A stretch of DNA of 64,000 bases from Capsulimonadaceae bacterium. Its GTDB lineage: Bacteria; Armatimonadota; Armatimonadia; Armatimonadales; Capsulimonadaceae. This document shows positions 1 through 64,000 of the stretch, piece after piece. Below the pieces are notes generated by a model. The model saw only the letters and a program-made list of their open reading frames with translations, made no database searches and was not told the origin of the DNA. The stretch is from positions 2,208,001 through 2,272,000 of the forward strand of contig OZ244065.1 in the NCBI GenBank assembly GCA_965215505.1, in the 5' to 3' direction. The translations under genes and the position numbers were made by a program. How positions within the stretch are numbered: the stretch's first letter is position 1; the number at the start of each line of letters is the position of its first letter.

Positions 1-894
1 TTCGAACGGAAGCACATACGGCAGTTCCTCGCTGATGTTGGTGGTCATCATCTTCAGGACGATCGGATTTGATCTGCTTTGCAGGTCCCCGAATGTTAGC
101 GGCATTTTGTATTTGCGCCCCGCCCCCGACAGCCCCTTCTCTACGGTCGCCCACTCATTTTTGGCTCCGATGCCCTCGATCTGCCCGATCAGCCAGTCGA
201 TCAGCACTGGCTTCCCTTCATCCGGTATGCTCCCTTTCGCCTTCGGATTGTGCCCAATACAGATGCCAAAACCATTGTTCGGCAGGTCAAAAAAGAGTTT
301 GCGCAGCAGTGCCCATCCGGGGCCGACCAGTGCCCCCAGAATCCCATACAGTCCCAGGAAAATCTTACGGCGTACCCCCGTCGCCGTCCCACCGTCCAGC
401 GCCGACAGTCCCCAGCCGACTCCTATACCTGCCAAAGCCCCGAGTCCCAGTTCTGCCGCCGTGTTCCGAAAGAGAGCCCGTGTCATCCAGAGGATTTTCT
501 GCACCACGCGCACGACGGCGAAGCGGCTTGTCTTGCTCATCATGGCTGCAGAGGCGACATTCATCAGCGCCGCCGTCTTCGGCGAGGGTTGGAACAGGTC
601 CCGCAGGAAAGACTGTTCGCACAACTTGTCATTGAGCGCCCCCAACCGGTCGAAACCGTCTTTACCGGCGGCATCCCTAGCCTCTCGTCCATACTCTGCT
701 GCCGCAGACGCCGCCGCCGCGATCGCTCCTGCCGAGGTCCCACCAATGTTGCAAAATCGGTACGTGTCTTTTAGCGCCAGTACCGCCTTGGGGTACACGA
801 TCCCGCTCGTGATCCCCCCCTTCATTACCAAGTCACACTCCAAGAAGGGATTGTTCCCCTTCGTCTCTGTTCCTGTCGTCACTTCACTGCTCAT
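1..894 (-). CDS. Patatin-like phospholipase family protein (3' end runs off the window)
   Basis: Not in the ORF track. Manual translation from ATG 894 gives MSSEVTTGTETKGNNPFLECDLVMKGGITSGIVYPKAV...NIGGTSAGAIAAA, with the glycine-rich oxyanion motif and the G-T-S-A-G nucleophile elbow. Confidence 0.85.
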   Translation of the reverse strand, partial: MSSEVTTGTETKGNNPFLECDLVMKGGITSGIVYPKAVLALKDTYRFCNIGGTSAGAIAAAASAAAEYGREARDAAGKDGFDRLGALNDKLCEQSFLRDLFQPSPKTAALMNVASAAMMSKTSRFAVVRVVQKILWMTRALFRNTAAELGLGALAGIGVGWGLSALDGGTATGVRRKIFLGLYGILGALVGPGWALLRKLFFDLPNNGFGICIGHNPKAKGSIPDEGKPVLIDWLIGQIEGIGAKNEWATVEKGLSGAGRKYKMPLTFGDLQSRSNPIVLKMMTTNISEELPYVLPFE

Positions 895-1606
895 AATCAC
901 CTCGCTTCGCCCTATCGGCGGTCTTAGATATCAGAATTAAGATGTGTCGGTTTTGGAAGGCATGGCCCACCTTTTAAGGGAGCGGTTACCGCATATGTAA
1001 GGCACAAAATAGGTAGAGTACAAAGGCAGAGCAAAATGAGAAAGGCGGCTAAAAATGAAGAGAATTTCTGAGGGTGAATTATCAGTTTTTGGGTCAAAAC
1101 GTCAGGTAAACGCCTGAGAGATGACACCGTGACGAGGGTGTAGAGCAGTCAAGAAGTAACATGTTTCCCCTTTCCTGGCAATCTTCCGTACAGTTGGCGA
1201 AAGGCTCGAGCTTTTACCAAACCTTGTGGATGAAAGTTGCAGCAAACAATTGGTAGTACAGGAGGAACAGGTAAAACACAGTAACTGGACAACAGGACAC
1301 TGCCAGGATAGAATAACACATGAGCAACAAAGTTGTCAATACTAGCAACAGACAAATGGACACTGATGTCGAATGGTAGACAGACTGCGGTATGCGCCAA
1401 CGATTTCGCCATTCTGGAGCATTCTTATATACAAAGGTTTTGGGCGTCCTGTATTCACTGTTTTCTTCCAAGTGTTCAACAATGCGTAGAAAATGGGGTA
1501 AGATATCAACACTTCGTTTCCGGAAATATGGGGGATGAGGGGCCGTAAATTCGTGGTTTATTGCCATACATCGAACTTTGATGGTAGTAAATAACAGGTC
1601 GAGGTC

Positions 1607-1656
1607 GCACTTCGTTGACATCGAAGGGGTCACAAGTTCGAATCTTGTACTGTCCA
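1607..1656 (+). mobile_element. 3' half of tRNA-Val(GAC); probable att site of an integrated element
   Basis: Anticodon arm CTTCG-TTGACAT-CGAAG, T arm ACAAG-TTCGAAT-CTTGT and 3' acceptor strand ACTGTCC-A are present. No D arm or 5' acceptor strand upstream. Flanking DNA is AT-rich. Confidence 0.8.
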
Positions 1657-1778
1657 TTCCTCGCTCTGAGATCATGATAGGTGACTGTGGCTTTGGCTGG
1701 CTCAGTCACTTCAAGATCGTCATTCCCATCCTCGAATAAACCCGTCCTGAACTTACAGAAAACGCAAGGAGAAGCCGA

Positions 1779-2258
1779 ATGGCCGGTCCGAAAACCAGTC
1801 CTCCGCCAAAAGGGTCCTCCGTAGACACAGGGGGAGTCCACGCCAATAGAGGCCCTGCAAAGATGTACGCGGACAGTCCTTTGGCGATGCTTCCCGACAA
1901 GATTGAAGTCACCGGGCATCCGGCAAGGCATGATGAAATTGCCTATCTTCAGGAACTCTACACGGCTGAGAGTTGGAATGATGTACTCGGGTTCCTAATG
2001 GACAACCCCGCTCTGGCACCGCTTCTTTTGGAGGCCCGCCCTCGCCTGCATGACGTCTTCGCAGGAAGCCGATCCGTTCAACTACGCCTAGTTCCGGGCT
2101 ATGAGGAAGACGAACCGGCTTTGCTGTTCGCCGACATCATGACCACGGCGGACCCGATGCTTGCTTTCGATCAGATGAACCGGTTTGAAGACGAGTGGTG
2201 GCTCGATTCCATGACTCCCGCTCAAGGGCTTCTGCATTTTTCGGTGGAGTTCGCCTGA
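1779..2258 (+). CDS. Hypothetical protein, probable partner (antitoxin-like) of the HEPN protein
   Basis: AAGGAG RBS; acidic ORF; stop overlaps the next start (TGATG). Confidence 0.6.
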   Translation: MAGPKTSPPPKGSSVDTGGVHANRGPAKMYADSPLAMLPDKIEVTGHPARHDEIAYLQELYTAESWNDVLGFLMDNPALAPLLLEARPRLHDVFAGSRSVQLRLVPGYEEDEPALLFADIMTTADPMLAFDQMNRFEDEWWLDSMTPAQGLLHFSVEFA

Positions 2259-2665
2259 TGCCGTTTGACTGGCGGGACTATCTGATACTGGCGGATGGTC
2301 TGGTCGGGATGACGGCAGAGTCCGCCAAACGCTCGGCCATAAGCCGGGCCTATTATGCCGCGTTCCATAAAGCGGAAGAAGTCTACTCCAACAATCATGC
2401 GACCTACCTTCAGACACGCGGGACGCAGTCGCACTATGATGTCTGGAACTGGTTTGAGTCCCACCCAGCACTGAGCTACAAGAAGATCGGAACAGCGGGC
2501 AAGAACTTAAAACGTCGGCGCGAAGATGCTGACTACAGAGACATGTTCCCTGGAATCGCAGAGCAGGCGGTATATCAGGTAGCAAGGGCGAAAGAGATCA
2601 CTCAGGGTATCGACCGGATTTCCGCGCCACCTAGAGGCGTTCCGCCCTCAGAAGACCAGTCTTGA
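2258..2665 (+). CDS. HEPN domain protein
   Basis: Starts MPFDWRDYL; contains RSAISRAYYAAFH and RREDADY, typical HEPN motifs. Confidence 0.8.
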   Translation: MPFDWRDYLILADGLVGMTAESAKRSAISRAYYAAFHKAEEVYSNNHATYLQTRGTQSHYDVWNWFESHPALSYKKIGTAGKNLKRRREDADYRDMFPGIAEQAVYQVARAKEITQGIDRISAPPRGVPPSEDQS

Positions 2666-2890
2666 GAAGACCCAAAACAAAACGACGTTGCCTGTCGGCA
2701 GATTGTACTGCCCGTTTCTCCCCCGACCAACCCGACCACTTGTTCATAAGCCATCGCAATGCTGCTTCCACCTCGACCCGGCTCCTCAAGATCGCGCTTA
2801 TGACCCCGCCGGAGGGTATGTCTGGAAAAGCCCCGAATGACAATCGGCAATAGGAGTAGTGACACTATAGTCAGGGAAGGACGTCGAGAG

Positions 2891-4189
2891 ATGCGGAGCG
2901 CGCGGGTTTCTGCGCTGCTGATGGCCTTGCTGCTGACGCTGCTGCCGGGCTGCGGACGGGACACGGGCCGCCGGGAGGCCGGGCCGGTGCGTGTGCAGGT
3001 CTGGTCCATGTGGAGCGGCGACGAGGAGCGCGATTTCGAGCAGGTACTGGACTACTACAACCGCGCTCATCCCGGCGTCGTCGTCGAGAACCTGGGCGCG
3101 GTGGATGACGCCAAGACCGTCCGCGCCATCATCGCCGCCGACCCGCCCGACCTCTGCACCCTGGCGGAACCGTCCTACCTCGGCGCTTTGGCGGCAAACG
3201 GTGCCGTGCAGCCGCTCGACGCGCAGTTCCGGGCGTCCGGCTTCAAGGGAGCCGACTACACGCCCGGTTCCCTCAGCCAGTGCCGCTACGGCGGGCACCT
3301 GTACGCCGTTCCCTACCTATTGGACTGCATCGCCCTCCTGTATAACAAGGACGTTTTCCGGGCGGCGGGCCTCGACCCGGATCGGCCGCCACGCACATTG
3401 GAGGAGATGGAGGCCGACTGCCGCAAGATCACCCGCCGCGACGCCGTGGGGCATCTGACCCGGCTGGGCCTGCGCCCGCCGGACGCGGTCCAGCTCCTGT
3501 CGCTCTACGGCGGCGGCTTCCTGGACTCGGCGACCGGGCGGATCACGGCGGACAACCCGCGCAACCTGGAGGCCGCCGCCTTCGACAAGGGGCTGATGGA
3601 CGCGCAGGGCGGCTATGAGAGTGTGCAGAGCTTTTCCCAGGGCTTCGCCAGCGACATGGGCAGCTTCAACCCGTTCTTCCTCGGCCAGATCGGCATGACC
3701 TTCAGCGGCCAGTGGAACACCTACTGGGCCTACCATTACAGCCCGCAGACCCACTACGGCATCGCGCCGCTGCCCTTCCCCGCCGCCCATCCGGAGCGGG
3801 CGGGGATGGTCTGGCTGGGCGGCAACCTGTTCTGCATCCCGCGCGGCGCGAAACACCCCAAGGAGGCGTGGGACTTCCTGGCCTGGTCGCAGTCGCCCGA
3901 GGGCCAGCGGCGGTTCGCGATGAGCCTGCACGGCATCCCCAACATCCGCGCCTCGCTCCGCGACCCCGCCCTGCGGACCGGCACGGCCTGGCGGCCTCAG
4001 TACGGACGGTTCATGGACCTCTCGGACAGCCCCAACGCGGCCCATTTCCCGCCGATGCCGGTGGCGACGCTTTATCAGAACGCGCTGGCGAACGCCATGG
4101 ACTCCGTCCGCTACGGCCACAAGTCGCCGCCGCAGGCGCTCACCGCCGTCCGCCTGCGCGTCCAGCGCGAGATGAATGACTACCGGTGA
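2891..4189 (+). CDS. Sugar ABC transporter substrate-binding lipoprotein
   Basis: Lipobox LPGC; LLYNKDVFRAAGLDP motif; followed by two permeases. Confidence 0.92.
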   Translation: MRSARVSALLMALLLTLLPGCGRDTGRREAGPVRVQVWSMWSGDEERDFEQVLDYYNRAHPGVVVENLGAVDDAKTVRAIIAADPPDLCTLAEPSYLGALAANGAVQPLDAQFRASGFKGADYTPGSLSQCRYGGHLYAVPYLLDCIALLYNKDVFRAAGLDPDRPPRTLEEMEADCRKITRRDAVGHLTRLGLRPPDAVQLLSLYGGGFLDSATGRITADNPRNLEAAAFDKGLMDAQGGYESVQSFSQGFASDMGSFNPFFLGQIGMTFSGQWNTYWAYHYSPQTHYGIAPLPFPAAHPERAGMVWLGGNLFCIPRGAKHPKEAWDFLAWSQSPEGQRRFAMSLHGIPNIRASLRDPALRTGTAWRPQYGRFMDLSDSPNAAHFPPMPVATLYQNALANAMDSVRYGHKSPPQALTAVRLRVQREMNDYR

Positions 4190-4195
4190 CACAAC

Positions 4196-5089
4196 ATGGC
4201 TAAAGACAGGGCTAAAACAAGACCGGTCCTGACGGGGCTGCTGTTCATCTCCCCCTGGCTGCTCGGCTTCCTGGTCTTCACGGTCTTCCCCGTCATCGCC
4301 TCGCTCTACCTCAGCTTCACCGACTACCGCGTGCTGTCGCCGCCGCGCTGGGTCGGCCTCGCCAATTACCGGTCCCTGCTCGGGGACACGGACTACTTCT
4401 GGCCCGCCCTCGGCAACACGGTCTTCTTGTTCCTGGAACTGCCGCTGTCCCTTTGCCTCGGCCTGGCCCTGGCGCTGCTGCTCAACCAGAAGCTGCGCGG
4501 CATTGCCCTCTACCGGACATTCCTTTTCGTCCCGTCCATCGTCCCCGTGGTCGCGAGCGCCATGCTGTGGCTGTGGGTGCTGAACCCCGAACACGGCCTG
4601 CTGAACGCCGGGCTGCGCGCCGCCCACCTGCCCGCCCCGCCCTGGCTGGCCTCGCCGCTCTGGGCGAAACCCGCGATGATCCTGATGGACCTGTGGGGCG
4701 TGGGCGGCGGCATGGTCATCTATCTCGCCGCCCTCCAGGCGGTCCCGGCGGCGCTGTACGAAGCGGCCGCGCTCGACGGGGCGAGCTTCTGGCAGCGCAC
4801 CCGGCACATCACGCTGCCCTCGATCTCGCCGGTGATCTTTTTCAACCTCATCATGGGCGTCATCGGGACCTTCCAGTACTTCACGCAGACGTTCGTGATG
4901 ACCAGGGGCGGGCCGGACAACTCGACGCTCTTTTATGCGCTGTACCTTTACGAGAATGCCTTCGAGTACTTTCGGATGGGGACGGCCTGCGCCATGGCCT
5001 GGATACTGTTTATCCTCACGCTGGCGGCGACCGCGCTGGTCTTCAAAAGCTCCGCGCGCTGGGTCTATTATGAAGGCGAGCCGAAATGA
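4196..5089 (+). CDS. Carbohydrate ABC transporter permease (MalF/UgpA-like)
   Basis: EAA loop LYEAAALDGASFWQRTRHITLP; multiple TM helices. Confidence 0.95.
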   Translation: MAKDRAKTRPVLTGLLFISPWLLGFLVFTVFPVIASLYLSFTDYRVLSPPRWVGLANYRSLLGDTDYFWPALGNTVFLFLELPLSLCLGLALALLLNQKLRGIALYRTFLFVPSIVPVVASAMLWLWVLNPEHGLLNAGLRAAHLPAPPWLASPLWAKPAMILMDLWGVGGGMVIYLAALQAVPAALYEAAALDGASFWQRTRHITLPSISPVIFFNLIMGVIGTFQYFTQTFVMTRGGPDNSTLFYALYLYENAFEYFRMGTACAMAWILFILTLAATALVFKSSARWVYYEGEPK

Positions 5090-5907
5090 ATAGAACACTT
5101 TCTCAGGTCTTCGGCCATGCCGCGCTCCTGGCCCTCAGCGTCCTCTTCCTCGCCCCCGCCCTGTTCATGCTCTCCACGTCGCTCAAAGACGACGGCCAGA
5201 TCTTCACCCGGACGATCCGATGGATTCCGCACCCGGCGCTGTGGAAGAACTACCCGGCGGCTCTGGAATACTTCCCGTTCTGGCTCTATCTTCGCAACAC
5301 GCTGGTGATCTGTGTCGGGACCGTCGTCGGCACACTCGTCTCGGCCGCCCTGCCGGCCTATGGCTTCGCGCGCCTGCGCTGGCGCGGGCGCAACGCGCTG
5401 TTCTTCGTGATGATCGCGACCATCATGCTGCCGGGACAGGTGACCCTGCTGCCGGTCTTCCTGCTGTTCCGGCACCTCGGCTGGACGGGGAGCTTCCTGC
5501 CGCTGATCGTCCCCAGCTTCTTCGGCAACGCCTTCAGCATCTTCCTCCTGCGCCAGTTCTTCCTCGGCATCCCGCAGGAGCTGTCCGACGCCGCCCGCAT
5601 TGACGGGTGTTCGGAGTTCGGCATCTTCCGAAGGATCATCCTGCCGCTCGCCAAGCCCGCCCTGGCGACTGTCGCGCTGTTCGCGTTCATGGGGGCCTGG
5701 ACGGACTTCCAGGGGCCTCTGATCTATTTGCATGACGAGCATCAGTACACGCTGGCGATCGGCCTGAGCAGTTTCCTGGGCCGGCACGGGGGTGAGTGGA
5801 ACCTGCTGATGGCCGCCTCGACGGTGGTCACGCTGCCGCTCATCATCGGCTTCTTTTTCGCCCAGCGGACGTTCATCCAGGGGATCGCGTTCACCGGTTC
5901 CAAGTAA
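5086..5907 (+). CDS. Carbohydrate ABC transporter permease (MalG/UgpE-like)
   Basis: ELSDAARIDGCSEFGIF EAA loop; ATGA overlap with the previous gene. Confidence 0.95.
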   Translation: MNRTLSQVFGHAALLALSVLFLAPALFMLSTSLKDDGQIFTRTIRWIPHPALWKNYPAALEYFPFWLYLRNTLVICVGTVVGTLVSAALPAYGFARLRWRGRNALFFVMIATIMLPGQVTLLPVFLLFRHLGWTGSFLPLIVPSFFGNAFSIFLLRQFFLGIPQELSDAARIDGCSEFGIFRRIILPLAKPALATVALFAFMGAWTDFQGPLIYLHDEHQYTLAIGLSSFLGRHGGEWNLLMAASTVVTLPLIIGFFFAQRTFIQGIAFTGSK

Positions 5908-6059
5908 GGGGGCGGAAGCAGGTCCGCGCGCCGCCTTCCCGCATTTGTTTTTAGGCCCTAAAGAACTCCCCTCGACATCCCGATACATATACCTATCTAG
6001 TTTTCCTGTAAAGGCGAATGCAAGGCCCTGTTGATGGGGGTTCTTGCTTAGGAAGGCCC

Positions 6060-7520
6060 ATGACCGCCCCATTACCGCCCGACGAGACCGAACGCCTGCG
6101 CGCCCTGTACGAGTGCAGCATCTTGGACACCGCGCCCGAGGAAGTGTTCGACGATATTACCCGCTTGGCCGCCCAGGTCTGCGGCGTGCCCATCGCCGCC
6201 GTTACCCTCATTGACGCGGAGCGGCAGTGGCTCAAATCCGTCGTGGGCCTGAGCGGCAGGGAAACTCCGCGCGATGTGGCCTTCTGCGCCCACACGATCC
6301 TCCAGGCGAATATTTTGGTCGTCCCCGACGCCCGCGCCGACCTCCGATTTGCCGACAACCCCCAGGTGACGGGGCCTCCACACATCCGCTTCTATGCGGG
6401 CGTGCCGCTGATCTCCGAGGAGGGACGTGCGCTCGGCTCCCTGTGCGTCATTGACACTCTTCCCAGGACTCTCACGCCGGACCAGGAGGCGACCCTGTGC
6501 CTGCTGTCGCGTCAGGTCTGTAGCCATCTCCGGGCGGCCCGCCGGGCCACTGAGCGGGAACGGGCCGAGGCCGCCCTCGTCCAGACCCATTCGGCGCTGC
6601 GGACGGTCCTGGAGAGCGCGCCCCTCATCCTCTACGCCGCCGACGCCGACGGGACGGTGACCCTGTCCGAGGGAAAGGGCCTGTCGGCGCTCGGGCTGGG
6701 GCCGAGCGATGCGGTCGGGCACTCCGTCTTCGAGTTCAGCGCGGGGGACACCGAGAACGAGACGAATATGCGCCGCGCATTGGCGGGCGAAGCGATTTCC
6801 TACGACGCCCGCGTGAACAGCGTGTGGCTGCACACTGAGGTGCGGCCCCTGCACAATGCGGACGGGACGCCCTCGGGCATCATCGGCGTCTGCCTGGATG
6901 TGACCGAGCGGATGCGGGCGGAGGAGCGGGTCAATGACCATGTGGTCATCCTGGAGTTCCAGGAGCTGCAAAAGAATGAGCTGGAGAAGGCGAACGCGGA
7001 ACTCGCGTCGCTCGCGACCACAGACGGGCTGACGGGCCTAAAAAATCATCGGGCTTTCCAGGAGAGGCTGGCGGAGGAGGTCAGCCGGAGCGCCCGCTAC
7101 GGGACGCCGCTGTCGCTGATCCTGCTCGATGTGGACCGATTCAAGCACTATAACGATGCTCACGGCCACCCGGCGGGGGATGCAGTCCTCATGGCGGTGG
7201 CGAGCATCCTCCAGCAGAGCGCGCGGGAGACGGATTTGGTCGCCCGATACGGGGGCGAGGAATTCGTGCTGATCCTGCCCCAGACCGACCTGGACGGGGC
7301 ATCGGCCTTCGCCGAGCGCCTGCGCGTCTCAGTCGAGGGCCATTCCTGGCCGGTGCGCGCCGTCACCGCCTCCTTCGGGGTGGCATCCCTGCGGCTGGAG
7401 GACTGCGGCTCGGACGTGATCGCCCGCGCGGACGAGGCGCTGTACCGGTCCAAGGCGGCGGGGCGGAACCGGGTGACGTCCTCAGCCGGGCCTTGCGGCC
7501 CCGTCGTCCGGCATCCGTGA
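6060..7520 (+). CDS. GAF-PAS diguanylate cyclase
   Basis: N-terminal GAF (ERLRALY...IRFYAGVPL), PAS domain, GGEEF active site and RETD I-site. Start placed at ATG 6060. Confidence 0.93.
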   Translation: MTAPLPPDETERLRALYECSILDTAPEEVFDDITRLAAQVCGVPIAAVTLIDAERQWLKSVVGLSGRETPRDVAFCAHTILQANILVVPDARADLRFADNPQVTGPPHIRFYAGVPLISEEGRALGSLCVIDTLPRTLTPDQEATLCLLSRQVCSHLRAARRATERERAEAALVQTHSALRTVLESAPLILYAADADGTVTLSEGKGLSALGLGPSDAVGHSVFEFSAGDTENETNMRRALAGEAISYDARVNSVWLHTEVRPLHNADGTPSGIIGVCLDVTERMRAEERVNDHVVILEFQELQKNELEKANAELASLATTDGLTGLKNHRAFQERLAEEVSRSARYGTPLSLILLDVDRFKHYNDAHGHPAGDAVLMAVASILQQSARETDLVARYGGEEFVLILPQTDLDGASAFAERLRVSVEGHSWPVRAVTASFGVASLRLEDCGSDVIARADEALYRSKAAGRNRVTSSAGPCGPVVRHP

Positions 7521-8564
7521 CAGCTCCGCCTCGATCTGCCCGACGGTCGGCAGACTGTCCAGGAGGTCATCGGGGAGGGCGTCGGTGACGCGGAACCCGG
7601 CGACTCCGATGGGCGTGGCGTTGTTCCGCAGCGCGTATTCCACCGTGACCTGCTCGCGCGTCTTGCACAGGATCAGGCCCAGGCTCGGCGCGTCCGTCGC
7701 GTGGCGCATCAGGTCATCCACGGCGGACAGGTAGAAATTCATCTTGCCCGCGAACTCCGGCACGAACTCGGTCATCTTCAGGTCCACGACGACGAAGCAG
7801 CGCAGGCGCAGGTGGTAGAACAGAAGGTCGAGGTAATAGTCCTTGCCGCCGACCTCTAGGTGGTGCTGGCTCGCGACGAACGAAAACCCGGTGCCCATTT
7901 CCAGCAGGAACTTCTGGAGGTGTGCCAGCAGCCCGTGTTCAAGATGCCGCTCCTGGGCGTCCGGTCCCAGCGTGAGGAAGTCGAAGTTGTACGGGTCCTT
8001 CAAAATCTGCTGGGCCAGGTCCGACTGGGGTGGGGGCAGCGCGCGTGAGAAGTTCGTTAGCGCCTGGCCCTGACGCCCGTACAGGCCGCTCCCGATCTGG
8101 TGTTCCAGGACGGCCCGGCTCCAGCCGTGTTCATGCGCGGCACGGATATACCAGAGCCGCTGGTCAGCGTCTTTGACCCGGTCCAGCAGCCGAACGTGGT
8201 GGCCCCAGGGCAGCGGCGAATTGTGCAACAACTGTTGCACAATTGCGGAGTCGGGATAGGCTTCCGCGAACGCGCGCATGTATTTGAGGTTGCGCGGAGA
8301 AAAGCCCTCCACCCCTGGAAACGCCGCCTTTAGGTCCACCGCCAGGCGATCCACGACTTTCGCGCCCCAGCCGTGCCGCGCCTGCCGCTGCCGGACCTCA
8401 TCGCCGATCTGCCAGTAGAGCCAGACCACCTCGCGGCTGAGGGACAGGGCCGCCCGCACCTGTGCCGTCTGGATGCGGCCCTTGATGTCCGTGAGGAAGT
8501 CCGCGTACCCCTCGAAGCCTCGGGCGATCCCGCCGGCCTCCTCTTCAGTCTCTCCTTGATCCAT
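7482..8564 (-). CDS. YhcG/DUF1016 PD-(D/E)XK nuclease family protein
   Basis: LYWQIG, GFSPRNLKYMR, KDPYNFDFL, DLLFYHLRLRCFVVVDLK and GKMNFYL motifs. Confidence 0.93.
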   Translation of the reverse strand: MDQGETEEEAGGIARGFEGYADFLTDIKGRIQTAQVRAALSLSREVVWLYWQIGDEVRQRQARHGWGAKVVDRLAVDLKAAFPGVEGFSPRNLKYMRAFAEAYPDSAIVQQLLHNSPLPWGHHVRLLDRVKDADQRLWYIRAAHEHGWSRAVLEHQIGSGLYGRQGQALTNFSRALPPPQSDLAQQILKDPYNFDFLTLGPDAQERHLEHGLLAHLQKFLLEMGTGFSFVASQHHLEVGGKDYYLDLLFYHLRLRCFVVVDLKMTEFVPEFAGKMNFYLSAVDDLMRHATDAPSLGLILCKTREQVTVEYALRNNATPIGVAGFRVTDALPDDLLDSLPTVGQIEAELSRMPDDGAARPG

Positions 8565-8800
8565 GTGCTGCTTCCTTTCGATGCGCTCGTTCCTCGGATC
8601 CCTATCACCCTACTCGACAGGTGCGCTGGGAAGCGGAAAAATAGCAAAAACCATTTTTAGGGCTTGGGCGGCGCGGTGGGGGTGACGCTAACTTCGCCGC
8701 ATTTCCAGCGAATCCTGCTTACGCCTGACCGAGAAGTCGCCGTGTCGCCTTGTGCGCCCGCGTTTGTGGGTATGAGGGATCACTGAAGGAGACACCCCCA

Positions 8801-9787
8801 ATGGACTATGTGAAGCTCGGCAAGACCGGCCTCAAGGTTTCGCGCATCTGCCTCGGCTGCATGAGCTACGGCATCCCGGAGCGCGGCGCGCACCCGTGGT
8901 CGCTGGACGAGGAGGCAAGCCGGCCGTTCATCCAGCGCGCCCTGGAACTCGGCATCAACTTCTTTGACACCGCCAACGTCTACTCCGACGGCACCAGCGA
9001 GGAGATCACGGGCCGCGCCCTGCGCGACTTCGCCCGGCGCGAGGAGATGGTGATCGCCACCAAGGTACACGGGCGGATGCGGGCCGATTCCAACGGCGCG
9101 GGCCTGTCCCGCAAGGCGATCATGGCGGAGATAGACCACAGCCTCCAGCGACTGGGCACCGACTATGTGGACCTCTACCAGATCCACCGGTTCGATTCCG
9201 AGACACCCATCGAGGAGACTTTGGAGGCACTGCACGACGTGGTCAAGTCCGGCAAGGCGCGCTACATCGGCGCATCCTCCATGTATGCCTGGCAGTTCGC
9301 CAAGGCGCTGTACCTCGCGGACCGGCACGGGTGGACGCGGTTTGTCAGCATGCAGAACCACTATAACCTGCTCTACCGGGAGGAGGAGCGAGAGATGATG
9401 GGGCTGTGCCGTGAGGAGAGCATCGGCGTCATCCCCTGGAGTCCCCTGGCGCGTGGCCGTCTGGCCCGCCCCTGGGAGGAGCGGTCGGGGACCGAGCGGG
9501 CCGGGTCGGACCAGTTCGGCAAGACGCTTTATGTCCGGACGGAGGAGGCCGACCATAAAGTCGTTGACCGCGTGGGGGAGATCGCCGAGGCGCGCGACGT
9601 CCCGCGCGCCCAGGTCGCCCTGGCCTGGCTGCTGCAAGCGCCGGGCGTGACCGCCCCCATCGTCGGCGCGACGAAGACGCATCACCTACAGGACGCCGTT
9701 GCCGCCCTGTCCCTGACCCTCTCGCCCGAGGAGGTCACATCGCTCCAAGAGCCGTATGTGCCGCATCCAGTCCTTGGGTTCTCGTAG
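8801..9787 (+). CDS. Aldo/keto reductase
   Basis: GINFFDTANVY, LGTDYVDLYQIHR and PWSPLARG; AAGGAG RBS before ATG 8801. Confidence 0.95.
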   Translation: MDYVKLGKTGLKVSRICLGCMSYGIPERGAHPWSLDEEASRPFIQRALELGINFFDTANVYSDGTSEEITGRALRDFARREEMVIATKVHGRMRADSNGAGLSRKAIMAEIDHSLQRLGTDYVDLYQIHRFDSETPIEETLEALHDVVKSGKARYIGASSMYAWQFAKALYLADRHGWTRFVSMQNHYNLLYREEEREMMGLCREESIGVIPWSPLARGRLARPWEERSGTERAGSDQFGKTLYVRTEEADHKVVDRVGEIAEARDVPRAQVALAWLLQAPGVTAPIVGATKTHHLQDAVAALSLTLSPEEVTSLQEPYVPHPVLGFS

Positions 9788-9842
9788 GTATACTGCGTAG
9801 GTATACTAACGGCGTCGGCACATCAAAGGAGACAAACACGTT

Positions 9843-10316
9843 ATGGCGGAACTGGATCTGGCCGCGCAGCTACGCGCGACGACGGAGAGGGCCTACAGCA
9901 ACCTGGTCAACGACCTGAACGCGCTGGACGAGGAGAAGGCGAGCGGCAGCCCGGATACGGCACTGCGCCCGGCGATCAAGGTAGTGGCGGAGTGCGGGTC
10001 GGTCAACGGGCTTCTGGCGGAACTGGTGACGACCGGCACCGCGACGAGGCCGTCGCCGGAAGAGCGGGAGGTCTATTACGCCTCCATCACGACGCGCGCC
10101 GAGGCGCTGGCCGAGCTGGAGAAGGGGACGCAAAAGCTGTACGCGGCCATTGACGGCGTCGCCCCGGACCGCTGGGGCGAGACGGTGCCGACGCCTCTTG
10201 GCCCGATGACTGTCCTGGGGGCGGCAAACTTCGCCGCCCTGCACATGATGTACCATGACGGGCAGATCAACTACCTGCACATGCTGCACGGCGACACGGA
10301 GATGCACTGGACGTAG
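9843..10316 (+). CDS. DinB/YfiT family protein
   Basis: C-terminal HMMYHDGQINY motif; AAGGAG RBS. Confidence 0.8.
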   Translation: MAELDLAAQLRATTERAYSNLVNDLNALDEEKASGSPDTALRPAIKVVAECGSVNGLLAELVTTGTATRPSPEEREVYYASITTRAEALAELEKGTQKLYAAIDGVAPDRWGETVPTPLGPMTVLGAANFAALHMMYHDGQINYLHMLHGDTEMHWT

Positions 10317-10342
10317 GCGGCTGACGGCGGGCGCGGGGGCGG

Positions 10343-11413
10343 TCAGCGCCCCCGCGACCGACCGGCTTGGAGTGTGACGAGGCCCGTCCCATCGGGGTTC
10401 TCCACCAGCGCGGCCTCGACGGGCAGGAACTGCGGGACGACCCACAGCACGGTCCGCAGGTGTTCTGTCACCTGAGAGGTCGTCCAGCGGCTCTCGCCCG
10501 CCGTCAGCGCCATCGGCAGGACAAGCTGGTCCGCCAGATGCTCCTCGCAGGCCGCGCCCGTCTCCCACCACGCTTTGAAGGCGTGGCAGACCTCCTCGGC
10601 GACGGCTTCCATGCGCTTGCCGCGCTCGCCGATGGCGGAGAAACCCGCCAACCCGCCTTCGCACTCGGCGACCAGAAGAACGGCAGCCCCCGCCCCGACC
10701 GAGGGCGCTTCGCGCATCTCGGTGGATAGCTCCACCGGCAGGCGACCCACTTCCTGACGCACGGCGGCGACGCCTCTCTCAGCGACGGTCGGAGGCAGCC
10801 CTGATGTCACGACGAGGGCCGTCACGGCGCGCAATCCGCCCCGCTCCGTCAACGTGATAGGCGAAATCGCGGCGTTCCCCGCGACCTCGGCACTCACCGC
10901 CCCTCCCCCTTTAGGAAAGAACCCCGCCTTCGGCGACAGCAGAGAAGCGGCCAGGCCGTGCCGCGCCAGTGTCGGCAGATAGACGCGCTCCAGGTAGTCC
11001 GCCGTCGGCGCGTGCGAGACGTGCGTCCCGCCGGTGACGGTGACGCGGGAGGCGGCAGGGGCAAAGGCGAGCGGCATCAGGACGGTTTGCAGGACGAGGG
11101 CCGTCGCCCCCGCCGTGCCGATGGCGAAGTGGTAGACGCCGTGCGTCGGCGGTGCCTGTGGGGCGAAGCGGAGGCGGACCGACCCGATCTCCGCGCCTTC
11201 CAGCGAGGCCGCACACAGCTCGGCTGCGGCCTTGACCGAGGCAAGATGCTGGGGCTGGAGGCCGGGCCGGGCGCGGCCCGCGCGTATCCGCACGATCTCG
11301 ACGGGCCGCCCCGTCAGGGCCGATAGGGACAGGCTCGTCCGCAAAATCTGCCCGCCGCCCTCCCCGTGCGACCCGTCAATGGTGACGCTGGATTGTGTGT
11401 CTAAGTTCTTCAT
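10343..11413 (-). CDS. rtcA: RNA 3'-terminal phosphate cyclase
   Basis: IDGSHGEGGGQILRT, RAGRARPGLQPQH, GFFPKGGG and HLADQL (catalytic His). Confidence 0.96.
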   Translation of the reverse strand: MKNLDTQSSVTIDGSHGEGGGQILRTSLSLSALTGRPVEIVRIRAGRARPGLQPQHLASVKAAAELCAASLEGAEIGSVRLRFAPQAPPTHGVYHFAIGTAGATALVLQTVLMPLAFAPAASRVTVTGGTHVSHAPTADYLERVYLPTLARHGLAASLLSPKAGFFPKGGGAVSAEVAGNAAISPITLTERGGLRAVTALVVTSGLPPTVAERGVAAVRQEVGRLPVELSTEMREAPSVGAGAAVLLVAECEGGLAGFSAIGERGKRMEAVAEEVCHAFKAWWETGAACEEHLADQLVLPMALTAGESRWTTSQVTEHLRTVLWVVPQFLPVEAALVENPDGTGLVTLQAGRSRGR

Positions 11414-11428
11414 GGCTGTCTTAGTATT

Positions 11429-11560
11429 CCCGTGCAGGCAGCGCGCCTATCCGAGACTTGTGCCCCTTCGGGGGCGGCAGGCGTCGGATCTTGGTGTTCG
11501 CTTTTGGAGACACGGACCGCCCGTGACCTCCCTTGATGGCGGCGCGCATGCATGCACGAA
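11429..11560 (-). ncRNA. Candidate structured RNA between tRNA-Arg and rtcA
   Basis: Long closing stem (CGUGCA/UGCACG plus GCGCGCC/GGCGCGC) encloses two hairpin arms: GGAG..CACGG/CCGUG..CUCC, and UCCGA/UCGGA around GCCCC-CGAA-GGGGC. Confidence 0.55.
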
Positions 11561-11561
11561 G

Positions 11562-11637
11562 TGGTGCTCCCGACAGGATTTGAACCTGTGGCCTCGACCG
11601 TCGCAGGATCGCGTTCTATCCGCTGAACTACGAGAGC
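11562..11637 (-). tRNA. tRNA-Arg(GCG)
   Basis: GCTCTCG acceptor; anticodon arm CGATC-CTGCGAC-GGTCG; T arm ACAGG-TTCAAAT-CCTGT; CCA encoded. Confidence 0.92.
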
Positions 11638-11647
11638 AATTCGAAAA

Positions 11648-11718
11648 CTCCTCGACCCGGATTCGAACCAGGGCGAACGCATTAACAGTGCGTGATGCTG
11701 CCGCTACATCATCGAGGA
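11648..11718 (-). tRNA. tRNA-Asn(GTT)
   Basis: TCCTCGA/TCGAGGA acceptor; G73; anticodon arm ACGCA-CTGTTAA-TGCGT; T loop TTCGAAT. Confidence 0.9.
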
Positions 11719-11763
11719 TCACGGCCCAGCGGTCTGTCATGACCGCCGGACCAAGTTAGAGAA

Positions 11764-11836
11764 TCGTGGCGGTGGGAATTGAACCCACGATTTACAGGGT
11801 ATGAGCCTGCCGCCTTACCAGCTTGGCTTCGCCACA
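11764..11836 (-). tRNA. tRNA-Met(CAT), atypical
   Basis: Anticodon arm GCAGG-CTCATAC-CCTGT; T arm GTGGG-TTCAATT-CCCAC; U1:G72 wobble; A at position 8. Confidence 0.85.
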
Positions 11837-11889
11837 ATGCCGTCTCTCGCTGCCCCTACCAGTCAGGGGGCAGGGGCAGAGTCCGGACG

Positions 11890-12123
11890 TCAGATGTCTG
11901 ACGCCCGGCGCGTGTGCTTGTAGTCCTGGCTGCGCTCGCGGACATATTCCACGGGCTGCCGCGCCCCGGCCCCGGTGACCTCCCAGCCGTCCTGGGTGAT
12001 TCCGTCCTCCGTCAGCCGCAGGAACCGCCCGACGACGGCGTGCTTCTCCGGTATCCAGGCCATCTGGTGCGCTGGCCCCCGCCGGAGCCGGCACTGGACG
12101 TAGTACTGTGTGTAGCCGGACAT
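11890..12123 (-). CDS. 77-aa hypothetical protein inside the tRNA array
   Basis: Strong RBS AAGGAG before ATG 12123; MSGYTQYYVQCRLRRG...WIPEKHAVVG...DGWEV...RRASDI. Confidence 0.8.
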   Translation of the reverse strand: MSGYTQYYVQCRLRRGPAHQMAWIPEKHAVVGRFLRLTEDGITQDGWEVTGAGARQPVEYVRERSQDYKHTRRASDI

Positions 12124-12149
12124 GATGTTTCTCCTTCCCTTTCTGACTG

Positions 12150-12782
12150 TTACACGGCGGCCCGCGCGACCAGCGCCTGGCTGATCGCGGCGGGTACTTC
12201 GGCGTAACCGGCGACGCTCATCGAGAACGACGCCCGCCCCTGCGTCAGCGAGCGCAGGTCGGTCGTGTAGCCGAACGTCTCGGCGACCGGGACGGTGGCC
12301 CGCACGACGGCCGTGCCGTCGGCCAATGCGCTCTGGCCCAGAAGATGCCCGCGACGCCGGGCGATGTCCCCCAGCACCGGCCCGACGAAGCCGCCCGGCG
12401 TCAGCACTTCGACCAGGCCGATCGGCTCGATGAGGATCATCGGCGCGTGCTTGCAGGCATCCAGGAACGCGAGACGCCCCGCCTCGGCGAAGGCGTAGTC
12501 GGTCGAGTCCACCGCGTGCCAGCTCCCGTCCACGACCGCCACCCGCACGTCCACCACGGGGTAGCCCGCCAGGACGCCGCCGGCCATCGCACTCCTGACG
12601 CCCTTCGCGATGCTCGGGAGGAAGATGCGGGGGATGACGCCGCCCACGAGGCCGCTGACGAACTCGAACCCCGCCCCCGCCTCCAGGGCTTCCAGCATAA
12701 GGACGCAGTACGCCTTCTGGCCTTTGCCGCCGTTCTGCTTGTCCACGCGGCCTTCGCCGCGATATCTGGTCTGGTCGGTCAT
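12150..12782 (-). CDS. Stand-alone EF-G domain IV-V protein (no GTPase domain)
   Basis: KQNGGKGQ, GVLAGYPVVDVRV, DGSWHAVDST, LIEPI, GDIARRRG and FGYTTDLRSLTQGRASFSM match the EF-G C-terminal domains; own AAGGAG RBS; 210 aa. Confidence 0.9.
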   Translation of the reverse strand: MTDQTRYRGEGRVDKQNGGKGQKAYCVLMLEALEAGAGFEFVSGLVGGVIPRIFLPSIAKGVRSAMAGGVLAGYPVVDVRVAVVDGSWHAVDSTDYAFAEAGRLAFLDACKHAPMILIEPIGLVEVLTPGGFVGPVLGDIARRRGHLLGQSALADGTAVVRATVPVAETFGYTTDLRSLTQGRASFSMSVAGYAEVPAAISQALVARAAV

Positions 12783-12815
12783 GGTCTTTCTCCTTCGTTC
12801 CCGGCGTTCGAGTGA

Positions 12816-12888
12816 AGCGGAAGGCGGGGCTTGAACCCGCAGCCTTCATGGTGGCACCGTGACGCTCCGCCGATTGAGCTACTTCCGC
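12816..12888 (-). tRNA. tRNA-Gly(GCC), atypical
   Basis: GCGGAAG/CTTCCGC acceptor; U73; anticodon arm TCACG-GTGCCAC-CATGA with one C:A mismatch and G32. Confidence 0.85.
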
Positions 12889-12925
12889 ATTGACTTAGTT
12901 CCGCGTGTCCTGCTCGTGGCAGGGA

Positions 12926-13000
12926 TGGAGATGGTCGGAATCGAACCGACGGCCTCCTGTTCTTCAGACAGGCGCTGCTACCGGACTGAGCTACATCTCC
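12926..13000 (-). tRNA. tRNA-Phe(GAA)
   Basis: GGAGATG/CATCTCC acceptor; anticodon arm CCTGT-CTGAAGA-ACAGG; T arm GTCGG-TTCGATT-CCGAC; irregular D stem. Confidence 0.88.
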
Positions 13001-13017
13001 ACAATCAACAGCCGAGA

Positions 13018-13053
13018 CAAACAAAACGGCCTCTCGCGTAGTGCGGGAGGCCG
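13018..13053 (-). terminator. Attenuator terminator C (upstream of tRNA-Phe)
   Basis: CGGCCTCCCGC-ACTAC-GCGAGAGGCCG followed by TTTTGTTTG on the minus strand. Confidence 0.85.
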
Positions 13054-13082
13054 GAGGGTTCATGGTGTGGCAGGATCGCTTG

Positions 13083-13247
13083 CTACAGCAAACGCTCCCT
13101 CCCCCATAAACCCTTCGCCCCCGCCATAAAGCGGGCACCGCCCATCGCCTGGACCTGACCTAACCCCGGCGTGACACGGCTCAGAATCAGGCGGCTTCCC
13201 GCCTGGTTCGCTTGAGCCGGTATGAAATTATTATTTGTCGCTATCAT
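13083..13247 (-). CDS. Putative leader peptide C (54 aa)
   Basis: MIATNNNFIPAQANQAGSRLILSRVTPGLGQVQAMGGARFMAGAKGLWGRERLL; starts 11 nt after an extended -10; 3' codons contain the antiterminator strand 13104-13124. Confidence 0.65.
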   Translation of the reverse strand: MIATNNNFIPAQANQAGSRLILSRVTPGLGQVQAMGGARFMAGAKGLWGRERLL

Positions 13248-13258
13248 TGCTGTTTAGG

Positions 13259-13267
13259 AGTATACCA
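13259..13267 (-). promoter_or_regulatory. Extended -10 promoter (TGgTATACT) for the Phe-Gly-...-rtcA unit
   Basis: TGGTATACT on the minus strand with AT-rich upstream DNA. Confidence 0.65.
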
Positions 13268-13337
13268 CGGTTTCATGGCAAATAACCATAAAGTTTACGG
13301 AGCTATCAATTTTATTTTCATGGCCGGTTGATCTGGA

Positions 13338-13409
13338 TGGGGACGCAGGGAGTTGAACCCTGACTTCGCGCTTAAAAGGCGCACACACTGACCGTTATGT
13401 TACATCCCC
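13338..13409 (-). tRNA. tRNA-Lys(TTT)
   Basis: GGGGATG/CGTCCCC acceptor; anticodon arm TGCGC-CTTTTAA-GCGCG; T arm CAGGG-TTCAACT-CCCTG. Confidence 0.88.
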
Positions 13410-13425
13410 GTCTTCTGACGCCGCC

Positions 13426-13464
13426 ACAAAAAGATCGGCCCCGCGCTGTCTGCACGGGACCGAT
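13426..13464 (-). terminator. Attenuator terminator B (upstream of tRNA-Lys)
   Basis: ATCGGTCCCGTGC-AGACA-GCGCGGGGCCGAT followed by CTTTTTGT. Confidence 0.85.
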
Positions 13465-13488
13465 TGTGTCTGTCTCTTTTCCTCTTCC

Positions 13489-13641
13489 CTAAAGCGGTGG
13501 GAGGAGCCGCCGATGAGGCGGCGACACGATCGGTCCCAGTATGAAGTTTTTGAGAAAGCCTGAAGCCGGGCGTAGCAGAGCCACGGCCAGGCGGTGACCC
13601 GGCATCATCTTTGTATTGCGTTTCGTCGTCAGGCTGGTCAT
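13489..13641 (-). CDS. Putative leader peptide B (50 aa)
   Basis: MTSLTTKRNTKMMPGHRLAVALLRPASGFLKNFILGPIVSPPHRRLLPPL; contains antiterminator strand 13523-13537; ends just before terminator B. Confidence 0.6.
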   Translation of the reverse strand: MTSLTTKRNTKMMPGHRLAVALLRPASGFLKNFILGPIVSPPHRRLLPPL

Positions 13642-13677
13642 TAGGTTTCGTCTCGGGTCAAGTAGGCGGGCGAATGC

Positions 13678-13721
13678 AAACACAAAACGCCCGCCTTCGG
13701 CACGGTGGCAGAAGGCGGGCG
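13678..13721 (-). terminator. Attenuator terminator A
   Basis: CGCCCGCCTTC...GAAGGCGGGCG followed by TTTTGTGTTT. Confidence 0.85.
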
Positions 13722-13757
13722 CTCGGAAAAAGGTCTTCCTGCGGGCTGGGCGCGAGG

Positions 13758-13874
13758 TCACTCGCGCCAGCCACCTCCTGCGGGGATAGGGCGACGCCCC
13801 TGGAAACCGAATGAGGGTTTCAGGGTGCCGCCGACCATCGGGCCGTTATTCGGTTGTTTCAGGGGCGAGTTCAT
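13758..13874 (-). CDS. Putative leader peptide A (38 aa)
   Basis: MNSPLKQPNNGPMVGGTLKPSFGFQGRRPIPAGGGWRE; ATG is 10 nt after the -10 box; contains antiterminator strand 13771-13781. Confidence 0.65.
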   Translation of the reverse strand: MNSPLKQPNNGPMVGGTLKPSFGFQGRRPIPAGGGWRE

Positions 13875-13884
13875 CGTGGGGGAC

Positions 13885-13914
13885 ACTCTACCCGACGCGC
13901 ACTGCCGTTGTCAA
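13885..13914 (-). promoter_or_regulatory. Sigma70-type promoter of the tRNA/rtcA locus
   Basis: TTGACA-18 nt-TAGAGT on the minus strand. Confidence 0.75.
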
Positions 13915-13983
13915 GAGCAGACGGAAAGTTTTTCGCGGCGGCAGGAATTCCGCCGTGCGTGCGGTATAGTCTAGGGGAAAGAA

Positions 13984-16527
13984 ATGTCACCTAACGCCCC
14001 CACGAAGCCTCATTCCAAGCGCCCCCCGGCCGCACTGGCGACTGTCGTCCTGTTGTCGCTGCTGTCCTGGATGGCGCTGGCCGGTCCCGCCGCGCCGGAT
14101 GCTGTCGCGATCCGGCCTCTTGACAAGGCCGAAGCGCGCGGTGTCAATTACCGGCATCAGATCCAGCCGCTTCTGGCAAGCCGCTGCGGCCAGTGCCACG
14201 GCGGGGCCGCGCCGTCGGGGGGCCTCAGCGTCGTGTCACTGGCCGCGCTCCTGCGGGGCGGCGCGCACGGGTTGGACATAGTGGTCGGCAAGCCCGACGA
14301 GAGCGCGCTGATCCAGTATGTGCGCGGGCTGAGGACGCCCCGGATGCCGATGAGCGGCCCCGCCCTCTCGGTAGACGAGGTCCACTTGCTGCGCGAATGG
14401 GTTTTCGCCGGGGCGCGTGACGACGCGGTGGCAGGTGGCGCGGCGGGCGTCCAAGCGCGTCCCATCGCTCAGTTGCCAATCGAGGACGAGTCGGGATTGA
14501 GTCTCGCCGAGCTGCGGGTCAAGCACCTGGCCCGGCTGCCCCGCGCGCCTGCCGTCCCGGTCGTCAGTGCGCCCGCCTTCAACGAGATCGACCGCTTTAT
14601 CGCGGCGAAGTGGCGGGAAAAGAAATTCCCCACGCCGCCGGTCTGCGACGATAATGCCTTCGTGCGGCGGGTCTATCTAGACGTGGTCGGCGTCATCCCA
14701 ACGACCGCGCAAGCGCTGGCCTTTGTGCAGGACAGGACTCCCGGCAAACGAACGCGCCTCGTGGACGGTCTGTTGGCCCGTGATGACGACTACGCAGCCA
14801 ATTGGACTCCCTTCTGGGAGGACGCGCTGGCCTCCAACGGCGCGCACCAGGGCGGGGCCGGGTCACGCCCCAACCTGCGGTCCTGGCTTGCCGAGAACCT
14901 GCGGCACAACCGGCCCTATGATGAGATGGTCGCCGAACTGATCGACCCCACTTCTAGCGGCCCGACGGCCCCGCTGGCGCGCGGCTGGATACAGAACGCC
15001 GACCACACCGAGACGGCCCAGAGCGCGGCGTATGTCGCCCAGGTCTTCATGGGCACGGCGGTCAAGTGCGCCTCCTGCCACAACCACTTCCTGAACCCCG
15101 AGTGGCCCCAGAAGAAGTTCATGGGCTATGCCAGCTACTTTACGCCCCAGAACATGGAGGTGATCCGGTGCGAGGTGCATGAAGGCGAGTTCGTCCCGCC
15201 CACCTTCCTGTTCGACCAGCCGAGCGCGCGCAATGCCGCCGCCCACACGCCGCTCGATCAGGACCACCGCCTGCGTCAAGTTTCGCGGCTGATCGTGGAC
15301 CCCGAAAACCCCCGCTTCGCGACCTGTATCGTCAACCGCCTTTGGAAGCGCTACTTCGGCCTGGGCCTGGTCGAGCCGGCCGACGACTTCCGGGCGGAGG
15401 GCCGCGCTCCGAGCCACCCGGCCCTGCTGTCCTGGCTGGCCGATGATTTCATGCGCCACGGCTACGACCTGAAGCACACGATCCGGCTGATGCTGACCAG
15501 CCGCACCTATCAGCTCCGCTATGACCCGCGCCTGGCCGACACGTTCAGCGCCGCCGCCCCGGACGCCCCGCGCTTTTACCGCTCCCCCACCCTGCGCCGC
15601 CTGACCGAGGAGCAGCTTCTGGACAGCGTGAACGTCGCCATCGGCAACACGGGTGCGCCGCGCGCTTATTTGGACGGCGACTCGACCGCCCTTTCGCGCG
15701 CCCTCGGCAAGCCCGCCGCCCGTAACGAAGTTTCGACATCGCGCTCCGATGATGTCGCCGTCGTGCAGGCTCTGGAACTCCTGAACGGCGGGGAGTTCAA
15801 CCGCCGCGTCGCACTTGGAACGCTGGACCGGGAGTTGTCGGAGGAGCCGGAGTGGCCGCGCATCGTCAGCCGCGCTTATTGGGCGACACTGGGCCGCGCG
15901 CCGACTTCTAAAGAACTCGGGGCCGGCAACCAGTTTTTAGAAGCCGCACCGCCCATCCCGCCGAGCAGTCAGACCCCAACCGAGGCCATGTGGTGGGAGG
16001 ACGGCCCGCCCGCCGGGACGATGCTGCAAGGGCCGTGGCAGATAACCTCGGGCCTCGTCTACTCCGGCAAACAGGCCCACACCGCGCCCATCATGGCGGG
16101 CGCACAGCAGCACTACTTTCTGGGCGCGGCCACGCCGCTCTCCGTCGGGATGGGTGATACGCTGTTTACCTACGCTTATCTTGACCCGAAGGCCATGCCG
16201 CGCGAGGTCATGCTTCAGTGGAACGACGGCCTCTGGGAGCATCGGGCGTTCTGGGGCGAAGACCTGATCAACTTCGGCACGACGGCCACAACAAGCCGTC
16301 GGCGAATGGGCGACCTGCCCGCACCGGGAAAATGGGTGCGCCTGGAGGTCGCCGCCGACGCCGTGGGTCTGGCCGGGCACGAGATCGGTGGGATGTCTTT
16401 CGACCAGTTTGACGGGCGTGTCACGTTCGACCACAGCGGCGTGGTCCACGCCGTCCCGCCGCGCCCGGCCATCGTGGATATGCTGTGGGCGTTGACGGTC
16501 AGCCCGGAGTTCCAGTATATCCGGTGA
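13984..16527 (+). CDS. PSD1 / planctomycete cytochrome c domain protein (DUF1549/DUF1553)
   Basis: Signal peptide; CGQCH and CASCH heme motifs; RRVYLDVVG, VNRLWKRYFGLGLVEP and SPEFQY motifs. Confidence 0.9.
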   Translation: MSPNAPTKPHSKRPPAALATVVLLSLLSWMALAGPAAPDAVAIRPLDKAEARGVNYRHQIQPLLASRCGQCHGGAAPSGGLSVVSLAALLRGGAHGLDIVVGKPDESALIQYVRGLRTPRMPMSGPALSVDEVHLLREWVFAGARDDAVAGGAAGVQARPIAQLPIEDESGLSLAELRVKHLARLPRAPAVPVVSAPAFNEIDRFIAAKWREKKFPTPPVCDDNAFVRRVYLDVVGVIPTTAQALAFVQDRTPGKRTRLVDGLLARDDDYAANWTPFWEDALASNGAHQGGAGSRPNLRSWLAENLRHNRPYDEMVAELIDPTSSGPTAPLARGWIQNADHTETAQSAAYVAQVFMGTAVKCASCHNHFLNPEWPQKKFMGYASYFTPQNMEVIRCEVHEGEFVPPTFLFDQPSARNAAAHTPLDQDHRLRQVSRLIVDPENPRFATCIVNRLWKRYFGLGLVEPADDFRAEGRAPSHPALLSWLADDFMRHGYDLKHTIRLMLTSRTYQLRYDPRLADTFSAAAPDAPRFYRSPTLRRLTEEQLLDSVNVAIGNTGAPRAYLDGDSTALSRALGKPAARNEVSTSRSDDVAVVQALELLNGGEFNRRVALGTLDRELSEEPEWPRIVSRAYWATLGRAPTSKELGAGNQFLEAAPPIPPSSQTPTEAMWWEDGPPAGTMLQGPWQITSGLVYSGKQAHTAPIMAGAQQHYFLGAATPLSVGMGDTLFTYAYLDPKAMPREVMLQWNDGLWEHRAFWGEDLINFGTTATTSRRRMGDLPAPGKWVRLEVAADAVGLAGHEIGGMSFDQFDGRVTFDHSGVVHAVPPRPAIVDMLWALTVSPEFQYIR

Positions 16528-16537
16528 CGAAGCACGA

Positions 16538-16684
16538 GCAGACGGAGGACGAGTGAATGAATTCACTCGCTTCGGGGAGAAGCGTCCAGGGGACGCGAGA
16601 ACGGCAAAGGCAGTCAGCACGTCTTCTGTCCCCTGGACAGGTCTTACAGGAGCGAGTGAATTCATTCACTCGTCCTCCGTCTGC
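16538..16684. repeat. REPIN/MITE-like inverted-repeat element, subfamily 1 copy 1
   Basis: GACGAGTGAATGAATTCACTCGC terminal palindromes in inverted orientation; inner GTCCAGGGGAC/GTCCCCTGGAC. Confidence 0.85.
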
Positions 16685-16698
16685 GTAACAAGGCTTAC

Positions 16699-16896
16699 AT
16701 GATGAAGAAATACTTGCCCGGTGCCGTCAGCTTCGCCTTGTTCCAGTTCGTGCCAATCATGATGAGACACACCCGGTTCAAGGAGTACACCACAGCCTAT
16801 ACCGGCATTCTCTTTGGCCTAGAAGTGCTGCTTCTCGCTGCCGTCCTGATCGTCCGACGTAACCGCCGAAAAATGCCCCCCGTCGCCCGTCTCTGA
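16699..16896 (+). CDS. Small membrane protein
   Basis: 65 aa; two hydrophobic segments and a basic tail; co-oriented with the operon. Confidence 0.5.
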   Translation: MMKKYLPGAVSFALFQFVPIMMRHTRFKEYTTAYTGILFGLEVLLLAAVLIVRRNRRKMPPVARL

Positions 16897-16925
16897 AAAT
16901 CCGCCATCGTAAGGAACCACCGTCC

Positions 16926-18902
16926 ATGAAGACCTTCCCCCGTACACTACTTCTGTGCGCCGCATTCGCCGCACCCCTGCCCGCGCTCGCTCAGGTGGCG
17001 GCGCCCCCGCCCGCCGACCGCCCGTTCCTGAACCCGCTGTTCAGCGACAGCATGGTACTCCAGCGCGGCCAGTCCGACCCCGTGTGGGGCTGGACAACGC
17101 CCGGCGCGACCGTCCGCGTCAGCATCGCGGGCAAGAACGCGCGGGCCGTGGCGGGCGCAGACGGCATGTGGATGGCGAAACTGCCGCCGCTGCCAACGGG
17201 TGGGCCGTACACGCTGAAGGTCACGGGTCCACAGACCGTGACCCTGACCGACGTGCAGGTGGGCGACGTGTGGGTCTGCTCCGGCCAGTCCAACATGGAG
17301 TTCGGGCTGGGCAATGTGGTCAACGCCGACCAGGAAACGGCGGCGGCGAACTACCCAAAGATACGGCTGTTCATGGTCCAGCACAACGTCAAGACGGACC
17401 CGCAGGCGACCGCCCCCGTCGCGCCCTGGGTGGCCTGCACCCCGCAGACTGTCCGGCAGGGCGGGTGGAACGGCTTCAGCGCCGTCGGCTACTTCTTCGG
17501 GCGCGAGCTGTACCAGAACCAGCACGTCCCCATCGGCCTGATCGAGACGGACTGGGGCGGGACGCCCGCCGAGGCCTGGACGAGCGGCCCGGCCCTGGCG
17601 AAGATGCCGGACTTCCAGGCCGCCGTGGCGCGGTTGACCGACCAGAGCGGCATGGCGTTAAGCCAAGCGCAGCAGATGAGCGCCTGGTACGCGAAGAACG
17701 ACCCCGGCCTGGCGTCCAAATGGTCCGACTCGGCGGCGGACGACGCGGCCTGGCCGACGATGACTCTGCCCGTGCTTTTCCAGGACGCGGGCATCACCGA
17801 ACTGAGCCGGTTCAACGGCATCATCTGGTTCCGCAAGACGGTTGATATTCCGGCCGACGTGGCCGGCAAAGACGTGACGCTGCACTTCATGGCGGACGAC
17901 AACGACACCACCTGGGTCAACGGTGTGCAGGTGGGCGCGACGGAGGGCTACAACGTCCCCCGCGCGTACCACATCCCCGCCGGGGTCCTCAAAGCCGGAC
18001 CGAACACCATCGCGGTCCGCGTCCTGGACACGGGCGGCAAGGGCGGCATCTACGGCGACCCGGCGGGCCTGTCCCTGGAAGTACCAGGGGGCCAGGCCGT
18101 CTCCCTCGCCGGGCCGTGGCGGTATCAGGCTGGCATCTCGCTGACGAAGGCGACGCCGCTGCCGCACGGCCCCGTGGACCAGAACACTCCGATGACGCTC
18201 TTCAACGGCATGGTCAACCCGCTCATCCCCTTCGGCATCAAGGGCGCGATCTGGTATCAGGGTGAGGCGAACGCCGGGCGGGCCTATCAGTACCGGACTC
18301 TGCTGCCGACGATGATCGCCGACTGGCGGGCGCGCTGGGGCGAGGGGAACTTCCCCTTCTACATCGTCCAGCTCGCCAACTGGGCACCCGGCGGCGATGC
18401 CTGGCCCGAGCTTCAGGAGGCACAGTGGCTGACGGCGAAGACCGTCCCGAACGCGGGCATCGCGACGGCCATAGACATCGGGAACTCGACCGACATCCAC
18501 CCCAAGAACAAGCAGGAGGTCGGACGCCGCCTGGCCCTCGTCGCCGAGGCGCAGGCCTTCGGCGAAAAGGTCGAGGACTCCGGCCCGCTCTACAAAGCCA
18601 TGACCGTGAATGGCGGCGCAGTCCGCCTGACCTTCACCCACCTCGGCGGCGGCCTGACGGCCAAAGCCGATGCCCCGCTGACGGGCTTCACCATCGCCGG
18701 CGCGGACAAGAAGTTCGTCCCCGCTAATACCCACATTGACGGCGACACGGTCGTCGTCTCGTCGCCCCAAGTCACGGCCCCCGTCGCCGTCCGGTACGCC
18801 TGGGCCGCCGACCCGGCGATCAGCTTGTACAACAAGGCGGGTTTGCCCGCCCTGCCCTTCCGCACCGACGACTGGCCGGGCGTGACGGCGAACGCCAAGT
18901 AA
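16926..18902 (+). CDS. Sialate O-acetylesterase (SASA family) with inserted sugar-binding domain
   Basis: GDVWVCSGQSNM, WGGTPAEAW, GAIWYQGE and DIHPKNKQEVG; signal peptide. Confidence 0.93.
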   Translation: MKTFPRTLLLCAAFAAPLPALAQVAAPPPADRPFLNPLFSDSMVLQRGQSDPVWGWTTPGATVRVSIAGKNARAVAGADGMWMAKLPPLPTGGPYTLKVTGPQTVTLTDVQVGDVWVCSGQSNMEFGLGNVVNADQETAAANYPKIRLFMVQHNVKTDPQATAPVAPWVACTPQTVRQGGWNGFSAVGYFFGRELYQNQHVPIGLIETDWGGTPAEAWTSGPALAKMPDFQAAVARLTDQSGMALSQAQQMSAWYAKNDPGLASKWSDSAADDAAWPTMTLPVLFQDAGITELSRFNGIIWFRKTVDIPADVAGKDVTLHFMADDNDTTWVNGVQVGATEGYNVPRAYHIPAGVLKAGPNTIAVRVLDTGGKGGIYGDPAGLSLEVPGGQAVSLAGPWRYQAGISLTKATPLPHGPVDQNTPMTLFNGMVNPLIPFGIKGAIWYQGEANAGRAYQYRTLLPTMIADWRARWGEGNFPFYIVQLANWAPGGDAWPELQEAQWLTAKTVPNAGIATAIDIGNSTDIHPKNKQEVGRRLALVAEAQAFGEKVEDSGPLYKAMTVNGGAVRLTFTHLGGGLTAKADAPLTGFTIAGADKKFVPANTHIDGDTVVVSSPQVTAPVAVRYAWAADPAISLYNKAGLPALPFRTDDWPGVTANAK

Positions 18903-18913
18903 ACGAGGCCCAT

Positions 18914-20371
18914 ATGTCGGACCGGGATGAACAAGCACTGACGCGCCGCCGCCTGCTCCAAATGGGGATAGCGGCGGCAACACTCAACCTGCTCGGCGGT
19001 CGCACCGCTGGTGCCACGTCCGCCAAGACGCCCGCCGCAAAGCTCAAAGCGACTGCAGATTCAGTCATCGTCATCTGGCTGCCGGGCGGCGTCGCCCAGA
19101 CGGACACCTGGGACCCGAAGAAGTTCACCCCCTATGTCCAGGGCATGAAGGGGGGCGAGATCCTCGGCACCTGCCCTTCCATCCCGACTGCCGCCGACGG
19201 CGTCCGGCTGGGTGCGGGGCTGGAAAACATCGCTTCGGTCATGGACAAGGGAACCCTCCTGCGGAGCCTGACCAACCAGACCAAGTTCGGCGCGGTCCAC
19301 CTCAAAGCGCAGTATTACATGATGACCGGCTACCTCTTCCCTGCCGGGGTGGAGGCCCCCAGCCTCGGCGCGGTCGTCAGCCGGACTCTGGGGCGGCGCG
19401 ACCCGAACATCCCAGCCTATATTGACATCGGGCGGGACATCAACACCAGCAACGAGGAGTTCCTGTTCATCAACGAGTTCATGGGGCCGGGGTTTTATGG
19501 TGTCAAGCACGCGCCTTTCATGATCCCCGAGCCGGCCCAGGGCCTGCCGACCTTGAAGGCCGTCGCGGGCATGGATATGACACGTTTAGACCGGCGGCAG
19601 CACTACTTGGAGGCTATTACCGGCCTCTCCGCGCCCGCTTTGCAAACGGCCCACCCCGTCAAAGACTACGTCAAGGTGATGGAGGACGCGCGGGCCATGA
19701 TGGACTCGCCGGTCGAGCGCGCCTTCAAGTTCGCCGAGGAGGAGAAGCCCGAAACGCTCAAAGCCTACGACGTGGGCCACCGATTCGGCTTCGGCTGCCT
19801 GCTCGCCCGGCGTCTAGTGGAGAGCGGCGCACGGTTCGTCCAGGTGGAGTACCAGTACGAGCCGTTCGGCGGCTTCGACATGCACGCCGACGGCCAATCG
19901 CGCATGAAGGCCATGAAGGCGCAGATAGACCGCCCCATCGCCCAGCTCATCCGCGATCTGGACCAGCGCGGACTTTTGGACCGCACCCTGGTCGTCGTCA
20001 TGTCCGAGTTCGGCCGCACCATCGCCAACCAGCCCGCGGCGGGGACGGAGGCGTTCGGCTTTGCCGAGCGGTCCACGGGACAAGACCTGATCATCCAGAA
20101 CGAGAAGATGTACGGCTTCCACGGCCACTTCAGCAGCGGCAACTGCATGCTCTTCTTCGGCGGCGGCTTCAAGAAAGGCTTCGTCTACGGCAAGACCGCC
20201 GACGCCCATCCTCTGTTGCCCATCGAGAACCCGGTGCGATTAGAAGACATCCACGCCACTATTTACAAGGCCTTGGGAATTCCTGCCGACACCTTCTACG
20301 TCACCGAGCAGCGCCCGTTCTACGTCACCAACAACGGCAAAGGCGTCCCAATAGACGCCCTGCTGGCATAG
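18914..20371 (+). CDS. DUF1501 domain protein (Tat signal)
   Basis: TRRRLL Tat motif; GGVAQTDTWDPK, CLLARRLVESG and SEFGRT. Confidence 0.9.
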   Translation: MSDRDEQALTRRRLLQMGIAAATLNLLGGRTAGATSAKTPAAKLKATADSVIVIWLPGGVAQTDTWDPKKFTPYVQGMKGGEILGTCPSIPTAADGVRLGAGLENIASVMDKGTLLRSLTNQTKFGAVHLKAQYYMMTGYLFPAGVEAPSLGAVVSRTLGRRDPNIPAYIDIGRDINTSNEEFLFINEFMGPGFYGVKHAPFMIPEPAQGLPTLKAVAGMDMTRLDRRQHYLEAITGLSAPALQTAHPVKDYVKVMEDARAMMDSPVERAFKFAEEEKPETLKAYDVGHRFGFGCLLARRLVESGARFVQVEYQYEPFGGFDMHADGQSRMKAMKAQIDRPIAQLIRDLDQRGLLDRTLVVVMSEFGRTIANQPAAGTEAFGFAERSTGQDLIIQNEKMYGFHGHFSSGNCMLFFGGGFKKGFVYGKTADAHPLLPIENPVRLEDIHATIYKALGIPADTFYVTEQRPFYVTNNGKGVPIDALLA

Positions 20372-20375
20372 TCTT

Positions 20376-20510
20376 GGCGGGTGGTTGAAAACCACTCGCT
20401 AGGAAAGGTATTCTTCGGATACTGGACATGATCTCATGAAGGCGGGAGCCTGGGATCTGATCCCCGTCCGAAGGACGCTTCTCCTAGCGCGTGGTTTTCA
20501 ACCACTCGCC
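20376..20510. repeat. REPIN-like inverted-repeat element, subfamily 2
   Basis: GCGGGTGGTTGAAAACCACTCGCTAGGA ... TCCTAGCGCGTGGTTTTCAACCACTCGC, with inner GTCCGAAGGAC. Confidence 0.75.
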
Positions 20511-20703
20511 TTGTCTGGACTCACGGGAACCTTCAGGATGGGGAAAGCCGACACCCGACAATTACCCCAGTTGCCTTACCGAACGTGCTATAATCAGTTA
20601 GCAAGGAAACAGCGAACATGGCAAGACCTGAAATCGAGTTAGCGCCCGAAGAACAGGCCTAGACTCAGCAGGGGGCGTATAAGACTCATGCCCCGAGAAG
20701 AAA

Positions 20704-23133
20704 GTGACACCTTTGCGATTGACCCGCGAAACCTGGAAAACCCGTGTCCAATGGGGCCTGTGGACGGTCGGCCTCCTGGGCATCATCGGCCTGGCGGGGA
20801 TGTCTTCGCCGCCCGCCGCTTCCCCGGCGCCTCCCCCCATGGCCGCTGGGCCGGTTTCGTATGACCGGGACGTCAAGCCGCTGCTGGTGGCCCGCTGCTA
20901 TGCCTGCCATGGCAATGGGACGCGGTTGGGCGGCTTCGCCGTAGACAGCCGCGAGGGCGTCCTGACTGGCGGGCAGGTGCATCCGGGCGTCGTACCGGGC
21001 AGCAGCGCGAAGAGCTACCTCATCAAATTAGTTCAGGGCGAGGTGCCGGACGAAGTCATGCCCGCGCGTGGGCCGCGCCTGACGCCCGCCGAGGTCGGCC
21101 TGCTGCGGGCGTGGATCGATCAGGGCGTGTCGTTCGGCAGCGCCACGACCGCCCTCTGGGTTCCGCCGCTCGCGCCGCGTCATCCGAAGCTGCCGGTCGC
21201 CAAACCGGGGTCCGGGCTGACCAACCCGGTTGACCGGCTCCTTCAGCCCTACTTTGCTGCCAACAAGATCATCCCGCCTGCCCTGGCGGATGACCGGACG
21301 TTTGCGCGGCGCGTCTCCCTGGATACCGTCGGCCTGCTGCCTCCACCCGATGAACTGGACCTCTTCGTCCGTGACCGCCGCCCCGACAAGCGGGCGCGGC
21401 TCGTGCAGCGGCTCCTCGGGGACGACACCGCCTATGCCGACCACTGGCTGACGTTCTGGAACGACATGCTCCGCAACGACTACGCCGGAACGGGCTACAT
21501 CGACGGCGGGCGGACGCAGATCACCGATTGGCTTTACGGCGCGCTCTGGCACAACCTGCCGTATGACAGGTTCGTGGCCCGACTGGTCGCCCCCACCCCG
21601 GACTCGGCGGGCTTCACCAACGGAATCGTCTGGCGTGGCACCGTGAATGCCAGCCAGACGCCCGCCATGCAGGCCGCCCAGAATGTCTCGCAAGTGTTCC
21701 TGGGCGTCAACCTCAAATGCGCCTCGTGCCACAACAGCTTTGTTTCGTCGTGGAAACTGGCCGATGCCTACGGCATGGCGGGCGTGTATTCGCCCTCGGA
21801 TGGCCCATTAGAAATGGTCCGGTGCGACAAGCCGACCGGGCAGACCGCGCCGATCAAGTTCATCTACCCCGCCCTGGGCACGATTGACGGCAGCGCGCCC
21901 CGCGAGAAGCGCATGGCGCAGCTCGCCGCCGTCCTGACCAGCCCGCGCGACGGGCGGCTGACCCGCACCTTCGTCAACCGCCTGTGGGCGAAGCTGATGG
22001 GGCGCGGACTGGTCGAGCCGACCGACGAGATGGACAGCCGCCCCTGGGACCCGGACCTGCTGGACTGGCTGGCCTCCGACTTCGCCGACCACGGCTACGA
22101 CGTCAAGCGCACCATCGGCCTGATCGTCACGTCGCGCGCCTACCAGATGCCCGCCGTCGGTCAGCCCTCGGAGCGCGCCGACGACTACCGTTTCACCGGG
22201 CCGACGGTCAAGCGCATGTCGGCGGAGCAGTTCTGCGACGCCGTTTCGCGGCTCACCGGCGTCTGGCCAGGCCCGGCCAACCCCATGCGGATCGTCAACG
22301 GCCTGCCCCAGCCGCCGCCGGGCCGTCAGGCCACGATCAAGTTCCAGAGCGGCGTCATCAAGTCCGGGTCGGTCCCCGTTGACGTAGACATCACGGGGGC
22401 ACGGTCGCTGTCTCTGGTGGTGACGAACGGCGGAAGCGGCTCGGTCGCCGACGATTGGGCGGATTGGGCCGAGCCGACACTGACCGGCCCGAGAGGCACG
22501 ATCAAGCTGACCGACCTGAAATGGGCCTCGGCGACGACGGGCTACGGCACGGTCCAGATGGACAAGAACATCATCGGGAAGCCGCTGCGCCTGGACGGCA
22601 AGACGTTCACAGGCGGCATCGGCACCCACGCAAACTCTGTCATCACCTACCTGCTGCCGCCCGGCCTGACCCGGTTCCATGCCACAGCCGGGCCGGACAT
22701 GGGCGCGCTCGAAGAGGGCAAGGGCGTCACGACGCTGGCCTTCTTCGTGCTGACCGGCGACCGTTCCCTGGTCGAGACGCGCGCCGCATTGGCCCAGGCG
22801 GACCCGCTCCAACGCGCTTTGGGCCGCCCCAACCGTGAGCAGGTGGTCACGGAGCGCCTGACGGCGGCGACGACGCTGCAAGCCTTAGAACTGACCAACG
22901 GCGAGACGCTGGCGGGGATGCTGGACGCGGGCGCGGCCCGGTGGACCGCAGACAAATCACAGCCGCCCCCGCGCCTCGTCAACGCCCTGTACCTGCAAGC
23001 ACTGGGCCGCCCGCCGACACCCGCCGAGCGCAAGGCCGCGCTGGCCGAGATCGGCTCCCCCGTCCGCTCGGAGGGCGTGCAAGACCTGCTCTGGGCGCTC
23101 GTGATGCTGCCCGAGTTCCAGCTAGTGTATTGA
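20704..23133 (+). CDS. PSD1 / cytochrome c domain protein with NPCBM-like carbohydrate-binding insert
   Basis: CYACH and CASCH; VNRLWAKLMGRGLVEP; DWADWAEP and GIGTHANS (NPCBM/NEW2-like); LPEFQL. Start uncertain. Confidence 0.88.
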   Translation: MTPLRLTRETWKTRVQWGLWTVGLLGIIGLAGMSSPPAASPAPPPMAAGPVSYDRDVKPLLVARCYACHGNGTRLGGFAVDSREGVLTGGQVHPGVVPGSSAKSYLIKLVQGEVPDEVMPARGPRLTPAEVGLLRAWIDQGVSFGSATTALWVPPLAPRHPKLPVAKPGSGLTNPVDRLLQPYFAANKIIPPALADDRTFARRVSLDTVGLLPPPDELDLFVRDRRPDKRARLVQRLLGDDTAYADHWLTFWNDMLRNDYAGTGYIDGGRTQITDWLYGALWHNLPYDRFVARLVAPTPDSAGFTNGIVWRGTVNASQTPAMQAAQNVSQVFLGVNLKCASCHNSFVSSWKLADAYGMAGVYSPSDGPLEMVRCDKPTGQTAPIKFIYPALGTIDGSAPREKRMAQLAAVLTSPRDGRLTRTFVNRLWAKLMGRGLVEPTDEMDSRPWDPDLLDWLASDFADHGYDVKRTIGLIVTSRAYQMPAVGQPSERADDYRFTGPTVKRMSAEQFCDAVSRLTGVWPGPANPMRIVNGLPQPPPGRQATIKFQSGVIKSGSVPVDVDITGARSLSLVVTNGGSGSVADDWADWAEPTLTGPRGTIKLTDLKWASATTGYGTVQMDKNIIGKPLRLDGKTFTGGIGTHANSVITYLLPPGLTRFHATAGPDMGALEEGKGVTTLAFFVLTGDRSLVETRAALAQADPLQRALGRPNREQVVTERLTAATTLQALELTNGETLAGMLDAGAARWTADKSQPPPRLVNALYLQALGRPPTPAERKAALAEIGSPVRSEGVQDLLWALVMLPEFQLVY

Positions 23134-23149
23134 GCGGGAAGGCGATTTG

Positions 23150-23305
23150 GACGAGTGAGTGAAATCACTCGCTCCGCGACGGACCTGTCCAGGGGACAGA
23201 AGATAACACGCTGCGGCAGGCGTTATCAGCCACGTCGGCTCTTGAAATTACGCCCTTGTCCCTTGGACAAATCTGGCGCGCAGCGAGTGATTTCAATCAC
23301 TCGTC
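23150..23305. repeat. REPIN/MITE-like element, subfamily 1 copy 2
   Basis: GACGAGTGAGTGAAATCACTCGC ... GCGAGTGATTTCAATCACTCGTC; inner GTCCAGGGGAC/GTCCCTTGGAC. Confidence 0.85.
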
Positions 23306-23369
23306 TTGACGAGGCCCGGTACGCCAAGCGCCGCGTAACATCAGTCACTGACTCTCTAGAGGCCCACCC

Positions 23370-24800
23370 ATGATCCGAACCCGTGATCTTACGCGCCGCG
23401 ATTTCCTGAAGACCGCCAGCGCGGCAACGCTCGCCGCCCTGGCCGCAGGCTATCCGCGCGCCCTGCTGGCCGCCACGGAGCCGAAGATCGCGCCGGCGGC
23501 GGACGCGGTCATCGTCCTCTGGATGGCGGGCGGCATGGCCCACACCGAAACCTTCGATCCCAAGCGGTGTGCGCCGTTCACGCCGGGGATGCCTGCCAAC
23601 GCCGTCCTCAGCACGTTTCCGGCGATCCCGACGGCCGTAGACGGTATTCAGTTCTCGCAGGGATTGGAGAAGATCGGGGCGGTCATGGACCGGGGGACGG
23701 TCATCCGCTCCTACCGGGCGGGCGACCTGGGCTTCATCCTGCACTCCCGCCACCAGTACCAGTGGCATACGGGCTATGCGCCGCCCCAGACCGTCGCCGC
23801 GCCGCACCTCGGCGCGGTCATCGCCCGGACGCTCGGCCCCAAAGACCCCGCCGTCCCGCCCTTCATCAACATCGGGCAGCGCTTCGACCTGGGCGAAGGC
23901 GAGGAGCTGAAGGCGTTCACGACGGCAGGGTTTTTGGGCAGCGAGTTCGGCCCGTTCAACCTGCCCTTCCCCGACCAGGCCGCCGAGGCGGTGCGACCGC
24001 CGCACGGGATGACGCCTGGCCGGTTCGAGAGCCGGACGAAATTCTACAAGCGGCTCGTCGCCGACAGCCCTATCACCCAGGCCGGAAGCGACTACCAGCG
24101 TGAGTCGCTGCTGCGCTCGCTTGACAACTCCCACCGCCTCCTCAGCTCGCCCGCCGCCAAAGCCTTCGACCTCACCCTGGAGCCAAAGGCTTCCTATGAC
24201 ACCTACAACACGGGCCGCTTCGGGCAGGGCTGCCTCCTGGCCCGGCGGCTGGTCGAGTCGGGCGCGCGCTACGTCGAGGTGACGACCGAGTACATCCCGT
24301 TCCTCAACTGGGACACGCACGACAACGGACATACGCGCATGGCGGACCTCAAGAAGCAGATCGACGCCCCCGTCGCCCAGCTCATCCTGAACCTGGAACA
24401 GCGCGGCCTGCTCGACCGGACCTTGATCGTGCTGGCGAGCGAGTTCAGCCGCGACATGCTGACCGAGGGCAAGCCGGACCAGAAGGTCAAGGACCAGGTG
24501 ACGGTGCCGGACACCCTGACCGAGATGAAGCACTACGGGATGCACCGTCACTTCACCGACGCCGGCTCCGTCCTGCTCTTCGGCGGCGGCATCAAGAAAG
24601 GCCATGTCCACGGCAGGACGGCGGACGAGCGCCCCTGCAAGACCATCGAGAACCCCGTCGTCATCGAGGACCTGCACGCCACGATTTACCACGCGCTCGG
24701 CATCTCCCCCAAGCTCTCCTACCTCATCGAGAAGCGCCCCTTCTATGTGACGCACGACGGGGTCGGGGAGCCTGTCCGGGACGTTCTGGCGGAGGCATAG
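23370..24800 (+). CDS. DUF1501 domain protein (Tat signal)
   Basis: TRRDFLK Tat motif; GGMAHTETFDPK, WDTHDNG and SEFSR; paralog of 18914-20371. Confidence 0.9.
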   Translation: MIRTRDLTRRDFLKTASAATLAALAAGYPRALLAATEPKIAPAADAVIVLWMAGGMAHTETFDPKRCAPFTPGMPANAVLSTFPAIPTAVDGIQFSQGLEKIGAVMDRGTVIRSYRAGDLGFILHSRHQYQWHTGYAPPQTVAAPHLGAVIARTLGPKDPAVPPFINIGQRFDLGEGEELKAFTTAGFLGSEFGPFNLPFPDQAAEAVRPPHGMTPGRFESRTKFYKRLVADSPITQAGSDYQRESLLRSLDNSHRLLSSPAAKAFDLTLEPKASYDTYNTGRFGQGCLLARRLVESGARYVEVTTEYIPFLNWDTHDNGHTRMADLKKQIDAPVAQLILNLEQRGLLDRTLIVLASEFSRDMLTEGKPDQKVKDQVTVPDTLTEMKHYGMHRHFTDAGSVLLFGGGIKKGHVHGRTADERPCKTIENPVVIEDLHATIYHALGISPKLSYLIEKRPFYVTHDGVGEPVRDVLAEA

Positions 24801-24861
24801 GTCCCCCGCACGGCATCAAGCGCCGTGACCCTCCGGCTGCTTCCATACCCATGCGAGCGGC

Positions 24862-26199
24862 CTACTGCCTCCGCAGAATGAACCGGTTCCTGAACCGGTA
24901 ATCCGTTTGCCGCCTGGGGCGATATTCTTCCTGGATCGTCAGGGAGTTAGTCCCGAGCGTGAAACGCATCCGGACATCCGCATCCCGCCCCGGGCTCTTC
25001 CCCTGAAATGCGAACCCGCCCCGAAGCTTCACGAGTTCGCCCACGCCGGCCAGCCGGTGCGAACTCTGCGCCCCACCGTTCGTCACCGTGAACGTCCCCG
25101 CGCGCGCCCCGCCTGTGAATGTGGTGCGGTCCACGGCGGTGGACCCGGTGTAGGCGGCCACAAAGCTGAAGCCGTTCCCGCCGCCGAGGCTGCGGGCGGT
25201 CACGGTCGTCGGATAGGTGAAGTGCTGCCCCGTCCGGTCGTCGGCGTACTCCAGGCTGCCGCGCCAGGTGCCCTCAATCGTCTGGAACGCGCGGCGCTGC
25301 TCGCTCGGACTCATCCGGGGCGGGGGTAAAACACGCCAAACCTGGACGATGCCGACGAGAACCGCTAGGGCCACCACCAAAACAGCGAGCGGTCGGAGGG
25401 CCGACAAGAACAGGAGGAGCAGGGAGACCCGACGCACGGCGGCGGTGACTGATGGTATCCGGACCCCCGGCGGGGCGGCAGGAGGAGCCGAAAGCCGGTC
25501 GAGGAGGGCATCCGGCAGGGCGGACGCGCCGTGTTCCAGCAGCAAAGTAGCCAGCAAGGCGAGCGTGACGGCGACGCCGGCCCGGCTCAGGTGCGCCCGG
25601 ATCTTTGCCAATGACCTCTGGACACGCATCCGGGCGGTGTTCTCCGAGACGCCCAGGCCCGCGCCGACCTCGGCCAGACTCTGCTGCTGCATGAAGCGCA
25701 GCAGCACCGCCTCCCGGTCAGCCGGCTTGAGGCGGCCCAGGGCATCGTCCAAGTGCGGCTCGACCTGCTCCCAGAGCGGGTCGGCGGCGTCCTGTCGGAG
25801 GGCTTCCGAGGCGGCTTCTCGCACGGCGCGGGCTTCGTTCATCTGCCGTCGGCGCTCCTGTTTATGCAAGTTCCGGGAGACATGGCGCGAGGCGGTATAC
25901 AGCCAGTCGGCCAGCGTCTCGCGCTTTTCCAGGCGGTGTGCTTTTTCGCTCAGAAGCAGGAAGACCCCCTGCGCGGCGTCCTCCGCCAGCGTCGGATCAC
26001 CGATCTCGCGCAGGCACGTCGAGTAGACCAGACGGGCGTAGCGCCGCCGCAATTCGGCGAAGGCCGGCTGGGAGCGACCCGCCGCGTAGAGTCGCAGCAG
26101 ATCGCCGTCGCGCTTCCGGCGCAGGCCGGGGGTCTCGGCCCCTTTTCCCGTGCTGCCTTGTTGGGTCGTGTCCGGCGTGTTCATGTTCGATGAGTTCAT
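24862..26199 (-). CDS. ECF sigma factor with membrane-anchored C-terminal extension
   Basis: Region 2 (AEDAAQGVFLLL...WLY) and region 4 (DREAVLLRF...GVSENTARMRVQR), then hydrophobic helices and a beta-rich domain. Confidence 0.88.
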   Translation of the reverse strand: MNSSNMNTPDTTQQGSTGKGAETPGLRRKRDGDLLRLYAAGRSQPAFAELRRRYARLVYSTCLREIGDPTLAEDAAQGVFLLLSEKAHRLEKRETLADWLYTASRHVSRNLHKQERRRQMNEARAVREAASEALRQDAADPLWEQVEPHLDDALGRLKPADREAVLLRFMQQQSLAEVGAGLGVSENTARMRVQRSLAKIRAHLSRAGVAVTLALLATLLLEHGASALPDALLDRLSAPPAAPPGVRIPSVTAAVRRVSLLLLFLSALRPLAVLVVALAVLVGIVQVWRVLPPPRMSPSEQRRAFQTIEGTWRGSLEYADDRTGQHFTYPTTVTARSLGGGNGFSFVAAYTGSTAVDRTTFTGGARAGTFTVTNGGAQSSHRLAGVGELVKLRGGFAFQGKSPGRDADVRMRFTLGTNSLTIQEEYRPRRQTDYRFRNRFILRRQ

Positions 26200-26801
26200 G
26201 GCGTGATCGGGACAATGGCGCAGCCGAAGGACCGCCCGCCCTGGACGGCGACCGGCTTCCCGGCGGCGAGGCTGCGGAGGGCGTCCCGCAGCGGCGTCCT
26301 CCGGACGTGCGCCTCGTCCACGCTGTCATCCAGGCCGCCGTGATAGCGCAGCCGGCCGGCCTTATCAATGACGGCGAAGGTCAAGGATTGACGGACATCG
26401 AAGCGGGCGGCGACCTCGCCCCGGACATCATCCGCGAACGGCATCTTCAAATAGCTCGTCTCGGGCAGTGTGACCGGGGCCTCGGGGTGGAGTTTCTTGC
26501 CGCAGCGGACGCCGACGAACACGAACCCTTTGCCTTCAAAGTCCTGCTCCAGTTTTTGCAGGCGCGCTTTATAGAAATAGGTGATGCCGCACTGTTCGCT
26601 CAGGAAGAAGAGTACCAGATTTTTGCCGCCCTTCTGCCGGCTGAGGCTCATTGTCGCCTCTACGTGATCGGCGCGGATCTGCGGCAGCGTGATGTCCAGC
26701 GCGACCGGGGCGTTCAGCGCGGTGGGCATTGCCCAGGCCGGGGCCATGAGGCAGCAGGCGGCGACGGCAACCGCCGGGAAAACGCGGAAGTGTGTTTTCA
26801 T
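26196..26801 (-). CDS. Secreted redoxin/thioredoxin-fold protein
   Basis: Signal peptide; FFLSEQCGIT; LRYHGGLDD; terminal FGCAI; ATGA overlaps on both sides. Confidence 0.8.
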   Translation of the reverse strand: MKTHFRVFPAVAVAACCLMAPAWAMPTALNAPVALDITLPQIRADHVEATMSLSRQKGGKNLVLFFLSEQCGITYFYKARLQKLEQDFEGKGFVFVGVRCGKKLHPEAPVTLPETSYLKMPFADDVRGEVAARFDVRQSLTFAVIDKAGRLRYHGGLDDSVDEAHVRRTPLRDALRSLAAGKPVAVQGGRSFGCAIVPITP

Positions 26802-28864
26802 TTTTGGCTCCATGAGAACATCCGAGGCAGGCCGTACTTCTTGCCGACGGCTTCAATGAGTTCGTTGCTGAGACGCCAGCTCATGATGCGGTTCTGCATC
26901 ACGACGACGCCGCAGCCATTCTGAAGGTCGGTCATGTGGTTGGCGTAGAATCCATACGAATCCCCGCCGTGAAAGAAGTAGTCCGTGTCCTCACTCTTGA
27001 TCAGGCCCAGCACTCGCTTTGGTCCGGCCACTCGCTGCCACAGATCGCGCCGCTCGGCGGGGAGAATCGCGTTCGGCTTCCCAGCCACGAGCAGATGCAT
27101 CTGGCCGAGCATCCGGGCGAAGTCCCCTGCGGTGGTCCAGAGGCCCGTCTCGCCCTGTTCGGGATAAACGTGGACCCCGTCCAGCATCAGCTCGCCGGTG
27201 GAGTAGTGGCCGAGCGCGGCGTTCACCGCAGGCAGTTCTTCGTAGGTGCTGTGGGTCATACCGCAGGGCAGGAAGATCTCTTCACGCATCAGGTCGGCGA
27301 AGGGCCTGCCGACCGCGTCCACGATCACCTGCTCCAGAACGGCCTGATCGACTCCCGCCCCCACAAAGGCTGTGCCTGGCTCCGACTTGACTTGGAGCGG
27401 CTCCATCTCCGCCGGGTCGGCCCCATGCAGGAGCGCGGCCAGCGTGGGCCGCGCCGCGCCGGGCCGATAGCCGGCGAACTTGTACTGGGTCAGCCCGCTG
27501 GTGCCGTTCAGCAGGTCCAGGACTTTGACCTGACGGTTTTTTGTGAAGTCATTGCCGGGGATCTTTGCCCCCTGGAGGTAGGCGTTCACGTCCCGGTCCA
27601 GATCCAGTCTACCCGACCCGGCCAGCCGCAGCGCGAGCAGGTTGACGAGCGGGCTGCCCATGCCTCCCGCCTGGAAGCGCGTGTCCTCGTCCACCGGCTC
27701 GCCGGTCTCGGTGCTCCTCACGCCGAACGCGCCGACCTCGGCGACGGTGCCGTCCTGGATGCGGGCGATGGAGACGGCGGGGACGTGGTAGAACCGCATC
27801 CGGTCGGCCAGCGTCCACCCCTTGCCATCAGCCATGATTTTCAGATCGCGGAAGCCCGGCCCCTGCGCCGTGCCGGGCGGGGCGGGCGCGAAGTCATCGG
27901 AGGGGCGTTTAGGCCGGCCATGGAAGGTGAGGGTGTCGTTCTTACCCACGAGACGGCCTCGCAGCGCGTCGCCGTCAAACACGGCTTCCCCGTCCCGCGC
28001 ACCGCATAGGGGATTGTCCGGCAGGTGGAACGTGAGCCTCTGGCCTTCGCGCCGGACATCGGCTGCGTTCAGCACTCCGGCCGCCGCGCGGAATGATGCC
28101 GTGGGCGGGTGGCTGTCGAGATCGAATGTGGCATCCACCTTGAGCGGGTCGTCGCGATCCGCGACCTCCGTTTTCCATGTCCTGGCGGTAGCCGCCGTAG
28201 CCTCACCGGCCGCTTTCGCCGGTTTGGGCGCATCCGGTTTGGGCACATAGTGGATGCCGACGCAGGAGACGCGGACCTCGACGGCGTCGGCGACCAGGTC
28301 CGTCGGGATGCCCGCGCTGATGCCGAGTTTGGTCCGGCTGACCTTGAAATGGGTGCGGAGGACGAGTACGTCGCCCTCGAACTGACCGTTCGTGCGCTCC
28401 GCCGCCCGGCCCGGAAAGAAGCTGGCCGTGACGGGGACGGTCATGGGGAGGGTGATCCCCTTGCAGACGAAGTCCGCCTGGACCATGCCCTGATAGACAT
28501 TGGGCGCGGGGTTCGTGACGGACAGGACTTTCTTGAGGATGAACGCGATGGTCGGGTACTTCTTGCCTTCCAGGGCGAACCCGCGCGCCGTCGCGGTATA
28601 GCCCTCGTTGGCGAACTGGACGCTGTCCACGGCGACCTCGATGCTCCCGACAGTCGCCTTCGGGTGGGCGGGGTCAAACCGCACCGTGCCGGAGATGCCT
28701 TTCGCGTAGCCGAAGATGGGTTCCAGATTGGAGTCAATCGTCAGGCTGACCGCGCTGATCTCCTTGGGGTCCTTGTAGTCGAATGTCATGCCTTCCGCCT
28801 CACTCCTCCGTGCCACCAGTAGGGCCAAGATCAGCCCGAACATCATCAGTGCCTCACATCGCAT
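26798..28864 (-). CDS. YceI domain - serine hydrolase (beta-lactamase fold) fusion
   Basis: Signal peptide; YceI-like N-terminal half; C-terminal half has VPAVSIA, TRFQAG, LDLDRDVNAYL, GMTHSTY, GLWTTAGD and HGG. Confidence 0.8.
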   Translation of the reverse strand: MRCEALMMFGLILALLVARRSEAEGMTFDYKDPKEISAVSLTIDSNLEPIFGYAKGISGTVRFDPAHPKATVGSIEVAVDSVQFANEGYTATARGFALEGKKYPTIAFILKKVLSVTNPAPNVYQGMVQADFVCKGITLPMTVPVTASFFPGRAAERTNGQFEGDVLVLRTHFKVSRTKLGISAGIPTDLVADAVEVRVSCVGIHYVPKPDAPKPAKAAGEATAATARTWKTEVADRDDPLKVDATFDLDSHPPTASFRAAAGVLNAADVRREGQRLTFHLPDNPLCGARDGEAVFDGDALRGRLVGKNDTLTFHGRPKRPSDDFAPAPPGTAQGPGFRDLKIMADGKGWTLADRMRFYHVPAVSIARIQDGTVAEVGAFGVRSTETGEPVDEDTRFQAGGMGSPLVNLLALRLAGSGRLDLDRDVNAYLQGAKIPGNDFTKNRQVKVLDLLNGTSGLTQYKFAGYRPGAARPTLAALLHGADPAEMEPLQVKSEPGTAFVGAGVDQAVLEQVIVDAVGRPFADLMREEIFLPCGMTHSTYEELPAVNAALGHYSTGELMLDGVHVYPEQGETGLWTTAGDFARMLGQMHLLVAGKPNAILPAERRDLWQRVAGPKRVLGLIKSEDTDYFFHGGDSYGFYANHMTDLQNGCGVVVMQNRIMSWRLSNELIEAVGKKYGLPRMFSWSQK

Positions 28865-29051
28865 TCTGTCGTCTTCCCTCCTGTCGCTTGAAATACAGTG
28901 GGATATGTACGCCGACGGCGCAGACCGCACAGAATTGTGGGGGCGGACGGAATTATTTTCGGCGGCAAGGAATGTGCGTGGCGTATGGTTAATCGTGCAA
29001 GCGGTCGCGGACACCGCCCGTGCCGGCTTTTCTCGCAGAGGAGACAACACA

Positions 29052-31097
29052 TTGCCCGACACTTTGACCGCCGCCGAACTGGTCTCCAGCCGGTTCCGGC
29101 AGATCCACCTGGACTTCCACACGTCGCCCGAGATCCCCGATGTGGGCCGGGACTTCGACGCGGACGTATTCGGGGACACCCTGGCAGAAGCGCGCGTCAA
29201 CTGGGTGACGCTGTTCGGCAAGTGCCACCACGGCATGAGCTACTACCCGACGAAGGCCGGCGTCATGCACCCGAGCCTGAAGTTCGACCTCTTGGGGGCG
29301 CAGGTTGAGGCCTGCAAGCGGCGCGGGATCGCCGCCCCGGTGTACCTCTCGGTGCGGGTGGACCAGCACATGGGCCTGACGCGGCCCGACCTGATCTGCC
29401 GGCTCTCCGACGGAAGGCTGTGGGGGCCGAACGCGCACGAGGCGTCGTGGTATCAGGTCTGCATGAACAACGCCGAATATGTGGACTATCTGGCGGCGCA
29501 GACGGAAGAGGTCTTTTCGAACTACGACGCGGACGGCATCTTCTACGACATGTGCTACTACCCGCCGGACCCCGGCTGCTTCTGCGAGAAGTGCCTGGCG
29601 CGGCTGGAGAAGTCGGGGCATTCGCGGGATGACGCACAGGCGCACCGGCAGCAGACGTGGGAGATCATGCGCGAGTACACGACGCGGCTGGCGAAGCTGT
29701 GTCGTCAGCTCAAGCCGAACGCGACGACGTTCTTCAACGCCCGCATCAGCCCGAACGTCCACCGGGAGCTGGACGTGCTGACGCAGCTCGAGATCGAGTC
29801 GCTGACGACGGGCGGCTGGGGGTATCTCTTCTTCCCGGCCTGGTCCCGGCTGGTCCGCACCTACCCGCGCCCGATCCAGGGGATGACGGCGCGGTTCCAC
29901 AAGTCCTGGGCCGACTTCGGCGGGCTGAAGACCGTGCCGCAGCTCGGCTACGAGGCCGCGACGATCCTGGCGGCGGGGGGCGTGGTCAACATCGGCGACC
30001 AGCTCCACCCGCGCGGGACACTGGACCGAGGGGCGTACCAGGTGATCGGCGAGGTCTTCCGCCGGGTGGAGGCGATGGAGCCGTACTGCCTGGGTGCCGT
30101 CCCGCAGGCGGACATCACCGTCCTGCTGCTGCCCGAGGCGGCGTCGGTAGACCAGACGCACAAGGGGGGCATGAACATCGCCGCCGTCGGTCATTCCTTT
30201 GAGGGCGCGGCGGCGACGCTGGCGGCCCTGAAGCAGCAGTGGAACGGGGAGACGCCGGACCGGGACAACCTGGCGCGGTACAAGCTGGTCATCATCCCGG
30301 ACGGCGGCATCCTGGAAGAGGACATGCGGGCGAAGCTCGCGGCCTTCCGGGCGGGCGGCGGGGCCGTGCTGTTCTCGCACGAGGCGACGCTGGCGGGCGG
30401 GGCGTTCGCGCTGCCGGACTCGCCGGTCGAGTACGAGGGTCCTTGCCCGTACACGCCGTCCTACATGAAGCTGGGGGAGACGCTGGGGGCGGGCGAGCCG
30501 GACACCGAGTTCGTCAATTACCAGCCCGGCTCGTATGTGAAGCCTACGGCGGGGGCGGAGGCCTTGGGTGAGGTGTGGCGGCCCTACTTCAACCGGACGC
30601 CGGGGCACTTCTCGTCGCACGCCCAGACGCCCGTGGACAAGCCGACCGGGCACCCGGTCGCGGTGCTGTCGGCGGACCGCAGGACGGCCTACGTCTACGC
30701 GGCCCTGTTCAAAGGCTACCGCGAGGACGGCTTCTATCTGTACAAGGCCATGGCGGGGCGGCTGCTGGACGTCCTGCTGCCAGATCCGCTGGTACGGGCC
30801 GGGGCGAACGTCCCCGCCGCCATGGAGATCGCCGTTCTGCGTCAGGAGGCCGAGAACAGGCTGATCGTCCATCTGGTGAGCTTCCAGCCGCAGCGGCGGA
30901 TGGTGGCCAGCGAGTTCATCGAGGACGCCGTGGCCCTGCGCGACGTGTCGTTCGCCTTGCGGACCGAGGCGGCCCCGGCCCGCGTCTTCCTGGCCCCGTC
31001 GGGGGAGGCTCTGCCGTTCCGGCAGGAGGGCCGCTACTGCCGCGTCACGGTGCCGATCGTGCTGACCGCGCAGGCGGTCGTGTTCGAGGGCGTGTAG
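29052..31097 (+). CDS. Glycoside hydrolase-like protein (GHL6/GH42-like with trimerisation domain)
   Basis: RFRQIHLDFHTS, FGKCHHGMSYYPT, DGIFYD and RFHKSWADFGG; TTG start after AGAGGAG. Confidence 0.82.
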   Translation: MPDTLTAAELVSSRFRQIHLDFHTSPEIPDVGRDFDADVFGDTLAEARVNWVTLFGKCHHGMSYYPTKAGVMHPSLKFDLLGAQVEACKRRGIAAPVYLSVRVDQHMGLTRPDLICRLSDGRLWGPNAHEASWYQVCMNNAEYVDYLAAQTEEVFSNYDADGIFYDMCYYPPDPGCFCEKCLARLEKSGHSRDDAQAHRQQTWEIMREYTTRLAKLCRQLKPNATTFFNARISPNVHRELDVLTQLEIESLTTGGWGYLFFPAWSRLVRTYPRPIQGMTARFHKSWADFGGLKTVPQLGYEAATILAAGGVVNIGDQLHPRGTLDRGAYQVIGEVFRRVEAMEPYCLGAVPQADITVLLLPEAASVDQTHKGGMNIAAVGHSFEGAAATLAALKQQWNGETPDRDNLARYKLVIIPDGGILEEDMRAKLAAFRAGGGAVLFSHEATLAGGAFALPDSPVEYEGPCPYTPSYMKLGETLGAGEPDTEFVNYQPGSYVKPTAGAEALGEVWRPYFNRTPGHFSSHAQTPVDKPTGHPVAVLSADRRTAYVYAALFKGYREDGFYLYKAMAGRLLDVLLPDPLVRAGANVPAAMEIAVLRQEAENRLIVHLVSFQPQRRMVASEFIEDAVALRDVSFALRTEAAPARVFLAPSGEALPFRQEGRYCRVTVPIVLTAQAVVFEGV

Positions 31098-31163
31098 TGC
31101 GGCGGACGTGCGGCGAAGGCGGAACCGTGCTATAATAGTGGTGCAATTAGAAAGGCACTACCA

Positions 31164-32975
31164 ATGTTCGTCCCGCGCACAAGCGGTTTCTCTCCTTCGG
31201 CCCCCGCGCTGACCAGGGCCTGTCTGAGCGGCGCGCTGCTGGCCGCGCTGCTCCTCGCCCAGACGCCCTCCGCGCGGGCGGTGGGGGCCTGGACCCCGCT
31301 CGCCAACCAGGCGCCGGAGGCGATCGGCACGATGCTTCTGCTGACGGACGGGACGGTCCTGGCCCAGGGCACGTCCGGCGTACACGACGACGGGGTCAGC
31401 GCCCACTGGTTCAGACTGACCCCGGACGCTTCGGGGAGTTACGCGAACGGCACCTGGACGCGGCTGGCCGACATGCACCACGGGCGTCTCTATTACGCCT
31501 CCGCCGTCCTGCGGAACGGCCAGGTCCTTGTGGCGGGCGGCGAGTACACTGAGGCCGGCTATGTGGACACCAACACGGCGGAAACCTATGACCCGGTGGC
31601 CGACGCCTGGACCGAGATCCTCGGGCCGCCCGGATGGGGCAGCATCGGCGACGCCCCGGTGAAGACCCTGTTCGACGGCACCGTCCTGCTTGGCAACATC
31701 TTCTCCGGCCAGACCGGGCTATACGACTACACGGCCAACACCTGGGCGGTGGGCGGGAGCGCGGCGGCCGTCAATGACGAGGCGAGCTGGGCGCTGCTGC
31801 CGGACCAGACGGTGCTGTCGCTAGACATCAGCCGAAGCCCGCTAGCCGAGAAGTACGTCCCCTCCCTCAAAGCCTGGGTCAGCGCCGGGCAGTCCCCCGT
31901 GAACGTGGTGCAGACCAGTTCCAATGAGATCGGTCCGGGCGTCCTGCTGGCCGACGGCCGGTGCCTCTTCATCGGCGCGACCGGCCACACCGCCCTGTAC
32001 ACGATGCCACCGTCCCCCACCCTGCCGGGGACGTGGCAGGCCGGGCCGGACTTCCCCGCCGACGCCCTGGGGAACCAGCTGGAGGCCAAAGACGCTCCCG
32101 CCTGCCTCATGGTCAACGGGAAGGTCCTGTGTCTGGTCGCCCCACACGGCAACGACAACGGCGGCTACCCGAACGGGCAGCAGTTCTTCGAGTACACGCC
32201 CGACCCGAACGGCGGCGCGGGGACGCTGACGGCGGCCCCTGATGCGGGCCTGGACTGCCCCGACACACCTGCCTTCACCGGGCGGATGCTGGCCCTGCCG
32301 AGCGGGCAGGTGCTTTACAGCAACTTCAACTCGCAGCTCGCCGTCTACACCCCCGACGGCGGCCCTCAGCCGTCGTGGAATCCGGCCGTTTCGGGCGTCT
32401 CGATGAACGCGGACGGCTCCTATCAGGTGTCCGGGACGCAGTTCAACGGGCTGTCCGAGGGGGCCTACTACGGCGACGATGCCTCCGAGTCAAGCAACTA
32501 CCCGCTGGTGCGGCTGACGGATGGGGCGGGGGTCGTCCGTTACGCGCGCACCTTCAACCATAGCACGATGGGCGTGGCGACGGGGGGGCTGCCGGTCTCG
32601 ACAAACTTCACCTCGCCGCCGCCAGGCAGCTATCAGCTCCAGGTGGTCGCGAACGGCATCGCCTCCGCCCCGGTGAGCTTGACGGTGCCGGCCACGCCGG
32701 CCGCGCTGACGTTCCCCGCCTCGGTCCCGTGCGGCACGGTGGTGACGGCGACGCTGACACTCAGCGCCCCCGCCCCCGCCGACACGACGGTCGGCCTGTC
32801 CAGCAGCGACCCGGCGGCGGGGCGCGTCCCCCAAACGGTCCTCGTGCCGGCGGGGGCGAGCAGCGCGACGTTCCCGCTGGGCACGTTCCGCAGCCACACG
32901 ACCAGGACGGTGACGGTCCAGGCGACGCTGGGGTCGGTGGCTCAGACGGCGAGCCTCACGGTCATGGGCAGATAG
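31164..32975 (+). CDS. Secreted kelch-repeat protein with C-terminal Ig-like domain
   Basis: Signal peptide; repeated LxDGxVL kelch blades (LRNGQVLVAGGEY); YGDD...NYPLVRL. Confidence 0.82.
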   Translation: MFVPRTSGFSPSAPALTRACLSGALLAALLLAQTPSARAVGAWTPLANQAPEAIGTMLLLTDGTVLAQGTSGVHDDGVSAHWFRLTPDASGSYANGTWTRLADMHHGRLYYASAVLRNGQVLVAGGEYTEAGYVDTNTAETYDPVADAWTEILGPPGWGSIGDAPVKTLFDGTVLLGNIFSGQTGLYDYTANTWAVGGSAAAVNDEASWALLPDQTVLSLDISRSPLAEKYVPSLKAWVSAGQSPVNVVQTSSNEIGPGVLLADGRCLFIGATGHTALYTMPPSPTLPGTWQAGPDFPADALGNQLEAKDAPACLMVNGKVLCLVAPHGNDNGGYPNGQQFFEYTPDPNGGAGTLTAAPDAGLDCPDTPAFTGRMLALPSGQVLYSNFNSQLAVYTPDGGPQPSWNPAVSGVSMNADGSYQVSGTQFNGLSEGAYYGDDASESSNYPLVRLTDGAGVVRYARTFNHSTMGVATGGLPVSTNFTSPPPGSYQLQVVANGIASAPVSLTVPATPAALTFPASVPCGTVVTATLTLSAPAPADTTVGLSSSDPAAGRVPQTVLVPAGASSATFPLGTFRSHTTRTVTVQATLGSVAQTASLTVMGR

Positions 32976-32993
32976 GAATCACGGGGAGGCAAA

Positions 32994-33287
32994 ATGGTGG
33001 AGCATCTGGTACTGTTCCGTTGGAAGGATGACGCCCCGGAGGGGGCGAAGGCGCGGGTGGAGGAGGAGCTGCGCGCGCTCCAGGGCAGGATACCGGGCAT
33101 CCGGGACCTGACCTACGGGGCGAACTTCAGCACCCGCTCGCAGGGCTTCACGCACGCGCTCACCGTCCGTTTCGAGGACCGGGCCGCGCTGGAGGTCTAC
33201 TCCCCACACCCCGCCCATCAGCGGGTCGTGCAGGAATTCATCGCGCCGATCCGGGCGGATACGCTGGTGGTGGATTACGAGATTTAA
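32994..33287 (+). CDS. Dabb (stress-responsive A/B barrel) protein
   Basis: MVEHLVLFRWK...GFTHAL...YSPHPAHQ. Confidence 0.9.
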   Translation: MVEHLVLFRWKDDAPEGAKARVEEELRALQGRIPGIRDLTYGANFSTRSQGFTHALTVRFEDRAALEVYSPHPAHQRVVQEFIAPIRADTLVVDYEI

Positions 33288-33302
33288 CGTCACGCAGAGC
33301 AG

Positions 33303-33336
33303 GGCCGCCCGTCTCACAGGAGACGGGCGGCCTTTT
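33303..33336 (+). terminator. Intrinsic terminator between convergent genes
   Basis: GGCCGCCCGTCTC-ACAG-GAGACGGGCGGCC followed by TTTT. Confidence 0.85.
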
Positions 33337-33341
33337 CGTCG

Positions 33342-33956
33342 TCAGGCGGGCAGGGTCTGGGTGTCGAATCGGATGAAGACCCAGCGGGCGACGGGCGGGG
33401 CCGGGGCGGCGGGGGTAAAATAGAAGACGAGCGCGCCATCCTGGCCGGTCTGGTTCTGGTGCCCGCTGCCGGGGGCCTCGCCGGAGTTCATGTGGATGTC
33501 GTGCAGGCCGGTCCCGTCCGAATAGGTGTGCCCGTAGGCGGCCATCTGGGCGCAGGTCTGGGCGTAGCCGGTCATGAGGGTCTGCAAGTCACCCTGCTGG
33601 ATGGGCTTGAAGTCGGCGTTTTTCAGGCCAAGGGTGGCGTAAGAAAGCGGAGTCGGCGTGAAGCCAGGGGCGGGCAGGCTTTTGCCAGTGAGGTCTTCTT
33701 CCCAGGTGGTAAACAGGACATTGGATTGGTCGGCGGAGTGGACGTTGAAGGCGCACTCGTAGACGCCCGCGACCGGGCCGGTCGGGACGCGAATCCAGAG
33801 GTAGACGTGGTTATTGTCGGGCCGCGTTTTGCCTTCCGGGACGAGCGTGAGGTGGTCGAACGGGCCGACAAGCTCCCCGAACCGGCTCGGCGGCAGGCCG
33901 ACTCCGGCCGAGCGCTTGCGGTTAAACACATGGGTTACGGGCGATGATTGGCTCAT
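33342..33956 (-). CDS. DUF2278/YukJ-like protein
   Basis: GLHDIHMNSG, QDGALVFYF and F-x-F-x-TQ motifs. Confidence 0.75.
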   Translation of the reverse strand: MSQSSPVTHVFNRKRSAGVGLPPSRFGELVGPFDHLTLVPEGKTRPDNNHVYLWIRVPTGPVAGVYECAFNVHSADQSNVLFTTWEEDLTGKSLPAPGFTPTPLSYATLGLKNADFKPIQQGDLQTLMTGYAQTCAQMAAYGHTYSDGTGLHDIHMNSGEAPGSGHQNQTGQDGALVFYFTPAAPAPPVARWVFIRFDTQTLPA

Positions 33957-33982
33957 GGGCGTTTCTCTTCAAAAGTCGCCCG

Positions 33983-34801
33983 TCAAGCTTCGGCCTCGAC
34001 GGGGTTGGTCAGCGCGCCGATCTTTTCCACCTCGACGCTCACCACGTCGCCGGGCCGGAGCCAGCGGGGGGGAGTGCGGGCCATGCCGACGCCGTGCGGG
34101 GTGCCGGTGAGGATGACCGTTCCGGGCAGCAGGGTGGCGCTGGCCGAGAGGAACGCGATCAGCTCGGGCACGTCGAAGATCATGTCGCGCGTGGTCCAGT
34201 CCTGGACGACCTCGCTGACGCCTTCGCCGTCGGTCAGGGTCGTCTTGAGGCCCAGGGCGTTGGGGTCGGGGATGTCGCCCGCCGTCACGAGGCAGGGGCC
34301 GAGCGGGCAGAAGGTGTCGAAGCTCTTGCCGCGCGTCCACTGGCTGCCGCCACGCGCGATCTGCCAGTCGCGGGCACTGACGTCGTTCGCGGCGGTGTAC
34401 CCCAGCACATACTCCAGCGCCCGGTCGGCGTGGACGTTCTTGCAAGTCCGGCCGATGACGACGGCCAGCTCGCCTTCATAGTCCACCTGGTCCGAGCGGA
34501 GGAAGGTGGGGAGCAGGATGGGGTCGCCGGGGTTCTGGAGCGTGTTCAAGGTCTTGGCGAACACGATGGGATATTCAGGCGGCGTGGCGTGGGTCTCGGC
34601 GGCGTGGCGGCGGTAGTTCAGGCCGATGCCGAGGATGGCGGTGGGCACGACCGGCGCGAGCAGTTTTTGGATGTCGGCGCGTCGGTCAGTGACATGCCAC
34701 TCGGCGTACAAGTCGCCTTCGATGTCATACACGAAGCCGTCGGGCAGACGCGCGGCGTGGCGGGCCCCGCCGTCGGCGGCGAGGTAGCGGATGATTTTCA
34801 T
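33983..34801 (-). CDS. Fumarylacetoacetate hydrolase family protein
   Basis: GLNYRRH, DYEGELAVVIG, NDVSARDWQ, GKSFDTF and ILTGTP. Confidence 0.95.
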   Translation of the reverse strand: MKIIRYLAADGGARHAARLPDGFVYDIEGDLYAEWHVTDRRADIQKLLAPVVPTAILGIGLNYRRHAAETHATPPEYPIVFAKTLNTLQNPGDPILLPTFLRSDQVDYEGELAVVIGRTCKNVHADRALEYVLGYTAANDVSARDWQIARGGSQWTRGKSFDTFCPLGPCLVTAGDIPDPNALGLKTTLTDGEGVSEVVQDWTTRDMIFDVPELIAFLSASATLLPGTVILTGTPHGVGMARTPPRWLRPGDVVSVEVEKIGALTNPVEAEA

Positions 34802-35046
34802 GGGCCTTCCTTCTGCCGCCGGAGCGGATCACTCGGCTGCATTATAGCACAGCGCGGGCTTTGTTCGGATTCAGGGTGATTCTCTGCGAGGCAGGAGCCG
34901 GCTCCCTGCACGGACCGACAGCCCTAGGTGCGGACGACCCTAAGCGAGGCAATGTCCGGATCGCCCTCGGGGCGGCCGCGGGCGTCACCGCCGTGGACAT
35001 CCGAGACGCCTCGAAACTGGGCGGCGAAGGCTGAAAGCGGCTCCGC

Positions 35047-36078
35047 TCAGAACACCGAGGTCACTTGGAGGGCGTGTGCGGTCTTCGCCCCCTCGCCGGG
35101 GAGCATGTAGGCGTACTTGTTGGAAAACCCGTAGGTGAATTGGATGCCCCGGTAGGTCAGCCCAAGCCCGCCGGTCAGGTCGCCCGCGAACAGCCCGGCG
35201 CGCAGGGTCAGGGTGCCGAGTTTCTTGACGCCGAAGCTCTTTTCCACACCGGCCTCGTAGGCATAGCGCGCGGTCCGCAATCCTGCCCCACTCACCTTAT
35301 CCGACTCGTAGTCCATCAGGAACTTCGTGGAAGAGTCGGGGAACACGCCAAGCCCGATCCGCGCGGAGTCCGCATGGAACTTGTACCGCTGGGCCGGGAA
35401 CGAAACGGAGGGAAAGGACTGTTTGACCCTCTCGCCGTAGGAGTCCACGGCAAGCCCGAGGGACAGCTTGGGCGCGGGCGAGTAGAGTACGCCGAGCCGC
35501 CCGCCGGCGCCCGAAGGCCGGCTTTCCAGCCGGGTCAGCACGCCGCCCGAGGGAAGGAAGTAGTCGGACCTGGTCGAGAGGTAGGACAGGCCGGCACCCA
35601 CGGACACGCGCGGGGCGACCCGCCAGGCGTATTCCAGAGACGGGTCCACTTCGCGCGTGTTCAGCGAGAGCGGTGTGCCCGTCAGGGCGCCGGAGCCGCG
35701 GACGGTCACAAGCCCGAGTTTGAAGACGCCGTTGGGCTTTTTCCGGTCAACCGGCTGCTCATAGCCGAGGACGGCAAGAGTGATCGTGGGGAGACGTGAG
35801 AACTTGGTGGCGGTACCGTTCGCCATGAAGGCGGGCCGGGTGGCGACGACGAGGCAGGCGGGGTTCGTGCCCCAGTCCGCCCGGCTGTCGGCGACCGAGG
35901 CGTTGCCGAGCGACCAGTGATCAATGCTGTTCGGGCTCCCGCCGCCCCAGAAGTGCGGCAGCAGATAGTTCTGGGGGCTGACGGGTACTCCAGGCGGGAG
36001 GTGCTGGGACCGGGCGCAGCCCACGGAAGCGGCGAAGAGGAGGGCGGAAGCGGCGAGAGTCGTGCGGGTCATCGTCAT
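35047..36078 (-). CDS. Probable outer-membrane beta-barrel protein
   Basis: Signal peptide; NPA motif; alternating beta strands; C-terminal Phe; GGGAGG RBS. Confidence 0.65.
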   Translation of the reverse strand: MTMTRTTLAASALLFAASVGCARSQHLPPGVPVSPQNYLLPHFWGGGSPNSIDHWSLGNASVADSRADWGTNPACLVVATRPAFMANGTATKFSRLPTITLAVLGYEQPVDRKKPNGVFKLGLVTVRGSGALTGTPLSLNTREVDPSLEYAWRVAPRVSVGAGLSYLSTRSDYFLPSGGVLTRLESRPSGAGGRLGVLYSPAPKLSLGLAVDSYGERVKQSFPSVSFPAQRYKFHADSARIGLGVFPDSSTKFLMDYESDKVSGAGLRTARYAYEAGVEKSFGVKKLGTLTLRAGLFAGDLTGGLGLTYRGIQFTYGFSNKYAYMLPGEGAKTAHALQVTSVF

Positions 36079-36329
36079 GCGGGCCTCCCAGACGGGGTAC
36101 TCCGGGGCCGAGTTTGACGCGGGGCCACGAGAGCGGGATGAGGGGGAGCGCAATCGAGGCGGCAGAACACTCCTTCCTCAATCATAACATGGGGGCAGTC
36201 GGAAGTCAAGAGGGCCGATGGTCCGGTGTGGAGGAAAGAAGCTCGAATGTCGCCGCAGAGGCAGGAATTCTACCCCGGCAGGGCGAAAGCCTCCCGGAAG
36301 CCGTAACATCTCCCAGCGAGTCACGCCCT

Positions 36330-39002
36330 ATGGACCTACCTGCCGGAATCGTCACGTTCCTGTTCACCGACATTGAGGGCAGCACCAAGCTGTGGGAGGA
36401 CCACACGGAGGTCATGGCTCAGGCCCAGGCGCGGCATGTGGAAATCATCGAGGGCTGCGTCGGGCGGCATGACGGGTTCCTGATTCAGAGCCGCGGGGAG
36501 GGCGACAGCACCTTCTCGGTGTTCGCGGGGGCGTCCGACGCCGTTGCGGCGGCGTGCGCCCTCCAGCGCGCCTTGCACGCCGAGCCGTGGCCGGTCGAGG
36601 CGCGCATCCGGGTGCGGGCCGCCCTGCACGCCGGCTCCGCCGTCCCGGACCGGGACAACTACCATGCCCCGGACGTCAACCGGTGTGCCCGCCTGCGCGC
36701 CATCGGGCACGGCGGGCAGACCCTCCTGTCGCGGGCGGTCTTCCTGCTGGCGGGGGAGGCGCTGCCGGAGGGGGCGGGCCTGCGCGACCTGGGCCTGCAC
36801 CGGCTCAAAGACTTGCAGCGGCCTGAGCAGGTATATCAGCTCCTGCACAGGGACCTGCCCGCCGCCTTCCCCTCGCTGCTCTCCCTCAACGCCCGCCAGA
36901 CCAACATCCCTCTCCAGCTGACCAGCTTCGTGGGCCGCAGCGAGGAGATCACCGAGGTCAAGCGGCGTCTCCGGGACACGCGGCTGCTGACCCTGACGGG
37001 TTTCGGCGGCTGCGGCAAGACGCGGCTCGCCCTGCAAGTAGCGGCGGAGAGCCTGGAGGAGTATCCGGACGGCGTCTGGCTGGTGGAGCTTGCGGCCCTG
37101 AGCGACCCGGCCCTGGTGGCGCAGACCGTGGCGGCGGCCTTGGGGATGAGCGAGCAGCCGGGCGTCCCACTGGAAAGGACTCTGGTGGAGGACCTGAAGC
37201 CGAAGCGGCTGCTGCTGGTCCTGGACAACTGCGAGCATCTGATCAAGGAGTGTACGGCCCTGGTGCGGATGTTCCTGCAATCGTGTCCGGGCCTGAAGGT
37301 GCTGGCGACGAGCCGGGAGGTGCTGGACCTGCCCGGCGGGGGCGTCTGGAACGTCCCGCCGCTGCCGCCGCCCCCGTCCGAGGAGGCGCTGGCGCTGGAA
37401 TCGGACTACGTCGCCGCCGTCATGGCGAGCGACTCGGCGCGGCTCTTCGCGGAGCGGGCGGCCCTGCACTCCCCCGGCTTCACGGTGACCCGGTCGAACG
37501 CGCCCGCCGTCGCGCTCGTCTGCCGGCAGCTCGACGGCATCCCGCTCGCCCTCGAGCTGGCGGCGGCGCGGGTGCGGGTGCTGGCGGTGGAGCAGATCGC
37601 GAAGCGGCTGGGCGACATGTTCAAGGTGCTGACGGGGGGCGGCCAGACGCTCCTGCCCCGGCAGCGGACGCTGCGGGCGATGATTGACTGGAGCCACGAC
37701 CTGCTGACCCAGCCGGAGCGCGTGCTGCTGCGCCGCCTGTCGGTGTTCGCGGGCGGGTGGACCTTGGAGGCCGCCGAGGCGGTCGGTCCGGGGGGCGGGA
37801 CCGGGGAAGACGGCGTCGGGGAGTGGGACGTATTGGACCTGCTCACGCGGCTGATTGACAAATCCCTGGTGATTTTCGAGGAGCGGCCTGGCCAGGGGCG
37901 ATACCGGATGCTGGAGCCGGTGCGCCAGTACGCCGCCGAGCGGCTGGCGGGGGCCGGCGAGTCCGAGGGCGTCGGCGGCCTTCACCTCGCGCATGTGCGG
38001 GGGCTGGTGGAGGGGCTGGAGTCCCGCCTGTGCGTAGGCGTGGACCAGGTGTGGTGGTTCCAGCAGCTAGAGCCGGAACAGGACAACGTCCGGGCCGCCC
38101 TAGAATGGTGCCGGGCGGACGGGCGGAGCGCGGAGCCGGGGCTGTGCCTGGCGTCGGCCTACACGCATGTCTGGTACATGCTGGGCCACTTCACCGAGGG
38201 CGTGACGTGGCTGGAGGCCCTGCTGGCGAAGGGGGATGCGGCGTCCCCGTCCGCGCGGGGGAAGGCCTACTCCGCCGTCGGCTACCTGTCGTTCTTCCTG
38301 GACGCGCAGGACCGGGTGAAGGCGCACGCCTACATGGAGCGGAGCGTCACGCTGCTGCGCGCGGCGGACGATCGCTGGAACCTGGCGGTCACGCTGAACC
38401 TGATGGCGAACGTCAATTTGTACGCCGGGAGGTTCGGGGAGGTCGGGGCGGCGGCGGAGGAAGCGCTCGCGCTGGCGCGGGAGCAGGACAACCCGCTGCA
38501 CATCGCCTTCTCCATCTTTCTGCTGGGGTTCCTGGCCTTTCTCGGCTCGGACTGGGCGCGGGCGGAAGAGCTGCTGGAAGAAAGCACGCGGATCTGGCGG
38601 GGGATCGGGAACCTGCACTTCTTCGCCAACGCCCTGATCCGGCTGGGGGACGTCAAGCAGCGCCAGGGGCGATACGCGGAGGCGCGGGCGCATTACATCG
38701 AGAGCCTGGAAAGCGCGCGCGGCCTGGACATCCTCATCACGATCGTGCGCGCCTTCCAGGGGCTGGCGCAGGTCATGCTGGCGCAGGGGGCGGCGGGGCG
38801 GGCCGCCCGTCTTCTGGGTGCCCTGGACGCGCTGAAGGCCGCCCGGCACGTCTCCATGCCGCCGTTCGACATGGAGATTCTCAGCAAGACGGCGGCGGCG
38901 GTCCGGGCGGCGGCGGGCGACGAATCATTCCAGTCGGCCTGGGACGGGGGCGCGACGCTGTCCCTGGAGCAGGCTTTGGCTTTCGCGGCGGAGGAGACCT
39001 GA
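36330..39002 (+). CDS. Class III nucleotide cyclase - STAND NTPase - TPR protein
   Basis: FLFTDIEGST, GEGDS and VNRCARL (cyclase); GFGGCGKT Walker A, LVLDNCEH Walker B and LDGIPLALELAA; C-terminal TPRs. Confidence 0.9.
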   Translation: MDLPAGIVTFLFTDIEGSTKLWEDHTEVMAQAQARHVEIIEGCVGRHDGFLIQSRGEGDSTFSVFAGASDAVAAACALQRALHAEPWPVEARIRVRAALHAGSAVPDRDNYHAPDVNRCARLRAIGHGGQTLLSRAVFLLAGEALPEGAGLRDLGLHRLKDLQRPEQVYQLLHRDLPAAFPSLLSLNARQTNIPLQLTSFVGRSEEITEVKRRLRDTRLLTLTGFGGCGKTRLALQVAAESLEEYPDGVWLVELAALSDPALVAQTVAAALGMSEQPGVPLERTLVEDLKPKRLLLVLDNCEHLIKECTALVRMFLQSCPGLKVLATSREVLDLPGGGVWNVPPLPPPPSEEALALESDYVAAVMASDSARLFAERAALHSPGFTVTRSNAPAVALVCRQLDGIPLALELAAARVRVLAVEQIAKRLGDMFKVLTGGGQTLLPRQRTLRAMIDWSHDLLTQPERVLLRRLSVFAGGWTLEAAEAVGPGGGTGEDGVGEWDVLDLLTRLIDKSLVIFEERPGQGRYRMLEPVRQYAAERLAGAGESEGVGGLHLAHVRGLVEGLESRLCVGVDQVWWFQQLEPEQDNVRAALEWCRADGRSAEPGLCLASAYTHVWYMLGHFTEGVTWLEALLAKGDAASPSARGKAYSAVGYLSFFLDAQDRVKAHAYMERSVTLLRAADDRWNLAVTLNLMANVNLYAGRFGEVGAAAEEALALAREQDNPLHIAFSIFLLGFLAFLGSDWARAEELLEESTRIWRGIGNLHFFANALIRLGDVKQRQGRYAEARAHYIESLESARGLDILITIVRAFQGLAQVMLAQGAAGRAARLLGALDALKAARHVSMPPFDMEILSKTAAAVRAAAGDESFQSAWDGGATLSLEQALAFAAEET

Positions 39003-39037
39003 TGGGAGGGTCTGATGGGAGGATCTGATGGGAGGTT
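38999..39037 (+). repeat. 13-bp tandem repeat x3 (CTGATGGGAGGNT)
   Basis: ctgatgggagggt / ctgatgggaggat / ctgatgggaggtt. Confidence 0.9.
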
Positions 39038-39894
39038 TGATGACTGAGGTGACGAACGGGCGGCGGTCAAGGCTGACGGCGCTGTCGGCCCGGCTGGTTT
39101 CGGTGTCCCCGGCGCTCCGGCGGCGGCTCTGGCGGCTGTGTTATGAGGCTCTGGCGGCGCGCTACCGGAGCGGGCAGTGGTCGTTCATGAACTTCGGCTA
39201 TGCCGAGACCGACCCGGCCGCGCCCGCCCTGGGCCTGGGCGAGTCCGACGAGCCGGACCGGCACTGCATCCAGCTCTACGACCACGTCCTGCGCCCCGCC
39301 GGGGCGCGTCTGGTTGGGGCGCGCGTCCTGGAAGTCGGCTGCGGGCGGGGCGGGGGGTGCGACTACATCTCGCGGACGGGGTCGCCCCAATCCGTGACCG
39401 GCGTGGACTTCTCGGCCCAGGCGGCGGCGCTGTGCCGCGCCTCGTTCGCCCGGCCCGGCCTGTCGTTCCGGCAGGGGGACGCCGAGGCGCTGCCGTTTCC
39501 GGACGGCTCCTTCGACATCGTCCTGAACGTCGAGTCGTCGCACTGCTACGGGTCCATGGAGCGCTTCATGGCCGAGGCCGCCCGCGTGCTGGTGCCGGGC
39601 GGCCTCTTTTTGTGGGCGGACATGCGCCCGGCGAGGACGCGCGAAGCGGTCGCCCGTGACCTGACGGGGAGCGGCCTGCGGCTTGTCTCCGAAGAAGCCA
39701 TCACGCCCAACGTCCTGCTCTCCCTGGAACGGATGACCGAAGTCCGGACGGAGATGATCCGGAGCATGGTCCCCCGCCCGTTCCGCCGGGGCCTCCGAGA
39801 CTTCGCGGGGGTGTCGGGGTCCCGGCTCCACGAGTCGCTGCGGACGGGGGTGCTGGAGTACCTCAGTTGCGCGCTTCAGAAGCCTGCGGCGTGA
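39028..39894 (+). CDS. Class I SAM methyltransferase (fatty-acid/phthiotriol O-methyltransferase-like)
   Basis: FMNFGY, IQLYDHV, VLEVGCGRGGG and NVESSHCY. Confidence 0.88.
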   Translation: MGGLMTEVTNGRRSRLTALSARLVSVSPALRRRLWRLCYEALAARYRSGQWSFMNFGYAETDPAAPALGLGESDEPDRHCIQLYDHVLRPAGARLVGARVLEVGCGRGGGCDYISRTGSPQSVTGVDFSAQAAALCRASFARPGLSFRQGDAEALPFPDGSFDIVLNVESSHCYGSMERFMAEAARVLVPGGLFLWADMRPARTREAVARDLTGSGLRLVSEEAITPNVLLSLERMTEVRTEMIRSMVPRPFRRGLRDFAGVSGSRLHESLRTGVLEYLSCALQKPAA

Positions 39895-40513
39895 CGCCGG
39901 CCTGAAGGCTCGCGGCAGACGGTAAGTTCGCAGCGGCCTGGGCCTGGAGCAGAGCGGCGGCCTTGCGGGCGGCGCGGGAGCGTCGCTTGACGGGTTTGGA
40001 CAGCCGCCCTTCGGACGTCACCAGTGTCCCCAGCAAGTAATCGGCCAATGGGAAGAGGACATTGAAGTTGCGCTGCATGTAGCGGTGGTGCAGCCGGTGG
40101 TGTTCGCGGAGGAACAGGAACCAGCGGAACCGCTCCAGCCGGTGACCGCGCGGCACATGCATCAGATAGTGGGTGTACTCATAGCCCGCATAGTAGAGGG
40201 TGAGGCCGGCCACCGCGCCCCAGAAGGTCGGCGCTTTCGTGAGCCACTGGAACAGCAGGAAGACCGGGACGTGTCCCAGCAGAATGGCCGGGAAGGTGGT
40301 GCGGCGCAGGGTGACATGGGGGGGACGGCCCGGCCCGCGGGCCAGGAAGTTTTCGCCCTTGTAGATCTGGTGGTGGATCAGCGTGTGTCCGTCGAACATC
40401 CACTGGACCGGGGAGCGTTTGGTGTGCATGAAGTAACGGTGGGCGAACCACTCGTAGAAACTGGAATATAAAAACCAGAACAGGCAGGCCGTAGCTTCCG
40501 TAGCAAAAGTCAT
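39863..40513 (-). CDS. Fatty acid hydroxylase/sterol desaturase family protein
   Basis: His boxes EWFAHRYFMH, HTLIHH, HYLMH and HHRLHH. Confidence 0.85.
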   Translation of the reverse strand: MTFATEATACLFWFLYSSFYEWFAHRYFMHTKRSPVQWMFDGHTLIHHQIYKGENFLARGPGRPPHVTLRRTTFPAILLGHVPVFLLFQWLTKAPTFWGAVAGLTLYYAGYEYTHYLMHVPRGHRLERFRWFLFLREHHRLHHRYMQRNFNVLFPLADYLLGTLVTSEGRLSKPVKRRSRAARKAAALLQAQAAANLPSAASLQAGVTPQASEARN

Positions 40514-40706
40514 CTAGCGCTCCTCATCAGTGACGGTCGGGGCCTCGGTGAGAGGCTGCCCGTTGAGCGCTGCCTGCTGGGGCGGGGAGGCGTTCGGAAG
40601 GAAGATTCGACGCCGTATGCTAGAATCCCTTCTTTGTGCAGTCGGGCAGTCGGGTTGTCGGGCGCTGATGATCGGACTGCTCGCGCGATATGGCAGCGGG
40701 GAACGC

Positions 40707-40967
40707 TTATCGTGCCGCCGGGGTCATGTTCCTCTGCTTCATCTGGATCCTGTACCTGGTGTAGAACCAGCCGAGGGTGATGCCGCTGACCGTGCAGAAG
40801 CCGTCAAACAGAGCAAACCGTGTCCTGAAGCCAGGGCCGCTTGTGGAAATGATCGAATGCGGCTGACCATCCACACTCACGGTGTAGCCACCCGAAGACG
40901 GCTGCTTGTCCAGCTCTACCTTGTGGCGGGCGTTTTCCGCGATGAACTCGATCTGCGCGAGAGCCAT
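40707..40967 (-). CDS. Small hypothetical protein
   Basis: GAGGA RBS before ATG 40967; 86 aa. Confidence 0.5.
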   Translation of the reverse strand: MALAQIEFIAENARHKVELDKQPSSGGYTVSVDGQPHSIISTSGPGFRTRFALFDGFCTVSGITLGWFYTRYRIQMKQRNMTPAAR

Positions 40968-40997
40968 TAATTTTTCCTCTTCATCTTTCAGTGGGGG

Positions 40998-41196
40998 TGC
41001 ATCCTGTCTGCAAGCCGGTTCCCCCATAAACGTGCCGGACGCGAATGCAGGCCTGCCGAATGTTGTTGGCCTGCTCGTGGATGTTGTCCGCGCCTGACCC
41101 GGCTTCCTCGGCGAAGTATGTGTGAACTCCTAGACTCAAACCCTCTTCCCCAGCGGCGTCGTAGGACATCGTGCTGCTCAGTTCGTGACGGATGCA
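40998..41196 (-). ncRNA. Candidate ~200-nt structured RNA or leader
   Basis: Extended -10 TGGTACAAT at 41200-41208; closing stem (GC)AUCC-GUC/GAC-A-GGAU(GC); internal pairings AAGCCGG/CCGGCUU, GCAGGCC/GGCCUGC and UCCUA/UAGGA. Confidence 0.45.
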
Positions 41197-41285
41197 TGGA
41201 TTGTACCACGAATACTTGGTAGTGGCTCAGAAGGTCTGCTTGCGTTGGAGGGGAGAACTCGGAGATGAGGGCGAATGTGGACAAG

Positions 41286-41405
41286 AAGGGCGAACACAAG
41301 GTTCGCCCCTACAAGATGGGAGAAGGAGGCGGGGATAGTAGGAGGGCGCGATGAATCGCGCCCCTACGGGTCAGGATGTAGGGCGCGAACCTTGTGTTCG
41401 CCCTT
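41286..41405. repeat. Cluster of three GTAG-type REP palindromes
   Basis: AGGGCGAACACAAGGTTCGCCCCTAC, AGGGCGCGATGAATCGCGCCCCTAC and GTAGGGCGCGAACCTTGTGTTCGCCC. Confidence 0.85.
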
Positions 41406-41471
41406 TTGGGTCATGTTCGCCCTCAGACTCTTTTGAGCCATTGCCGGGCGTGTTCGGCACTCGGCGTTCCT

Positions 41472-42629
41472 TCACCACTCGGCGACCGCGCCGTCGGCGG
41501 TGCGCCACAGCGGGTTGCGCCAGCGGTGGCCGATGGCGGCCATCTCGCGGACTTTGGCCTCGTTGACCTCGATGCCCAGGCCCGGCCCCATCAGGCGGGG
41601 GACGTAGCCGGCCTGGTAATGGAAGACGGAGGGGTCGGCGAGGTAGTCCAGCAGGTCGGACCCCTGGTTGTAGTGGATACCGAGGCTCTGCTCCTGGATG
41701 AAGGCGTTCGGGGTACAGAAGTCGAGCTGCAAGGCCGCCGCCAGGGAGATCGGGCCGAGCGGGCAGTGGGGGGCGACGGCGACATCGTAGGCCTCGGCCA
41801 TGGCGGCGATCTTGCGGGTCTCCCAGATGCCCCCGGCGTGGCTCAGGTCGGGCTGGATGATGTCCACGTTGCCTGCCGCCAGCAGGGGCTTGAAGTCCCA
41901 GCGCGTGTACATCCGCTCGCCGGTGGCGATGGGGATGCTGGTGTGGCGCGCGATCTCGGCCAAGGCCTCGTTGTTCTCGGCCAGGACCGGCTCTTCGAAG
42001 AACATCGGCGCGAACGGCTCCAAGGCTTTCATAAGCATCTTCGCCATGCTCTTGTGGACGCGCCCATGAAAGTCAATGCCAAGGCCGACGGCGGGGCCGA
42101 CGGCCTCGCGGACGGAAGCCAGCCGGGCGACGGCCTCGTTGATCTTGAGGGTCGAATCAATCCATTCAAGCGCGCCCGTGGCGTTCATCTTGAGGGCGGT
42201 GTAGCCGGAAGCCACCAAAGCGCGGGCGGACGCGGCGGCGTCGGCGGGGTCATCGCCGCCGATCCAGGCGTAGACGCGCATCCTGTCCCGGACGGGGCCG
42301 CCCAGGAGGTCGTAGACGGGGACGCCCAGGCGGCGGCCTTTGAGGTCCCACAAGGCCTGCTCGATGCCCGAAATGGCGCTGGTCAGGACGGGGCCACCCC
42401 GGTAAAAGCCGCCCCTATAGAGTGTCTGCCAGAGGTCCTCGATGTGGTTGGAATCCTTGCCGATGAGCGAGTCGCTCATCTCCTCGACGGCGGCGCGGAC
42501 GGTTTCGGCGCGGCCCTCGACGATTGGCTCCCCCCACCCCGCCCGCCCGTCTTCCGTCGTGATCTTCAGGAACAGCCAGCGGGGCGGGACGGCGAACAGC
42601 TCCAGGCTGCGGATATGGCTCTCGTTCAT
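41472..42629 (-). CDS. dgoD: Galactonate dehydratase
   Basis: VPPRWLFLKI, FYRGGPVL, YAWIGGD, DFHGRVHK, APHCPLGPI and QEQSLGIHYN. Confidence 0.95.
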   Translation of the reverse strand: MNESHIRSLELFAVPPRWLFLKITTEDGRAGWGEPIVEGRAETVRAAVEEMSDSLIGKDSNHIEDLWQTLYRGGFYRGGPVLTSAISGIEQALWDLKGRRLGVPVYDLLGGPVRDRMRVYAWIGGDDPADAAASARALVASGYTALKMNATGALEWIDSTLKINEAVARLASVREAVGPAVGLGIDFHGRVHKSMAKMLMKALEPFAPMFFEEPVLAENNEALAEIARHTSIPIATGERMYTRWDFKPLLAAGNVDIIQPDLSHAGGIWETRKIAAMAEAYDVAVAPHCPLGPISLAAALQLDFCTPNAFIQEQSLGIHYNQGSDLLDYLADPSVFHYQAGYVPRLMGPGLGIEVNEAKVREMAAIGHRWRNPLWRTADGAVAEW

Positions 42630-43294
42630 CGGGTTTGTTCGCCTTTCAGGGCAGTGCGGGCCGCCGCCATCGCTTGGACGTATTCGCGCGCCATGGCCGT
42701 CAGTCCAGCCCAGTCGCGGTCGCGCAGGGCGGACTTGCTGACCAGGTTACCACCCAGGGCGACGCCCGTGCTGCCTGCCTGCATGTAGGCGGCGAGGTTT
42801 TCCAGCGAAACGCCGCCGGTCGGGATGACTCGGAGGAACGGCAGGGGGGCGCGCAGGGCGCGGACGTAGGCCGGCCCCAGTGTGTCGGCGGGGAACAGCT
42901 TGATGAAGTCCGCCCCGGCCCGGTGCGCGGCCAGGGCCTCCGTCGGGGTCATGCACCCGCAGGCGATGGGCAGGGCGTTCGCACGGCAGAGGGCGATGGT
43001 TTCCGGCTGGAGGGTGGGCGTGACGATGAACTCCGCGCCCGCCTCGTGCGCGGCACGGGCGTCGTCGGGTCCGAGGATGGTGCCCGCGCCGACGCGCAGG
43101 GCGGGCGAGAGCGCGCGGCGGATGGCGGCGATGGCGTGCAGTGCGCCGGGCGTATTCAGGGTGATCTCCATGGCCCGGAGGCCGCCCTCAGCCAGTGCCT
43201 CGGCGACGCGGATCAGGTCCACCTCGGCGTCGGTGCGGACGATGGCGATCAGGCCGATCTCTTCCAGTTCGGCGGCGGTCAGCGTGTCAGACAT
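42626..43294 (-). CDS. eda: KDPG/KDPGal aldolase
   Basis: EITLNTPGA, VGAGT, TPTEA, IKLFPA and PTGGV. Confidence 0.9.
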   Translation of the reverse strand: MSDTLTAAELEEIGLIAIVRTDAEVDLIRVAEALAEGGLRAMEITLNTPGALHAIAAIRRALSPALRVGAGTILGPDDARAAHEAGAEFIVTPTLQPETIALCRANALPIACGCMTPTEALAAHRAGADFIKLFPADTLGPAYVRALRAPLPFLRVIPTGGVSLENLAAYMQAGSTGVALGGNLVSKSALRDRDWAGLTAMAREYVQAMAAARTALKGEQTR

Positions 43295-43305
43295 TTTTAG
43301 CCCCC

Positions 43306-44280
43306 TCAGCGCCAGGCGGCGCGGCCCTCGCGTGCCCGGACGGATTCCACGTCGGCACGCGTGGCGAGCAGCAGGTCTCCCAGGATCGTGCGCTTGAGCG
43401 CCCCGGCGGCGGCACCCATCTGCAAGGCGTCTTCCAGGGCTGACCCTCTTAGATATTCCGCCAGGAAGCCGGCGGCAAACGCATCCCCGGACCCGAAGCG
43501 CTCCACGGTCGTCTCGACCGGGACGGCGGGGACGGTGCGACAGCGGTTCACGTCGCAGGCGGTCGCGCCGTCCGCCCCAGCCGTCAGGACCGCCACGGGG
43601 ACGCCGAAGCGGGCGCGCAGGCTGGAGGCGCGGGCGGCATCATCCCCGGACAGTCCGAAGAGCCGGGCGGCATCATCACGCGCGCAGAAGAGCAGGTCTG
43701 CTGACGGGATGAGCAGGGCCAGGGTGTCAGCGGCGGCCTCCGGGGTCCAGAGTTTGGCCCGGTAGTTGATGTCTAGCGAAACCGTCCGCCCGCGCGCTTT
43801 GGCCCGCGCTACGGCGTCGGTGACGGCATCGGCGCAGGAGACCGAGAGGGCGGGCGTGATGCCGCTGACGTGCAGGTGCCGGTGGGTGTCAAAGAGCGCA
43901 TCGGGCAGGTCGGGGGGGGACAGGAACGAGGCGGCGGAATGGGCGCGGTCGTAGAAGACCGCCCCGGCGCGCGGCTCCGCCCCCGCCTCGGAATAGAGCA
44001 GACCGACGCGCTCGGCGGGCGGCGTCCAGACGACGTGGGAGACGTCTACATTCGCGGCGCGCAGGGCGTCGGCGACCTTGCGGCCCGGCGGGTTGTCCGG
44101 CAGGCGGCTCACCCACGAGACGGTCAGGCCCAGCACGGCAAGGGCGGCGGCGACGTTGGACTCCGAGCCTGCCACCCAGACGTCAAGGGACGTTGCCTGG
44201 GCCAGCCGCAGACGGCCCGGCGGGGACAGGCGCAGCATCGTCTCGCCGAAGGTCAGAACGTCCCGCTCAGGCTGGGTCAT
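43306..44280 (-). CDS. kdgK: PfkB-family 2-keto-3-deoxy sugar acid kinase (KdgK-like)
   Basis: FGETMLRL, GSESNVA, SGITPAL, DINYRAKLW and GSGDAFAAG. Confidence 0.85.
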   Translation of the reverse strand: MTQPERDVLTFGETMLRLSPPGRLRLAQATSLDVWVAGSESNVAAALAVLGLTVSWVSRLPDNPPGRKVADALRAANVDVSHVVWTPPAERVGLLYSEAGAEPRAGAVFYDRAHSAASFLSPPDLPDALFDTHRHLHVSGITPALSVSCADAVTDAVARAKARGRTVSLDINYRAKLWTPEAAADTLALLIPSADLLFCARDDAARLFGLSGDDAARASSLRARFGVPVAVLTAGADGATACDVNRCRTVPAVPVETTVERFGSGDAFAAGFLAEYLRGSALEDALQMGAAAGALKRTILGDLLLATRADVESVRAREGRAAWR

Positions 44281-44289
44281 CGGGTGCCC

Positions 44290-46014
44290 TCACTTGGCGC
44301 TCGCCACAGGCTTGCCCCAGGCCTTCTGCGCCCACACGTCCATGGGGGCGTAGTTGTCGCCCCAAGTCGTGTACATCGCGCCGACGACGCCCGGCAGGCC
44401 CTTGTCACCGGCGATCCACTTCTGGATGCCTTCCCCGCTCTCGTCGCCGTCGTAGTAGCCGGACAGGACCTGTCTCAGCCCCAGGTCGGCGAAGAATTTG
44501 CTGTCCTTCGCGCCTCCGCTGCCGTTCCAGTTCACGAGGCCGACATCTTTGTCCAGACCCTTCCACGAGCCTTGGAGCGACCCGTTCACGAGGTAGAAGC
44601 GGTCCGTGGCGTTGTGGTATGGGTCGAACATGTCGCTCCAGACCCAGATTCCGGCGTCGGGCCGGATCGCCCGGATGATGCCCGCCGACTTGTGGATGTT
44701 CCAGGCCAGGAGCTGGCCGGGCGTCATGTGCATCGCTTGGCACGACGCGCACTGGTCCATGACCCGCATCTCGTCGTGTTCCATGAGGAAGGCGGCGGGG
44801 TGGTACAGGTCGTTGGCCGACTTCACCTCGGCCCGCCAGTCGTCGAAGATCTTCGGCTCGCTAAGGCATTCCGTGATGCGGTCCTCGTAGATGATGACCG
44901 GGTGGTAGTAGCTCACCCGTAGCCGCTGGCCCTCTTTAATGCGCGAGCCAGGCATAAGGTGGATGAAGGGCGGATCGTGGTAGGCGATCCAGGGCTGAAG
45001 CCGAGGGTCCACGATCTTCGCGTAGTCGCGCCCTTCCTCGTAGGCCGTGCCGTCCTCGCCGCGCACGGTGACGGGGCAGCCGGGGCGGCGCATGACGTTC
45101 ACGAGGCCGACCTCATCTATGTGAAAATCGTCCCACCAGACCTTGCCGGTGGTCCCGCCCCACGTCCCCAAATACAGCGTTCCCTTCGTGTTGTCCAGGC
45201 TGTTGAAGGCCAGGTCGTAGTGCTTCCAGTCCTGGGTGGCATCGCAGTGGAAAGTCTGGTAGCTGATGCCGCTTTGCCCATCCGCCGTCAGCAGCTTGAC
45301 CTCGGGCGAGAACCCGCCCGCCATGTCCTGCGTCTTGACCCAGAAGGAGACGTGGTACTGGCGGTGCGGCTGGAGCGCGACGGTCTGCATGACGCGGCAG
45401 TGCTGGCCGTCGTTCTTGCCGGGGTTCTCCATGCGGAGGGAGGTCCTGCCGCCGTGCGTGACGGCATGGTCGGCGAAGGTGGTGACGCCCTCGCTGTCCT
45501 GGAACGACCAGCCGTTGAAGTGGTTGCCGGTCACGTCCTCAAAGTCGCCATTCGCAACATGGGTCGGATTGTCCGGCTGGAAGGAGGCCGCGCCGCCGTG
45601 CGCGACGAACAGGGCATCCCTGGTCAGCACCCCTTCTTCATAATTGGGGTCGTGCGCCCCGCCCATGACCATCGCGACCAGCCCCAGCCCGTACTTGTCG
45701 GCGGCCGACTTGAACTCCGCCGCTTTGGCGGGCGCGACGTTGGACGAGAAGACGACCGCGTTGAAGCCGTCGGCCTGGGCGCGCGGGAACTCGGCGATGG
45801 TGCGGTCTACTTGCTTGGGGTCGCTCATATCCCGCCAGAAGAAGAGCCAGCGTTTCTGCATAGTCGGGGACGTGAGCAGCGCGGCGGCTCGGATGGCGGG
45901 CTTGGGTGTGGCTTTTTTGGCGACCTGCTTTGGCACGGCCCCAGCGCCGCCGCAGAGCAACGCGCTGACCGATAGCGCGAGAAGCGTTTGGATCACGATA
46001 CGGCAGTGCATCAT
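44290..46014 (-). CDS. Secreted protein with carbohydrate-binding (CBM4/9-like) and glycoside-hydrolase-like domains
   Basis: Signal peptide; NGDFED...W CBM; HDEMR, VWSDMFDPYHNA and GAMYTTW. Confidence 0.7.
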   Translation of the reverse strand: MMHCRIVIQTLLALSVSALLCGGAGAVPKQVAKKATPKPAIRAAALLTSPTMQKRWLFFWRDMSDPKQVDRTIAEFPRAQADGFNAVVFSSNVAPAKAAEFKSAADKYGLGLVAMVMGGAHDPNYEEGVLTRDALFVAHGGAASFQPDNPTHVANGDFEDVTGNHFNGWSFQDSEGVTTFADHAVTHGGRTSLRMENPGKNDGQHCRVMQTVALQPHRQYHVSFWVKTQDMAGGFSPEVKLLTADGQSGISYQTFHCDATQDWKHYDLAFNSLDNTKGTLYLGTWGGTTGKVWWDDFHIDEVGLVNVMRRPGCPVTVRGEDGTAYEEGRDYAKIVDPRLQPWIAYHDPPFIHLMPGSRIKEGQRLRVSYYHPVIIYEDRITECLSEPKIFDDWRAEVKSANDLYHPAAFLMEHDEMRVMDQCASCQAMHMTPGQLLAWNIHKSAGIIRAIRPDAGIWVWSDMFDPYHNATDRFYLVNGSLQGSWKGLDKDVGLVNWNGSGGAKDSKFFADLGLRQVLSGYYDGDESGEGIQKWIAGDKGLPGVVGAMYTTWGDNYAPMDVWAQKAWGKPVASAK

Positions 46015-46035
46015 GGGATACTTACTTTCGTGCCC

Positions 46036-46794
46036 CTACACGTCCAGGATGACGCGGGCGGCTCCACCGAGGCGGGCGGCGGTCTCGGGGCGCAGGAACC
46101 GGCGTTGGTCGAGCTGCTGGGGCAGACCCCGGCGGGTGAAAAAGGAATGGAGCGCGCCGCGCGAGCGGTCGCTGCCGTTAGGAGTCCCGCCGTGCCAGAC
46201 GTGCGAGTTGAAGACGGCGACCGTCCCCGCAGGGGCGAGCAGAAGTACCTCGTCGGGGTGCGGGGCGGAAGGGTCTGCCACCACGTCACCGGGATACTTG
46301 CCGCTCCGGTGGGTGCCGGGGACCAGCCTGGTGGGGCCGTTGTCGGGCGTGAAGTCGTCGAGCAGCCAGATCGAGTTGCACACATCATAAACGCCCGGCG
46401 CGGGGGGCAGGCCGCCGTCGTTGTGCAAGGCCTGGAGGCCCTCACCGGGGAGGGCGGCGCGGCTGTTGAGCGACGACAGCTTCAGGTCGCCGCCCAGGAC
46501 GTGCGCGACGGCGGCCAGCACGCGCGGGTGCGTGAAGCAGACTTCAAACATCGGGTCCTTGTTGACGAGGTCGGAGAGCCGGTCCGCCCCCGCCTCCTGA
46601 TGGACTTCTTTGCCCGCGTCCTCGCCTTCTTGCAAGGACAGCTCGCGCGTCCGCCGCCGCAGGGCGTCCACCTGTTCCAGGCTGAGGATGCCGGGCAGCG
46701 GCAGGAAGCCGTCGCGGTCGAGTTGGTCTTTCTCGGCGGCGGTCAGCGTGTCGTCGCGGACGCCCAGGGCGTAGAGTGCTTCGGCGATGGTCAT
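46036..46794 (-). CDS. Phytanoyl-CoA dioxygenase family protein
   Basis: QALHND (HxD), DFTPDNGPTRLVPGTH and HVWHGG. Confidence 0.9.
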   Translation of the reverse strand: MTIAEALYALGVRDDTLTAAEKDQLDRDGFLPLPGILSLEQVDALRRRTRELSLQEGEDAGKEVHQEAGADRLSDLVNKDPMFEVCFTHPRVLAAVAHVLGGDLKLSSLNSRAALPGEGLQALHNDGGLPPAPGVYDVCNSIWLLDDFTPDNGPTRLVPGTHRSGKYPGDVVADPSAPHPDEVLLLAPAGTVAVFNSHVWHGGTPNGSDRSRGALHSFFTRRGLPQQLDQRRFLRPETAARLGGAARVILDV

Positions 46795-46831
46795 TGTCGA
46801 TCTTCCGACGGGAGATGGGAGTAGTAAAGAG

Positions 46832-46887
46832 AAGGGCGCGATTCATCGCGCCCCACACGGTCCGCCCCGTAGAGGCCTTGCCCCTAC
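46832..46887. repeat. GTAG-type REP palindromes
   Basis: AGGGCGCGATTCATCGCGCCCCAC and GTAGAGGCCTTGCCCCTAC. Confidence 0.7.
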
Positions 46888-48035
46888 CGCACGGAGAACT
46901 GGTACACCGTCGTCTGGTGGTACGTCTCGCCGGGCTTCAGTTCGGTCGTCGGGAACTCGGGGTGGTTCGGCGAGTCGGGGAAGTGCTGGGCCTCCAGGGC
47001 GAACGCGCCCCGATGAGCGTAGGTTTTGCCGCCCTTGCCCTTGAGCGTGCCGGTCAGGAAATTGCTGGAGTAGAACTGGACGCCGGGCTGGTCCGTGTAT
47101 TCGGTGAGGACCCGGCCCGTGCGGGGCGAGTAGGCGCGGACGGCAAGCCGGAGGCCGCTGCCGTTGATGATGAAGTTGTGGTCGTAGCCGCTGCCGGTCG
47201 CGAGCTGCGCGTCTTTCACGTCAATGCGCTCGCCGATGGCGTGGGGCCGGCGGAAGTCGAAGGGCGTTCCGGCGACCGGGCGCGAGGGTCCGAGCGGGAT
47301 CTGCGTCTTGTCCACAGGCGAGAACCGGTCGGCGTTGACCATCAGCCGGGTCGCAAGGACCGTCCCGTTGCCCGCGCCGTTCAGGTTGAAGTAGGAGTGG
47401 TTGGTCGGGTTGAAGACGGTGTCCTTGTCGGTCTTGGCCGTGTAGACGATCCGCAGGGCGTCGTCGTCCGTCCAGGTGTAGACAACGGTGACATCGAGGT
47501 TTCCGGGGAAGCCTTCGTCGCCATCCTTACTGAGCAGGCTCAGGGCCAGACCGACGCTGCCGGGGTGCTTGACGGGGACGGCAGTCCAGACCCGCTTGTC
47601 GAAGCCGACCTTGCCTCCGTGCAGGCTGTTCGGGCCGTTGTTGACGAACAGCTTGTAGGTCTGATTATCCAGCGTGAACCGGCCCTTGGCGATCCGGTTA
47701 CCGTAGCGGCCGATGAGCGCGCCGAAGTAGGGGCTGTCTTTCTCGTAGCGCGGGATGGAGTCGAAGCCCAGCACGACATCGCCGAGCCGCCCGCGCCGGT
47801 CGGGGACGAGGATGGACTGCACGATGCCGCCGTAGTTGGTGATCTTCACCTGCGCCCCGCGCGCGTTGGTGAGGGTGTAGAGCGAGACGGCCTCGCCGTT
47901 CTTGGTCTTGCCGAACGGCGCTCTGGTGATGCTGTCTGCCGACGCCGATGCCGCCAGCAGGGCCAGGGCGCTGCCCGCCAGTCCAGCCAGCCCTATGTTG
48001 CGCGCAAATGACTTCATGGTCGTAAATGACTTCAT
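46884..48035 (-). CDS. galM: Aldose 1-epimerase (galactose mutarotase), secreted
   Basis: GRYGNRI, LHGG, NPTNHSYFNL, GYDHNF and EAQHFPDSPN; GGAGGAGG RBS; signal peptide. Confidence 0.95.
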   Translation of the reverse strand: MKSFTTMKSFARNIGLAGLAGSALALLAASASADSITRAPFGKTKNGEAVSLYTLTNARGAQVKITNYGGIVQSILVPDRRGRLGDVVLGFDSIPRYEKDSPYFGALIGRYGNRIAKGRFTLDNQTYKLFVNNGPNSLHGGKVGFDKRVWTAVPVKHPGSVGLALSLLSKDGDEGFPGNLDVTVVYTWTDDDALRIVYTAKTDKDTVFNPTNHSYFNLNGAGNGTVLATRLMVNADRFSPVDKTQIPLGPSRPVAGTPFDFRRPHAIGERIDVKDAQLATGSGYDHNFIINGSGLRLAVRAYSPRTGRVLTEYTDQPGVQFYSSNFLTGTLKGKGGKTYAHRGAFALEAQHFPDSPNHPEFPTTELKPGETYHQTTVYQFSVR

Positions 48036-48228
48036 GGTCAATGAATGTCCTCCTCCAAACAGTGTGCCTTGAAACAGTGTGCCTCGTTTCAGGCTGCCGC
48101 CATGATACCACAACCGCGCGTTTATGGCAAATGTGCCGGGGAGAGGGGCCCCCACCCCCTGCCCCCGCAAGCGGGAGAGGGGAGCCGGAGAGGAAGGGCG
48201 CGGACGAGGAAGGGGAGACAGATGAAGA

Positions 48229-48300
48229 AGGGCGCACACGCAGGTGCGCCCCTACGGGCGCAGGGGGGGGCGGTGTAGGGGCACGATTTATCGCGCCCTC
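48229..48300. repeat. Pair of GTAG-type REP palindromes
   Basis: AGGGCGCACACGCAGGTGCGCCCCTAC and GTAGGGGCACGATTTATCGCGCCCT. Confidence 0.8.
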
Positions 48301-48323
48301 CTGCCTGGCCTTCTTCTGCCGCC

Positions 48324-49013
48324 TCACGCCACCGTGTACCATGAATCAATCACGGTGATGCCGGTGTAGTTGGGCCGCTCGGAAACAGTCGCGCCCTGGA
48401 AGGTGAGGCCAAAGTCCAGGGGCGTCTCGGTCCGCGCGAGACGCAGGACGTGGCCCTTGAAGTCCAGCGTGACGCCGCCCGTGGCGGCACGGCGCACCGC
48501 CAGCCGCCAGACCGGGGTGTCTGACCCGAAGGCGCGCAGGTTATTGGTGTCTAAATGTGCCAGGAGCAGTCCGCCGGGCGCGAGCATGGCGTAAGCGTGT
48601 TGGAGGAAGCCCAACTTATCGCCAACGTAATGCAGGCCGTGAACGCAGGTGACGAGGTCAGCGGGCCGATCCAGGGTGAACGCAGCGACATCCGCCGCCG
48701 TCAGGGTGACATTGGACACCTGCTCCGGCGTGAACATCTTCACCAGGTCCACGCCGACGATCTGGACCTGACGGCCCCACTCGGAGGCGGCGAACTGCTC
48801 CCCGGCCTCCACCGGCGCGCGCCCTTCCCCGCAGCAGGCGTCGTACCACAGGGCTGCGCCGCGCTCCTGGACGCGCCCGGCCAGGAAGTCCGTGAGGGAG
48901 AAGCGCAACTCGCGCTCATAGGAGTTGACGCCGCTAAAGCCGCGTCCCCGGTTCATGGTGGCGTTAGCGACGACGGGGGAGGCGAGGAGTTCGTCGGGGC
49001 GCAGCAGGGTCAT
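48324..49013 (-). CDS. Class I SAM-dependent methyltransferase
   Basis: WYDACCGEG, GVDLV and DLVTCVHGLHYVGDKL. Confidence 0.85.
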   Translation of the reverse strand: MTLLRPDELLASPVVANATMNRGRGFSGVNSYERELRFSLTDFLAGRVQERGAALWYDACCGEGRAPVEAGEQFAASEWGRQVQIVGVDLVKMFTPEQVSNVTLTAADVAAFTLDRPADLVTCVHGLHYVGDKLGFLQHAYAMLAPGGLLLAHLDTNNLRAFGSDTPVWRLAVRRAATGGVTLDFKGHVLRLARTETPLDFGLTFQGATVSERPNYTGITVIDSWYTVA

Positions 49014-49609
49014 GGGAGATTGGCTTGAGAGTATCCGGCCCGGCGGAGACTGATGAGCGCCTGCGGATAGGGGTCACGTTCCACCAGTTCCTTGACTTTG
49101 AGGGCGCATTGCTCGGCGGACGAGACCGACGTGTCCAGTTCAAGGTCATAGACCCCATGCCGATGGACCTGGCTCAACTGGCGCTCCGCCTGCCCCTCCG
49201 CACGGTCCCCGCGCGCCAGCTCCCGCCGCCGCAGTTCCTCCAGGGGACAATGCACTCCGATGAGATAGACGGTGTAGGGGGCCAGCAGTTCCAGGCACTC
49301 TTCCAGCCAGTTGTAAGGCTCCACTTCCTGAATGAGAAGGTGGTCCACAATCAGGTTACTGCCGGCAGCGGCGAGTGCCGCCACCGAATGATGGAAGCCG
49401 GAGAGCAGCCGGTTAAACATGGGCTGCCATAGGGGTGAGCCAGGTTCTGCGAACTTGTCACGCCCCGGCATCATGTCCTCGAAGCTGTCTATGGGGACGT
49501 GTAGATAGGGCGTATCCATGACCTGCTGCAAGGATTTGGCGAGGGTTGTCTTGCCGGAGCTGGAGGTGCCGTTGAGGAGTATAATCGTGACGGCTTCTCT
49601 GTCTTCCAC
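49010..49609 (-). CDS. Chloramphenicol phosphotransferase-like P-loop kinase
   Basis: ILLNGTSSSGKTT, IGVHCPLEELRRRELARGDR and YDLELDTS. Confidence 0.88.
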   Translation of the reverse strand: MEDREAVTIILLNGTSSSGKTTLAKSLQQVMDTPYLHVPIDSFEDMMPGRDKFAEPGSPLWQPMFNRLLSGFHHSVAALAAAGSNLIVDHLLIQEVEPYNWLEECLELLAPYTVYLIGVHCPLEELRRRELARGDRAEGQAERQLSQVHRHGVYDLELDTSVSSAEQCALKVKELVERDPYPQALISLRRAGYSQANLP

Positions 49610-49717
49610 GGTTCATCGTCCCCGCACGGGCCACGCCAAACAGCATCACCTATGGGCGTGCCACCTAGTCAGTGGCACGGAGCATAAACATCCGGGGATA
49701 TTGAAGGAGTGTAAATA

Positions 49718-49790
49718 TGGGCCCAGAGGGATTCGAACCCCCAACCTACCAGTTATGAGCCGGCAGCTCTAACCGTTGAGCTATAGGCCC
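49718..49790 (-). tRNA. tRNA-Ile2(CAT) (CAU anticodon, Ile-type body)
   Basis: GGGCCTATAGCTCA 5' end; anticodon arm GCCGG-CTCATAA-CTGGT; T loop TTCGAAT. Confidence 0.88.
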
Positions 49791-50602
49791 TCAACACCGT
49801 TATTATAGCATATTCTCTCGACCGTGTTGATAGCCCTGCGGACTTTATCCCAGTCTTGTTCCGGGGGTTTCCGGTTCAAGGCGTTGGTCAGCCAGGTAGA
49901 GCGGTCTTGCTGCTCCCGGACAAGCTGGTCAAGATCAATCTTTATGTCTTGGCGCAGGCCTCCCGCGAGGACGGCGACGACTCGCTCCGACATGGCCGCC
50001 ATGAACCGCTCGTGGAACGATCTCACTTCCTCCACGAAGGCGGAGACGGGCAGGGTGATCTCCCCGGCGGTCGCCTCCCAGACAGGCAAGGCATCGAGCG
50101 TTACCGCCCGGTTATCCCACCGGAGGTGGAATGTGTCACCCTGCACCCAGAGCCACACCTTCGGCGGGTGGCACAGGAAACCGGCATCCCAGCTACGTTC
50201 CGACCACCACAGGAAGGCGGTGTTGCACAGGCCCCAGGAGTGTTCGTCATCGCGCCCTTCTGCCCACGCCCACGCTCCGTCTTGCAGCTCCTGCCACGTC
50301 TGCTTGCCCTCGATGCGTTCCGCGAGATCGTCAGGGACAGGCTCAAGGATGTCGGGGAGGCGGTCGAGCAGGTCTTCCCAAGGCCGCACGATCTGGTAAT
50401 CCATATAAGGCAGAGATTTTGGACGCTCCGGGACCTCGGCGGTCCAATAGTCAAGGACCGGCTGCGTATATCGGAAAAGCTCTTGGTTGCCTGCCTGCCA
50501 CCAGCACCACCCGTCGGATAGGCCGAACCAGTGCAGGACGGGCTGGTCCCCGCCCCACGGCTCGACTTCCTCTAAAGGGCGCAAGCGGAGTCGAAAGAGC
50601 AT
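49781..50602 (-). CDS. DUF5984-like hypothetical protein
   Basis: MLFRLRLRPLEEVEPWG...LHWFGLSDG...DYQIVRPWEDL. Start placed at ATG 50602, after the upstream gene ends. Confidence 0.7.
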   Translation of the reverse strand: MLFRLRLRPLEEVEPWGGDQPVLHWFGLSDGWCWWQAGNQELFRYTQPVLDYWTAEVPERPKSLPYMDYQIVRPWEDLLDRLPDILEPVPDDLAERIEGKQTWQELQDGAWAWAEGRDDEHSWGLCNTAFLWWSERSWDAGFLCHPPKVWLWVQGDTFHLRWDNRAVTLDALPVWEATAGEITLPVSAFVEEVRSFHERFMAAMSERVVAVLAGGLRQDIKIDLDQLVREQQDRSTWLTNALNRKPPEQDWDKVRRAINTVERICYNNGVEGL

Positions 50603-50607
50603 ATCTC

Positions 50608-51123
50608 TCACCACACACGCTTGGCCCAGCTCACCACGGCGTCGGCGACGGAGTGGGTGACGCCGCCGAGGACGAGGCCGATCAGGGCGCAGACGGCCCA
50701 GGAGGGGTGGGCGCTGGTCCAGTCGGTGGTGTACCCCCAGAAGCCGCCTAAAACGGCATCGCGGTTGACGGGGATGCCCGCCAGGATGAGCAGCCACAGG
50801 ACGGAGCGCATCAAGGCCCAGAGCATGACGAGGAAGTAGGCGACGCGGAAGATGGGGCCGAAACCGATGCCGTGCGAGACCCACGACCGGTGCGGGACGA
50901 GCTTCTGGTAGGGCCACCAGAGGAACCGGAAGGCCCCCCAGCGCTTGTAGGCGATGGAACGGGTATCCAGGTCATCGGACAGCCAGAAGCCGGAGAAGAG
51001 GTAGGCGGTCAGGCCGACCGTCAGGCCCACCCAGTCCCGCGCGGGCGCTTCCAGCCACCAGACGGGAACGGCGGCGAGGGCGGTGATGACGGTCAGTTTG
51101 TCGTGTGTCTTGCCGCTGGGCAA
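50608..51123 (-). CDS. DUF2227 putative metal-binding membrane protein
   Basis: PSGKTHD, SDDLD, WWPYQKLVPHRSWVSHG and HSVAD. Confidence 0.85.
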   Translation of the reverse strand: MPSGKTHDKLTVITALAAVPVWWLEAPARDWVGLTVGLTAYLFSGFWLSDDLDTRSIAYKRWGAFRFLWWPYQKLVPHRSWVSHGIGFGPIFRVAYFLVMLWALMRSVLWLLILAGIPVNRDAVLGGFWGYTTDWTSAHPSWAVCALIGLVLGGVTHSVADAVVSWAKRVW

Positions 51124-51126
51124 TGC

Positions 51127-53070
51127 TTACCGTCCGAACTTCCGGTCGAGGTCGACGTTGGGCAGCTCGACGATGATGGGCCTGCCGTGGGGGCAGGTGT
51201 AGGGGTTTTCGGACCGCAGCAGGTCGGCGACGAGGGCGTTCATCTCGTCGAAGGAGAGCGGGTCGCCGGCCTTGACCGCCATCTTGCAGGAGGCGGTAAT
51301 CAGGACCTCCTCGGCGGGCAGCAGCAGGCGGCGGGAGACGGACTTTTCGACCAGCTCGTCCACGATCTCGCGCAGGACCTCCTCGGGTCCCCCCTGCGCC
51401 TTCAGGTGCTTCTGGGCGACCGAGGCGGGCACGGAGCGGACGACGAACGAGTCGCCGCCAAACGGCTCCAGGTCGAAGCCGGCCCGGTGCAGGTCTTCCA
51501 GGCGCTTCTCGATGACAAGCGCCTCGCGGCGCGACAGCTCCAGCGTGAACGGCATCATCAGCCGTTGTGTGGGGACGCCCCCGCCCGCGCCTTCGGCCCC
51601 GGCCAGCAGCTTCTCGTACAGGACACGCTCGTGGGCGATGTGCTGGTCAATCAGGACCAGGGCGTCGTCGGTCTGGGCGAGGATGTACATGTTGCGCGTC
51701 TGGGCAAGGACACGCAGGGTGGACAGGTCGTGGCCCCGGTAGTCGGCGCCGGTAGCGGCCACCGGTTCCGGGGCGGCCTGGACTGGCATGGGGGCACTGC
51801 TCCCCCCCTCAAATGGGTCTTCGTCCATCGCCTGGCGGGCGCGCTCCTGGTAGGCATCGTGGAAGGCGGTCATGTCGCGCGGCTCCTGGCGCGTGTTCCC
51901 GGCAGGGCGGGAGGGCACGGCCAGCAAGGTCGGGTGTTCGCGCTCGATGCGCTCGCGGGGGGACTCGCGCGGGGAGGGCGCGGCAAGAGAAGAGGGCGCG
52001 GCAAGCGGCACCCCGACGTCTTCACGAGAAGAACGCGGGTTCATCTTCTGCGTGATCGTAGGGACCAGGCCGCCGGCCATCAGCGCCTCGCCGACGGCCT
52101 TATAGACGGCGGCGTAGATGTCGCCCTCGCGGGTGAAACGCACCTCGGTCTTGGTCGGCGAGACGTTGACGTCCACCTGCGACGGGTCCACGTCAATCAT
52201 CACGACGGCGGCCGGGTAGCGCGTCCCGTGGAGGGTCTGGACGCTCTTGTAGGCTTCGTCGAGGGCGCGCGTGACGGCCTTGTTGCGGACGAACCGGGTG
52301 TTGACAAACGTATGCTGAGCCGACCTTGACGTCTTCAAGGCGGCCGGCGTTCCGATGAAGCCCGTCACGCGCAGGCCCGCCGCGTCGTGGTTCAGGGGGA
52401 CGAGGTGCCGGGCCGTCTCGCGCCCGAAGACGTGGACGCAGGCGTCCATCTGCGACCCACCGCCCCCCGACGCGAAGACCTCGCCGCCGCTGTGGAGCAG
52501 GCGGAAGGAGACATCGGGCCGGGCCAGGGCGAACCGCTGCATCAGCTCGACGATGTGGCTGAGTTCGGTGGACGATGATTTCAAGAACTTGAGCCGGGCG
52601 GGGACGTTGTAGAACAGGTTCTCGACCGTGATGCTGGTGCCGGTTCGTGCGCCGACCTCGGAGACTTCCTCCAAATTGCCGCCCGAACACCGGATCTGCA
52701 CCCCCGCGCCCTCATCGTCCCCGGCGGCCTTGGTCACGACGGTCATCTGCGAGACGGAGGCGATGGACGGCAGGGCCTCGCCCCGGAAGCCCATGGTCGT
52801 GATCTGGAACAGGTCGTCCGCCGAGCGTATCTTGGAGGTCGCGTGGCGCTGGAGCGACAGCACGGCGTCCTCGCGGCTCATGCCGCTGCCGTCGTCGGTG
52901 ACGCGCAACAAGTACTTGCCGCCCTCTTCGAGTTCGACCAGGATGCGCCGCGCCCCGGCATCCAGGGCGTTCTCCACCAGCTCCTTGACGGCGGCGGCGG
53001 GCCTCTCGACGACCTCGCCCGCCGCGATCTGGTTGGCGGTATTCTCGTCTAGTATCTGTACTTTACTCAT
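51127..53070 (-). CDS. mutL: DNA mismatch repair endonuclease MutL
   Basis: IAAGEVVERP, GFRGEAL, DQHIAHERVLYE, SCK and CPHGRP. Confidence 0.98.
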   Translation of the reverse strand: MSKVQILDENTANQIAAGEVVERPAAAVKELVENALDAGARRILVELEEGGKYLLRVTDDGSGMSREDAVLSLQRHATSKIRSADDLFQITTMGFRGEALPSIASVSQMTVVTKAAGDDEGAGVQIRCSGGNLEEVSEVGARTGTSITVENLFYNVPARLKFLKSSSTELSHIVELMQRFALARPDVSFRLLHSGGEVFASGGGGSQMDACVHVFGRETARHLVPLNHDAAGLRVTGFIGTPAALKTSRSAQHTFVNTRFVRNKAVTRALDEAYKSVQTLHGTRYPAAVVMIDVDPSQVDVNVSPTKTEVRFTREGDIYAAVYKAVGEALMAGGLVPTITQKMNPRSSREDVGVPLAAPSSLAAPSPRESPRERIEREHPTLLAVPSRPAGNTRQEPRDMTAFHDAYQERARQAMDEDPFEGGSSAPMPVQAAPEPVAATGADYRGHDLSTLRVLAQTRNMYILAQTDDALVLIDQHIAHERVLYEKLLAGAEGAGGGVPTQRLMMPFTLELSRREALVIEKRLEDLHRAGFDLEPFGGDSFVVRSVPASVAQKHLKAQGGPEEVLREIVDELVEKSVSRRLLLPAEEVLITASCKMAVKAGDPLSFDEMNALVADLLRSENPYTCPHGRPIIVELPNVDLDRKFGR

Positions 53071-53112
53071 ATGTGAACCCTACTCATGGGTGTTACCAGG
53101 GGCACCACCCGA

Positions 53113-53229
53113 GTGCCGGGGCTATAGAAAGCCCCGGCAATAACCCGCCCTTCGGGCGAAGAGGGACCCAGCCAGGAGTCCCTGGTCCGAAGGACATTTC
53201 CTTGCCGGGGCTTTCTACAGGCCCGGCAC
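53113..53229. repeat. REPIN-like inverted-repeat element, subfamily 3
   Basis: GTGCCGGGGCTATAGAAAGCCCCGGCAA ... TTGCCGGGGCTTTCTACAGGCCCGGCAC; inner GCCCTTCGGGC/GTCCGAAGGAC. Confidence 0.75.
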
Positions 53230-53239
53230 ACAGCCTCAG

Positions 53240-54361
53240 TCACTCACTCGCGCTGCTTCCTTCAGTCCCCCGCGCCGTCTCGCCCAGGATATAGTCTACG
53301 ACGGCCTCCATGCGGTTCGTTTCCGCGAAGACCGCGCGCTGTCGCATGGCCCCGTTGCCCCCGCGCAGGACCTCCGCCGTCAGCGCCGAGACCTCGTCCC
53401 AGTCGCCGGCTTCTTCCAAGGCGGGCCGCACGAATGTCAGCAAGGACTGAACAAGATTAGCGGCGGGGACGGAGCGGCCCGCCTCGATGTCGATCAGCTC
53501 ACCTTCCAGCCCGTAGCGGGCCGCCCGCCAGTGGGCCGCGCGGAGCAGTTCGGGCCGGGCTGGCTCAAACTGCCCGTCTCGCTGATCGTAACACATCCGG
53601 GCGAGGGCGCGGACCAGCCCAGCGAGCAGAACGGCCTCGTCCACGCGCAGGCAGACGTCGGCGACGCGGAACTCGACGGTGGGCGTCTTCTCGGGCAGAC
53701 GGATATCCCAGTAGATCTTGCTGGCATCGCTGATGCTGCCCGTCGCTACCAACGCCTGCACCAAGGCGTCGTGCTCGGCGCGCGAGGAGAACGGCAGGGG
53801 CGGTCCGGCCAGTGGCCAGCGCACCCAGAGTTCCGTGCGGTAGCTGGCATAGCCGGTGTCCACGCCCTCCCAGAAGGGCGAGTTGGCGCAGAGGGCCACC
53901 AGGGGCGCGAGCCACTGCCGGGCGCGGTTCATCACGGCCACGCCCGCTTCGGGGTCGGGCAGGCCGACGTGGACATGGCAGCCGAAGATGACGAGTTCTT
54001 TGGCGAGCTGCCCGTACTGCTCGGCCATGCTCTCGTAGCGCTCCTTGGGCGTGATCGGCTGCTCGTCGCTGCCGGAGAACGGATGTGTCCCCGCCGCCCC
54101 GATTTGGTGGCCGTCCTTCGCGGCGGCATCCAGCAGCGCCCGCCGCGCCCGGATCACCTCGGCGCGGACCTCAGCCAAAGTCGCGCAAACCGGCGTCGCC
54201 ATCTCGATCTGCGAGGCGTGGAACTCGGGCTGCGCGTTCTCGCCCAGCACGTTTTCCGCCTGTGGCAAGACCTGCGCGACGCGGGGCCGCAGCCGCCGCG
54301 TGTGCGGGTCTATGATCTGGTATTCTTCTTCGACGCCGAGTGTGAAGTCTTGCGTGGGCAT
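53240..54361 (-). CDS. Carboxylate-amine ligase (YbdK/GCS2 family)
   Basis: TLGVEEEYQ, FGCHVHVG, NSPFW, YWDIR and TVEFRVAD. Confidence 0.93.
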   Translation of the reverse strand: MPTQDFTLGVEEEYQIIDPHTRRLRPRVAQVLPQAENVLGENAQPEFHASQIEMATPVCATLAEVRAEVIRARRALLDAAAKDGHQIGAAGTHPFSGSDEQPITPKERYESMAEQYGQLAKELVIFGCHVHVGLPDPEAGVAVMNRARQWLAPLVALCANSPFWEGVDTGYASYRTELWVRWPLAGPPLPFSSRAEHDALVQALVATGSISDASKIYWDIRLPEKTPTVEFRVADVCLRVDEAVLLAGLVRALARMCYDQRDGQFEPARPELLRAAHWRAARYGLEGELIDIEAGRSVPAANLVQSLLTFVRPALEEAGDWDEVSALTAEVLRGGNGAMRQRAVFAETNRMEAVVDYILGETARGTEGSSASE

Positions 54362-54384
54362 GGTCTGTTTCTCTCCGAGGGCGC

Positions 54385-54804
54385 TTACCGGATGAACAGG
54401 ATGGGGCATAGGCCGAGCGGGACGAGCGCGTTCATCTCGTGATGGTCCGAAGTGACCACCTCTCCACTCAGGCGCATCGCCAGTGCTACACAGAAGCAGT
54501 CGCCCAAGGAAAGCGTGTGCGCCCGCTTGAGCTTGCCGACCTCACGCCAGAATGCTCCGTCCATGTCTTCACGGATAGCGACCTTCAACCCTATGATAGT
54601 TGCCACGGCACTTTCCGCCGTCGCCTCATCGTTCTGACGCAGGAAGTGGTAGTACATCTCGCACAGGTTGACCGCGTGGGCGGCCTTCTGCTTCCCGGCG
54701 TCGGTCAGCACATCTTCGACCACTTCTGACCCAGGCTCGCCTTGCAGGAACGCGATGAGGGCGCTGGCATCCAGCACAGAATAGGTCTGCGGCGAGTTCA
54801 CCAA
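54385..54804 (-). CDS. vapC: VapC family PIN-domain toxin
   Basis: VLDASALIAFL, VNLCE, LSLGDCF and VVTSD. Confidence 0.9.
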   Translation of the reverse strand: MVNSPQTYSVLDASALIAFLQGEPGSEVVEDVLTDAGKQKAAHAVNLCEMYYHFLRQNDEATAESAVATIIGLKVAIREDMDGAFWREVGKLKRAHTLSLGDCFCVALAMRLSGEVVTSDHHEMNALVPLGLCPILFIR

Positions 54805-55058
54805 TGGCGTTCCTCCAGCAACTTCTCATAGACCTTGTTCCGCATGAACTCGTAGCTGCCGCCGCTGATGTGCGAGAACATCCCGCGCGCCGCCTTGACA
54901 CGCGCGCGCAGTTCCTCCTCTTCCTGCTGCTCATCACTCAGCAGAGCCGTTGACTTCTCTCTCACCGCCTCTTCCGCCAGTTTGTCCGGCGTCGTCCCCT
55001 GCCGCGCCGCCGCCTCCTGCAATGCTTTCCCCGTCTCCGGGCTGAGTGTGATCGTCAT
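54798..55058 (-). CDS. Putative antitoxin (VapB-like)
   Basis: MTITLSPE...QGTTPDKLA RHH-like N-terminus; overlaps the vapC start. Confidence 0.75.
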   Translation of the reverse strand: MTITLSPETGKALQEAAARQGTTPDKLAEEAVREKSTALLSDEQQEEEELRARVKAARGMFSHISGGSYEFMRNKVYEKLLEERHW

Positions 55059-55450
55059 GGCCGCCTCGTCCTTTCCATCGCGACTTCGGAAACCGCGAAA
55101 CCCATCTTCCGCCAGAAGCCCTCGCTGCCGTGCCCGGCCCGCAGGACCCAGGTGATCTCGGGGGCGTCCCCCATCAGGTGCCGGACCAACTCGCGTCCGA
55201 TCCCCTGCCCCCGCCGCTCCTCGGCCACGGCGACCATGGACAGGTAGCCGTTGGAGACGCCGTCGCACAAGGCGCGCGCGAAGCCGACCACCCGGCCCTC
55301 CTCCCAGGCAACGACGGTGCGGTCCGCTCCCTGCATCATCCGCGCGAACCGGTCGGGGTCGGCGACGCGGTGCGCCCAGCCATTTTCGGAGAGGAAGCTA
55401 CGAACGGCTTCATGGTCCTGTGGAATGACGGGGCGGTAGTCCAGGGTCAT
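55055..55450 (-). CDS. GNAT family N-acetyltransferase
   Basis: VAVAEERRGQGIG motif A; FWRKMGF. Confidence 0.9.
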   Translation of the reverse strand: MTLDYRPVIPQDHEAVRSFLSENGWAHRVADPDRFARMMQGADRTVVAWEEGRVVGFARALCDGVSNGYLSMVAVAEERRGQGIGRELVRHLMGDAPEITWVLRAGHGSEGFWRKMGFAVSEVAMERTRRP

Positions 55451-55567
55451 CTTCGGGGTGCCTTGCGCTTGTCAATGAGCGAGTGAACGCTTTGCCGGCG
55501 AGGGCTTCGGCGAGCCTCGGCGCGAACGGGAGGTCTGTCGGGGCCATCGGTTCTTCTCATCCGCCCT

Positions 55568-56269
55568 CTACTCCTTCAACCCGTAGAAGCCTAAACGCTG
55601 TCCGACACACTCGTCGGCGACCCCGAACGGATTTACTTGGCGAGTCAGACGCCAGGCCCGAATCGTGAGGGCGTCCATGTCATTGGAGACGTCCAAGATG
55701 ACCGGCACGGGGCGGCCACAGACCTGCTGCACGACCCCGGCATCGTGCAGGCGGCGGACGACTCCGGCGCAGGCATCTACAAAGGCCTGGCCGTTTTTGC
55801 TCAGTCTTTCGCGGAAGGCGTCATACTGCTGGGCATCTTCCGGGGTGAAGAGGGGGAAGCCGGGCCGGCCGCTGCCGCCCTTCTTGCGGTACAGGTGCTT
55901 CCAGAAGTGATCGCTCTCCGTGTCCGTGATGAACAGCGACAGGTCGGCAAAATGCTTGTCCCGAAGATCAACGCCGAGGGGGTCGGCGCGGCCCTCGTTC
56001 CCCCACTCTTCAACGACAGGCTCACACAGGGAGAAGGAGGCGCAGTGTTGGTGTTCGGAGGTCTCCCACTTGTCCCGGCCCGTGCCGCCTCCGCTCTGCC
56101 AGTGCCGCAGGGTGTTGTAGCAGGGGCCGCTCAACATCCCTTGGCGCATGTCATCATCCACAAAGGCGATGTGCAGGGTGATGAGATAGATGTCGCATGC
56201 CTCCAGCGGCTCCCAGGAGCGCATCTCCTGCGAGACCTTTTGGTACAGATGTTCTTCCAGCCCGCTCAT
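55568..56269 (-). CDS. Hypothetical protein
   Basis: 233-aa ORF starting 1 nt after the hisG stop; protein-like composition. Confidence 0.65.
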   Translation of the reverse strand: MSGLEEHLYQKVSQEMRSWEPLEACDIYLITLHIAFVDDDMRQGMLSGPCYNTLRHWQSGGGTGRDKWETSEHQHCASFSLCEPVVEEWGNEGRADPLGVDLRDKHFADLSLFITDTESDHFWKHLYRKKGGSGRPGFPLFTPEDAQQYDAFRERLSKNGQAFVDACAGVVRRLHDAGVVQQVCGRPVPVILDVSNDMDALTIRAWRLTRQVNPFGVADECVGQRLGFYGLKE

Positions 56270-56270
56270 C

Positions 56271-57146
56271 TCAGTAGATCACCTTGTTCAAAGGGTACTC
56301 CACAAGCCCCTGCGCGCCCGCGCGGCGCAGTTCGGGGAGGATGTGGCGGACGGTCTTTTCGGGGATGATCGTTTCTAAGGCGACCCAGTCTTCTTCATCC
56401 AGCGGCGAGACGGTCGGCTTGCGGAGGGAGGAGAGCAGGCGGACGACGGCGTCCAGGTTCTCCTTGGCGACGTTCATTTTCAGGCCGACCAGGCTGTCGG
56501 CGTCCAGCGCGCCTTGCAGGAGGAGCTGCAAGTTCTCGACCTTGGTGCGCTTCCAGTCGTCCTCCCAGGAGCGGTGGTTGGCGATCAGGCGGGTCGTGCT
56601 TTCGAGCAGGGTGTCCACGATCTTCAGCCCGTGGGCGGCCAGGGTGCTGCCGGTTTCCGTCCCTTCGACGATGGCGTCCACGAGGTCGGGGACCTTGACC
56701 TCGGTGGCCCCCCAGCTAAACTCGACATGGGCGGTGACGCCGTGCTTTTCGAGGTAGCGGCGGGTGACGTTGACAAGCTCGGTGGCGATGCGCTTGCCTT
56801 GCAGGTCGCGCGGGCCGGCGATGTCGGAATCGTTGGGCACGGCCAGCACCCAGCGGTAGGGGCGCGAGGTGGCCTTGGAGTAGATGAGTTCCGAGACCTC
56901 ATACACGTCGGCCTCGGACTCGACGACGTTGTCGTGCCCGGTCAGGCCGCAGTCCAGGACGCCCATCGCGACGTAGCGGGGGATCTCCTGGGCGCGCAGC
57001 AGGACGGGGTCCAGCTCGTCGTCGTCCACGACGGGCTGGTAGGAGCGGGCGGAGACGCGGAAGTCCCAGCCGGCCTTCTTGAACAGGGCGAAGGTCGCGT
57101 CTTGCAGGCTGCCTTTGGGCACGCCGATCCGTAGTTTCTGGGTCAC
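56271..57146 (-). CDS. hisG: ATP phosphoribosyltransferase (long form)
   Basis: GVPKGSL, RAQEIP, SWGATE, TETGSTL and C-terminal regulatory domain. Confidence 0.96.
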   Translation of the reverse strand: MTQKLRIGVPKGSLQDATFALFKKAGWDFRVSARSYQPVVDDDELDPVLLRAQEIPRYVAMGVLDCGLTGHDNVVESEADVYEVSELIYSKATSRPYRWVLAVPNDSDIAGPRDLQGKRIATELVNVTRRYLEKHGVTAHVEFSWGATEVKVPDLVDAIVEGTETGSTLAAHGLKIVDTLLESTTRLIANHRSWEDDWKRTKVENLQLLLQGALDADSLVGLKMNVAKENLDAVVRLLSSLRKPTVSPLDEEDWVALETIIPEKTVRHILPELRRAGAQGLVEYPLNKVIY

Positions 57147-57399
57147 AGTATCTTTTCCTCAGCGAAGCGTTGGTAGATCGTTCTACCGAACATGGGTTTC
57201 TGTCATTCAGTATGACGAATCGGACGGGGACAAGTCAACCGCGCGCCCGGCACGGTGGTTTTTTGAGGCAAACAAGAAACATACGCCGTACATGGTGAGG
57301 CGGGTTGGATAGACGGAGCAGGCTATTCTCTAGAAAACGACGGCTTCCAGCAGGCGATATCTGCTGGATTCACGGCAACAGCTTTCAGCGTCATGTGCC

Positions 57400-57428
57400 T
57401 TGACATGAGGCCCTTCTCGTGATATAAT
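57400..57428 (+). promoter_or_regulatory. Consensus sigma70 promoter
   Basis: TTGACA-17 nt-TATAAT. Confidence 0.85.
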
Positions 57429-57466
57429 GCTTTCATATTCGCGCAGACGAACACTCTGCAAACCGG

Positions 57467-57504
57467 AAGCGAGAGCCAGTGCGGCTCCCGCTTTTTGTCG
57501 TTTT
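57467..57504 (+). terminator. Intrinsic terminator about 35-70 nt after the promoter
   Basis: AAGCGAGAGCC-AGTGC-GGCTCCCGCTT followed by TTTGTCGTTTT. Confidence 0.75.
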
Positions 57505-57526
57505 GAAGGACGATTAGGAACCCCCC

Positions 57527-58399
57527 ATGCGCGTCCTTCTGCTCATCCTCTGTCTTCTGCTGGGAGTATTTCCGATGACATCATCCGCCGACGCCGCGCC
57601 CCGCCCGCCGGAGACGCTGGCACAGGGCCTCAAGTTCCCCGAGGGGCCGACGCTCTCCGCCGACGGCGGGACTTTGTACGCCGTCAACGTCCAGAGCGCG
57701 GCGATCTCGCGGCTGGACCTGAAGACGAGGGCGTTCCTCTACGACTGGGTGACGCTGCCCGAGGGCGGGCGCGGCAACGGCATGACCCTGGGGCCGGACG
57801 GGGCTTTGTATGTGGCCGACGTGGGTCGCAAACTGATCGCCCGGATCTCGCTGCCGGATGGGAAGGTCACGACAGTCGTGGACAAGGCCCCCGGCGGCGG
57901 GGCCTTTCGAGGGCCGAACGATCTAATCTTCGACAAAGAGGGCGGCATTTACTTCACCGACCCGGACGGAAGCTGGGACAAACCCATCGCTTCCGTCTAC
58001 CACGTCGCTCCCAGGACGCATGCCGTTTCCGTCGTCGCCGACGGGATGCAGTTCCCGAATGGGCTGGCGCTGTCGGCGGACGAGAAGACGCTCTTCGTGG
58101 CCGAGTCGCCGCTGCACCGGATCACGGCAATCACGCTGGCGGGCGGCGCAAAGCGCGTCTTCTGCGTGACGGGGACGGTGGGAGGCGGGGACGGGATGCG
58201 CTTGGGCCGTGACGGCTTCCTGTATGCGGCGATCTACGGCGAGGGCGTGATCGCCAAGATTTCGCCGGCGGGCGAGGTCGTCCATCGGTACGCAATTCAG
58301 GTGGGTCAGCACTGCACCAACCTGTGCTTCGCCCCGGACCAAAGATCGCTGTTTGTGACCGAGACGGACACGAACACGGTCGTTCAGTTGAGGCTCTGA
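57527..58399 (+). CDS. SMP-30/gluconolactonase family protein
   Basis: FPEGP, PNDL...YFTDP, FPNGLALS, DGM and TNLCF; signal peptide. Confidence 0.92.
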   Translation: MRVLLLILCLLLGVFPMTSSADAAPRPPETLAQGLKFPEGPTLSADGGTLYAVNVQSAAISRLDLKTRAFLYDWVTLPEGGRGNGMTLGPDGALYVADVGRKLIARISLPDGKVTTVVDKAPGGGAFRGPNDLIFDKEGGIYFTDPDGSWDKPIASVYHVAPRTHAVSVVADGMQFPNGLALSADEKTLFVAESPLHRITAITLAGGAKRVFCVTGTVGGGDGMRLGRDGFLYAAIYGEGVIAKISPAGEVVHRYAIQVGQHCTNLCFAPDQRSLFVTETDTNTVVQLRL

Positions 58400-58402
58400 G
58401 AC

Positions 58403-59347
58403 ATGGAAGACCGGCGGATCGTCATCGGCATGGACGGGGGCGGGACCACGACGCGCGCCGCGGCCGTGGACCTGACCGGACACACGCTGGCCTGGGTTCA
58501 GGCGGGCAGCGCTAGCCCGGACAAGTCGCGTGACGCGCGGGAGAACGTGCGGCGGGCCATCCGGGACGTGGCCGCGCAGGCGGGCCGGGAACTGCCCGAT
58601 GTCGCCGCCCTTGTGGCGGGGCTGGCGAACATAGACACGCCGGAGGATCAGGTCTGGGCCGCCGAGTTCACGGCACTGCCCGGCCTGACCTGTCCGCGCC
58701 TCCATGTCAACGACGCCGTGGTCGCCCACGCGGGCGCGCTGGAGTCGCGGCCCGGCATCATCGCCATCGCCGGGACCGGGTCCATTATCTACGGGGTGAC
58801 GGAGACGGGCCGGGCGGTCAGAGGCTACGATTTCCACTACGGACCGGCCACGCAGGCGCGCAGCCTCGCCTATGCCGTCCTTCACTGCCTGCTGGCCGGC
58901 GACGCGGGGCCGGACGACGGCGAGTTGATGGAAGCCGTTCTGGACTTCTGGCAGGTGGCCGATCTGGCGGGCCTACGCGAACTGGGCGCTCAGGGCTTCG
59001 TCTCCGACCGCTTCGAGCGCAGCCGACGCCTCGGCGAGATGGCCCCCCTGGTGACAGCGGCGGCAAGCGATGGCGTTCCGCTGGCCTGCCGCGAGTGTGA
59101 CCAGGTCGCCCGGATGCTCGGGCTGGGAATCCGTCTCGTGGGCGGCTGCTTTGAAGGCGGCTCTCTCCCCATCCCCGTTGCCCTGATCGGCGGGTTGGTT
59201 CGCAGCCCCTACATGCGGGTAGCGGCGGCGCGTGTCCTGAGCGAGAGCGCGGGCGAGCGGTATGACATTGTGGAACCCGCCGCCTCCAGCGAAGCAGGGG
59301 CGGCACGGATGGCGCTGGAGATGGTTCTGCCTAATACCCCCGCGTGA
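58403..59347 (+). CDS. BadF/BadG-type (N-acetylglucosamine kinase-like) sugar kinase
   Basis: GMDGGGTTT, VNDAVVA and IAGTGS. Confidence 0.85.
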   Translation: MEDRRIVIGMDGGGTTTRAAAVDLTGHTLAWVQAGSASPDKSRDARENVRRAIRDVAAQAGRELPDVAALVAGLANIDTPEDQVWAAEFTALPGLTCPRLHVNDAVVAHAGALESRPGIIAIAGTGSIIYGVTETGRAVRGYDFHYGPATQARSLAYAVLHCLLAGDAGPDDGELMEAVLDFWQVADLAGLRELGAQGFVSDRFERSRRLGEMAPLVTAAASDGVPLACRECDQVARMLGLGIRLVGGCFEGGSLPIPVALIGGLVRSPYMRVAAARVLSESAGERYDIVEPAASSEAGAARMALEMVLPNTPA

Positions 59348-60287
59348 TGTCTACCACGTTCGTCAGGGCCTCGCCGCGCGCGAAGCGGCCCAGGTTGTCC
59401 AGGAAGATCGCCTTTTGGCGGGCGCGCAGGCCGGGGACCCAACCGGGCGAGTTGTGCGGCGCGATATGTACGTTCGGCAGGTCCCACAGCGGACTATCCT
59501 GGGGCAGCGGCTCCTGGGCGAAGACGTCCAGGCACGCGCCGCCGATCTGTCCGGCCTGCAAGGCAGTGACCAGGGCGGGTTCATCCACCAGCCCGCCGCG
59601 CGCGATGTTGATGAGCCAGGCGGTCGGCTTCATCCGGGCGAGCTGTTCCGGGCCGATCAGCGCCCGCGTCTCGCCGGTCAGGGCGGCGGCGATGACCACG
59701 AAGTCGCTTTCGGCCAGCAGCCGCGACAGTCCCTCCGGCCCCGCCAGGACCTCGTCCACTCCTTCCACCGGCCCCGAAGAGCGGCGTAGGCCCACTGTCT
59801 TCATCCCGAAAGCTTTCGTGAGCCGCGCTGTTCCCCGCCCGATCGGCCCCAGGCCGACGATGCCGACTGTTCTCCCGTGAAGTTCAAACTGCGGGACGGA
59901 TTGCCACCGGTGCTGCCGCTGGTTCTCCATCAGAGCGGGCAGGCCGCGCGCGACCAGCAGCATCCAGGCCAGGATGAACTCGGAGATGGCGATCTCGAAG
60001 GCCGGGCCGGAGTCGGTCACGGTCAGCCCCGCCTTCGCCCGCACGTCGGGCGTCAGGACGTGGTCCACGCCCGCACTAGCCGTGTGCAGCCACCGCACCG
60101 ACGGCCCCTGATGGACCATCCGCGCGAACTCCTTCCCCGCCACCCAGCGCAGCACGGCGACGGCTTCGCCCAGGCCGTCCGGCGTCGCCTCGCTCTCGGC
60201 ATAAGGCCGCAGATCGGCCTCGGGCGCGGCCTCGCGGGCGGGGCCGGTCAGTTCGTCCAGCAGGTGTTCGGGGACAAGGATGATCAT
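59331..60287 (-). CDS. D-2-hydroxyacid dehydrogenase
   Basis: SAGVDH, GLGPIG, INIARG, LDVFAQEP and APH. Confidence 0.93.
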   Translation of the reverse strand: MIILVPEHLLDELTGPAREAAPEADLRPYAESEATPDGLGEAVAVLRWVAGKEFARMVHQGPSVRWLHTASAGVDHVLTPDVRAKAGLTVTDSGPAFEIAISEFILAWMLLVARGLPALMENQRQHRWQSVPQFELHGRTVGIVGLGPIGRGTARLTKAFGMKTVGLRRSSGPVEGVDEVLAGPEGLSRLLAESDFVVIAAALTGETRALIGPEQLARMKPTAWLINIARGGLVDEPALVTALQAGQIGGACLDVFAQEPLPQDSPLWDLPNVHIAPHNSPGWVPGLRARQKAIFLDNLGRFARGEALTNVVDITRGY

Positions 60288-60357
60288 GGCCCCTATTATA
60301 CTCGGCTCGGGCGGAATTCCGGCAGGCACCGGCACCCCGCTGGACGCCCGCCCTTTC

Positions 60358-60387
60358 TTGACATTCCGCCCGGCGATGGGCTATAAT
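60358..60387 (+). promoter_or_regulatory. Consensus sigma70 promoter
   Basis: TTGACA-18 nt-TATAAT. Confidence 0.8.
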
Positions 60388-60399
60388 GGCCCCAGCATC

Positions 60400-60642
60400 A
60401 TGGCCCAAGTCACCGTCTACACCAAACCCGGCTGTCACCTCTGCGAAGAGGCGGTCCGCCTCTTGCAGCGCGTCCAGAAGCAGCAGGCGTTTGAATTGCA
60501 GGAAGTCAACATCCAGGACGACCCTGCCCTGCTGGCCGAGTACGGCGAGCAGATCCCGGTGGTCACGCTGAACGGCACGTTCCTGTTCGAGTACGCCGTG
60601 GACGAGGCCCGCCTGCGCCAACTGCTGAAAGAGGTCAGTTGA
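60400..60642 (+). CDS. Glutaredoxin-like protein (DUF836)
   Basis: YTKPGCHLC and YGEQIPVV. Confidence 0.9.
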   Translation: MAQVTVYTKPGCHLCEEAVRLLQRVQKQQAFELQEVNIQDDPALLAEYGEQIPVVTLNGTFLFEYAVDEARLRQLLKEVS

Positions 60643-60866
60643 TGTCACGCCTGCTGGACATACTTGTCGCCGCATCCCTGCTTCTCCTGCTGATGCCCGC
60701 TGTGCTACTCGTTCAGGTCGCGCTGGCGTCCAACAACCGGCGGCTCCATATCGGCCTGCAACGATCCAGCTTCGACAAACTGCCACTGCTGTTCCAGGTA
60801 TTGCAAGGCAGGTTGACGATCCGCGAGTGGTTGAGACTAATGGCATACGCCGCGTGGCGTGAATGA
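60642..60866 (+). CDS. Miniature sugar-transferase (PglC/WcaJ)-like peptide
   Basis: RLLDILVAASLLLLLMP and RSSFDKLPLLFQVLQG resemble phosphoglycosyl transferase (PGT) motifs; TGATG coupling. Confidence 0.55.
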   Translation: MSRLLDILVAASLLLLLMPAVLLVQVALASNNRRLHIGLQRSSFDKLPLLFQVLQGRLTIREWLRLMAYAAWRE

Positions 60867-60897
60867 ATATCGAAACAGTGAAGGAGGTGAACTAACC

Positions 60898-61026
60898 ATG
60901 CGAGTCCGCGCCAAAGAACTGCGCCGCACCCAGAAGCGTTCGGAAGAGCGCCACAAGGCCCGTCACAAGGACGACCCGAAGAACGCCGCCATCACGGCGG
61001 CGGCCACCCCCAAGCGGAAGCAATAG
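60898..61026 (+). CDS. 42-aa basic small protein
   Basis: AGGAGGTGA RBS; MRVRAKELRRTQKRSEERHKARHKDDPKNAAITAAATPKRKQ; below the ORF-track size cut-off. Confidence 0.75.
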   Translation: MRVRAKELRRTQKRSEERHKARHKDDPKNAAITAAATPKRKQ

Positions 61027-61078
61027 CCTTCCCTGAGCGTCTGCGCCTTTCATCCCCCGTTTCTGGAAAGCCGGCCCG

Positions 61079-61324
61079 ATGGAAATCTCGGAAGTGGAAC
61101 GCCTGCGGGCGGCGGTGCGCGACGAGCGCATCTCCCTGCGCGAAGTGGAACTCATCAAGTACCGCGACAACCGCACGGCCCTGGTCGTCAAGCTCGTGAC
61201 CGGCGAAACCCTCGAAGGGGCGATTCGCTGGTACGACGACCAGGCCGTGCGTCTGGTGCAGGCCGACCGCGCCGAGGTGACGGTCTACCTGCACGCCGTC
61301 GCCTACTACCGGACGCGGGTCTGA
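61079..61324 (+). CDS. Hfq/Sm-like protein
   Basis: Sm1-like VKLVTGETLEGAIRWYD and Sm2-like VYLHAVAY. Confidence 0.7.
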   Translation: MEISEVERLRAAVRDERISLREVELIKYRDNRTALVVKLVTGETLEGAIRWYDDQAVRLVQADRAEVTVYLHAVAYYRTRV

Positions 61325-61350
61325 GCCGCCGCCGGTAGCGGAATAGGAAC

Positions 61351-61405
61351 AACAAAAACCGCCCCCGTTCTTCTGTCGCCAGGAGAGCCGGAGCGGTTGT
61401 TTTTT
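61351..61405. terminator. Bidirectional terminator
   Basis: AAAAACCGC...GCGGTTGTTTTTT between convergent units. Confidence 0.7.
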
Positions 61406-61421
61406 GCGACAGGTTAGAAAT

Positions 61422-61496
61422 TGGAGGTGCCGGCCAGAATCGAACTGGCGCATAAAGGTTTTGCAGACCTCTCCCTTACCACTTGGGCACGGCACC
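61422..61496 (-). tRNA. tRNA-Cys(GCA)
   Basis: GGTGCCG acceptor; GAGGT-CTGCAAA-ACCTT; U73 and CCA. Confidence 0.96.
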
Positions 61497-61528
61497 GAGG
61501 AGAAACAAAGATGTATCAGAAAAGGGTA

Positions 61529-61600
<72 letters not shown>

Positions 61601-61609
61601 ATTGAGTCT

Positions 61610-61638
61610 ATTATATTCGCCCGGCGCGGCTTTGTCAA
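61610..61638 (-). promoter_or_regulatory. Consensus promoter for tRNA-Gly/Cys
   Basis: TTGACA-17 nt-TATAAT on the minus strand. Confidence 0.88.
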
Positions 61639-61770
61639 GGCCCCGGCGGGTTTTTCGTTTGGGGCGGAGAGAACGGGAACGGGCCACCGGATTTACAGGC
61701 ATCGGAATTGGTGTATAATGAAAGTCAGGCAGCGCGACACGGGCTGGCTGCCGGAGACGGAGGAAGTAGT

Positions 61771-63003
61771 ATGACCAAGAAGATGACTAAGAACAACACG
61801 ATAATCCTGGGGGCTGGGCTGGCGCTGACGCTGCTCTCGGGCGCGGCACTGGCACAGAGCGGGGGCACGTCGCAGACGCAGGACACGCAGAACATGACGG
61901 CGGGGGCGGTCCAGCACGGGACCAAGACAGCCTACCAGGAAAAGCTTCAGGACGCCTACAGCGACTACAGCGCCGAGCGCTACCCGAAGGCGACCTCCGA
62001 GCTGCAAGAAATCCTCAAGAAAGAGCCGAACAATTTGCAGGCCCACCTGATGATGGCGGCCATCTACCAGAAGCAGAACAAGGTCGCCGAGATGGTCCCG
62101 GAGCTGGAGGCCGCCGCGCGGCTGGACCCCAAGGACGCCAACACTCAGAACAACCTGGGGGTGGCCTACCTCCAGACCGGCAGCTTCGACAAGGCGGTGA
62201 CGGTCTTCAAGGCGGCTCAGGCGCGCAGCCCCAAGGATGCCACCGTCGCCTATGACCTGGGGCTGGCGCTGTCGCAGACCGGCAAGACAGATGAGGCGAT
62301 CCCGGCGTTCCAGAACGCCATCAAGATCAAACCGACCGCCGTCGCCTATGAACAGCTCGGCGTGGCTTTGGAGCAGTCCGGCAAGAACGCCGAGGCGGCG
62401 ACCGCGTTTGAGTCGGCCACCAGCCTGAATCCCAAGGACCCACAGCCGGTCCTGTATGCGGGCATGATGTACCACCAGACGGGCCACGACGACAAGGCGA
62501 TCCCGGCGCTCCAGAAGGCGCTGACGCTGGGGACGCAGGACAAGTTCGGCGCGCACATGGTGCTGGCGGAGGCTTACGGACACGCTGGCAAGACGGTGGA
62601 GGCCATCGCCGAGTACAAGCAGGCGTCGGTGATCAAGCCAGACGACTTCGGGGCTGCGGCGAACCTGGGCGTCCTGAGCCAGAACGCCGGCCAGAAGGCG
62701 GACGCCGTGGCGGCCTACCGACAGGCGCTCACGCTCAAGGCACCCTCTCCCGAGGCGACGGCGCAGGTTCAGGAAAGTCTCGGGGAGATGCTGGCTCAGG
62801 ACGGCAGCCCCGACGAGGCCGTGACGCTTCTGACTCAGGCGGCGCAGAACGACCCGAAGAACGCGCAGTACGAGGGCGACCTCGGGTTGGTGTACGAGAA
62901 GCAGGGCAAGAAGGATCTGGCCGTCGCGGCCTACCAGAAGGCTCTGACACTGGACGCGCACCAGCCGGAGTCGGTGCAGGGACTGGCGCGGCTGAAGAAG
63001 TAG
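61771..63003 (+). CDS. Secreted tetratricopeptide repeat protein
   Basis: Signal peptide; repeated NNLGVAY / DLGLAL TPR units; GGAGG RBS. Confidence 0.92.
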   Translation: MTKKMTKNNTIILGAGLALTLLSGAALAQSGGTSQTQDTQNMTAGAVQHGTKTAYQEKLQDAYSDYSAERYPKATSELQEILKKEPNNLQAHLMMAAIYQKQNKVAEMVPELEAAARLDPKDANTQNNLGVAYLQTGSFDKAVTVFKAAQARSPKDATVAYDLGLALSQTGKTDEAIPAFQNAIKIKPTAVAYEQLGVALEQSGKNAEAATAFESATSLNPKDPQPVLYAGMMYHQTGHDDKAIPALQKALTLGTQDKFGAHMVLAEAYGHAGKTVEAIAEYKQASVIKPDDFGAAANLGVLSQNAGQKADAVAAYRQALTLKAPSPEATAQVQESLGEMLAQDGSPDEAVTLLTQAAQNDPKNAQYEGDLGLVYEKQGKKDLAVAAYQKALTLDAHQPESVQGLARLKK

Positions 63004-63023
63004 CGTCGCCCAAGAGCGGGGAA

Positions 63024-63163
63024 GACGAGTGACTGAAGTCACTCACTCCCGTCGGACCTGTCCAGGGGACAGCAGAACACCGGCAGAGCGGAAGGGGCGA
63101 CACCGCCCTATCCTCGTGTCCCTTGGACACTTGCCTTTGGAGCGAGTGACTTCGGTCGCTTGT
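63024..63163. repeat. REPIN/MITE-like element, subfamily 1 copy 3
   Basis: GACGAGTGACTGAAGTCACTC ... GCGAGTGACTTCGGTCGCTTGT; inner GTCCAGGGGAC/GTCCCTTGGAC. Confidence 0.82.
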
Positions 63164-63173
63164 GTTCGACGAA

Positions 63174-63211
63174 CGGCCCTGAGCAGTAATGCTCAGGGCC
63201 GCTGTTGTTTT
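63174..63211 (+). terminator. Intrinsic terminator
   Basis: CGGCCCTGAGCA-GTAA-TGCTCAGGGCCG followed by a T-rich tail. Confidence 0.75.
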
Positions 63212-63251
63212 GGGTCTGCCGCTTCAGGTCTGTCGTTTCAGGCCTGTCGTT

Positions 63252-63527
63252 TCAGGCCACGGCGGCGAAGCCCGAAAACTCGCCGGTCGGCTCGCCCCAG
63301 GCGGTGGCGACCTCGGTGACCTCGGCGGCGTGGGGGCCGTGCCGGAGCGACTTGAGGAACTCGTGGAGGGTTTCCTCCTCGGCCTCCGCGACGGCCTCGA
63401 CGCCGCCGTCCTCAATGTTCCGCACCGTCCCGACCACGCCCAATTCCAGGGCGACGTGGCTGGCGAAGTAGCGGTATCCGACGCCCTGCACCCGTCCCGA
63501 AACCCGTGCCTGCACTCGCTTTGTCAT
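63252..63527 (-). CDS. acyP: Acylphosphatase
   Basis: VSGRVQGVGYR and GTVRNIEDG. Confidence 0.93.
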   Translation of the reverse strand: MTKRVQARVSGRVQGVGYRYFASHVALELGVVGTVRNIEDGGVEAVAEAEEETLHEFLKSLRHGPHAAEVTEVATAWGEPTGEFSGFAAVA

Positions 63528-63556
63528 GGCATCCTCTTTTCTGGCAGCTTTCGCCG

Positions 63557-64000
63557 CTACTTCGCCAGCGTCACTTTGGTCATCTTGTCGCCGACTTGCA
63601 GCTTCCCGGCCACGTCGAGGCCCTTGATGACCTGCCCGAAGACGGCGTATTTGTTGTCAAGGAAGTGGACGGGGTTGACGCAGATGTAGAACTGAGACCC
63701 GGCGGAGTCCGGGGCGCTCGTGCGGGCCATCGCGACGGCACCAGCGATGTGGGTCAGCGGGTTGTCAACGCCGTTCTCCTTGAACTCGCCCTTGATCATG
63801 TAGCCGGGTCCTCCCGAGCCGTTGCCGGCGGGGTCGCCGCCCTGGACGATCTTGGAGGTGCCTGGAGCGCCGAGGTCGGTGATGCGGTGAAAGCTCAGGC
63901 CGTTATAAAAGCCCTTCTTGACCAGCTTCTCGAAATTGGCGACGGTGATGGGGGCGTCCTTCGGGTAGAGCTTGATCAGGATAACGCCGCGCGTCGTCAC
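63557..64000 (-). CDS. Cyclophilin-type peptidyl-prolyl isomerase (5' end off the window)
   Basis: APITVANF, FYNGLSFHR, QGGDP, AMAR, SAGSQFYI and YAVFG. Confidence 0.95.
   Translation of the reverse strand: MTTRGVILIKLYPKDAPITVANFEKLVKKGFYNGLSFHRITDLGAPGTSKIVQGGDPAGNGSGGPGYMIKGEFKENGVDNPLTHIAGAVAMARTSAPDSAGSQFYICVNPVHFLDNKYAVFGQVIKGLDVAGKLQVGDKMTKVTLAK

Follow-up and report, generated by a model that had tools for sequence, protein, structure and literature searches.

In the window, the whole stretch of 64,000 nucleotides analysed here, a soil bacterium carries on the minus strand (10343–13914) an island of six tRNA genes, a gene for a 210-aa protein made of elongation factor G (EF-G) domains IV–V, a 77-aa open reading frame (ORF; orf77) and rtcA. 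We consider it fairly probable, judging from the sequence and its relatives, that spare tRNA genes are grouped here with RNA-repair genes in a chromosomal island and that ribosome-sensing attenuators gate its transcription, as switches whose design suggests opening only once ribosomes no longer translate well. An intrinsic terminator stands immediately ahead of every tRNA block. In front of it come a promoter or a path for read-through and a leader frame that is conserved and open; the final codons of this frame contain one strand of a terminator-excluding helix (the extent of this overlap being uncertain in leaders of the C type). The original prediction had read the locus as a translation-stress rescue operon with ribosome-dependent attenuators; this interpretation is partly supported, in that the predicted anatomy is present and conserved across relatives, and its own refutation test, an absence of conserved co-occurrence, is answered by the recurrence of the combination in other genomes; its default silence and its induction by stalled ribosomes stay predictions.

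Gene content and conservation of the island

The six predicted minus-strand tRNAs were found in the expected order by both ARAGORN and Rfam (52.6–66.9 bits). The genome holds 63 tRNAs in total, with each of the six array anticodons present at least twice, and all six genes are supernumerary copies duplicating existing anticodons, as in the tRNA gene arrays known as L-arrays. They are divergent as well as redundant: identity is 58–71% to housekeeping copies in the same genome and 85–97% to array tRNAs of syntenic relatives (91–97% except for tRNA-Met against locus L103), above the 71–81% of the leader DNA of those relatives. Sister loci hold 13–15 tRNAs and relatives 13–21, the largest arrays (L105, L106 and L107) having 19–21. 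Tran et al. 2016 define a tRNA array unit by a minimum of 20 tRNA genes and a density of 2 or more per kb, and the window's island, with six, falls outside that definition.

Table 1 Features of the island, in the order of transcription
Feature	Position	Strand	Basis
Promoter P_A, TTGACA-N18-TAGAGT	13885–13914	−	promoter scan
Leader ORF A, 38 aa	13758–13874	−	read from sequence
Terminator A, ~11-bp GC stem + UUUUGUGUUUG	13677–13724	−	scan (hairpin 13703–13687), folding
Leader ORF B, 50 aa, begins MTSLTTKRNTKMM	13489–13641	−	ORF call, homologues
Antiterminator strand X of leader B, within ORF B, codons GPIVS	13523–13537	−	X:Y pairing
Strand Y + terminator B (Y:Z 13 bp, then CUUUUUGUGG)	13424–13470	−	scan (hairpin 13464–13434), folding
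Accessory tRNA-Lys(UUU)	13338–13409	−	ARAGORN, Rfam, comparison
Promoter P_C, extended −10 TGgTATACT	13259–13295	−	read from sequence, relatives
Leader ORF C, 54 aa, begins MIATNNNFIP	13083–13247	−	ORF, homologues
Antiterminator 5' strand of leader C, within ORF C	13104–13124	−	covariation, RNAalifold, nascent folds
Antiterminator 3' strand + terminator C (CGGCCUCCCGC-N5-GCGAGAGGCCG-UUUUGUUUG)	13018–13064	−	relatives, folding
Accessory tRNA-Phe(GAA)	12923–13001	−	ARAGORN, Rfam, comparison
Accessory tRNA-Gly(GCC)	12816–12888	−	ARAGORN, Rfam, comparison
Mini EF-G, stand-alone domains IV–V, 210 aa, own Shine-Dalgarno	12150–12782	−	Pfam EFG_IV + EFG_C
orf77, small beta-rich protein of phage tRNA-array family	11890–12123	−	family searches, phage neighbourhoods
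Accessory tRNA-Met(CAU), or Ile2 if modified	11763–11837	−	ARAGORN, Rfam, comparison
Accessory tRNA-Asn(GUU)	11648–11718	−	ARAGORN, Rfam, comparison
Accessory tRNA-Arg(GCG)	11562–11637	−	ARAGORN, Rfam, comparison
Conserved structured RNA: long closing stem, two inner hairpins, unpaired conserved CAAAAGCGAACACCAAGAU	11414–11561	−	comparative pairing
rtcA, RNA 3'-phosphate cyclase	10343–11413	−	Pfam RTC + RTC_insert

The predicted EF-G fragment matches Pfam EFG_IV and EFG_C only, the GTPase domain and domains II–III of a full elongation factor being absent, and a genome search returned no N-terminal EF-G partner fragment. This mini EF-G aligns to residues 494–688 of Thermus thermophilus EF-G (691 aa), shares 51% identity with the EF-G of its host and belongs to a family of about 35 clusters of stand-alone proteins (204–225 aa), in which GGxGQ and H..DS are invariant. 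By these comparisons it is an old, separate lineage, seen here only within such arrays; it occurs in only 2 of 60 relatives and is therefore not needed for the module. The domain IV tip loops that reach the decoding centre are kept, and most likely the protein would bind the ribosomal A site without GTPase activity, as a placeholder, protector or decoy; that it acts as a tRNA mimic is something we infer. The 77-aa frame, which has no Pfam match, is also where it was predicted. Its family is large and uncharacterised, adjoins tRNA genes in phages too, and is found in 17 of 60 relatives and, among 150 further genomes sampled from the phylum, in 4, a patchy distribution that, with orf77 as the marker, points to horizontal spread of the kind described for L-arrays. 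No other protein of these arrays is as constant as orf77, whose conserved C-terminus is basic.

Upstream of rtcA, the predicted structured RNA is borne out by 45 pairs, with 92.4% of cells paired against 33–52% when slid, and by compensatory change at 8 pairs; it is absent from genome G022 and has no Rfam family at E up to 10 (searched over 10200–14100). A Y RNA or YrlA identity was rejected, there being no Rfam match at that threshold in the same interval and the TROVE gene lying ~0.5 Mb away. The rtcA assignment held over the full length of the protein (RTC and RTC_insert, 257 and 59.8 bits), its homologues are named RNA 3'-terminal phosphate cyclase, and it is the sole copy in the genome. 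In relatives, genes for repair enzymes lie within the arrays: RtcB at 5 loci, a PF09414 RNA ligase at 6 and a Thg1-like enzyme at 3. The island's own genome (G000) has a second locus, which comprises a promoter, a 73-aa leader ORF, a terminator, tRNA-Tyr, an Rnl1-like ligase, a PF09414 ligase, an interrupted RtcB and tRNA-Ile(UAU).

The order leaders, tRNAs, mini EF-G, orf77, tRNAs, structured RNA and rtcA is repeated in genome G012 and in metagenome loci L182–L184, and, minus mini EF-G, in metagenome locus L180; L181 is a short partial contig. A second locus in G015 has RtcA with A/B-type leaders and two tRNAs. The scan found 2 promoter-like sites where 0.4 were expected; what lies beyond chance, as far as these comparisons go, is that every element turns up again in other genomes.

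Leaders with alternative helices

All three leaders recur in the arrays of relatives as modules consisting of a promoter, a 43–89-aa leader ORF, an antiterminator, a terminator and a tRNA, with antiterminator helices backed by covariation or near-complete pairing (covariation was counted on related sequences, 7–10 rows). The first of the predicted promoters, P_A, was recovered by the promoter scan; its hexamers are identical in G012, and the second G015 locus has a similar promoter. The ATG of leader ORF A lies 10 nt past the −10 and its stop codon within the loop of a GC hairpin; the peptide is 60% identical in G012, and DNA homologous to leader A is found in G012, the second G015 locus and L180–L184. 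Of the three leader terminators predicted, the scan returned A and B. Terminator A, compared by eye, is kept in G015b and, with stem letters altered on both arms, in G027; in G012 its U-run is degenerate.

The leader B ORF family is present in 8 loci, with homologues of 50–89 aa in G012, G022, G027 and G015b whose length differences are in-frame, and the ORF between promoter and terminator is kept open in 4 of 4 terminator-bearing instances. No clear Shine-Dalgarno was found upstream of ORFs A and B. The X:Y helix of leader B has 15 pairs; over 7 instances 95.2% of its cells are paired, compared with 29–47% when slid. In B-type leaders a 9-nt strand is common to both helices, each of which is at least 90% paired, and the two alternative folds of leader B are near-isoenergetic; its nascent RNA folds as X:Y, and at equilibrium both leaders B and C adopt the terminator form. 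Terminators B and C end 14 nt before tRNA-Lys and 16 nt before tRNA-Phe, leaving no room for a promoter.

Leader C follows the second predicted promoter, whose extended −10 (13267–13259) is identical in G012. The start codon lies 11 nt downstream of this −10, making the leader C mRNA near-leaderless, and the motif with a 10–12-nt spacing to ATG is repeated in 12 further instances. The geometry is the same in 13 of 13 C-type instances: an ATG 10–12 nt after the extended −10, an ORF of 43–73 aa and a stop 27–35 nt ahead of the terminator arm. Stops in frames 0, +1 and +2 of 12 instances number 0, 48 and 31. Substitutions in ORF C show no third-position excess (153, 156 and 176 at positions 1, 2 and 3; 90 synonymous against 285 non-synonymous codon differences), so the case for its translation comes only from the maintained frame, the context of the start and the place of the stop. 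Terminator C (13054–13018; an 11-bp stem, 5-nt loop and U-run) was read by eye, being outside the scan list, and is invariant in 10 of 10 relatives.

The C-type antiterminator has 13 pairs, with 88.5% of cells paired against 29–50% when slid and compensatory change at 7 pairs, a score reached by 0 of 500 shuffles; RNAalifold recovers the same helix independently. In that RNAalifold structure antiterminator and terminator can coexist, competing for only 2–3 pairs. Nascent folds give a longer overlap, 8–11 of 11 nt in 10 of 10 instances, an extent that shuffled upstream sequence equals, depending on the instance, in as many as 60 of 100 trials.

The leaders begin with a conserved motif, M-x-A-I-N-N-N-F/L-I, of Asn-rich rare codons that does not track the downstream tRNA. 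In leader C, 8 of codons 2–13 end in A/T, against 12.5% genome-wide, and ATA and AAT are used at 1.6 and 3.8 per thousand in the genome. The Rfam search of 10200–14100 gave no match to a T-box or a riboswitch (E up to 10).

A proposed switch and its alternatives

In the mechanism that we propose, smooth translation of the leader to its stop would let ribosomes keep the antiterminator strand unpaired, so that the terminator would form and only short leader RNAs would be made. Ribosomes stalled early in the leader, or not loading, would allow the antiterminator to form first and RNA polymerase to read on; stalling might be caused by the very rare ATA/AAT/AAA-type codons with which the leader opens, by cleaved or scarce tRNAs, or by translation inhibitors. 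The read-through transcript would supply replacement tRNAs, mini EF-G, orf77 and RtcA, and RtcA would ready broken RNA ends for ligation, with ligases encoded at the genome's second locus, which would be gated likewise.

The lack of third-position excess in ORF C, the lack of Shine-Dalgarno sequences before ORFs A and B, and a leader motif that is constant whatever tRNA follows would also suit leader RNAs that switch by a protein, a tRNA or a small molecule, with open frames that are incidental or encode small proteins. orf77, with its constancy and conserved basic C-terminus, would be one such protein; it occurs beside phage tRNA genes too, however. We hold a signal other than the ribosome to be unlikely, since frame 0 is open in all 12 C-type leaders tested while the other frames fill with stops, homologous leaders differ in length yet stay open, the distance from stop to terminator arm is held in 13 of 13, and the T-box and riboswitch search was negative. 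Nor would a plain terminator have a purpose for this fixed geometry, which, together with the near-isoenergetic folds of leader B and the compensatory changes conserving long-range helices that compete with the terminators, makes it similarly improbable that gating is unregulated, the hairpins being leaky terminators or processing or stability elements and the spare tRNAs and enzymes constitutive at a low level. That explanation draws on the terminator form of leaders B and C at equilibrium, the poor U-run of terminator A in G012 and phage tRNA regions likewise dotted with annotated terminators.

A decaying phage or mobile-element remnant of no present function for the cell is very unlikely: across syntenic relatives the tRNAs are better conserved than the neighbouring leader DNA, none of the three protein genes is broken, each having a ribosome-binding site and the G+C of the host, the flanking genes of the island are the same in several genomes, and rtcA has no other copy. 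In favour of such a remnant stand the phage-type character of orf77 and of the PF09414/PHA02142 ligase, the rarity of orf77 elsewhere in the phylum, the six tRNAs compared with 13–15 in sister loci and the interrupted RtcB of the second locus.

Comparison with known systems

Attenuators of the trpL/pheL/hisL class combine a short leader ORF, an alternative helix, a terminator and rare or hungry codons. The island's leaders are alike in having a short ORF, a terminator, a helix strand in the translated region and rare codons, and differ in that they would control tRNAs and factors of translation or repair rather than amino-acid biosynthesis genes, that the leader ORFs are long for the class (43–89 aa), and that the C-type mRNA is near-leaderless. 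They have three strands (X, Y and Z) instead of four, so the gate should open when there is no translation, too.

The closest known systems are stress-induced L-arrays and phage tRNA-plus-repair sets. The claim that the combination is not a described system goes too far: stress-induced accessory tRNA arrays with an rtcB neighbour (PMC8421152) and phage sets of tRNAs with RtcB, Rnl and Thg1 (PMC7824862) are published, whereas for attenuator gating, the stand-alone EF-G IV–V protein and the 77-aa family no description was found in the literature searched. The trn operon of Anabaena sp. PCC 7120 is a silent L-array induced by translation inhibitors (Santamaria-Gomez et al. 2021, PMC8421152). As described in the text of that paper, L-arrays share with the island supernumerary tRNA genes that add isodecoders and not new anticodons, a patchy distribution, and linked or embedded genes for RNA-processing or translation proteins, rtcB among them; mini EF-G, orf77 and rtcA are unmentioned in that text, and its supplements may list embedded genes. 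Control differs, as the Anabaena array is described as repressed by TrcR on direct repeats over the −10 box (PMC10272220), whereas no such repeats were noted in the island, where each tRNA block follows a leader ORF, terminator and antiterminator.

Jumbo phages carry tRNAs with RtcB, ATP-dependent RNA ligases and Thg1, sets interpreted by Iyer et al. 2021 (PMC7824862) as a means to mend or replace tRNAs that host nucleases have cleaved. The island family likewise joins tRNAs to repair enzymes, and orf77 homologues lie among phage tRNA genes; unlike the phage sets as described there, the island lies in a chromosome, keeps its synteny within a bacterial genus and has the G+C of the host, with putative leader-peptide attenuators and a stand-alone EF-G IV–V protein (the main text of PMC7824862 contains neither 'EF-G' nor 'elongation factor').

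The RNA-repair operon rtcBA with its regulator RtcR (Hughes et al. 2020, PMC7790460) shares with the island a true member of the RtcA family. We rejected an operon of this RtcR-controlled kind for the island, where rtcA has no adjoining rtcB, RtcB is encoded elsewhere and the genome has no RtcR match; control would instead be by read-through from the tRNA array. In rtcB2-prfH, an RNA-repair enzyme is paired with a release-factor derivative (PMC9304027, PMC9223846). As far as those accounts go, both systems combine a repair enzyme with a derived translation factor whose site of action would be the ribosomal A site, prfH deriving from a release factor and the island's protein from EF-G.

Gene content of the island and its recurrence in relatives

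The island carries six minus-strand tRNA genes, called by ARAGORN as Lys(UUU), Phe(GAA), Gly(GCC), Met(CAU), Asn(GUU) and Arg(GCG), and all six were backed by Rfam (52.6–66.9 bits). This order is identical to that of the original prediction, whose observation as a whole was confirmed. Alongside the tRNAs are genes for a 210-aa stand-alone EF-G domain IV–V protein (mini EF-G), a 77-aa protein (orf77) and RtcA, with clear GGAG-type ribosome-binding sites before both small protein genes. Beyond the tRNAs, Rfam returned only chance microRNA-type matches on the island. A GC hairpin following orf77 (see table) may serve in processing or stability. Pfam shows ordinary neighbours: a PSCyt/PSD1 protein gene lies on one flank, and the other flank has genes for a DinB-like protein, an aldo-keto reductase and a YhcG nuclease. 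This nuclease gene, two genes away from the island, is not conserved as a neighbour of the array in relatives.

Features of the island, its surroundings and related loci
Feature	Position	Strand	Content
Island	window 10343-13914	minus	
rtcA	window 10343-11413	minus	Pfam RTC + RTC_insert
GC hairpin	window 11840-11889	minus	8 bp, no U-run; between orf77 stop and tRNA-Met
orf77	window 11890-12123	minus	77 aa, no Pfam match
mini EF-G	window 12150-12782	minus	Pfam EFG_IV + EFG_C only
Nuclease gene	window 7482-8564	minus	YhcG/DUF1016, PD-(D/E)xK
Second accessory locus (L202)	G000:C1:5944000-5949000		ligases and RtcB
Insert in L202 RtcB	~L202:3217-3472		~255 stop-bearing bases
66-aa ORF	L134 (genome G027) ~140-340		strong ribosome-binding site
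tRNA-Phe-like gene	L137 (genome G018) ~1300-1480	minus	~115-base insert in D-arm region
Odd ARAGORN call	genome 1991483-1991559		tRNA with two-base anticodon
Odd ARAGORN call	genome 1176009-1176100		92-base 'tRNA-Gly(ccc)'

The 6.18-Mb genome contains 63 tRNA genes, with each of the six array anticodons present at least twice; two odd ARAGORN calls elsewhere in the genome are probably false calls or unusual genes. Identity of the array tRNAs to their second copies within the genome is only 58–71%, as against 85–97% to the array tRNAs of syntenic relatives (91–97% except for tRNA-Met compared with locus L103). Since the leader DNA of the same relatives is only 71–81% identical, the array tRNAs are conserved genes rather than decaying duplicates, and, judged by their sequences, they are spare copies of a separate lineage.

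The neighbourhoods of stand-alone EFG_IV + EFG_C proteins were surveyed in 61 genomes, counting the window's own, plus a few contigs. orf77 is present in 17 of the 60 relatives and in 13 of the 23 genomes of the same genus, and lies among tRNA genes in 14 of the 17 relative loci, with up to 19–21 tRNAs (L105–L107). The full island order, flanked by the same genes, recurs in metagenome contigs L182–L184, which read leader A, leader B, Lys, Glu, (Gln), Pro, His; leader C, Phe, (Ala), Gly; mini EF-G, orf77, Leu, (Leu), Met, Asn, Asp, Arg; and finally a structured RNA, rtcA and DinB. Locus L180 has this order minus mini EF-G, and genome G012 shares the core order, with no flanking genes seen in the stretch fetched. 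Because sister arrays carry 13–15 tRNA genes, the six-gene array of the window is a reduced form. The syntenic loci are kin at one chromosomal site and therefore represent a single lineage. Greater independence is offered by G034, of another genus, with mini EF-G at a different place in a 19-tRNA array, and by a second locus of G015, where a 70%-identical RtcA accompanies A/B-type leaders, two tRNAs and the structured RNA. The co-occurrence of components in other genomes is thus borne out, in L182–L184, L180, G012 and the second G015 locus.

Leaders with open frames and alternative folds

Three leaders (A, B and C), each with a leader ORF and a terminator, punctuate the array, B standing before tRNA-Lys and C before tRNA-Phe. 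Type C leader DNA was found in 12 of the 60 relatives and type A/B in six, always within tRNA arrays, with the 3′ end just before a tRNA and, once, before orf77. The C-type module comprises an extended −10 promoter (TGGTAnnnT), an ATG 10–12 nt downstream of it (13/13 instances), an ORF of 43–73 aa starting M-x-A-I-N-N-N-F/L-I or a close variant, a stop 27–35 nt upstream of the terminator arm (again 13/13) and an invariant terminator. Such spacing of −10 and ATG leaves a 5′ UTR of only a few bases, so that the C-type mRNA would be near-leaderless.

Over the C-type ORF spans of 12 instances, stops number 0, 48 and 31 in frames 0, +1 and +2, respectively, and length differences among homologous leaders are whole codons. 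Substitutions in leader ORF C (153, 156 and 176 at codon positions 1, 2 and 3) show no third-position excess. By these comparisons, the conserved element of C-type leaders is the open frame and not the peptide, except for the peptide start. In the window's leader C, 8 of codons 2–13 end in A/T, compared with 12.5% genome-wide, and the rarest are ATA, ACA and AAT (1.6, 3.3 and 3.8 per thousand in genome usage). The conserved Asn-rich start is constant whatever tRNA comes next, so its codons do not track the downstream tRNA; a sensor of cognate codons is not supported, and we read the start as a probable general or Asn/Ile gauge.

Leader A looks similar, with a short ORF whose stop lies in a hairpin loop, followed by a terminator, in only 3–4 instances, and its terminator in G012 has a poor U-run. 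A 90-aa ORF that begins at a GTG in the window and crosses terminator A to enter ORF B was rejected, as the frames are not joined in G012. Locus L134 contains a 66-aa ORF, absent from the window, between the A-type terminator and the B-type leader ORF. In L137, a tRNA-Phe-like gene behind a C-type terminator is seemingly split by an insert; it received no ARAGORN call and a weak, sub-threshold match to the tmRNA model (18.8 bits), and the insert matched no Rfam intron family.

The case for alternative folds is cleaner in B-type than in C-type leaders. In leader B, strand X, formed by the codons GPIVS of the leader ORF, pairs with strand Y in a 15-bp antiterminator helix (95.2% of cells paired in seven instances, against 29–47% when slid), and Y shares 9 nt with the terminator helix Y:Z (90.0% paired). 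RNA of the window's leader B cut before Z folds X:Y, and for the full-length RNA the X:Y fold (−51.8 kcal/mol) and the terminator fold (−53.5 kcal/mol) are nearly equal in energy, as expected of a kinetic switch. In C-type leaders, the last ORF codons pair with bases that immediately precede, and extend into, the left arm of the terminator in a 13-bp helix, with 88.5% of cells paired against 29–50% with a slid partner, compensatory changes at seven pairs and a covariation score reached by none of 500 shuffles; RNAalifold predicts the helix independently, with a firm overlap of 2–3 pairs at the terminator base. Nascent-RNA folds place 8–11 of the 11 left-arm bases in the C-type hairpin in 10/10 instances, a count to which we give no weight, since shuffled upstream sequence does nearly as well. 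The order is promoter, open leader frame, competing helix, terminator and tRNA, and the attenuator-like anatomy first proposed for these leaders is upheld by sequence comparison.

Protein genes and structured RNA embedded in the array

In a large protein database, mini EF-G belongs to ~35 clusters of 204–225-aa proteins with EFG_IV and EFG_C only (51–93% identity), some of them on contigs of up to 1.3 Mb; remoter matches are true EF-G fragments on short contigs. Residues 494–688 of the T. thermophilus EF-G (691 residues) align with the protein, which shares 51% identity with the EF-G of its host. GGxGQ and H..DS, the two loops that form the domain IV tip and act at the decoding centre in EF-G, are retained in the family. 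At least 90% of 26 family members also have the cysteines C26 and C110, which align to valine in T. thermophilus EF-G and could form a disulfide or metal site. Among the 60 relatives, only G012 and G034 have mini EF-G, within arrays in both. A contig scan with the mini EF-G alignment, which used generic EF-G motif patterns and kept 80 loci at most 52% identical, gave no new mini EF-G context, with 599 of 600 stretches encoding an EF-G relative.

Several origins and roles of mini EF-G were weighed. The genome has one full EF-G (fusA) and no N-terminal EF-G fragment, and mini EF-G is therefore not half of a split gene. A phage gene is likewise disfavoured, as IMG/VR yielded a single locus at 43% identity, probably a full EF-G. 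Our best guess is that mini EF-G binds the A site without GTPase activity; alternatively, factors directed at EF-G domains IV–V could be drawn to it as a decoy.

The orf77 family spans 2060 clusters in a 50%-identity library (E up to 0.001), and all homologues among the 150 matches listed are small stand-alone proteins. It matches PHROG 25356, of unknown function, and predicted structures of proteins from Caulobacter phage CcrColossus and Sinorhizobium phage phiN3; no solved structure related to its fold was found. Of 16 IMG/VR loci that encode a homologue, 13 show tRNA genes in the stretch fetched and 10 have one within 1.5 kb, and CcrColossus gp098 lies inside an annotated tRNA region. Four loci have orf77 and no tRNA gene in the fetched stretch (L102 in G008, L094 in G013, L099 in G021 and L204 in G104), perhaps in a prophage context. 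Across the phylum, the gene was found in four of 150 sampled genomes; three belong to the genus of the window and the fourth to a different family.

rtcA is the sole copy in the genome, and those RtcA homologues that carry a name are from Armatimonadota (four among 120 listed matches). A 148-base stretch separates tRNA-Arg from rtcA. It is conserved in G012, G011, L180, L182, L183 and the second G015 locus, and its fold has a long closing stem that encloses two inner hairpins (45 pairs); G022 does not have the element, and it matched no Rfam family. In this fold, 92.4% of cells are paired against 33–52% when slid, with compensatory changes at eight pairs, values favoured by the derivation of the structure from the same alignment. 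As a guess, the RNA may stabilise or regulate the rtcA message once the tRNAs have been cut off.

In the arrays of relatives and metagenome contigs, embedded genes include RtcA (8 loci), a PF09414 RNA ligase with a PHA02142 OB domain (6), RtcB (5) and a Thg1-like enzyme (3), along with orf77 and mini EF-G. The window's own genome has a second, putatively gated accessory locus (L202), ~3.7 Mb away, with a TTGACA-N17-TATTAT promoter, a 73-aa leader ORF (start MTSRNHNLLAA), a B-like terminator, tRNA-Tyr, an Rnl1-type ligase (PF09511), a PF09414 ligase, an interrupted RtcB and tRNA-Ile(UAU). Its RtcB is interrupted within the conserved GSG/NH motif and resumes in a different frame. The insert matched no Rfam intron family; an intron, an insertion and a broken gene are all candidate explanations. 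Together, these embedded enzymes and L202 link spare tRNAs to the mending of cut tRNAs.

A possible gating mechanism and known systems

The gap to the next tRNA is 14 nt after terminator B and 16 nt after terminator C, which leaves no space for a further promoter. A promoter scan found no promoter-like sites between tRNA-Phe and rtcA, so rtcA is probably made from the shared read-through transcript of the array; RtcR had no match in the genome. In the mechanism that we consider most likely, a ribosome reaching the leader stop would occupy or separate the 5′ strand and let the terminator form, whereas with a ribosome stalled at rare start-proximal codons, or none loaded, the antiterminator would form first and transcription would enter the tRNAs and genes. 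With three strands and not four, any failure of translation would open the gate.

On a broader and rather doubtful reading, the island would be a self-contained response to translation damage. Leader ORFs made of the cell's rarest codons would measure decoding capacity directly. In response to tRNA cleavage or ribosome stalling, they would release RNA-end repair and two dedicated factors along with spare tRNAs from a lineage of divergent sequence. Mini EF-G would then be a GTPase-less A-site factor, of a new EF-G-derived class of ribosome-binding protein, orf77, with its more than 2000 sequence clusters, a universal tRNA-array helper in phages and bacteria, and leader-peptide attenuation of tRNA genes a regulatory logic for which we found no description in the literature.

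Anatomy and co-occurrence partly support the rescue operon of the original prediction, which would be normally silent, attenuator-gated and induced by translation stress. To our knowledge, control of the use of spare tRNA arrays is known for one cyanobacterial repressor only; if the gating holds, the ribosome on the leader ORF would decide, so that decoding capacity would feed back on the supply of tRNAs in a closed loop. The island also exposes three uncharacterised parts, the stand-alone EF-G IV–V family, the orf77 family and the structured RNA before rtcA, each of which could help to account for bacterial and phage survival of tRNA-cutting toxins and translation inhibitors.

Full-text searches of the literature, the supplements of which may list embedded genes, gave no description of leader-peptide attenuators before tRNA genes, of a stand-alone EF-G IV–V protein in tRNA arrays or of the orf77 family. 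The idea of an undescribed combination stands for these components and not for the kind of system. According to Santamaria-Gomez et al. (PMC8421152), L-arrays occur in several phyla with rtcB among their neighbours, and the Anabaena array is induced by translation inhibitors and controlled via direct repeats over the −10 box; TrcR is its repressor (PMC10272220). Similarly, Iyer et al. (PMC7824862) describe phage tRNAs accompanied by RtcB, Rnl and Thg1. With both L-arrays and phage sets of tRNA and repair genes in print, the kind of system represented by the island is already known.

Follow-up and report, generated by a model that had tools for sequence, protein, structure and literature searches.

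Domain IV of elongation factor EF-G resembles the anticodon arm of a tRNA and has been thought to work only as a lever of the GTPase motor to which it belongs. Among its relatives are EF-G2-type paralogues of weak or absent GTPase activity, such as those of Bacteroides thetaiotaomicron (PDB 8dmf) and Mycobacterium smegmatis (PDB 9k0z). In Escherichia coli, the thrU-tyrU-glyT-thrT-tufB cluster carries a translation-factor gene directly behind tRNA genes, from which it is presumably released by tRNA processing.

In E. coli EF-G, loop I comprises residues 507–513 and loop II residues 579–589, and Q507, G509, G510, H583 and D586 touch the anticodon loop and the mRNA backbone, where mutations lead to frameshifting (PMC7749637). 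Optical tweezers experiments have demonstrated that domains IV and V fold stably as a unit without domains G and II (PMC6925980). On the ribosome, domain V touches the L11 region and H89, the sarcin-ricin loop (SRL) is touched by the G domain, and domains G, II and III contact the SRL, L7/L12, h5/h15 and S12 (PMC5207388).

Long arrays of supernumerary tRNA genes (L-arrays) are reported to spread horizontally, to be silent normally and induced when translation is impaired, and to contribute to survival (Santamaria-Gomez et al. 2021, PMC8421152). According to the text of that study, they reach up to 43 genes, contain embedded protein genes, are linked to or co-regulated with rtcB, and occur in phyla that include Planctomycetes; EF-G has three occurrences there, solely as a down-regulated host gene, and its running text makes no mention of an EF-G fragment (PMC8421152). 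No published description of a stand-alone EF-G domain IV–V protein, or of an EF-G tail in tRNA arrays, was found in the literature searched, and the words "truncated", "partial" and "fragment" occur nowhere in the text of a survey of trGTPases (PMC4342817). Here we describe such a protein, hereafter the EF-G tail, from the window, i.e., the whole 64,000-nt stretch of DNA that was analysed.

A stand-alone EF-G domain IV–V protein

The original prediction was of an intact 210-aa ORF that starts at domain IV, lacks the GTPase and has its own AAGGAG ribosome-binding site about 30 nt after a tRNA-Gly gene. Each of these points is confirmed by the following elements and by the domain searches:

12150..12782, minus strand: stand-alone EF-G domain IV–V protein, 210 aa (ATG at 12782..12780, stop codon at 12152..12150)
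12795..12790, minus strand: Shine-Dalgarno AAGGAG of the EF-G tail, 7 nt 5' of the ATG, read from the sequence

The tRNA-Gly(GCC) gene ends at 12816, 33 nt upstream of the start. By Pfam the protein contains EFG_IV (3e-29) and EFG_C (2e-24) alone, with no G domain, domain II or domain III of EF-G; the presence of domain V and of domain IV, including both of its tip loops (I and II), is also borne out by alignment and fold. Since the EFG_IV match spans profile positions 16–120 of 121, domain IV is without its first ~15 positions, about one strand. Matches to the NCBIfam EF-G models are confined to model residues ~487–700 and reach 235 bits against cut-offs of 513–890, which leaves the protein outside the EF-G equivalogs (TIGR00484 / PRK12740; best 235 bits versus a cut-off of 583), with a TIGR00484 score of 209 versus a cut-off of 659.

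The genome's own fusA frame (722 aa), compared by tblastn with the whole window, gave a sole match of residues 512–713 at 12755..12156 (50.5% identity), and nothing better than E = 0.04 was found for fusA residues 1–511 in these 64 kb. Thus, there is no G-domain remnant in the window, in line with the original statement for the region upstream of the gene. The AlphaFold2 model of the EF-G tail, built on the family alignment, has a pLDDT of 84.9 and matches domains IV–V of T. thermophilus EF-G with TMq 0.77–0.80 and 46% identity (2efg and 2bv3 at TMq 0.77). The EF-G2 structures 8dmf and 9k0z are found among its fold matches at ranks 49 and 41, respectively.

The truncation point at a domain boundary is what one would expect of a split EF-G, in which the tail works with a separately encoded G-II-III half. 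We regard this arrangement as extremely improbable: in the complete 6.18-Mb genome EFG_III (PF14492) is confined to frames of 722, 611 and 648 aa, no gene for G-II-III only was found, and the housekeeping fusA is intact.

Retained and changed residues

The altered loops noted originally, KQNGGKGQ and GSWHAVDST, are present as quoted at residues 15–22 and 86–94. Among 40 short and 103 full-length sequences, 50 positions are identical and at least 90% conserved, including G18, G19 and G21 of loop I and G86, S87, H89, D92 and S93 of loop II. The E. coli equivalents of conserved loop positions are G509, G510, G512, H583, D586 and S587, and Q16 aligns with Q507; the residues with which EF-G touches the anticodon loop and mRNA (Q507, G509, G510, H583 and D586) have their counterparts in Q16, G18, G19, H89 and D92. 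Domain V likewise retains its motifs RRG and P.AE.FGY...LRS.TQGRA. A second group of residues is invariant and family-specific, namely Y7, R8, G9, C26, E29, C110, P114, M115, R142, Q150, D155, T157 and T169, of which T169 stands where 99% of the compared fusA sequences have Met. In addition, the equivalent of Tyr514 is Lys (K23) in the window's clade. Changes of this kind (e.g., C26, C110, T169 and K23) could reflect a new partner instead of the ribosome.

The best explanation, to which we give about an even chance of being correct, is that the EF-G tail is a functional GTP-independent ligand of the ribosomal A site, acting in a translational-stress or RNA-damage module. A GTP-independent ribosome binder had been proposed originally, and this part appears to fit the retained tip residues (PMC7749637) and the stress and RNA-repair context of the gene. 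However, the accompanying proposal of an SRL shield is unlikely as stated, because the SRL contact of EF-G is made by the G domain (PMC5207388), which is absent from the tail. As domains G, II and III supply much of the ribosome contact of EF-G and are absent here, an isolated IV–V unit may bind ribosomes weakly. Also counting against the A-site reading are the ready loss of the gene, its relaxed selection relative to fusA and the existence of a sister subgroup outside tRNA arrays.

Family members, origin and selection

A homologue search restricted to proteins of similar length revealed, among the best 120 of 1051 matches, 33 proteins of 178–221 aa with 58–93% identity that contain EFG_IV and EFG_C only (P0001 is 93% identical to the window protein); its background consists of contig-end fusA pieces of ~50% identity, which rank lower. 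In metagenomes, a degenerate DNA pattern for the YRGEG-region motif yielded 18 loci, comprising 11 short forms (of which two are truncated at the end of a contig), one full-length EF-G of 706 aa and six chance matches. The equal-length family amounts to ~40 proteins, and all short forms begin 3–9 residues ahead of the motif YRGEG(R/K)..(K/R)Q.GG.G. The window protein shares the defining features of the family, i.e., a length of ~204–221 aa, a start just before YRGEG, the invariant C26 and C110, and a place in a clade of its own.

The family profile was compared with 1.84 billion cluster representatives, among which its own representative scored 380 bits and all others at most 268 bits. A scan of genome contigs with the family alignment gave 80 loci that, among the matches listed, were all fusA-type (43–52% identity) and included no family member. 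By these searches the family is compact and rare. A phage origin of the EF-G tail was considered and rejected: all 25 matches in the phage collection have at most 45% identity, the one inspected, encoded by a 484-kb phage, is an EF-G of full length (681 aa), and no relatives were found in viral contigs, either by protein or by the family motif pattern.

In a FastTree phylogeny of 145 rows, the 40 short forms make up one clade (SH-like support 100, stem 0.33) placed next to the fusA sequences of the order and phylum to which the window belongs, and two other "short" database entries, P0036 and P0095, group among full-length fusA and are ordinary fragments. IQ-TREE under a mixture model recovered the same division as one split between 27 short and 38 full-length rows (SH-aLRT 100), on a set omitting 13 near-duplicate short rows, the two fragments and 65 full-length rows. 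The trees indicate that the family is of single origin, probably by truncation of an EF-G. It should be noted that the original prediction named a lack of equal-length truncated copies as a ground for its own dismissal; instead, ~40 such copies exist, in one clade.

Nei-Gojobori dN/dS values for six close copies of the EF-G tail are 0.14–0.34 (14 informative pairs, dS 0.35–0.53), versus 0.007–0.106 for the same region of the housekeeping fusA (eight genomes of the genus, 28 pairs), so the EF-G tail is under purifying selection that is ~four-fold more relaxed than that on fusA. This relaxation would suit a neutral, decaying piece of a duplicated fusA that hitch-hikes in the tRNA array, as would the frequent loss of the gene, its decayed pieces in G015, where it occurs as fragments only, and the frameshifted family member P0054. 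As a general account, however, neutral decay, the second ground for dismissal named originally, is refuted by the equal-length family, the single clade and the dN/dS values. The frame is intact and the start common across ~40 clusters, down to 51% identity, and the gene has its own ribosome-binding site; moreover, being only 51% identical to the genome's own fusA, it is old and its frame is nevertheless still open. We consider decay very improbable; the pseudogene and split-gene readings can both be regarded as excluded, or almost excluded.

The gene lies inside a supernumerary tRNA array

A position between tRNA genes, as predicted originally, is true but understates the setting, since the gene sits inside a six-gene supernumerary tRNA array, which includes the following elements:

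13338..13409, minus strand: tRNA-Lys(UUU), first of the array (ARAGORN and Rfam), 44/76 identical to the housekeeping copy
12923..13001, minus strand: tRNA-Phe(GAA) (ARAGORN and Rfam), 47/80 identical to the housekeeping copy
12816..12888, minus strand: tRNA-Gly(GCC) (ARAGORN and Rfam, 54.8 bits), 47/74 aligned positions identical to the genome's second Gly(GCC)
11890..12123, minus strand: 77-aa protein of no known family, an ORF within a longer listed frame; conserved tRNA-array cargo
11763..11837, minus strand: tRNA-Met(CAU) (ARAGORN and Rfam)
11648..11718, minus strand: tRNA-Asn(GUU) (ARAGORN and Rfam)
11562..11637, minus strand: tRNA-Arg(GCG) (ARAGORN and Rfam)
10343..11413, minus strand: RtcA, RNA 3'-terminal phosphate cyclase, at the syntenic array end (Pfam RTC 1.4e-76 and RTC_insert)

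The order along the minus strand is leader region, tRNA-Lys(UUU), a 336-nt spacer, tRNA-Phe(GAA), tRNA-Gly(GCC), EF-G tail and 77-aa ORF, followed by tRNA-Met, tRNA-Asn, tRNA-Arg(GCG) and then RtcA. The complete 6.18-Mb genome has 63 tRNA genes, and each of the six array tRNAs has a gene with the same anticodon elsewhere in it, at an identity of only 57–69%. The array tRNAs are thus an extra set, foreign in appearance. Rfam at the gathering level reports tRNAs only in the window, and at E up to 1 it adds below-threshold noise (miRNA-like in the spacer and antisense Plastid-ycf2 over two tRNA genes). Neighbouring genes in the window encode PSCyt1/PSCyt2/PSD1 and DUF1501 proteins, which are no more than a hint of a Planctomycetes-like lineage.

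The same arrangement, with 12–13 tRNAs, was found in G012, which has an 83% identical EF-G tail, and in the metagenomic loci L111, L113, L116 and L122. In G061, which belongs to a different genus and has a 60% identical protein, the EF-G tail lies among nine tRNAs, and RtcB, not RtcA, comes after the 77-aa homologue. Overall, the array is followed by RtcA in G000, G012 and L122 and by RtcB in G061. Within the window's clade and the G061 clade, seven out of seven loci are inside tRNA arrays, and the sister subgroup with 51% identity (L108, L112 = L120, L123) is outside arrays. The contig of L109 is cut 203 bp upstream of the EF-G tail gene. For the subgroups of 207 and 212 aa, array context rests on G061 and on four pairs of EF-G-tail and 77-aa clusters (P0009/P0129, P0014/P0137, P0054/P0130 and P0018/P0154), matched by the equal size of their longest contigs. 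Given six tRNAs in the window and 12–13 in G012 and L122, the window's array looks like a shortened version of longer arrays.

The likeness of domain IV to an anticodon arm permits a different reading of this setting, in which the EF-G tail would mimic that arm off the ribosome, as a decoy or sponge, itself not cleavable, for anticodon nucleases or other toxins that recognise tRNA or EF-G domain IV, and so complement the spare tRNAs. The RNA-repair genes of the array context agree with this reading, as does an ORF with a weak, sub-threshold PIN-like match (18.4 bits) that adjoins the relative L112, and array tRNAs have been proposed as sponges for toxin RNases (PMC8421152). However, the conserved positions coincide, by alignment, with the very residues through which EF-G acts on the ribosome (PMC7749637), conservation is just as high in domain V, whose role is not tRNA-like, and no toxin gene is consistently linked to the EF-G tail among the neighbourhoods compared. 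We consider a decoy unlikely. For the original proposal of a decoy for EF-G-targeting toxins, no specific support was found.

The 77-aa array protein

The 77-aa protein has 40 homologues, mostly of 77 aa, and dN/dS values of 0.11–0.31. Its gene is present in 14 of the 24 genomes of the genus, in arrays that differ in place and content, and in 12 of these 14 it occurs without the EF-G tail (e.g., in the arrays of G016 and G014), as it does in phage arrays. The 77-aa gene is therefore a commoner array cargo than the EF-G tail. Of the 16 phage records in which homologues were also identified, 15 belong to Caulobacter jumbo phages, such as CcrColossus, whose gp098 is encoded within the phage tRNA array. 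The patchiness of the arrays, as tracked by the 77-aa gene, together with the jumbo-phage homologues, indicates horizontal spread. No Pfam or NCBIfam match was found for the protein, its sole PHROG match is weak (phrog_25356, 4.6e-6) and itself of unassigned function, and a PDB fold search with its AF2 model (pLDDT 76) gave nothing below E = 0.2.

The conserved neighbourhood of the two genes would be consistent with the EF-G tail being a modulator of another protein, which may bind a factor that docks on EF-G IV–V (in the manner of FusB), the 77-aa protein or the Rtc enzyme, and titrate or recruit it. Invariant residues outside the tip loops (Y7, R8, G9, C26, C110, P114, M115 and T169) point in the same direction. 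This reading is rather improbable in our view: the 77-aa protein mostly occurs without the EF-G tail, as described above, in G061 five tRNA genes part the two genes, and no partner was identified. Complex prediction for the EF-G tail and the 77-aa protein, run twice and without controls, gave a score of 0.00, which counts neither for nor against a complex.

The EF-G tail gene as an optional cassette

The EF-G tail is found in two of the 24 genomes of the genus, in three of 71 genomes of the order and in two of a 401-genome sample of the phylum. The arrays of G011 and G031 have kept RtcA and are devoid of the EF-G tail. In the window, the gene is flanked by two copies of a direct repeat:

12787..12796: upstream copy of the 10-bp direct repeat, TTTCTCCTTC on the plus strand and GAAGGAGAAA on the coding strand
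12128..12137: downstream copy of the 10-bp direct repeat, which doubles as the ribosome-binding site of the 77-aa ORF

These are the only two matches of the repeat in the 64-kb window, where 0.06 were expected; they are 659 bp apart, flank the EF-G tail and include the ribosome-binding sites of both the EF-G tail and the 77-aa ORF. In contigs of relatives from two runs of one study, position 12125 is joined to 12785 and 659 bases are skipped, which corresponds to the single-repeat form without the gene. In one contig of another study, 12136 is followed directly by 12816 (all these contigs were matched at 85% likeness). A repeat-flanked ORF and contigs that skip 659 bases imply that the gene comes and goes as a unit, and the EF-G tail is a dispensable, optional cargo of the supernumerary tRNA array.

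A candidate leader switch and a spacer unit

The array is preceded by a region with the features of an attenuator:

13641..13489, minus strand: leader ORF, 50 aa (...NFILGPIVSPPH...), upstream of tRNA-Lys; conserved
13434..13641, minus strand: attenuator-like region, leader ORF and intrinsic terminator
13537..13529, minus strand: leader codons GGGACCGAT, which can pair with the terminator 5' arm ATCGGTCCC
13464..13456, minus strand: terminator 5' arm ATCGGTCCC, found by terminator scan
13442..13434, minus strand: terminator 3' arm GGGGCCGAT, then a T tract, found by terminator scan

A strong terminator hairpin (13464..13434) begins 24 nt after the leader ORF, and the leader codons for G-P-I-V-S (GGGACCGAT.GTGTC) are complementary to the terminator 5' arm and to the bases preceding that arm. 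The motifs and the alternative pairing are found in all six arrays, including that of the 60%-identity relative G061. When the 3' arm is left out, the predicted folds contain the antiterminator in six out of six arrays; once it is included, three arrays have the antiterminator and the other three the terminator as their minimum-energy fold. In this predicted pairing the Ile/Met wobble base covaries with its partner, the pair being G-C in two arrays, U-A in one, U-G in one and mismatched in two. Taken together, the leader ORF and the terminator are suggestive, on sequence grounds, of an attenuator-like switch. A ribosome translating the leader would mask the antiterminator arm, so that termination can occur, and poor translation of the leader should consequently give read-through.

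A further conserved unit occupies the spacer between tRNA-Lys and tRNA-Phe, directly 5' of the segment that holds the EF-G tail:

13018..13282, minus strand: internal unit of the Lys-to-Phe spacer, conserved in six out of six aligned arrays
13282..13259, minus strand: predicted promoter-like sequence of the spacer unit, TTTGCC...TGGTATACT
13247..13083, minus strand: 54-aa ORF or structured RNA of the spacer unit
13052..13018, minus strand: intrinsic-terminator hairpin of the spacer unit, with T tract

It includes an invariant TGGTATA, an extended -10-like box. The spacer ORF stays open across in-frame indels, with 54–59 aa among the arrays aligned, and 16 of the 84 predicted pairs of the unit have a compensatory change.

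Proposed function and significance

The context that the original prediction lacked is decisive, namely the supernumerary array, the 77-aa gene, RtcA/RtcB, the candidate leader attenuator and the cassette-like presence and absence of the gene. For the EF-G tail as an A-site ligand, the following scenario can be proposed. An EF-G would have been truncated once to give a stand-alone tail, consisting of domain V and a domain IV that lacks the first strand, and this tail now moves as optional cargo in supernumerary tRNA arrays ("L-arrays") that spread horizontally. The leader-ORF/terminator switches ahead of the array would open when the leader is poorly translated, and the tail would be transcribed together with the spare tRNAs, the 77-aa array protein and an Rtc RNA-repair enzyme. 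Without a GTPase, it would dock at the sites used by EF-G domains IV–V, with loops I and II of domain IV extending to the anticodon loop and codon in the 30S decoding site and domain V resting on the L11/H89 region. Its targets may be ribosomes with a vacant A site, whose tRNAs have been depleted or cut; there it could keep the ribosome in frame or deny access to the decoding centre during restoration of the RNA pool by the spare tRNAs and RtcA/RtcB.

A more far-reaching version, which we put forward as a tentative and somewhat doubtful proposal, sees the array as a mobile, self-sensing "first-aid kit" for translation, in which failed translation of the leader ORF would form the antiterminator and turn on the array, the spare tRNAs and Rtc enzymes would replace or mend cut RNAs, and the tail would plug the A site. 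By plugging a vacant A site, the tail would both keep the frame and shield the decoding centre from A-site ribotoxins. If the "first-aid kit" proposal is true, the tail would be the first EF-G module known to act in trans and without a nucleotide.

The existence of a conserved protein made solely of domains IV–V suggests a use of this unit on or near the ribosome that is separate from the GTPase motor. Its setting in arrays, beside RNA repair and a putative translation-sensing switch, offers a testable handle on the purpose of the arrays and on how bacteria, and perhaps jumbo phages, cope with damage to tRNA or rRNA. As a small protein predicted to fold well (210 aa, pLDDT 85), the EF-G tail is suited to ribosome-binding and cryo-EM tests.

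Comparison with known systems

The EF-G tail is most similar to domains IV–V of EF-G (fusA), with 51% identity to the fusA of its own genome, a fold match of TMq 0.77–0.80, and the same loop I/II tips, RRG and LRS.TQGRA motifs. Unlike EF-G, it is without domains G, G', II and III and the first strand of domain IV and has family-specific invariant residues; whereas EF-G is universal, the tail is accessory, rare and array-borne. With the EF-G2-type paralogues it shares the status of an EF-G derivative thought to act on ribosomes outside the normal GTPase cycle. However, these paralogues keep all five domains (~700 aa), of which the tail has lost three, and the short forms differ from them in making up a clade separate from full-length EF-G in the trees. 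Tet(M) and Tet(O) are likewise relatives of EF-G whose domain IV acts at the decoding site, and the tail has weak NCBIfam matches to them; at 53 bits versus a cut-off of 775 and with no G domain, it is not a member of this group, which consists of full-length GTPases. The position of the gene resembles that of tufB in E. coli, in that a translation-factor gene comes straight after tRNA genes, but the gene there belongs to a housekeeping operon and encodes an essential, complete GTPase.

The window's array itself is similar to L-arrays in its clustered redundant tRNAs, patchy spread, embedded protein genes and link to Rtc, translation and RNA processing (PMC8421152). It is smaller, with six tRNAs (12–13 in relatives) versus up to 43 genes in L-arrays (PMC8421152), and whereas L-arrays are controlled by promoter repeats according to the text of that study (PMC8421152), a leader-ORF/terminator switch is predicted here.

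Leader and spacer elements of the tRNA array

The array appears to be preceded by an attenuator-like switch and carries a second conserved non-tRNA unit in one of its spacers:
window 13434-13641, minus strand: leader ORF and intrinsic terminator, with counterparts in loci L004, L105, L111, L113 and L116
window 13018-13282, minus strand: spacer unit comprising a promoter-like box, an ORF or structured RNA, and a terminator

The leader ORF is conserved in the six arrays compared and contains the motif ..NFIxGP(I/M)VS... The intrinsic terminator directly precedes the first tRNA of the array. In all six arrays, the 5' arm of this terminator is complementary to the G-P-I-V-S codons of the leader ORF. 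Based on this predicted pairing, the leader ORF and terminator constitute a putative attenuator-like switch controlling the tRNA array.

The spacer between tRNA-Lys/His and tRNA-Phe (~330 nt) is kept in every array compared and also contains a terminator. Among these arrays, its promoter-like box has an invariant TGGTATA, and a 54–59-aa ORF keeps its frame open despite indels. Alternatively, the same segment may encode a structured RNA, for which compensatory changes were found in 16 of 84 predicted pairs; the spacer had no match in Rfam.

Related arrays, EF-G homologs and remnants

The following features were identified outside the window:
L139 (array of G016, another genome of the genus) 1879-1952: tRNA-Phe with the unusual anticodon AAA (ARAGORN)
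L107 (metagenome locus) 5829-6437: full-length EF-G, 706 aa
G000 (the window's own genome), C1:5944500-5948400: second array-like remnant
G015 (another genome of the genus), C1:1134235-1134622: two neighbouring fragments similar to the EF-G tail, the stand-alone domain IV-V protein

The related G016 array lacks the EF-G tail. Stand-alone EF-G tails starting with MNENTYRGEG form a sister subgroup (L108, L112/L120, L117, L121 and L123; ~51% identity) that is located outside tRNA arrays; in L112, the tail is preceded by a tRNA-Asp gene, an ORF with weak PIN-like similarity and another ORF of 104 aa. The L107 EF-G has the YRGEG motif and a Cys after loop I, otherwise marks of the short stand-alone family, and is placed in the tree on a long branch among full-length sequences.

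The G000 remnant contains an extra tRNA-Tyr, a tRNA-Ile(UAU) and an array-type gene for the RNA-repair enzyme RtcB, which is split over two separate reading frames and appears either broken or interrupted. A 336-aa ORF lies adjacent.

The G015 fragments cover residues 81-151 and 155-209 of the EF-G tail query in different frames, with 48–56% identity, which is not above that of fusA of the genus. They may represent a decayed EF-G tail copy; no full-length fusA was among the matches listed for this genome (76% complete).

A 77-aa protein common to bacterial and phage tRNA arrays

The array also encodes a small protein:
window 11890-12123, minus strand: 77-aa protein
L140 5986-6207: counterpart outside the window

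This protein belongs to no known family and has no known fold, and its C-terminus, ...RERSQDYKHTRRASDI, is nearly invariant. Bacterial tRNA arrays share it with the arrays of jumbo phages of Caulobacter, as seen for gp098 of CcrColossus and its relatives.

What the first reader, a model, noticed from the sequence alone, without database searches (positions are those of the whole stretch)
13426..13914. Two leader-peptide attenuators directly in series (possible AND gate) ahead of tRNA-Lys(UUU)
Seen: TTGACA-18-TAGAGT, then a near-leaderless 38-aa ORF. Its 3' codons (GCAGGAGGUGG, 13771-13781) pair 11/11 (including two G-U) with the 5' arm of terminator A (13708-13718). A 50-aa ORF follows with no intervening gene. 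Its codons GGGACCGAUCGUGUC (13523-13537) pair 14/15 with GACACAAUCGGUCCC (13456-13470), which overlaps the 5' arm of terminator B. Both leaders carry two AAA codons, uncommon in this GC-rich DNA and read by the tRNA-Lys(UUU) downstream, plus Pro/Arg-rich ends (RRPIP; PPHRRLLPP). Inference: complete translation masks the antiterminator and gives termination, while stalling gives read-through. Two in series would sharpen the response.
Basis: partly seen in the sequence, partly recalled or inferred. Interest (0 to 1): 0.85.

Follow-up and report, generated by a model that had tools for sequence, protein, structure and literature searches.

The report
Tandem leader-ORF attenuators before tRNA array
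Two small reading frames, each wrapped in an RNA switch that can stop or pass transcription, sit one behind the other in front of a spare set of tRNA genes in this soil bacterium and its relatives, and probably switch those tRNAs on when protein synthesis runs badly, a control not described for tRNA genes in the papers I could search.

Summary
That covers the promoter, a 38-codon and a 50-codon ORF, two intrinsic terminators, and two pairings between late ORF codons and the terminator 5' arms.

Both pairings beat shuffled controls: 1/1000 for A and 0/1000 for B.

The same tandem unit occurs in five other genomes or contigs from two genera. In all of them the promoter hexamers are kept, both ORFs stay in frame despite indels, and both alternative helices remain foldable.

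A and B belong to a wider family. I found about 25 modules of [quoted passage not shown], and nearly all lie directly upstream of tRNA genes. Covariation is strong for paralogue C.

The six tRNAs here are divergent second copies. They lie next to RtcA and an EF-G-like gene.

Best reading (about 0.5): these are ribosome-dependent attenuators that report general translation status.

Lys/AAA-specific sensing and the "AND gate" are not supported by data. No RNA data exist. ORF1 shows no coding signature, and covariation for A and B themselves is weak.

Earlier notes from this scan claim comparable elements in CPR bacteria and giant phages. Five literature searches found no published case.

The parts
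13885..13914 (-). Promoter of the array: TTGACA, 18-nt spacer, TAGAGT
   Evidence: Found by the scan. Both hexamers are kept while the spacer varies in G012, G015 and L040 and in G066.
13758..13874 (-). Leader ORF1, 38 aa plus TGA; its start lies 10 nt after the -10 box
   Evidence: The frame is kept in 5 complete homologues (38, 38, 38, 25 and 32 aa). There is no coding signature: pN/pS is 0.79 in frame against 0.58 and 0.98 in the other frames.
13771..13781 (-). Antiterminator A, 5' strand (GCAGGAGGTGG; Shine-Dalgarno-like; codons A-G-G-G, 3 codons before the stop)
   Evidence: It forms in the MFE of the transcript cut before the terminator 3' arm in 5 of 6 homologues.
13744..13772 (-). Hairpin with the ORF1 stop codon UGA in its loop
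   Evidence: MFE structure. An equivalent hairpin is present in G012, L039 and L040.
13708..13718 (-). Antiterminator A, 3' strand; overlaps the terminator A 5' arm
13678..13720 (-). Intrinsic terminator A (10-bp core stem 13720-13711 / 13698-13689, then GTTTTGTGTTT)
   Evidence: (inner part of the stem). The terminator is in the full-length MFE in 6 of 6 homologues. G012 has a poor U-tract.
13489..13641 (-). Leader ORF2, 50 aa plus TAG; no promoter of its own and no Shine-Dalgarno sequence; A-rich unstructured start region
   Evidence: The frame is kept in 6 of 6 homologues that have a terminator (50-71 aa). pN/pS is 0.64 in frame against 0.94 and 0.82 off frame. A metagenomic variant has 15 substitutions and no indel inside the ORF, but four 1-nt deletions in the spacer upstream.
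13523..13537 (-). Antiterminator B, 5' strand (codons L-G-P-I-V-S, directly before a conserved Pro-Pro)
13456..13470 (-). Antiterminator B, 3' strand; shares 9 nt with the terminator B 5' arm
13424..13464 (-). Intrinsic terminator B (13-bp stem, 5-nt loop, CTTTTTGTGG)
   Evidence: 96.9% of cells paired in 5 sequences.
13338..13409 (-). tRNA-Lys(UUU), the first gene behind the two switches; a divergent second copy
   Evidence: 44 of 76 aligned positions are identical to the other tRNA-Lys(UUU).
13017..13300 (-). Paralogous module C. It has its own extended -10 promoter (my reading; the promoter scan did not list it), ORF3 13247-13083, a long-range helix, a stop-codon hairpin and terminator 13053-13027. 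It lies in front of tRNA-Phe and tRNA-Gly.
   Evidence: 9 of 9 frames kept; covariation; 0 of 500 shuffles reach it.

Best explanation
13914-13424(-) is the regulatory head of a supernumerary tRNA array. One promoter drives two ribosome-dependent transcription attenuators in series, and only then tRNA-Lys(UUU) and the genes behind it.

In each module, RNA polymerase first makes a small ORF. The last codons of that ORF form the 5' strand of a long-range helix, the antiterminator. This helix encloses the stop codon, and its 3' strand is also the 5' arm of an intrinsic terminator.

If no ribosome occupies the end of the ORF, the helix forms first and the terminator cannot form. Transcription then reads through. 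This happens when translation is slow, stalled upstream or not initiated.

If a ribosome follows the polymerase closely and sits on the end of the ORF, the helix is blocked and the terminator forms. In A the ribosome would sit at the stop codon. In B it would sit on the conserved Pro-Pro just after the strand.

The leaders have no run of one codon. They therefore most likely report the general speed of translation, not the supply of one tRNA. Poor translation would switch on the spare tRNAs, the EF-G-like protein and RtcA.

Shown: the anatomy, its conservation, the frame conservation, the competing helices, and the dependence of the tRNA on the upstream promoter. Inferred: translation of the ORFs, the sign of the switch, and the signal.
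For: 1. Anatomy and chance controls.

2. Conservation of the whole tandem unit:
- It is present in G012 and G015 (G015 is the same locus as L016).
- It is also present in two metagenome contigs, L039 (5' end cut off) and L040, and in G066 of another genus.
- The promoter hexamers are kept while the spacer diverges.

3. Frames:
- ORF1 is open from the aligned ATG to a stop 6-13 nt behind the antiterminator strand in 5 of 5 complete copies. This includes a 13-codon in-frame deletion in G015.
- ORF2 is open in 6 of 6 copies despite length changes of 3-21 codons.
- Across the family I read 25 of 26 modules as keeping one ORF that ends between the two strands of the helix. L071 is the exception.

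4. Folding:
- Transcripts cut before the terminator 3' arm put the antiterminator in the MFE in 5 of 6 copies of A and 6 of 6 copies of B.
- Full-length MFEs have terminator A in 6 of 6 copies and terminator B in 4 of 6.
- In the window the two conformers score -88.3 against -97.2 kcal/mol for A and -96.7 against -98.3 for B.

5. Pair changes in B:
- One pair is A-U, G-C or G-U. The same 3' base also improves the terminator in G015.
- A second pair is U-A or G-C.
- In G066 the A helix has a different sequence and still forms.

6. Family support:
- In paralogue C, 9 of 17 pairs change on both sides, and 0 of 500 shuffles reach this.
- Hits of the C model lie directly upstream of a tRNA in 7 of 9 strong loci and 7 of 20 further loci.

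7. Need for read-through: there is no promoter-like site between 13885 and 13410, and only about 15 nt separate the U-tract from the tRNA.

8. Context:
- Every array tRNA has a second copy elsewhere, only 56-70% identical.
- RtcA and a stand-alone EF-G IV/C protein lie in the array.
- In Anabaena a spare tRNA array is silent and is induced by translational stress together with rtcB (PMC8421152, passages read).
- Leaderless leader peptides have a precedent in Deinococcus deserti (PMC4007540, passages read).
Against: - No expression data exist. No RNA run holds the locus.
- ORF1 has no coding signature. ORF2 and ORF3 have only weak ones (0.64 and 0.70).
- GC3 of the leaders is 0.67-0.71, against 0.84-0.92 in neighbouring genes.
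- Neither ORF has a Shine-Dalgarno sequence. By my reading, the ORF1 5' UTR varies from about 3 nt to about 45 nt between genomes, so initiation is unproven.
- The protein database holds no called homologue of ORF2.
- Covariation for A is nil within the genus because both strands are invariant.
- Covariation for B is not above shuffles: 2 pairs, reached by 220 of 500 shuffles. One B position is mismatched in 2 of 5 sequences.
- In G015 the B helix and terminator overlap by only 3-4 nt and coexist in the MFE. In L040 and G066 the full-length MFE keeps the antiterminator.
- In module C the overlap is only 3 nt.
- I found no anti-antiterminator.
- A ribosome at the ORF2 stop codon would leave the B strand free. 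It lies 14 nt or more behind the ribosome footprint, so the model needs a pause that has not been shown.
- One family member (L071) has its ORF split.
Confidence: 0.5

Rival explanations
1. Both leaders sense charged tRNA-Lys(UUU) through their AAA codons. Stalling at AAA gives read-through and more tRNA-Lys, as an autoregulatory AND gate.
For: - AAA is the minor Lys codon: 5.6 per 1000 against 18.9 for AAG. Yet 4 of 5 Lys codons in the two leaders are AAA.
- By my reading, all Lys codons in the relatives' leaders are AAA.
- G015, whose tandem unit precedes tRNA-Pro and tRNA-Met, has no Lys codon in either leader.
- Relatives carry a Lys-rich mini-ORF directly before tRNA-Lys.
Against: - There are only 2 scattered AAA codons per leader and no run.
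- The Lys content of the leaders is only modestly above my estimate for the genome.
- The AAA codons lie 70-130 nt upstream of the antiterminator strands. They do not lie next to a competing helix.
- The A/T-ending codon bias applies to all codons of the leaders, not only Lys (GC3 0.67-0.71).
- Paralogous modules keep the same leader type in front of different tRNAs.
- The G015 case is a single observation, with a chance probability of about 0.14.
- Read-through also feeds five other tRNAs and RtcA.
Confidence: 0.1
2. The modules are untranslated structured leader RNAs. They could be a riboregulator that binds a protein, tRNA or small molecule, or terminated small RNAs that act in trans. On this view the open frames are by-products of RNA constraints and high G+C.
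For: - The RNA structure is strong (z = -5.4 and -2.7).
- There is covariation in paralogue C.
- ORF1 has no coding signature, and the leaders' GC3 is atypical.
- No Shine-Dalgarno sequence is present.
- A central nucleotide motif is conserved across module types (my reading).
Against: - By my reading, frames are kept in 25 of 26 modules through many indels. Other frames carry 1-6 stops in C.
- In a metagenomic variant, indels avoid ORF2 but occur in the spacer.
- pN/pS is lower in frame than off frame for ORF2 and ORF3.
- The stop codon always falls between the helix strands.
- No Rfam family, T-box included, matches at E up to 10.
Confidence: 0.2
3. These are ordinary small-protein genes with leaky terminators. 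The peptides have a function of their own, and the tRNAs are simply co-transcribed by constitutive partial read-through.
For: - The frames are conserved.
- Some peptide motifs are conserved: IPAGGG at the end of ORF1, GPIVSPP in ORF2, and an N-rich N-terminus across the family.
Against: - Constraint on the peptides is very weak, and their lengths vary from 25 to 81 aa.
- Pfam and NCBIfam give no match, and the protein search gives no homologue.
- The conserved peptide segments coincide with the RNA helix strands.
- This reading does not explain why the terminator arm is always complementary to late ORF codons.
Confidence: 0.1

Closest known systems
Classical leader-peptide attenuators of amino-acid operons (trpL, hisL, thrL, leuL, pheL), and pheM before pheST. 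The names are recalled. The principle is as described in PMC1183508 (abstract) and PMC4007540 (passages).
   Same: A promoter-proximal small ORF, an intrinsic terminator before the regulated genes, and a competing antiterminator whose fate depends on where the ribosome sits.
   Different: - The leaders here have no run of regulatory codons.
- They are 25-81 codons long rather than about 14-30.
- The antiterminator strand lies inside the ORF and the helix encloses the stop codon.
- No anti-antiterminator was found.
- The regulated genes are tRNAs, not enzymes.
- Two modules stand in tandem.
- No Rfam leader family matches.
Ribosome-stalling attenuators of antibiotic-resistance genes (vmlR, bmrCD, mef/mel-msrD). 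Seen as search listings and abstracts only: PMC9226507, PMC4191407, PMC4335068.
   Same: The translation state of an upstream ORF decides between terminator and antiterminator. The input is impaired translation, not the supply of an amino acid.
   Different: Those systems respond to drug-bound ribosomes stalling on particular nascent peptides, and they control resistance proteins. Here no arrest motif is known, and the output is tRNAs and RNA-repair genes.
Stress-induced long tRNA array (trn operon) of Anabaena sp. PCC 7120, controlled by promoter repeats and the repressor TrcR (PMC8421152, passages read; PMC10272220, abstract and a term search).
   Same: A supernumerary, divergent tRNA array associated with RNA-repair genes (rtcB there, RtcA here). 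That array is silent until translation is impaired, which is the behaviour predicted here.
   Different: - Control there is by a DNA-binding repressor at the promoter. The words terminator, attenuation and leader do not occur in the main text of PMC8421152, nor the corresponding terms in that of PMC10272220.
- Here the candidate sensor is the ribosome itself.
- The window's array has only 6 tRNAs, although relatives have 14-24.
T-box riboswitches and tandem riboswitch or attenuator arrangements (recalled).
   Same: A terminator/antiterminator decision linked to tRNA status, and two switches in series on one transcript.
   Different: There is no T-box match, no specifier or T-box sequence, and the modules carry ORFs. 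T-boxes control synthetase and amino-acid genes, not tRNA genes.

Membership tests
Ribosome-mediated (leader-peptide) transcription attenuator | A short ORF at the 5' end of the transcript, upstream of the regulated gene | tested here: met
   ORF1 lies 10 nt after the -10 box and ORF2 follows terminator A.
Ribosome-mediated (leader-peptide) transcription attenuator | An intrinsic terminator between the leader ORF and the regulated gene | tested here: met
   Terminator A is at 13720-13678 and terminator B at 13464-13424.
Ribosome-mediated (leader-peptide) transcription attenuator | An alternative helix that is mutually exclusive with the terminator | tested here: met
   In the window the overlap is 8-11 nt for A and 9 nt for B. 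The overlap is weak in G015's B module and in module C.
Ribosome-mediated (leader-peptide) transcription attenuator | The leader ORF is translated, and ribosome position selects the conformer | not testable with these tools
   The only indirect evidence is frame conservation and a weak in-frame pN/pS signal. No RNA run is available.
Ribosome-mediated (leader-peptide) transcription attenuator | Regulatory codons cognate to the product of the regulated genes, usually clustered | tested here: not met
   There are 2 scattered AAA codons per leader and no run. Paralogous modules do not match their downstream tRNA.
Ribosome-mediated (leader-peptide) transcription attenuator | An anti-antiterminator (1:2) pairing that gives termination without translation | tested here: inconclusive
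   In the MFE only a weak pairing links the ORF2 5' UTR to the B strand. By my reading it is not conserved.
Any Rfam family (His/Trp/Thr/Leu leaders, T-box, other cis-regulators) | A match to the covariance model | tested here: not met
   cmscan of 10000-16000 at E up to 10 found only tRNAs and chance hits.
tRNA array unit / L-array (PMC4758250 abstract: at least 20 tRNA genes and at least 2 per kb; PMC8421152) | At least 20 densely packed, supernumerary tRNA genes | tested here: not met
   The window has 6 tRNAs in 1.85 kb, all with second copies elsewhere. Relatives have 14 (L040) and 24 (G066). The window therefore holds a reduced version.

The most novel reading that the evidence does not exclude
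The tandem switches form a ribosome-based alarm. Anything that slows decoding uncouples ribosomes from RNA polymerase on the two leaders. Candidate causes are anticodon-nuclease attack on tRNA-Lys(UUU) and other tRNAs, ribosome-targeting antibiotics, or starvation. Read-through would then switch on a back-up island of divergent tRNAs, an EF-G-like factor and the RNA-repair enzyme RtcA.

This would be an RNA-level counterpart of the repressor circuit that induces the Anabaena tRNA array.

In relatives there would be a third checkpoint. A Lys-codon-rich mini-ORF reads into tRNA-Lys and would let the tRNA mature only when AAA decoding fails.

The family of about 25 such modules would make translation-coupled attenuation a general way of controlling tRNA genes in this Armatimonadota family.
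Probability: 0.3. Interest if true: 0.85.

Novelty: new variant of a known kind. Interest (0 to 1): 0.72.

Why it matters
tRNA genes are textbook examples of promoter-level control: growth rate, the stringent response, or a repressor in Anabaena. A ribosome-read attenuator in front of tRNA genes would close a direct feedback loop from decoding performance to tRNA supply.

It would also give a concrete, testable mechanism for an open question: how "cryptic" spare tRNA arrays are kept silent and then woken under translational stress or phage and toxin attack.

The tandem arrangement and the roughly 25 related modules offer natural variants for dissecting such a switch.

Tried and rejected
- Rfam at E up to 10: only tRNAs.
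- Pfam and NCBIfam on the three window peptides and two module C peptides: no family. I dropped a resemblance of the C-type N-terminus to flagellin, which I had recalled, for that reason.
- Protein database search with ORF2: no candidate.
- Own genome, nhmmer with A, B and C profiles: single copies only.
- Genome contigs pattern scan: 16 stretches, of which only L016 (the same locus as G015) is homologous. My gap limit of 55 nt missed G012, where the gap is 56 nt.
- RNA evidence: no RNA holder is listed.
- Contigs of four runs were laid on the locus. They served only for sequence variants. 10 rows of differences were not shown, so the count of 7 synonymous among 12 changed ORF2 codons is my own, made from the listed rows, and is incomplete. 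Two joints in X10 had sides of 28 and 38 letters at 80% likeness, and I ignored them.
- Shine-Dalgarno usage: a crude count gave a core motif before 31% of 2,676 long ORFs, against 15% of random windows. This is too weak to count the missing Shine-Dalgarno sequence against translation.
- A scan for terminators just upstream of all 63 tRNAs gave 9 of 63, against 119 of 2000 random sites. The strong cases are Lys, Phe and Tyr, plus two Ile genes that I did not follow up.
- A module-by-module scripted tally of helix and stop-codon geometry was not completed. The family count of 25 of 26 therefore rests on my reading.
- Rejected as a reading: the Shine-Dalgarno-like GGAGG in A serving a downstream start. 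The GTG at 13761 is not kept in G015 or G066.
- Rejected as a reading: a promoter for module B. None was found.
- Supplementary files of the papers could not be seen. Supplementary Dataset S1 of PMC8421152 may list arrays in this phylum.
Full report
**Observation**

The finding lies on the minus strand, in the 574-nt gap between a divergent PSCyt/DUF1549/DUF1553 gene (13984-16527) and tRNA-Lys(UUU) (13409-13338).

- The promoter scan found TTGACA-18-TAGAGT at 13914-13885. Two promoter-like sites were found in 1.5 kb, against 0.3 expected. It also found terminator-like hairpins at 13703-13687 (the inner part of terminator A) and at 13464-13434.
- The pairings are more than chance. The best duplex between each terminator-arm segment and its upstream region is -19.6 kcal/mol for A (1 of 1000 dinucleotide shuffles as good) and -25.7 for B (0 of 1000).
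- Module A folds with z = -5.4 and module B with z = -2.7 against shuffles.
- With constraints, the antiterminator and terminator conformers of the window score -88.3 and -97.2 kcal/mol for A, and -96.7 and -98.3 for B.

**Relatives**

- blastn against 41 relatives found the region in 3 besides the window's own genome: G012, G015 and part of it in G022.
- All 24 genomes of the genus gave the same three for the A/B part.
- A pattern scan of one genome per species returned 16 stretches. Only L016 is homologous. It is the same locus as G015, and its record is titled as an uncultured Armatimonadetes MAG.
- A stricter pattern on metagenome contigs returned L039 and L040, both homologous.
- A search of the order with an RNA model of the paralogous module C led to G066, of another genus. 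It carries the same tandem unit before tRNA-Lys.

That makes six copies of the unit: the window, G012, G015, L040, G066 and L039 (5' end cut off). In the five copies that retain the promoter region (L039 is cut off), the two promoter hexamers are kept while the spacer diverges.

**Are the ORFs read?**

- ORF1 is open from the aligned ATG to a stop 6-13 nt behind the antiterminator strand in all 5 complete copies (38, 38, 38, 25 and 32 aa). G015 carries a 13-codon in-frame deletion.
- ORF2 is open in all 6 copies that have a terminator (50, 70, 71, 70, 53 and 64 aa). In G022 the frame runs on, because the terminator and tRNA-Lys are deleted.
- A metagenomic variant laid on the window has 15 listed substitutions and no indel within ORF2, but four 1-nt deletions in the spacer just upstream. 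By my count 7 of 12 changed codons are synonymous. 10 rows of differences were not shown.
- Against this, ORF1 has no coding signature: pN/pS is 0.79 in frame and 0.58 and 0.98 in the other frames.
- ORF2 has a weak signature (0.64 against 0.94 and 0.82).
- GC3 of the leaders is 0.67-0.71, against 0.84-0.92 for neighbouring genes.
- Neither ORF has a Shine-Dalgarno sequence. My crude count suggests the genome uses one weakly anyway.
- Gene callers have not called ORF2 anywhere in the protein collection.

Overall, the frames are kept open but the peptides are barely constrained. That is what one expects of regulatory leaders, but it does not prove translation.

**RNA switch**

- I cut each transcript just before the terminator 3' arm. 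The antiterminator helix is then in the MFE in 5 of 6 copies of A (not L040) and in 6 of 6 copies of B.
- In full-length transcripts, terminator A is in the MFE in 6 of 6 copies. Terminator B is in the MFE in 4 of 6.
- L040 and G066 keep the antiterminator. In G015 both structures coexist, because they overlap by only 3-4 nt.
- Within the genus both strands of the A helix are invariant, so there is no covariation. In G066 both strands differ and the helix still forms.
- For B, 90% of cells pair, against 27-43% when the partner is slid.
- Two B pairs change on both sides. One of them also improves the terminator in G015.
- Neither B result is above shuffles with 5 sequences. One position is mismatched in 2 of 5.
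- Terminator B pairs in 96.9% of cells.

**A family, not a single locus**

Downstream of tRNA-Lys the window holds a third module, C (13300-17). It has its own extended -10 promoter, a 54-codon ORF and a terminator, and it lies before tRNA-Phe.

- Nine homologues of C keep the same frame (43-71 aa), while the other frames carry 1-6 stops.
- Their long-range helix and a small hairpin holding the stop codon show changes on both sides in 9 of 17 pairs. 0 of 500 shuffles reach this.
- A covariance model of that domain has strong hits in 10 of the 24 genomes of the genus. All lie inside tRNA arrays.
- Weaker hits lie directly upstream of a tRNA in 7 of 20 further loci. One of these is in the window's own genome, before tRNA-Tyr (L066). 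The other 13 loci have no tRNA nearby and may be false hits.
- These extra modules again have a promoter, an ORF of 38-78 codons and a helix whose 5' strand lies in late codons, often at a Pro-Pro. The stop codon falls between the strands, and a terminator follows 15-45 nt before the tRNA.
- G066 has a module with a C-like start and a B-like helix, which ties the types together.
- ORF1 and ORF2 of G012 and L040 share an L-D-F-Q motif, so A and B look like a tandem duplication.
- By my reading, 25 of 26 modules keep one ORF that ends inside the helix. L071 has its ORF split in two. A scripted tally of this was not completed.

**Context**

- The genome has 63 tRNA genes. Each of the six in this array has a second copy elsewhere, only 56-70% identical.
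- The array also holds a stand-alone EF-G domain IV/C protein and a conserved 78-aa ORF, and it ends at RtcA.
- Relatives have 14-24 tRNAs in the same array.
- No promoter-like site lies between 13885 and the tRNA. Only about 15 nt separate the U-tract of terminator B from the tRNA. The tRNA must therefore be transcribed through both terminators.

**Mechanism**

The common design is a helix that encloses the end of an ORF and competes with a terminator. It argues that ribosome occupancy of the ORF's end and the antiterminator exclude each other.

- I therefore read both modules as ribosome-dependent attenuators in which efficient, closely coupled translation gives termination. Slow, stalled or absent translation gives read-through.
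- For A the geometry is direct. A ribosome at the stop codon covers about half of the strand.
- For B the strand lies 14 nt or more behind a ribosome parked at the stop. The model needs the ribosome to dwell on the conserved Pro-Pro that follows the strand. This is inference.

**Signal**

- The leaders have no codon run.
- Paralogous modules do not match their downstream tRNA: C precedes Phe, Gly or Leu, and D precedes Tyr or Cys.
- Lys-specific sensing is therefore not supported, although Lys codons in the leaders are almost all the rare AAA.
- G015 is the one copy without a downstream tRNA-Lys, and it has no Lys codon at all. That is a single case, with a chance probability of about 0.14.
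- A general translation-speed sensor fits better.
- It also fits the one studied spare tRNA array. In Anabaena the array is silent and is induced by translational stress together with rtcB, but through a promoter-bound repressor (PMC8421152, passages read; PMC10272220, abstract, and a term search of its main text that found none of the attenuation terms).

**Novelty**

- Five full-text searches found no paper on a leader-peptide attenuator in front of tRNA genes.
- A survey of premature terminators does not mention tRNA genes (PMC2965389, term search).
- Leaderless leader peptides before synthetase genes are described in Deinococcus deserti (PMC4007540, passages read).
- Earlier AI notes of this scan report comparable elements in CPR bacteria and giant phages, on other DNA. 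I did not test them.

**Verdict**

The anatomy is real, conserved and part of a family.
- Translation, the sign of the switch and the signal remain inferences.
- Lys specificity and the AND gate are not supported by data.

Noticed in passing
window 13017-13300 (-): Third module, C. It has an extended -10 promoter, ORF3 (54 aa; its start is rich in rare AAT and ATA codons), a long-range helix, a stop-codon hairpin and a terminator, and it lies before tRNA-Phe and tRNA-Gly. The frame is kept in 9 of 9 homologues and covariation is strong.
   Followed up: yes
L066 1280-1620 (own genome, G000:C1 about 5944150-5944490, outside the window): A fourth module type in the same genome, before a second tRNA-Tyr gene: TTGACA-17-TATTAT, a 73-aa ORF, a helix at a Pro-Pro-Val site and a terminator. 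The same type occurs in G011, G012, G003 and G014 before Tyr or Cys-Tyr tRNAs.
   Followed up: partly
L003 2036-2098; L040 3998-4045; L039 497-550; L072 about 2752-2785 (-): A Lys-rich mini-ORF preceded by a Shine-Dalgarno sequence. It has 4-5 Lys in the first 10 codons, mostly AAA. It lies between terminator B and tRNA-Lys(UUU) and reads into the tRNA. The window has lost it through a deletion of about 30 nt at about 13420-13410. It may gate maturation of tRNA-Lys.
   Followed up: partly
window 12150-12782 (-), 11890-12126 (-), 10343-11413 (-): The tRNA array contains a stand-alone EF-G domain IV plus C-terminal-domain protein (210 aa) and a 78-aa ORF with no Pfam match that recurs in relatives' arrays. 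It ends at RNA 3'-phosphate cyclase RtcA. Relatives have an RNA-ligase-like gene end just upstream of module C (my reading).
   Followed up: partly
window 11562-13409 (-) and whole genome: All six array tRNAs (Lys UUU, Phe, Gly GCC, Met, Asn, Arg GCG) are second copies, only 56-70% identical to their paralogues elsewhere. This suggests a foreign or ancient separate tRNA set.
   Followed up: yes
modules B, C and D, e.g. window about 13575-13565 and about 13170-13160 (-): A short central nucleotide motif, G(T/C)CACGCC(T)G, is shared by otherwise diverged module types. It codes for S/P-R-L (my reading). Its role is unexplained.
   Followed up: no
L071 about 1500-1830 (-): In G058, of another genus, the C-type module has its ORF split into two overlapping frames with an ATGA overlap. 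This is the one exception to frame conservation, and it could be an assembly error.
   Followed up: no
L005 1440-1520 (-): G022 has lost terminator B and tRNA-Lys. There ORF2 runs straight into the promoter region of module C. This shows that the modules are reshuffled as units.
   Followed up: no
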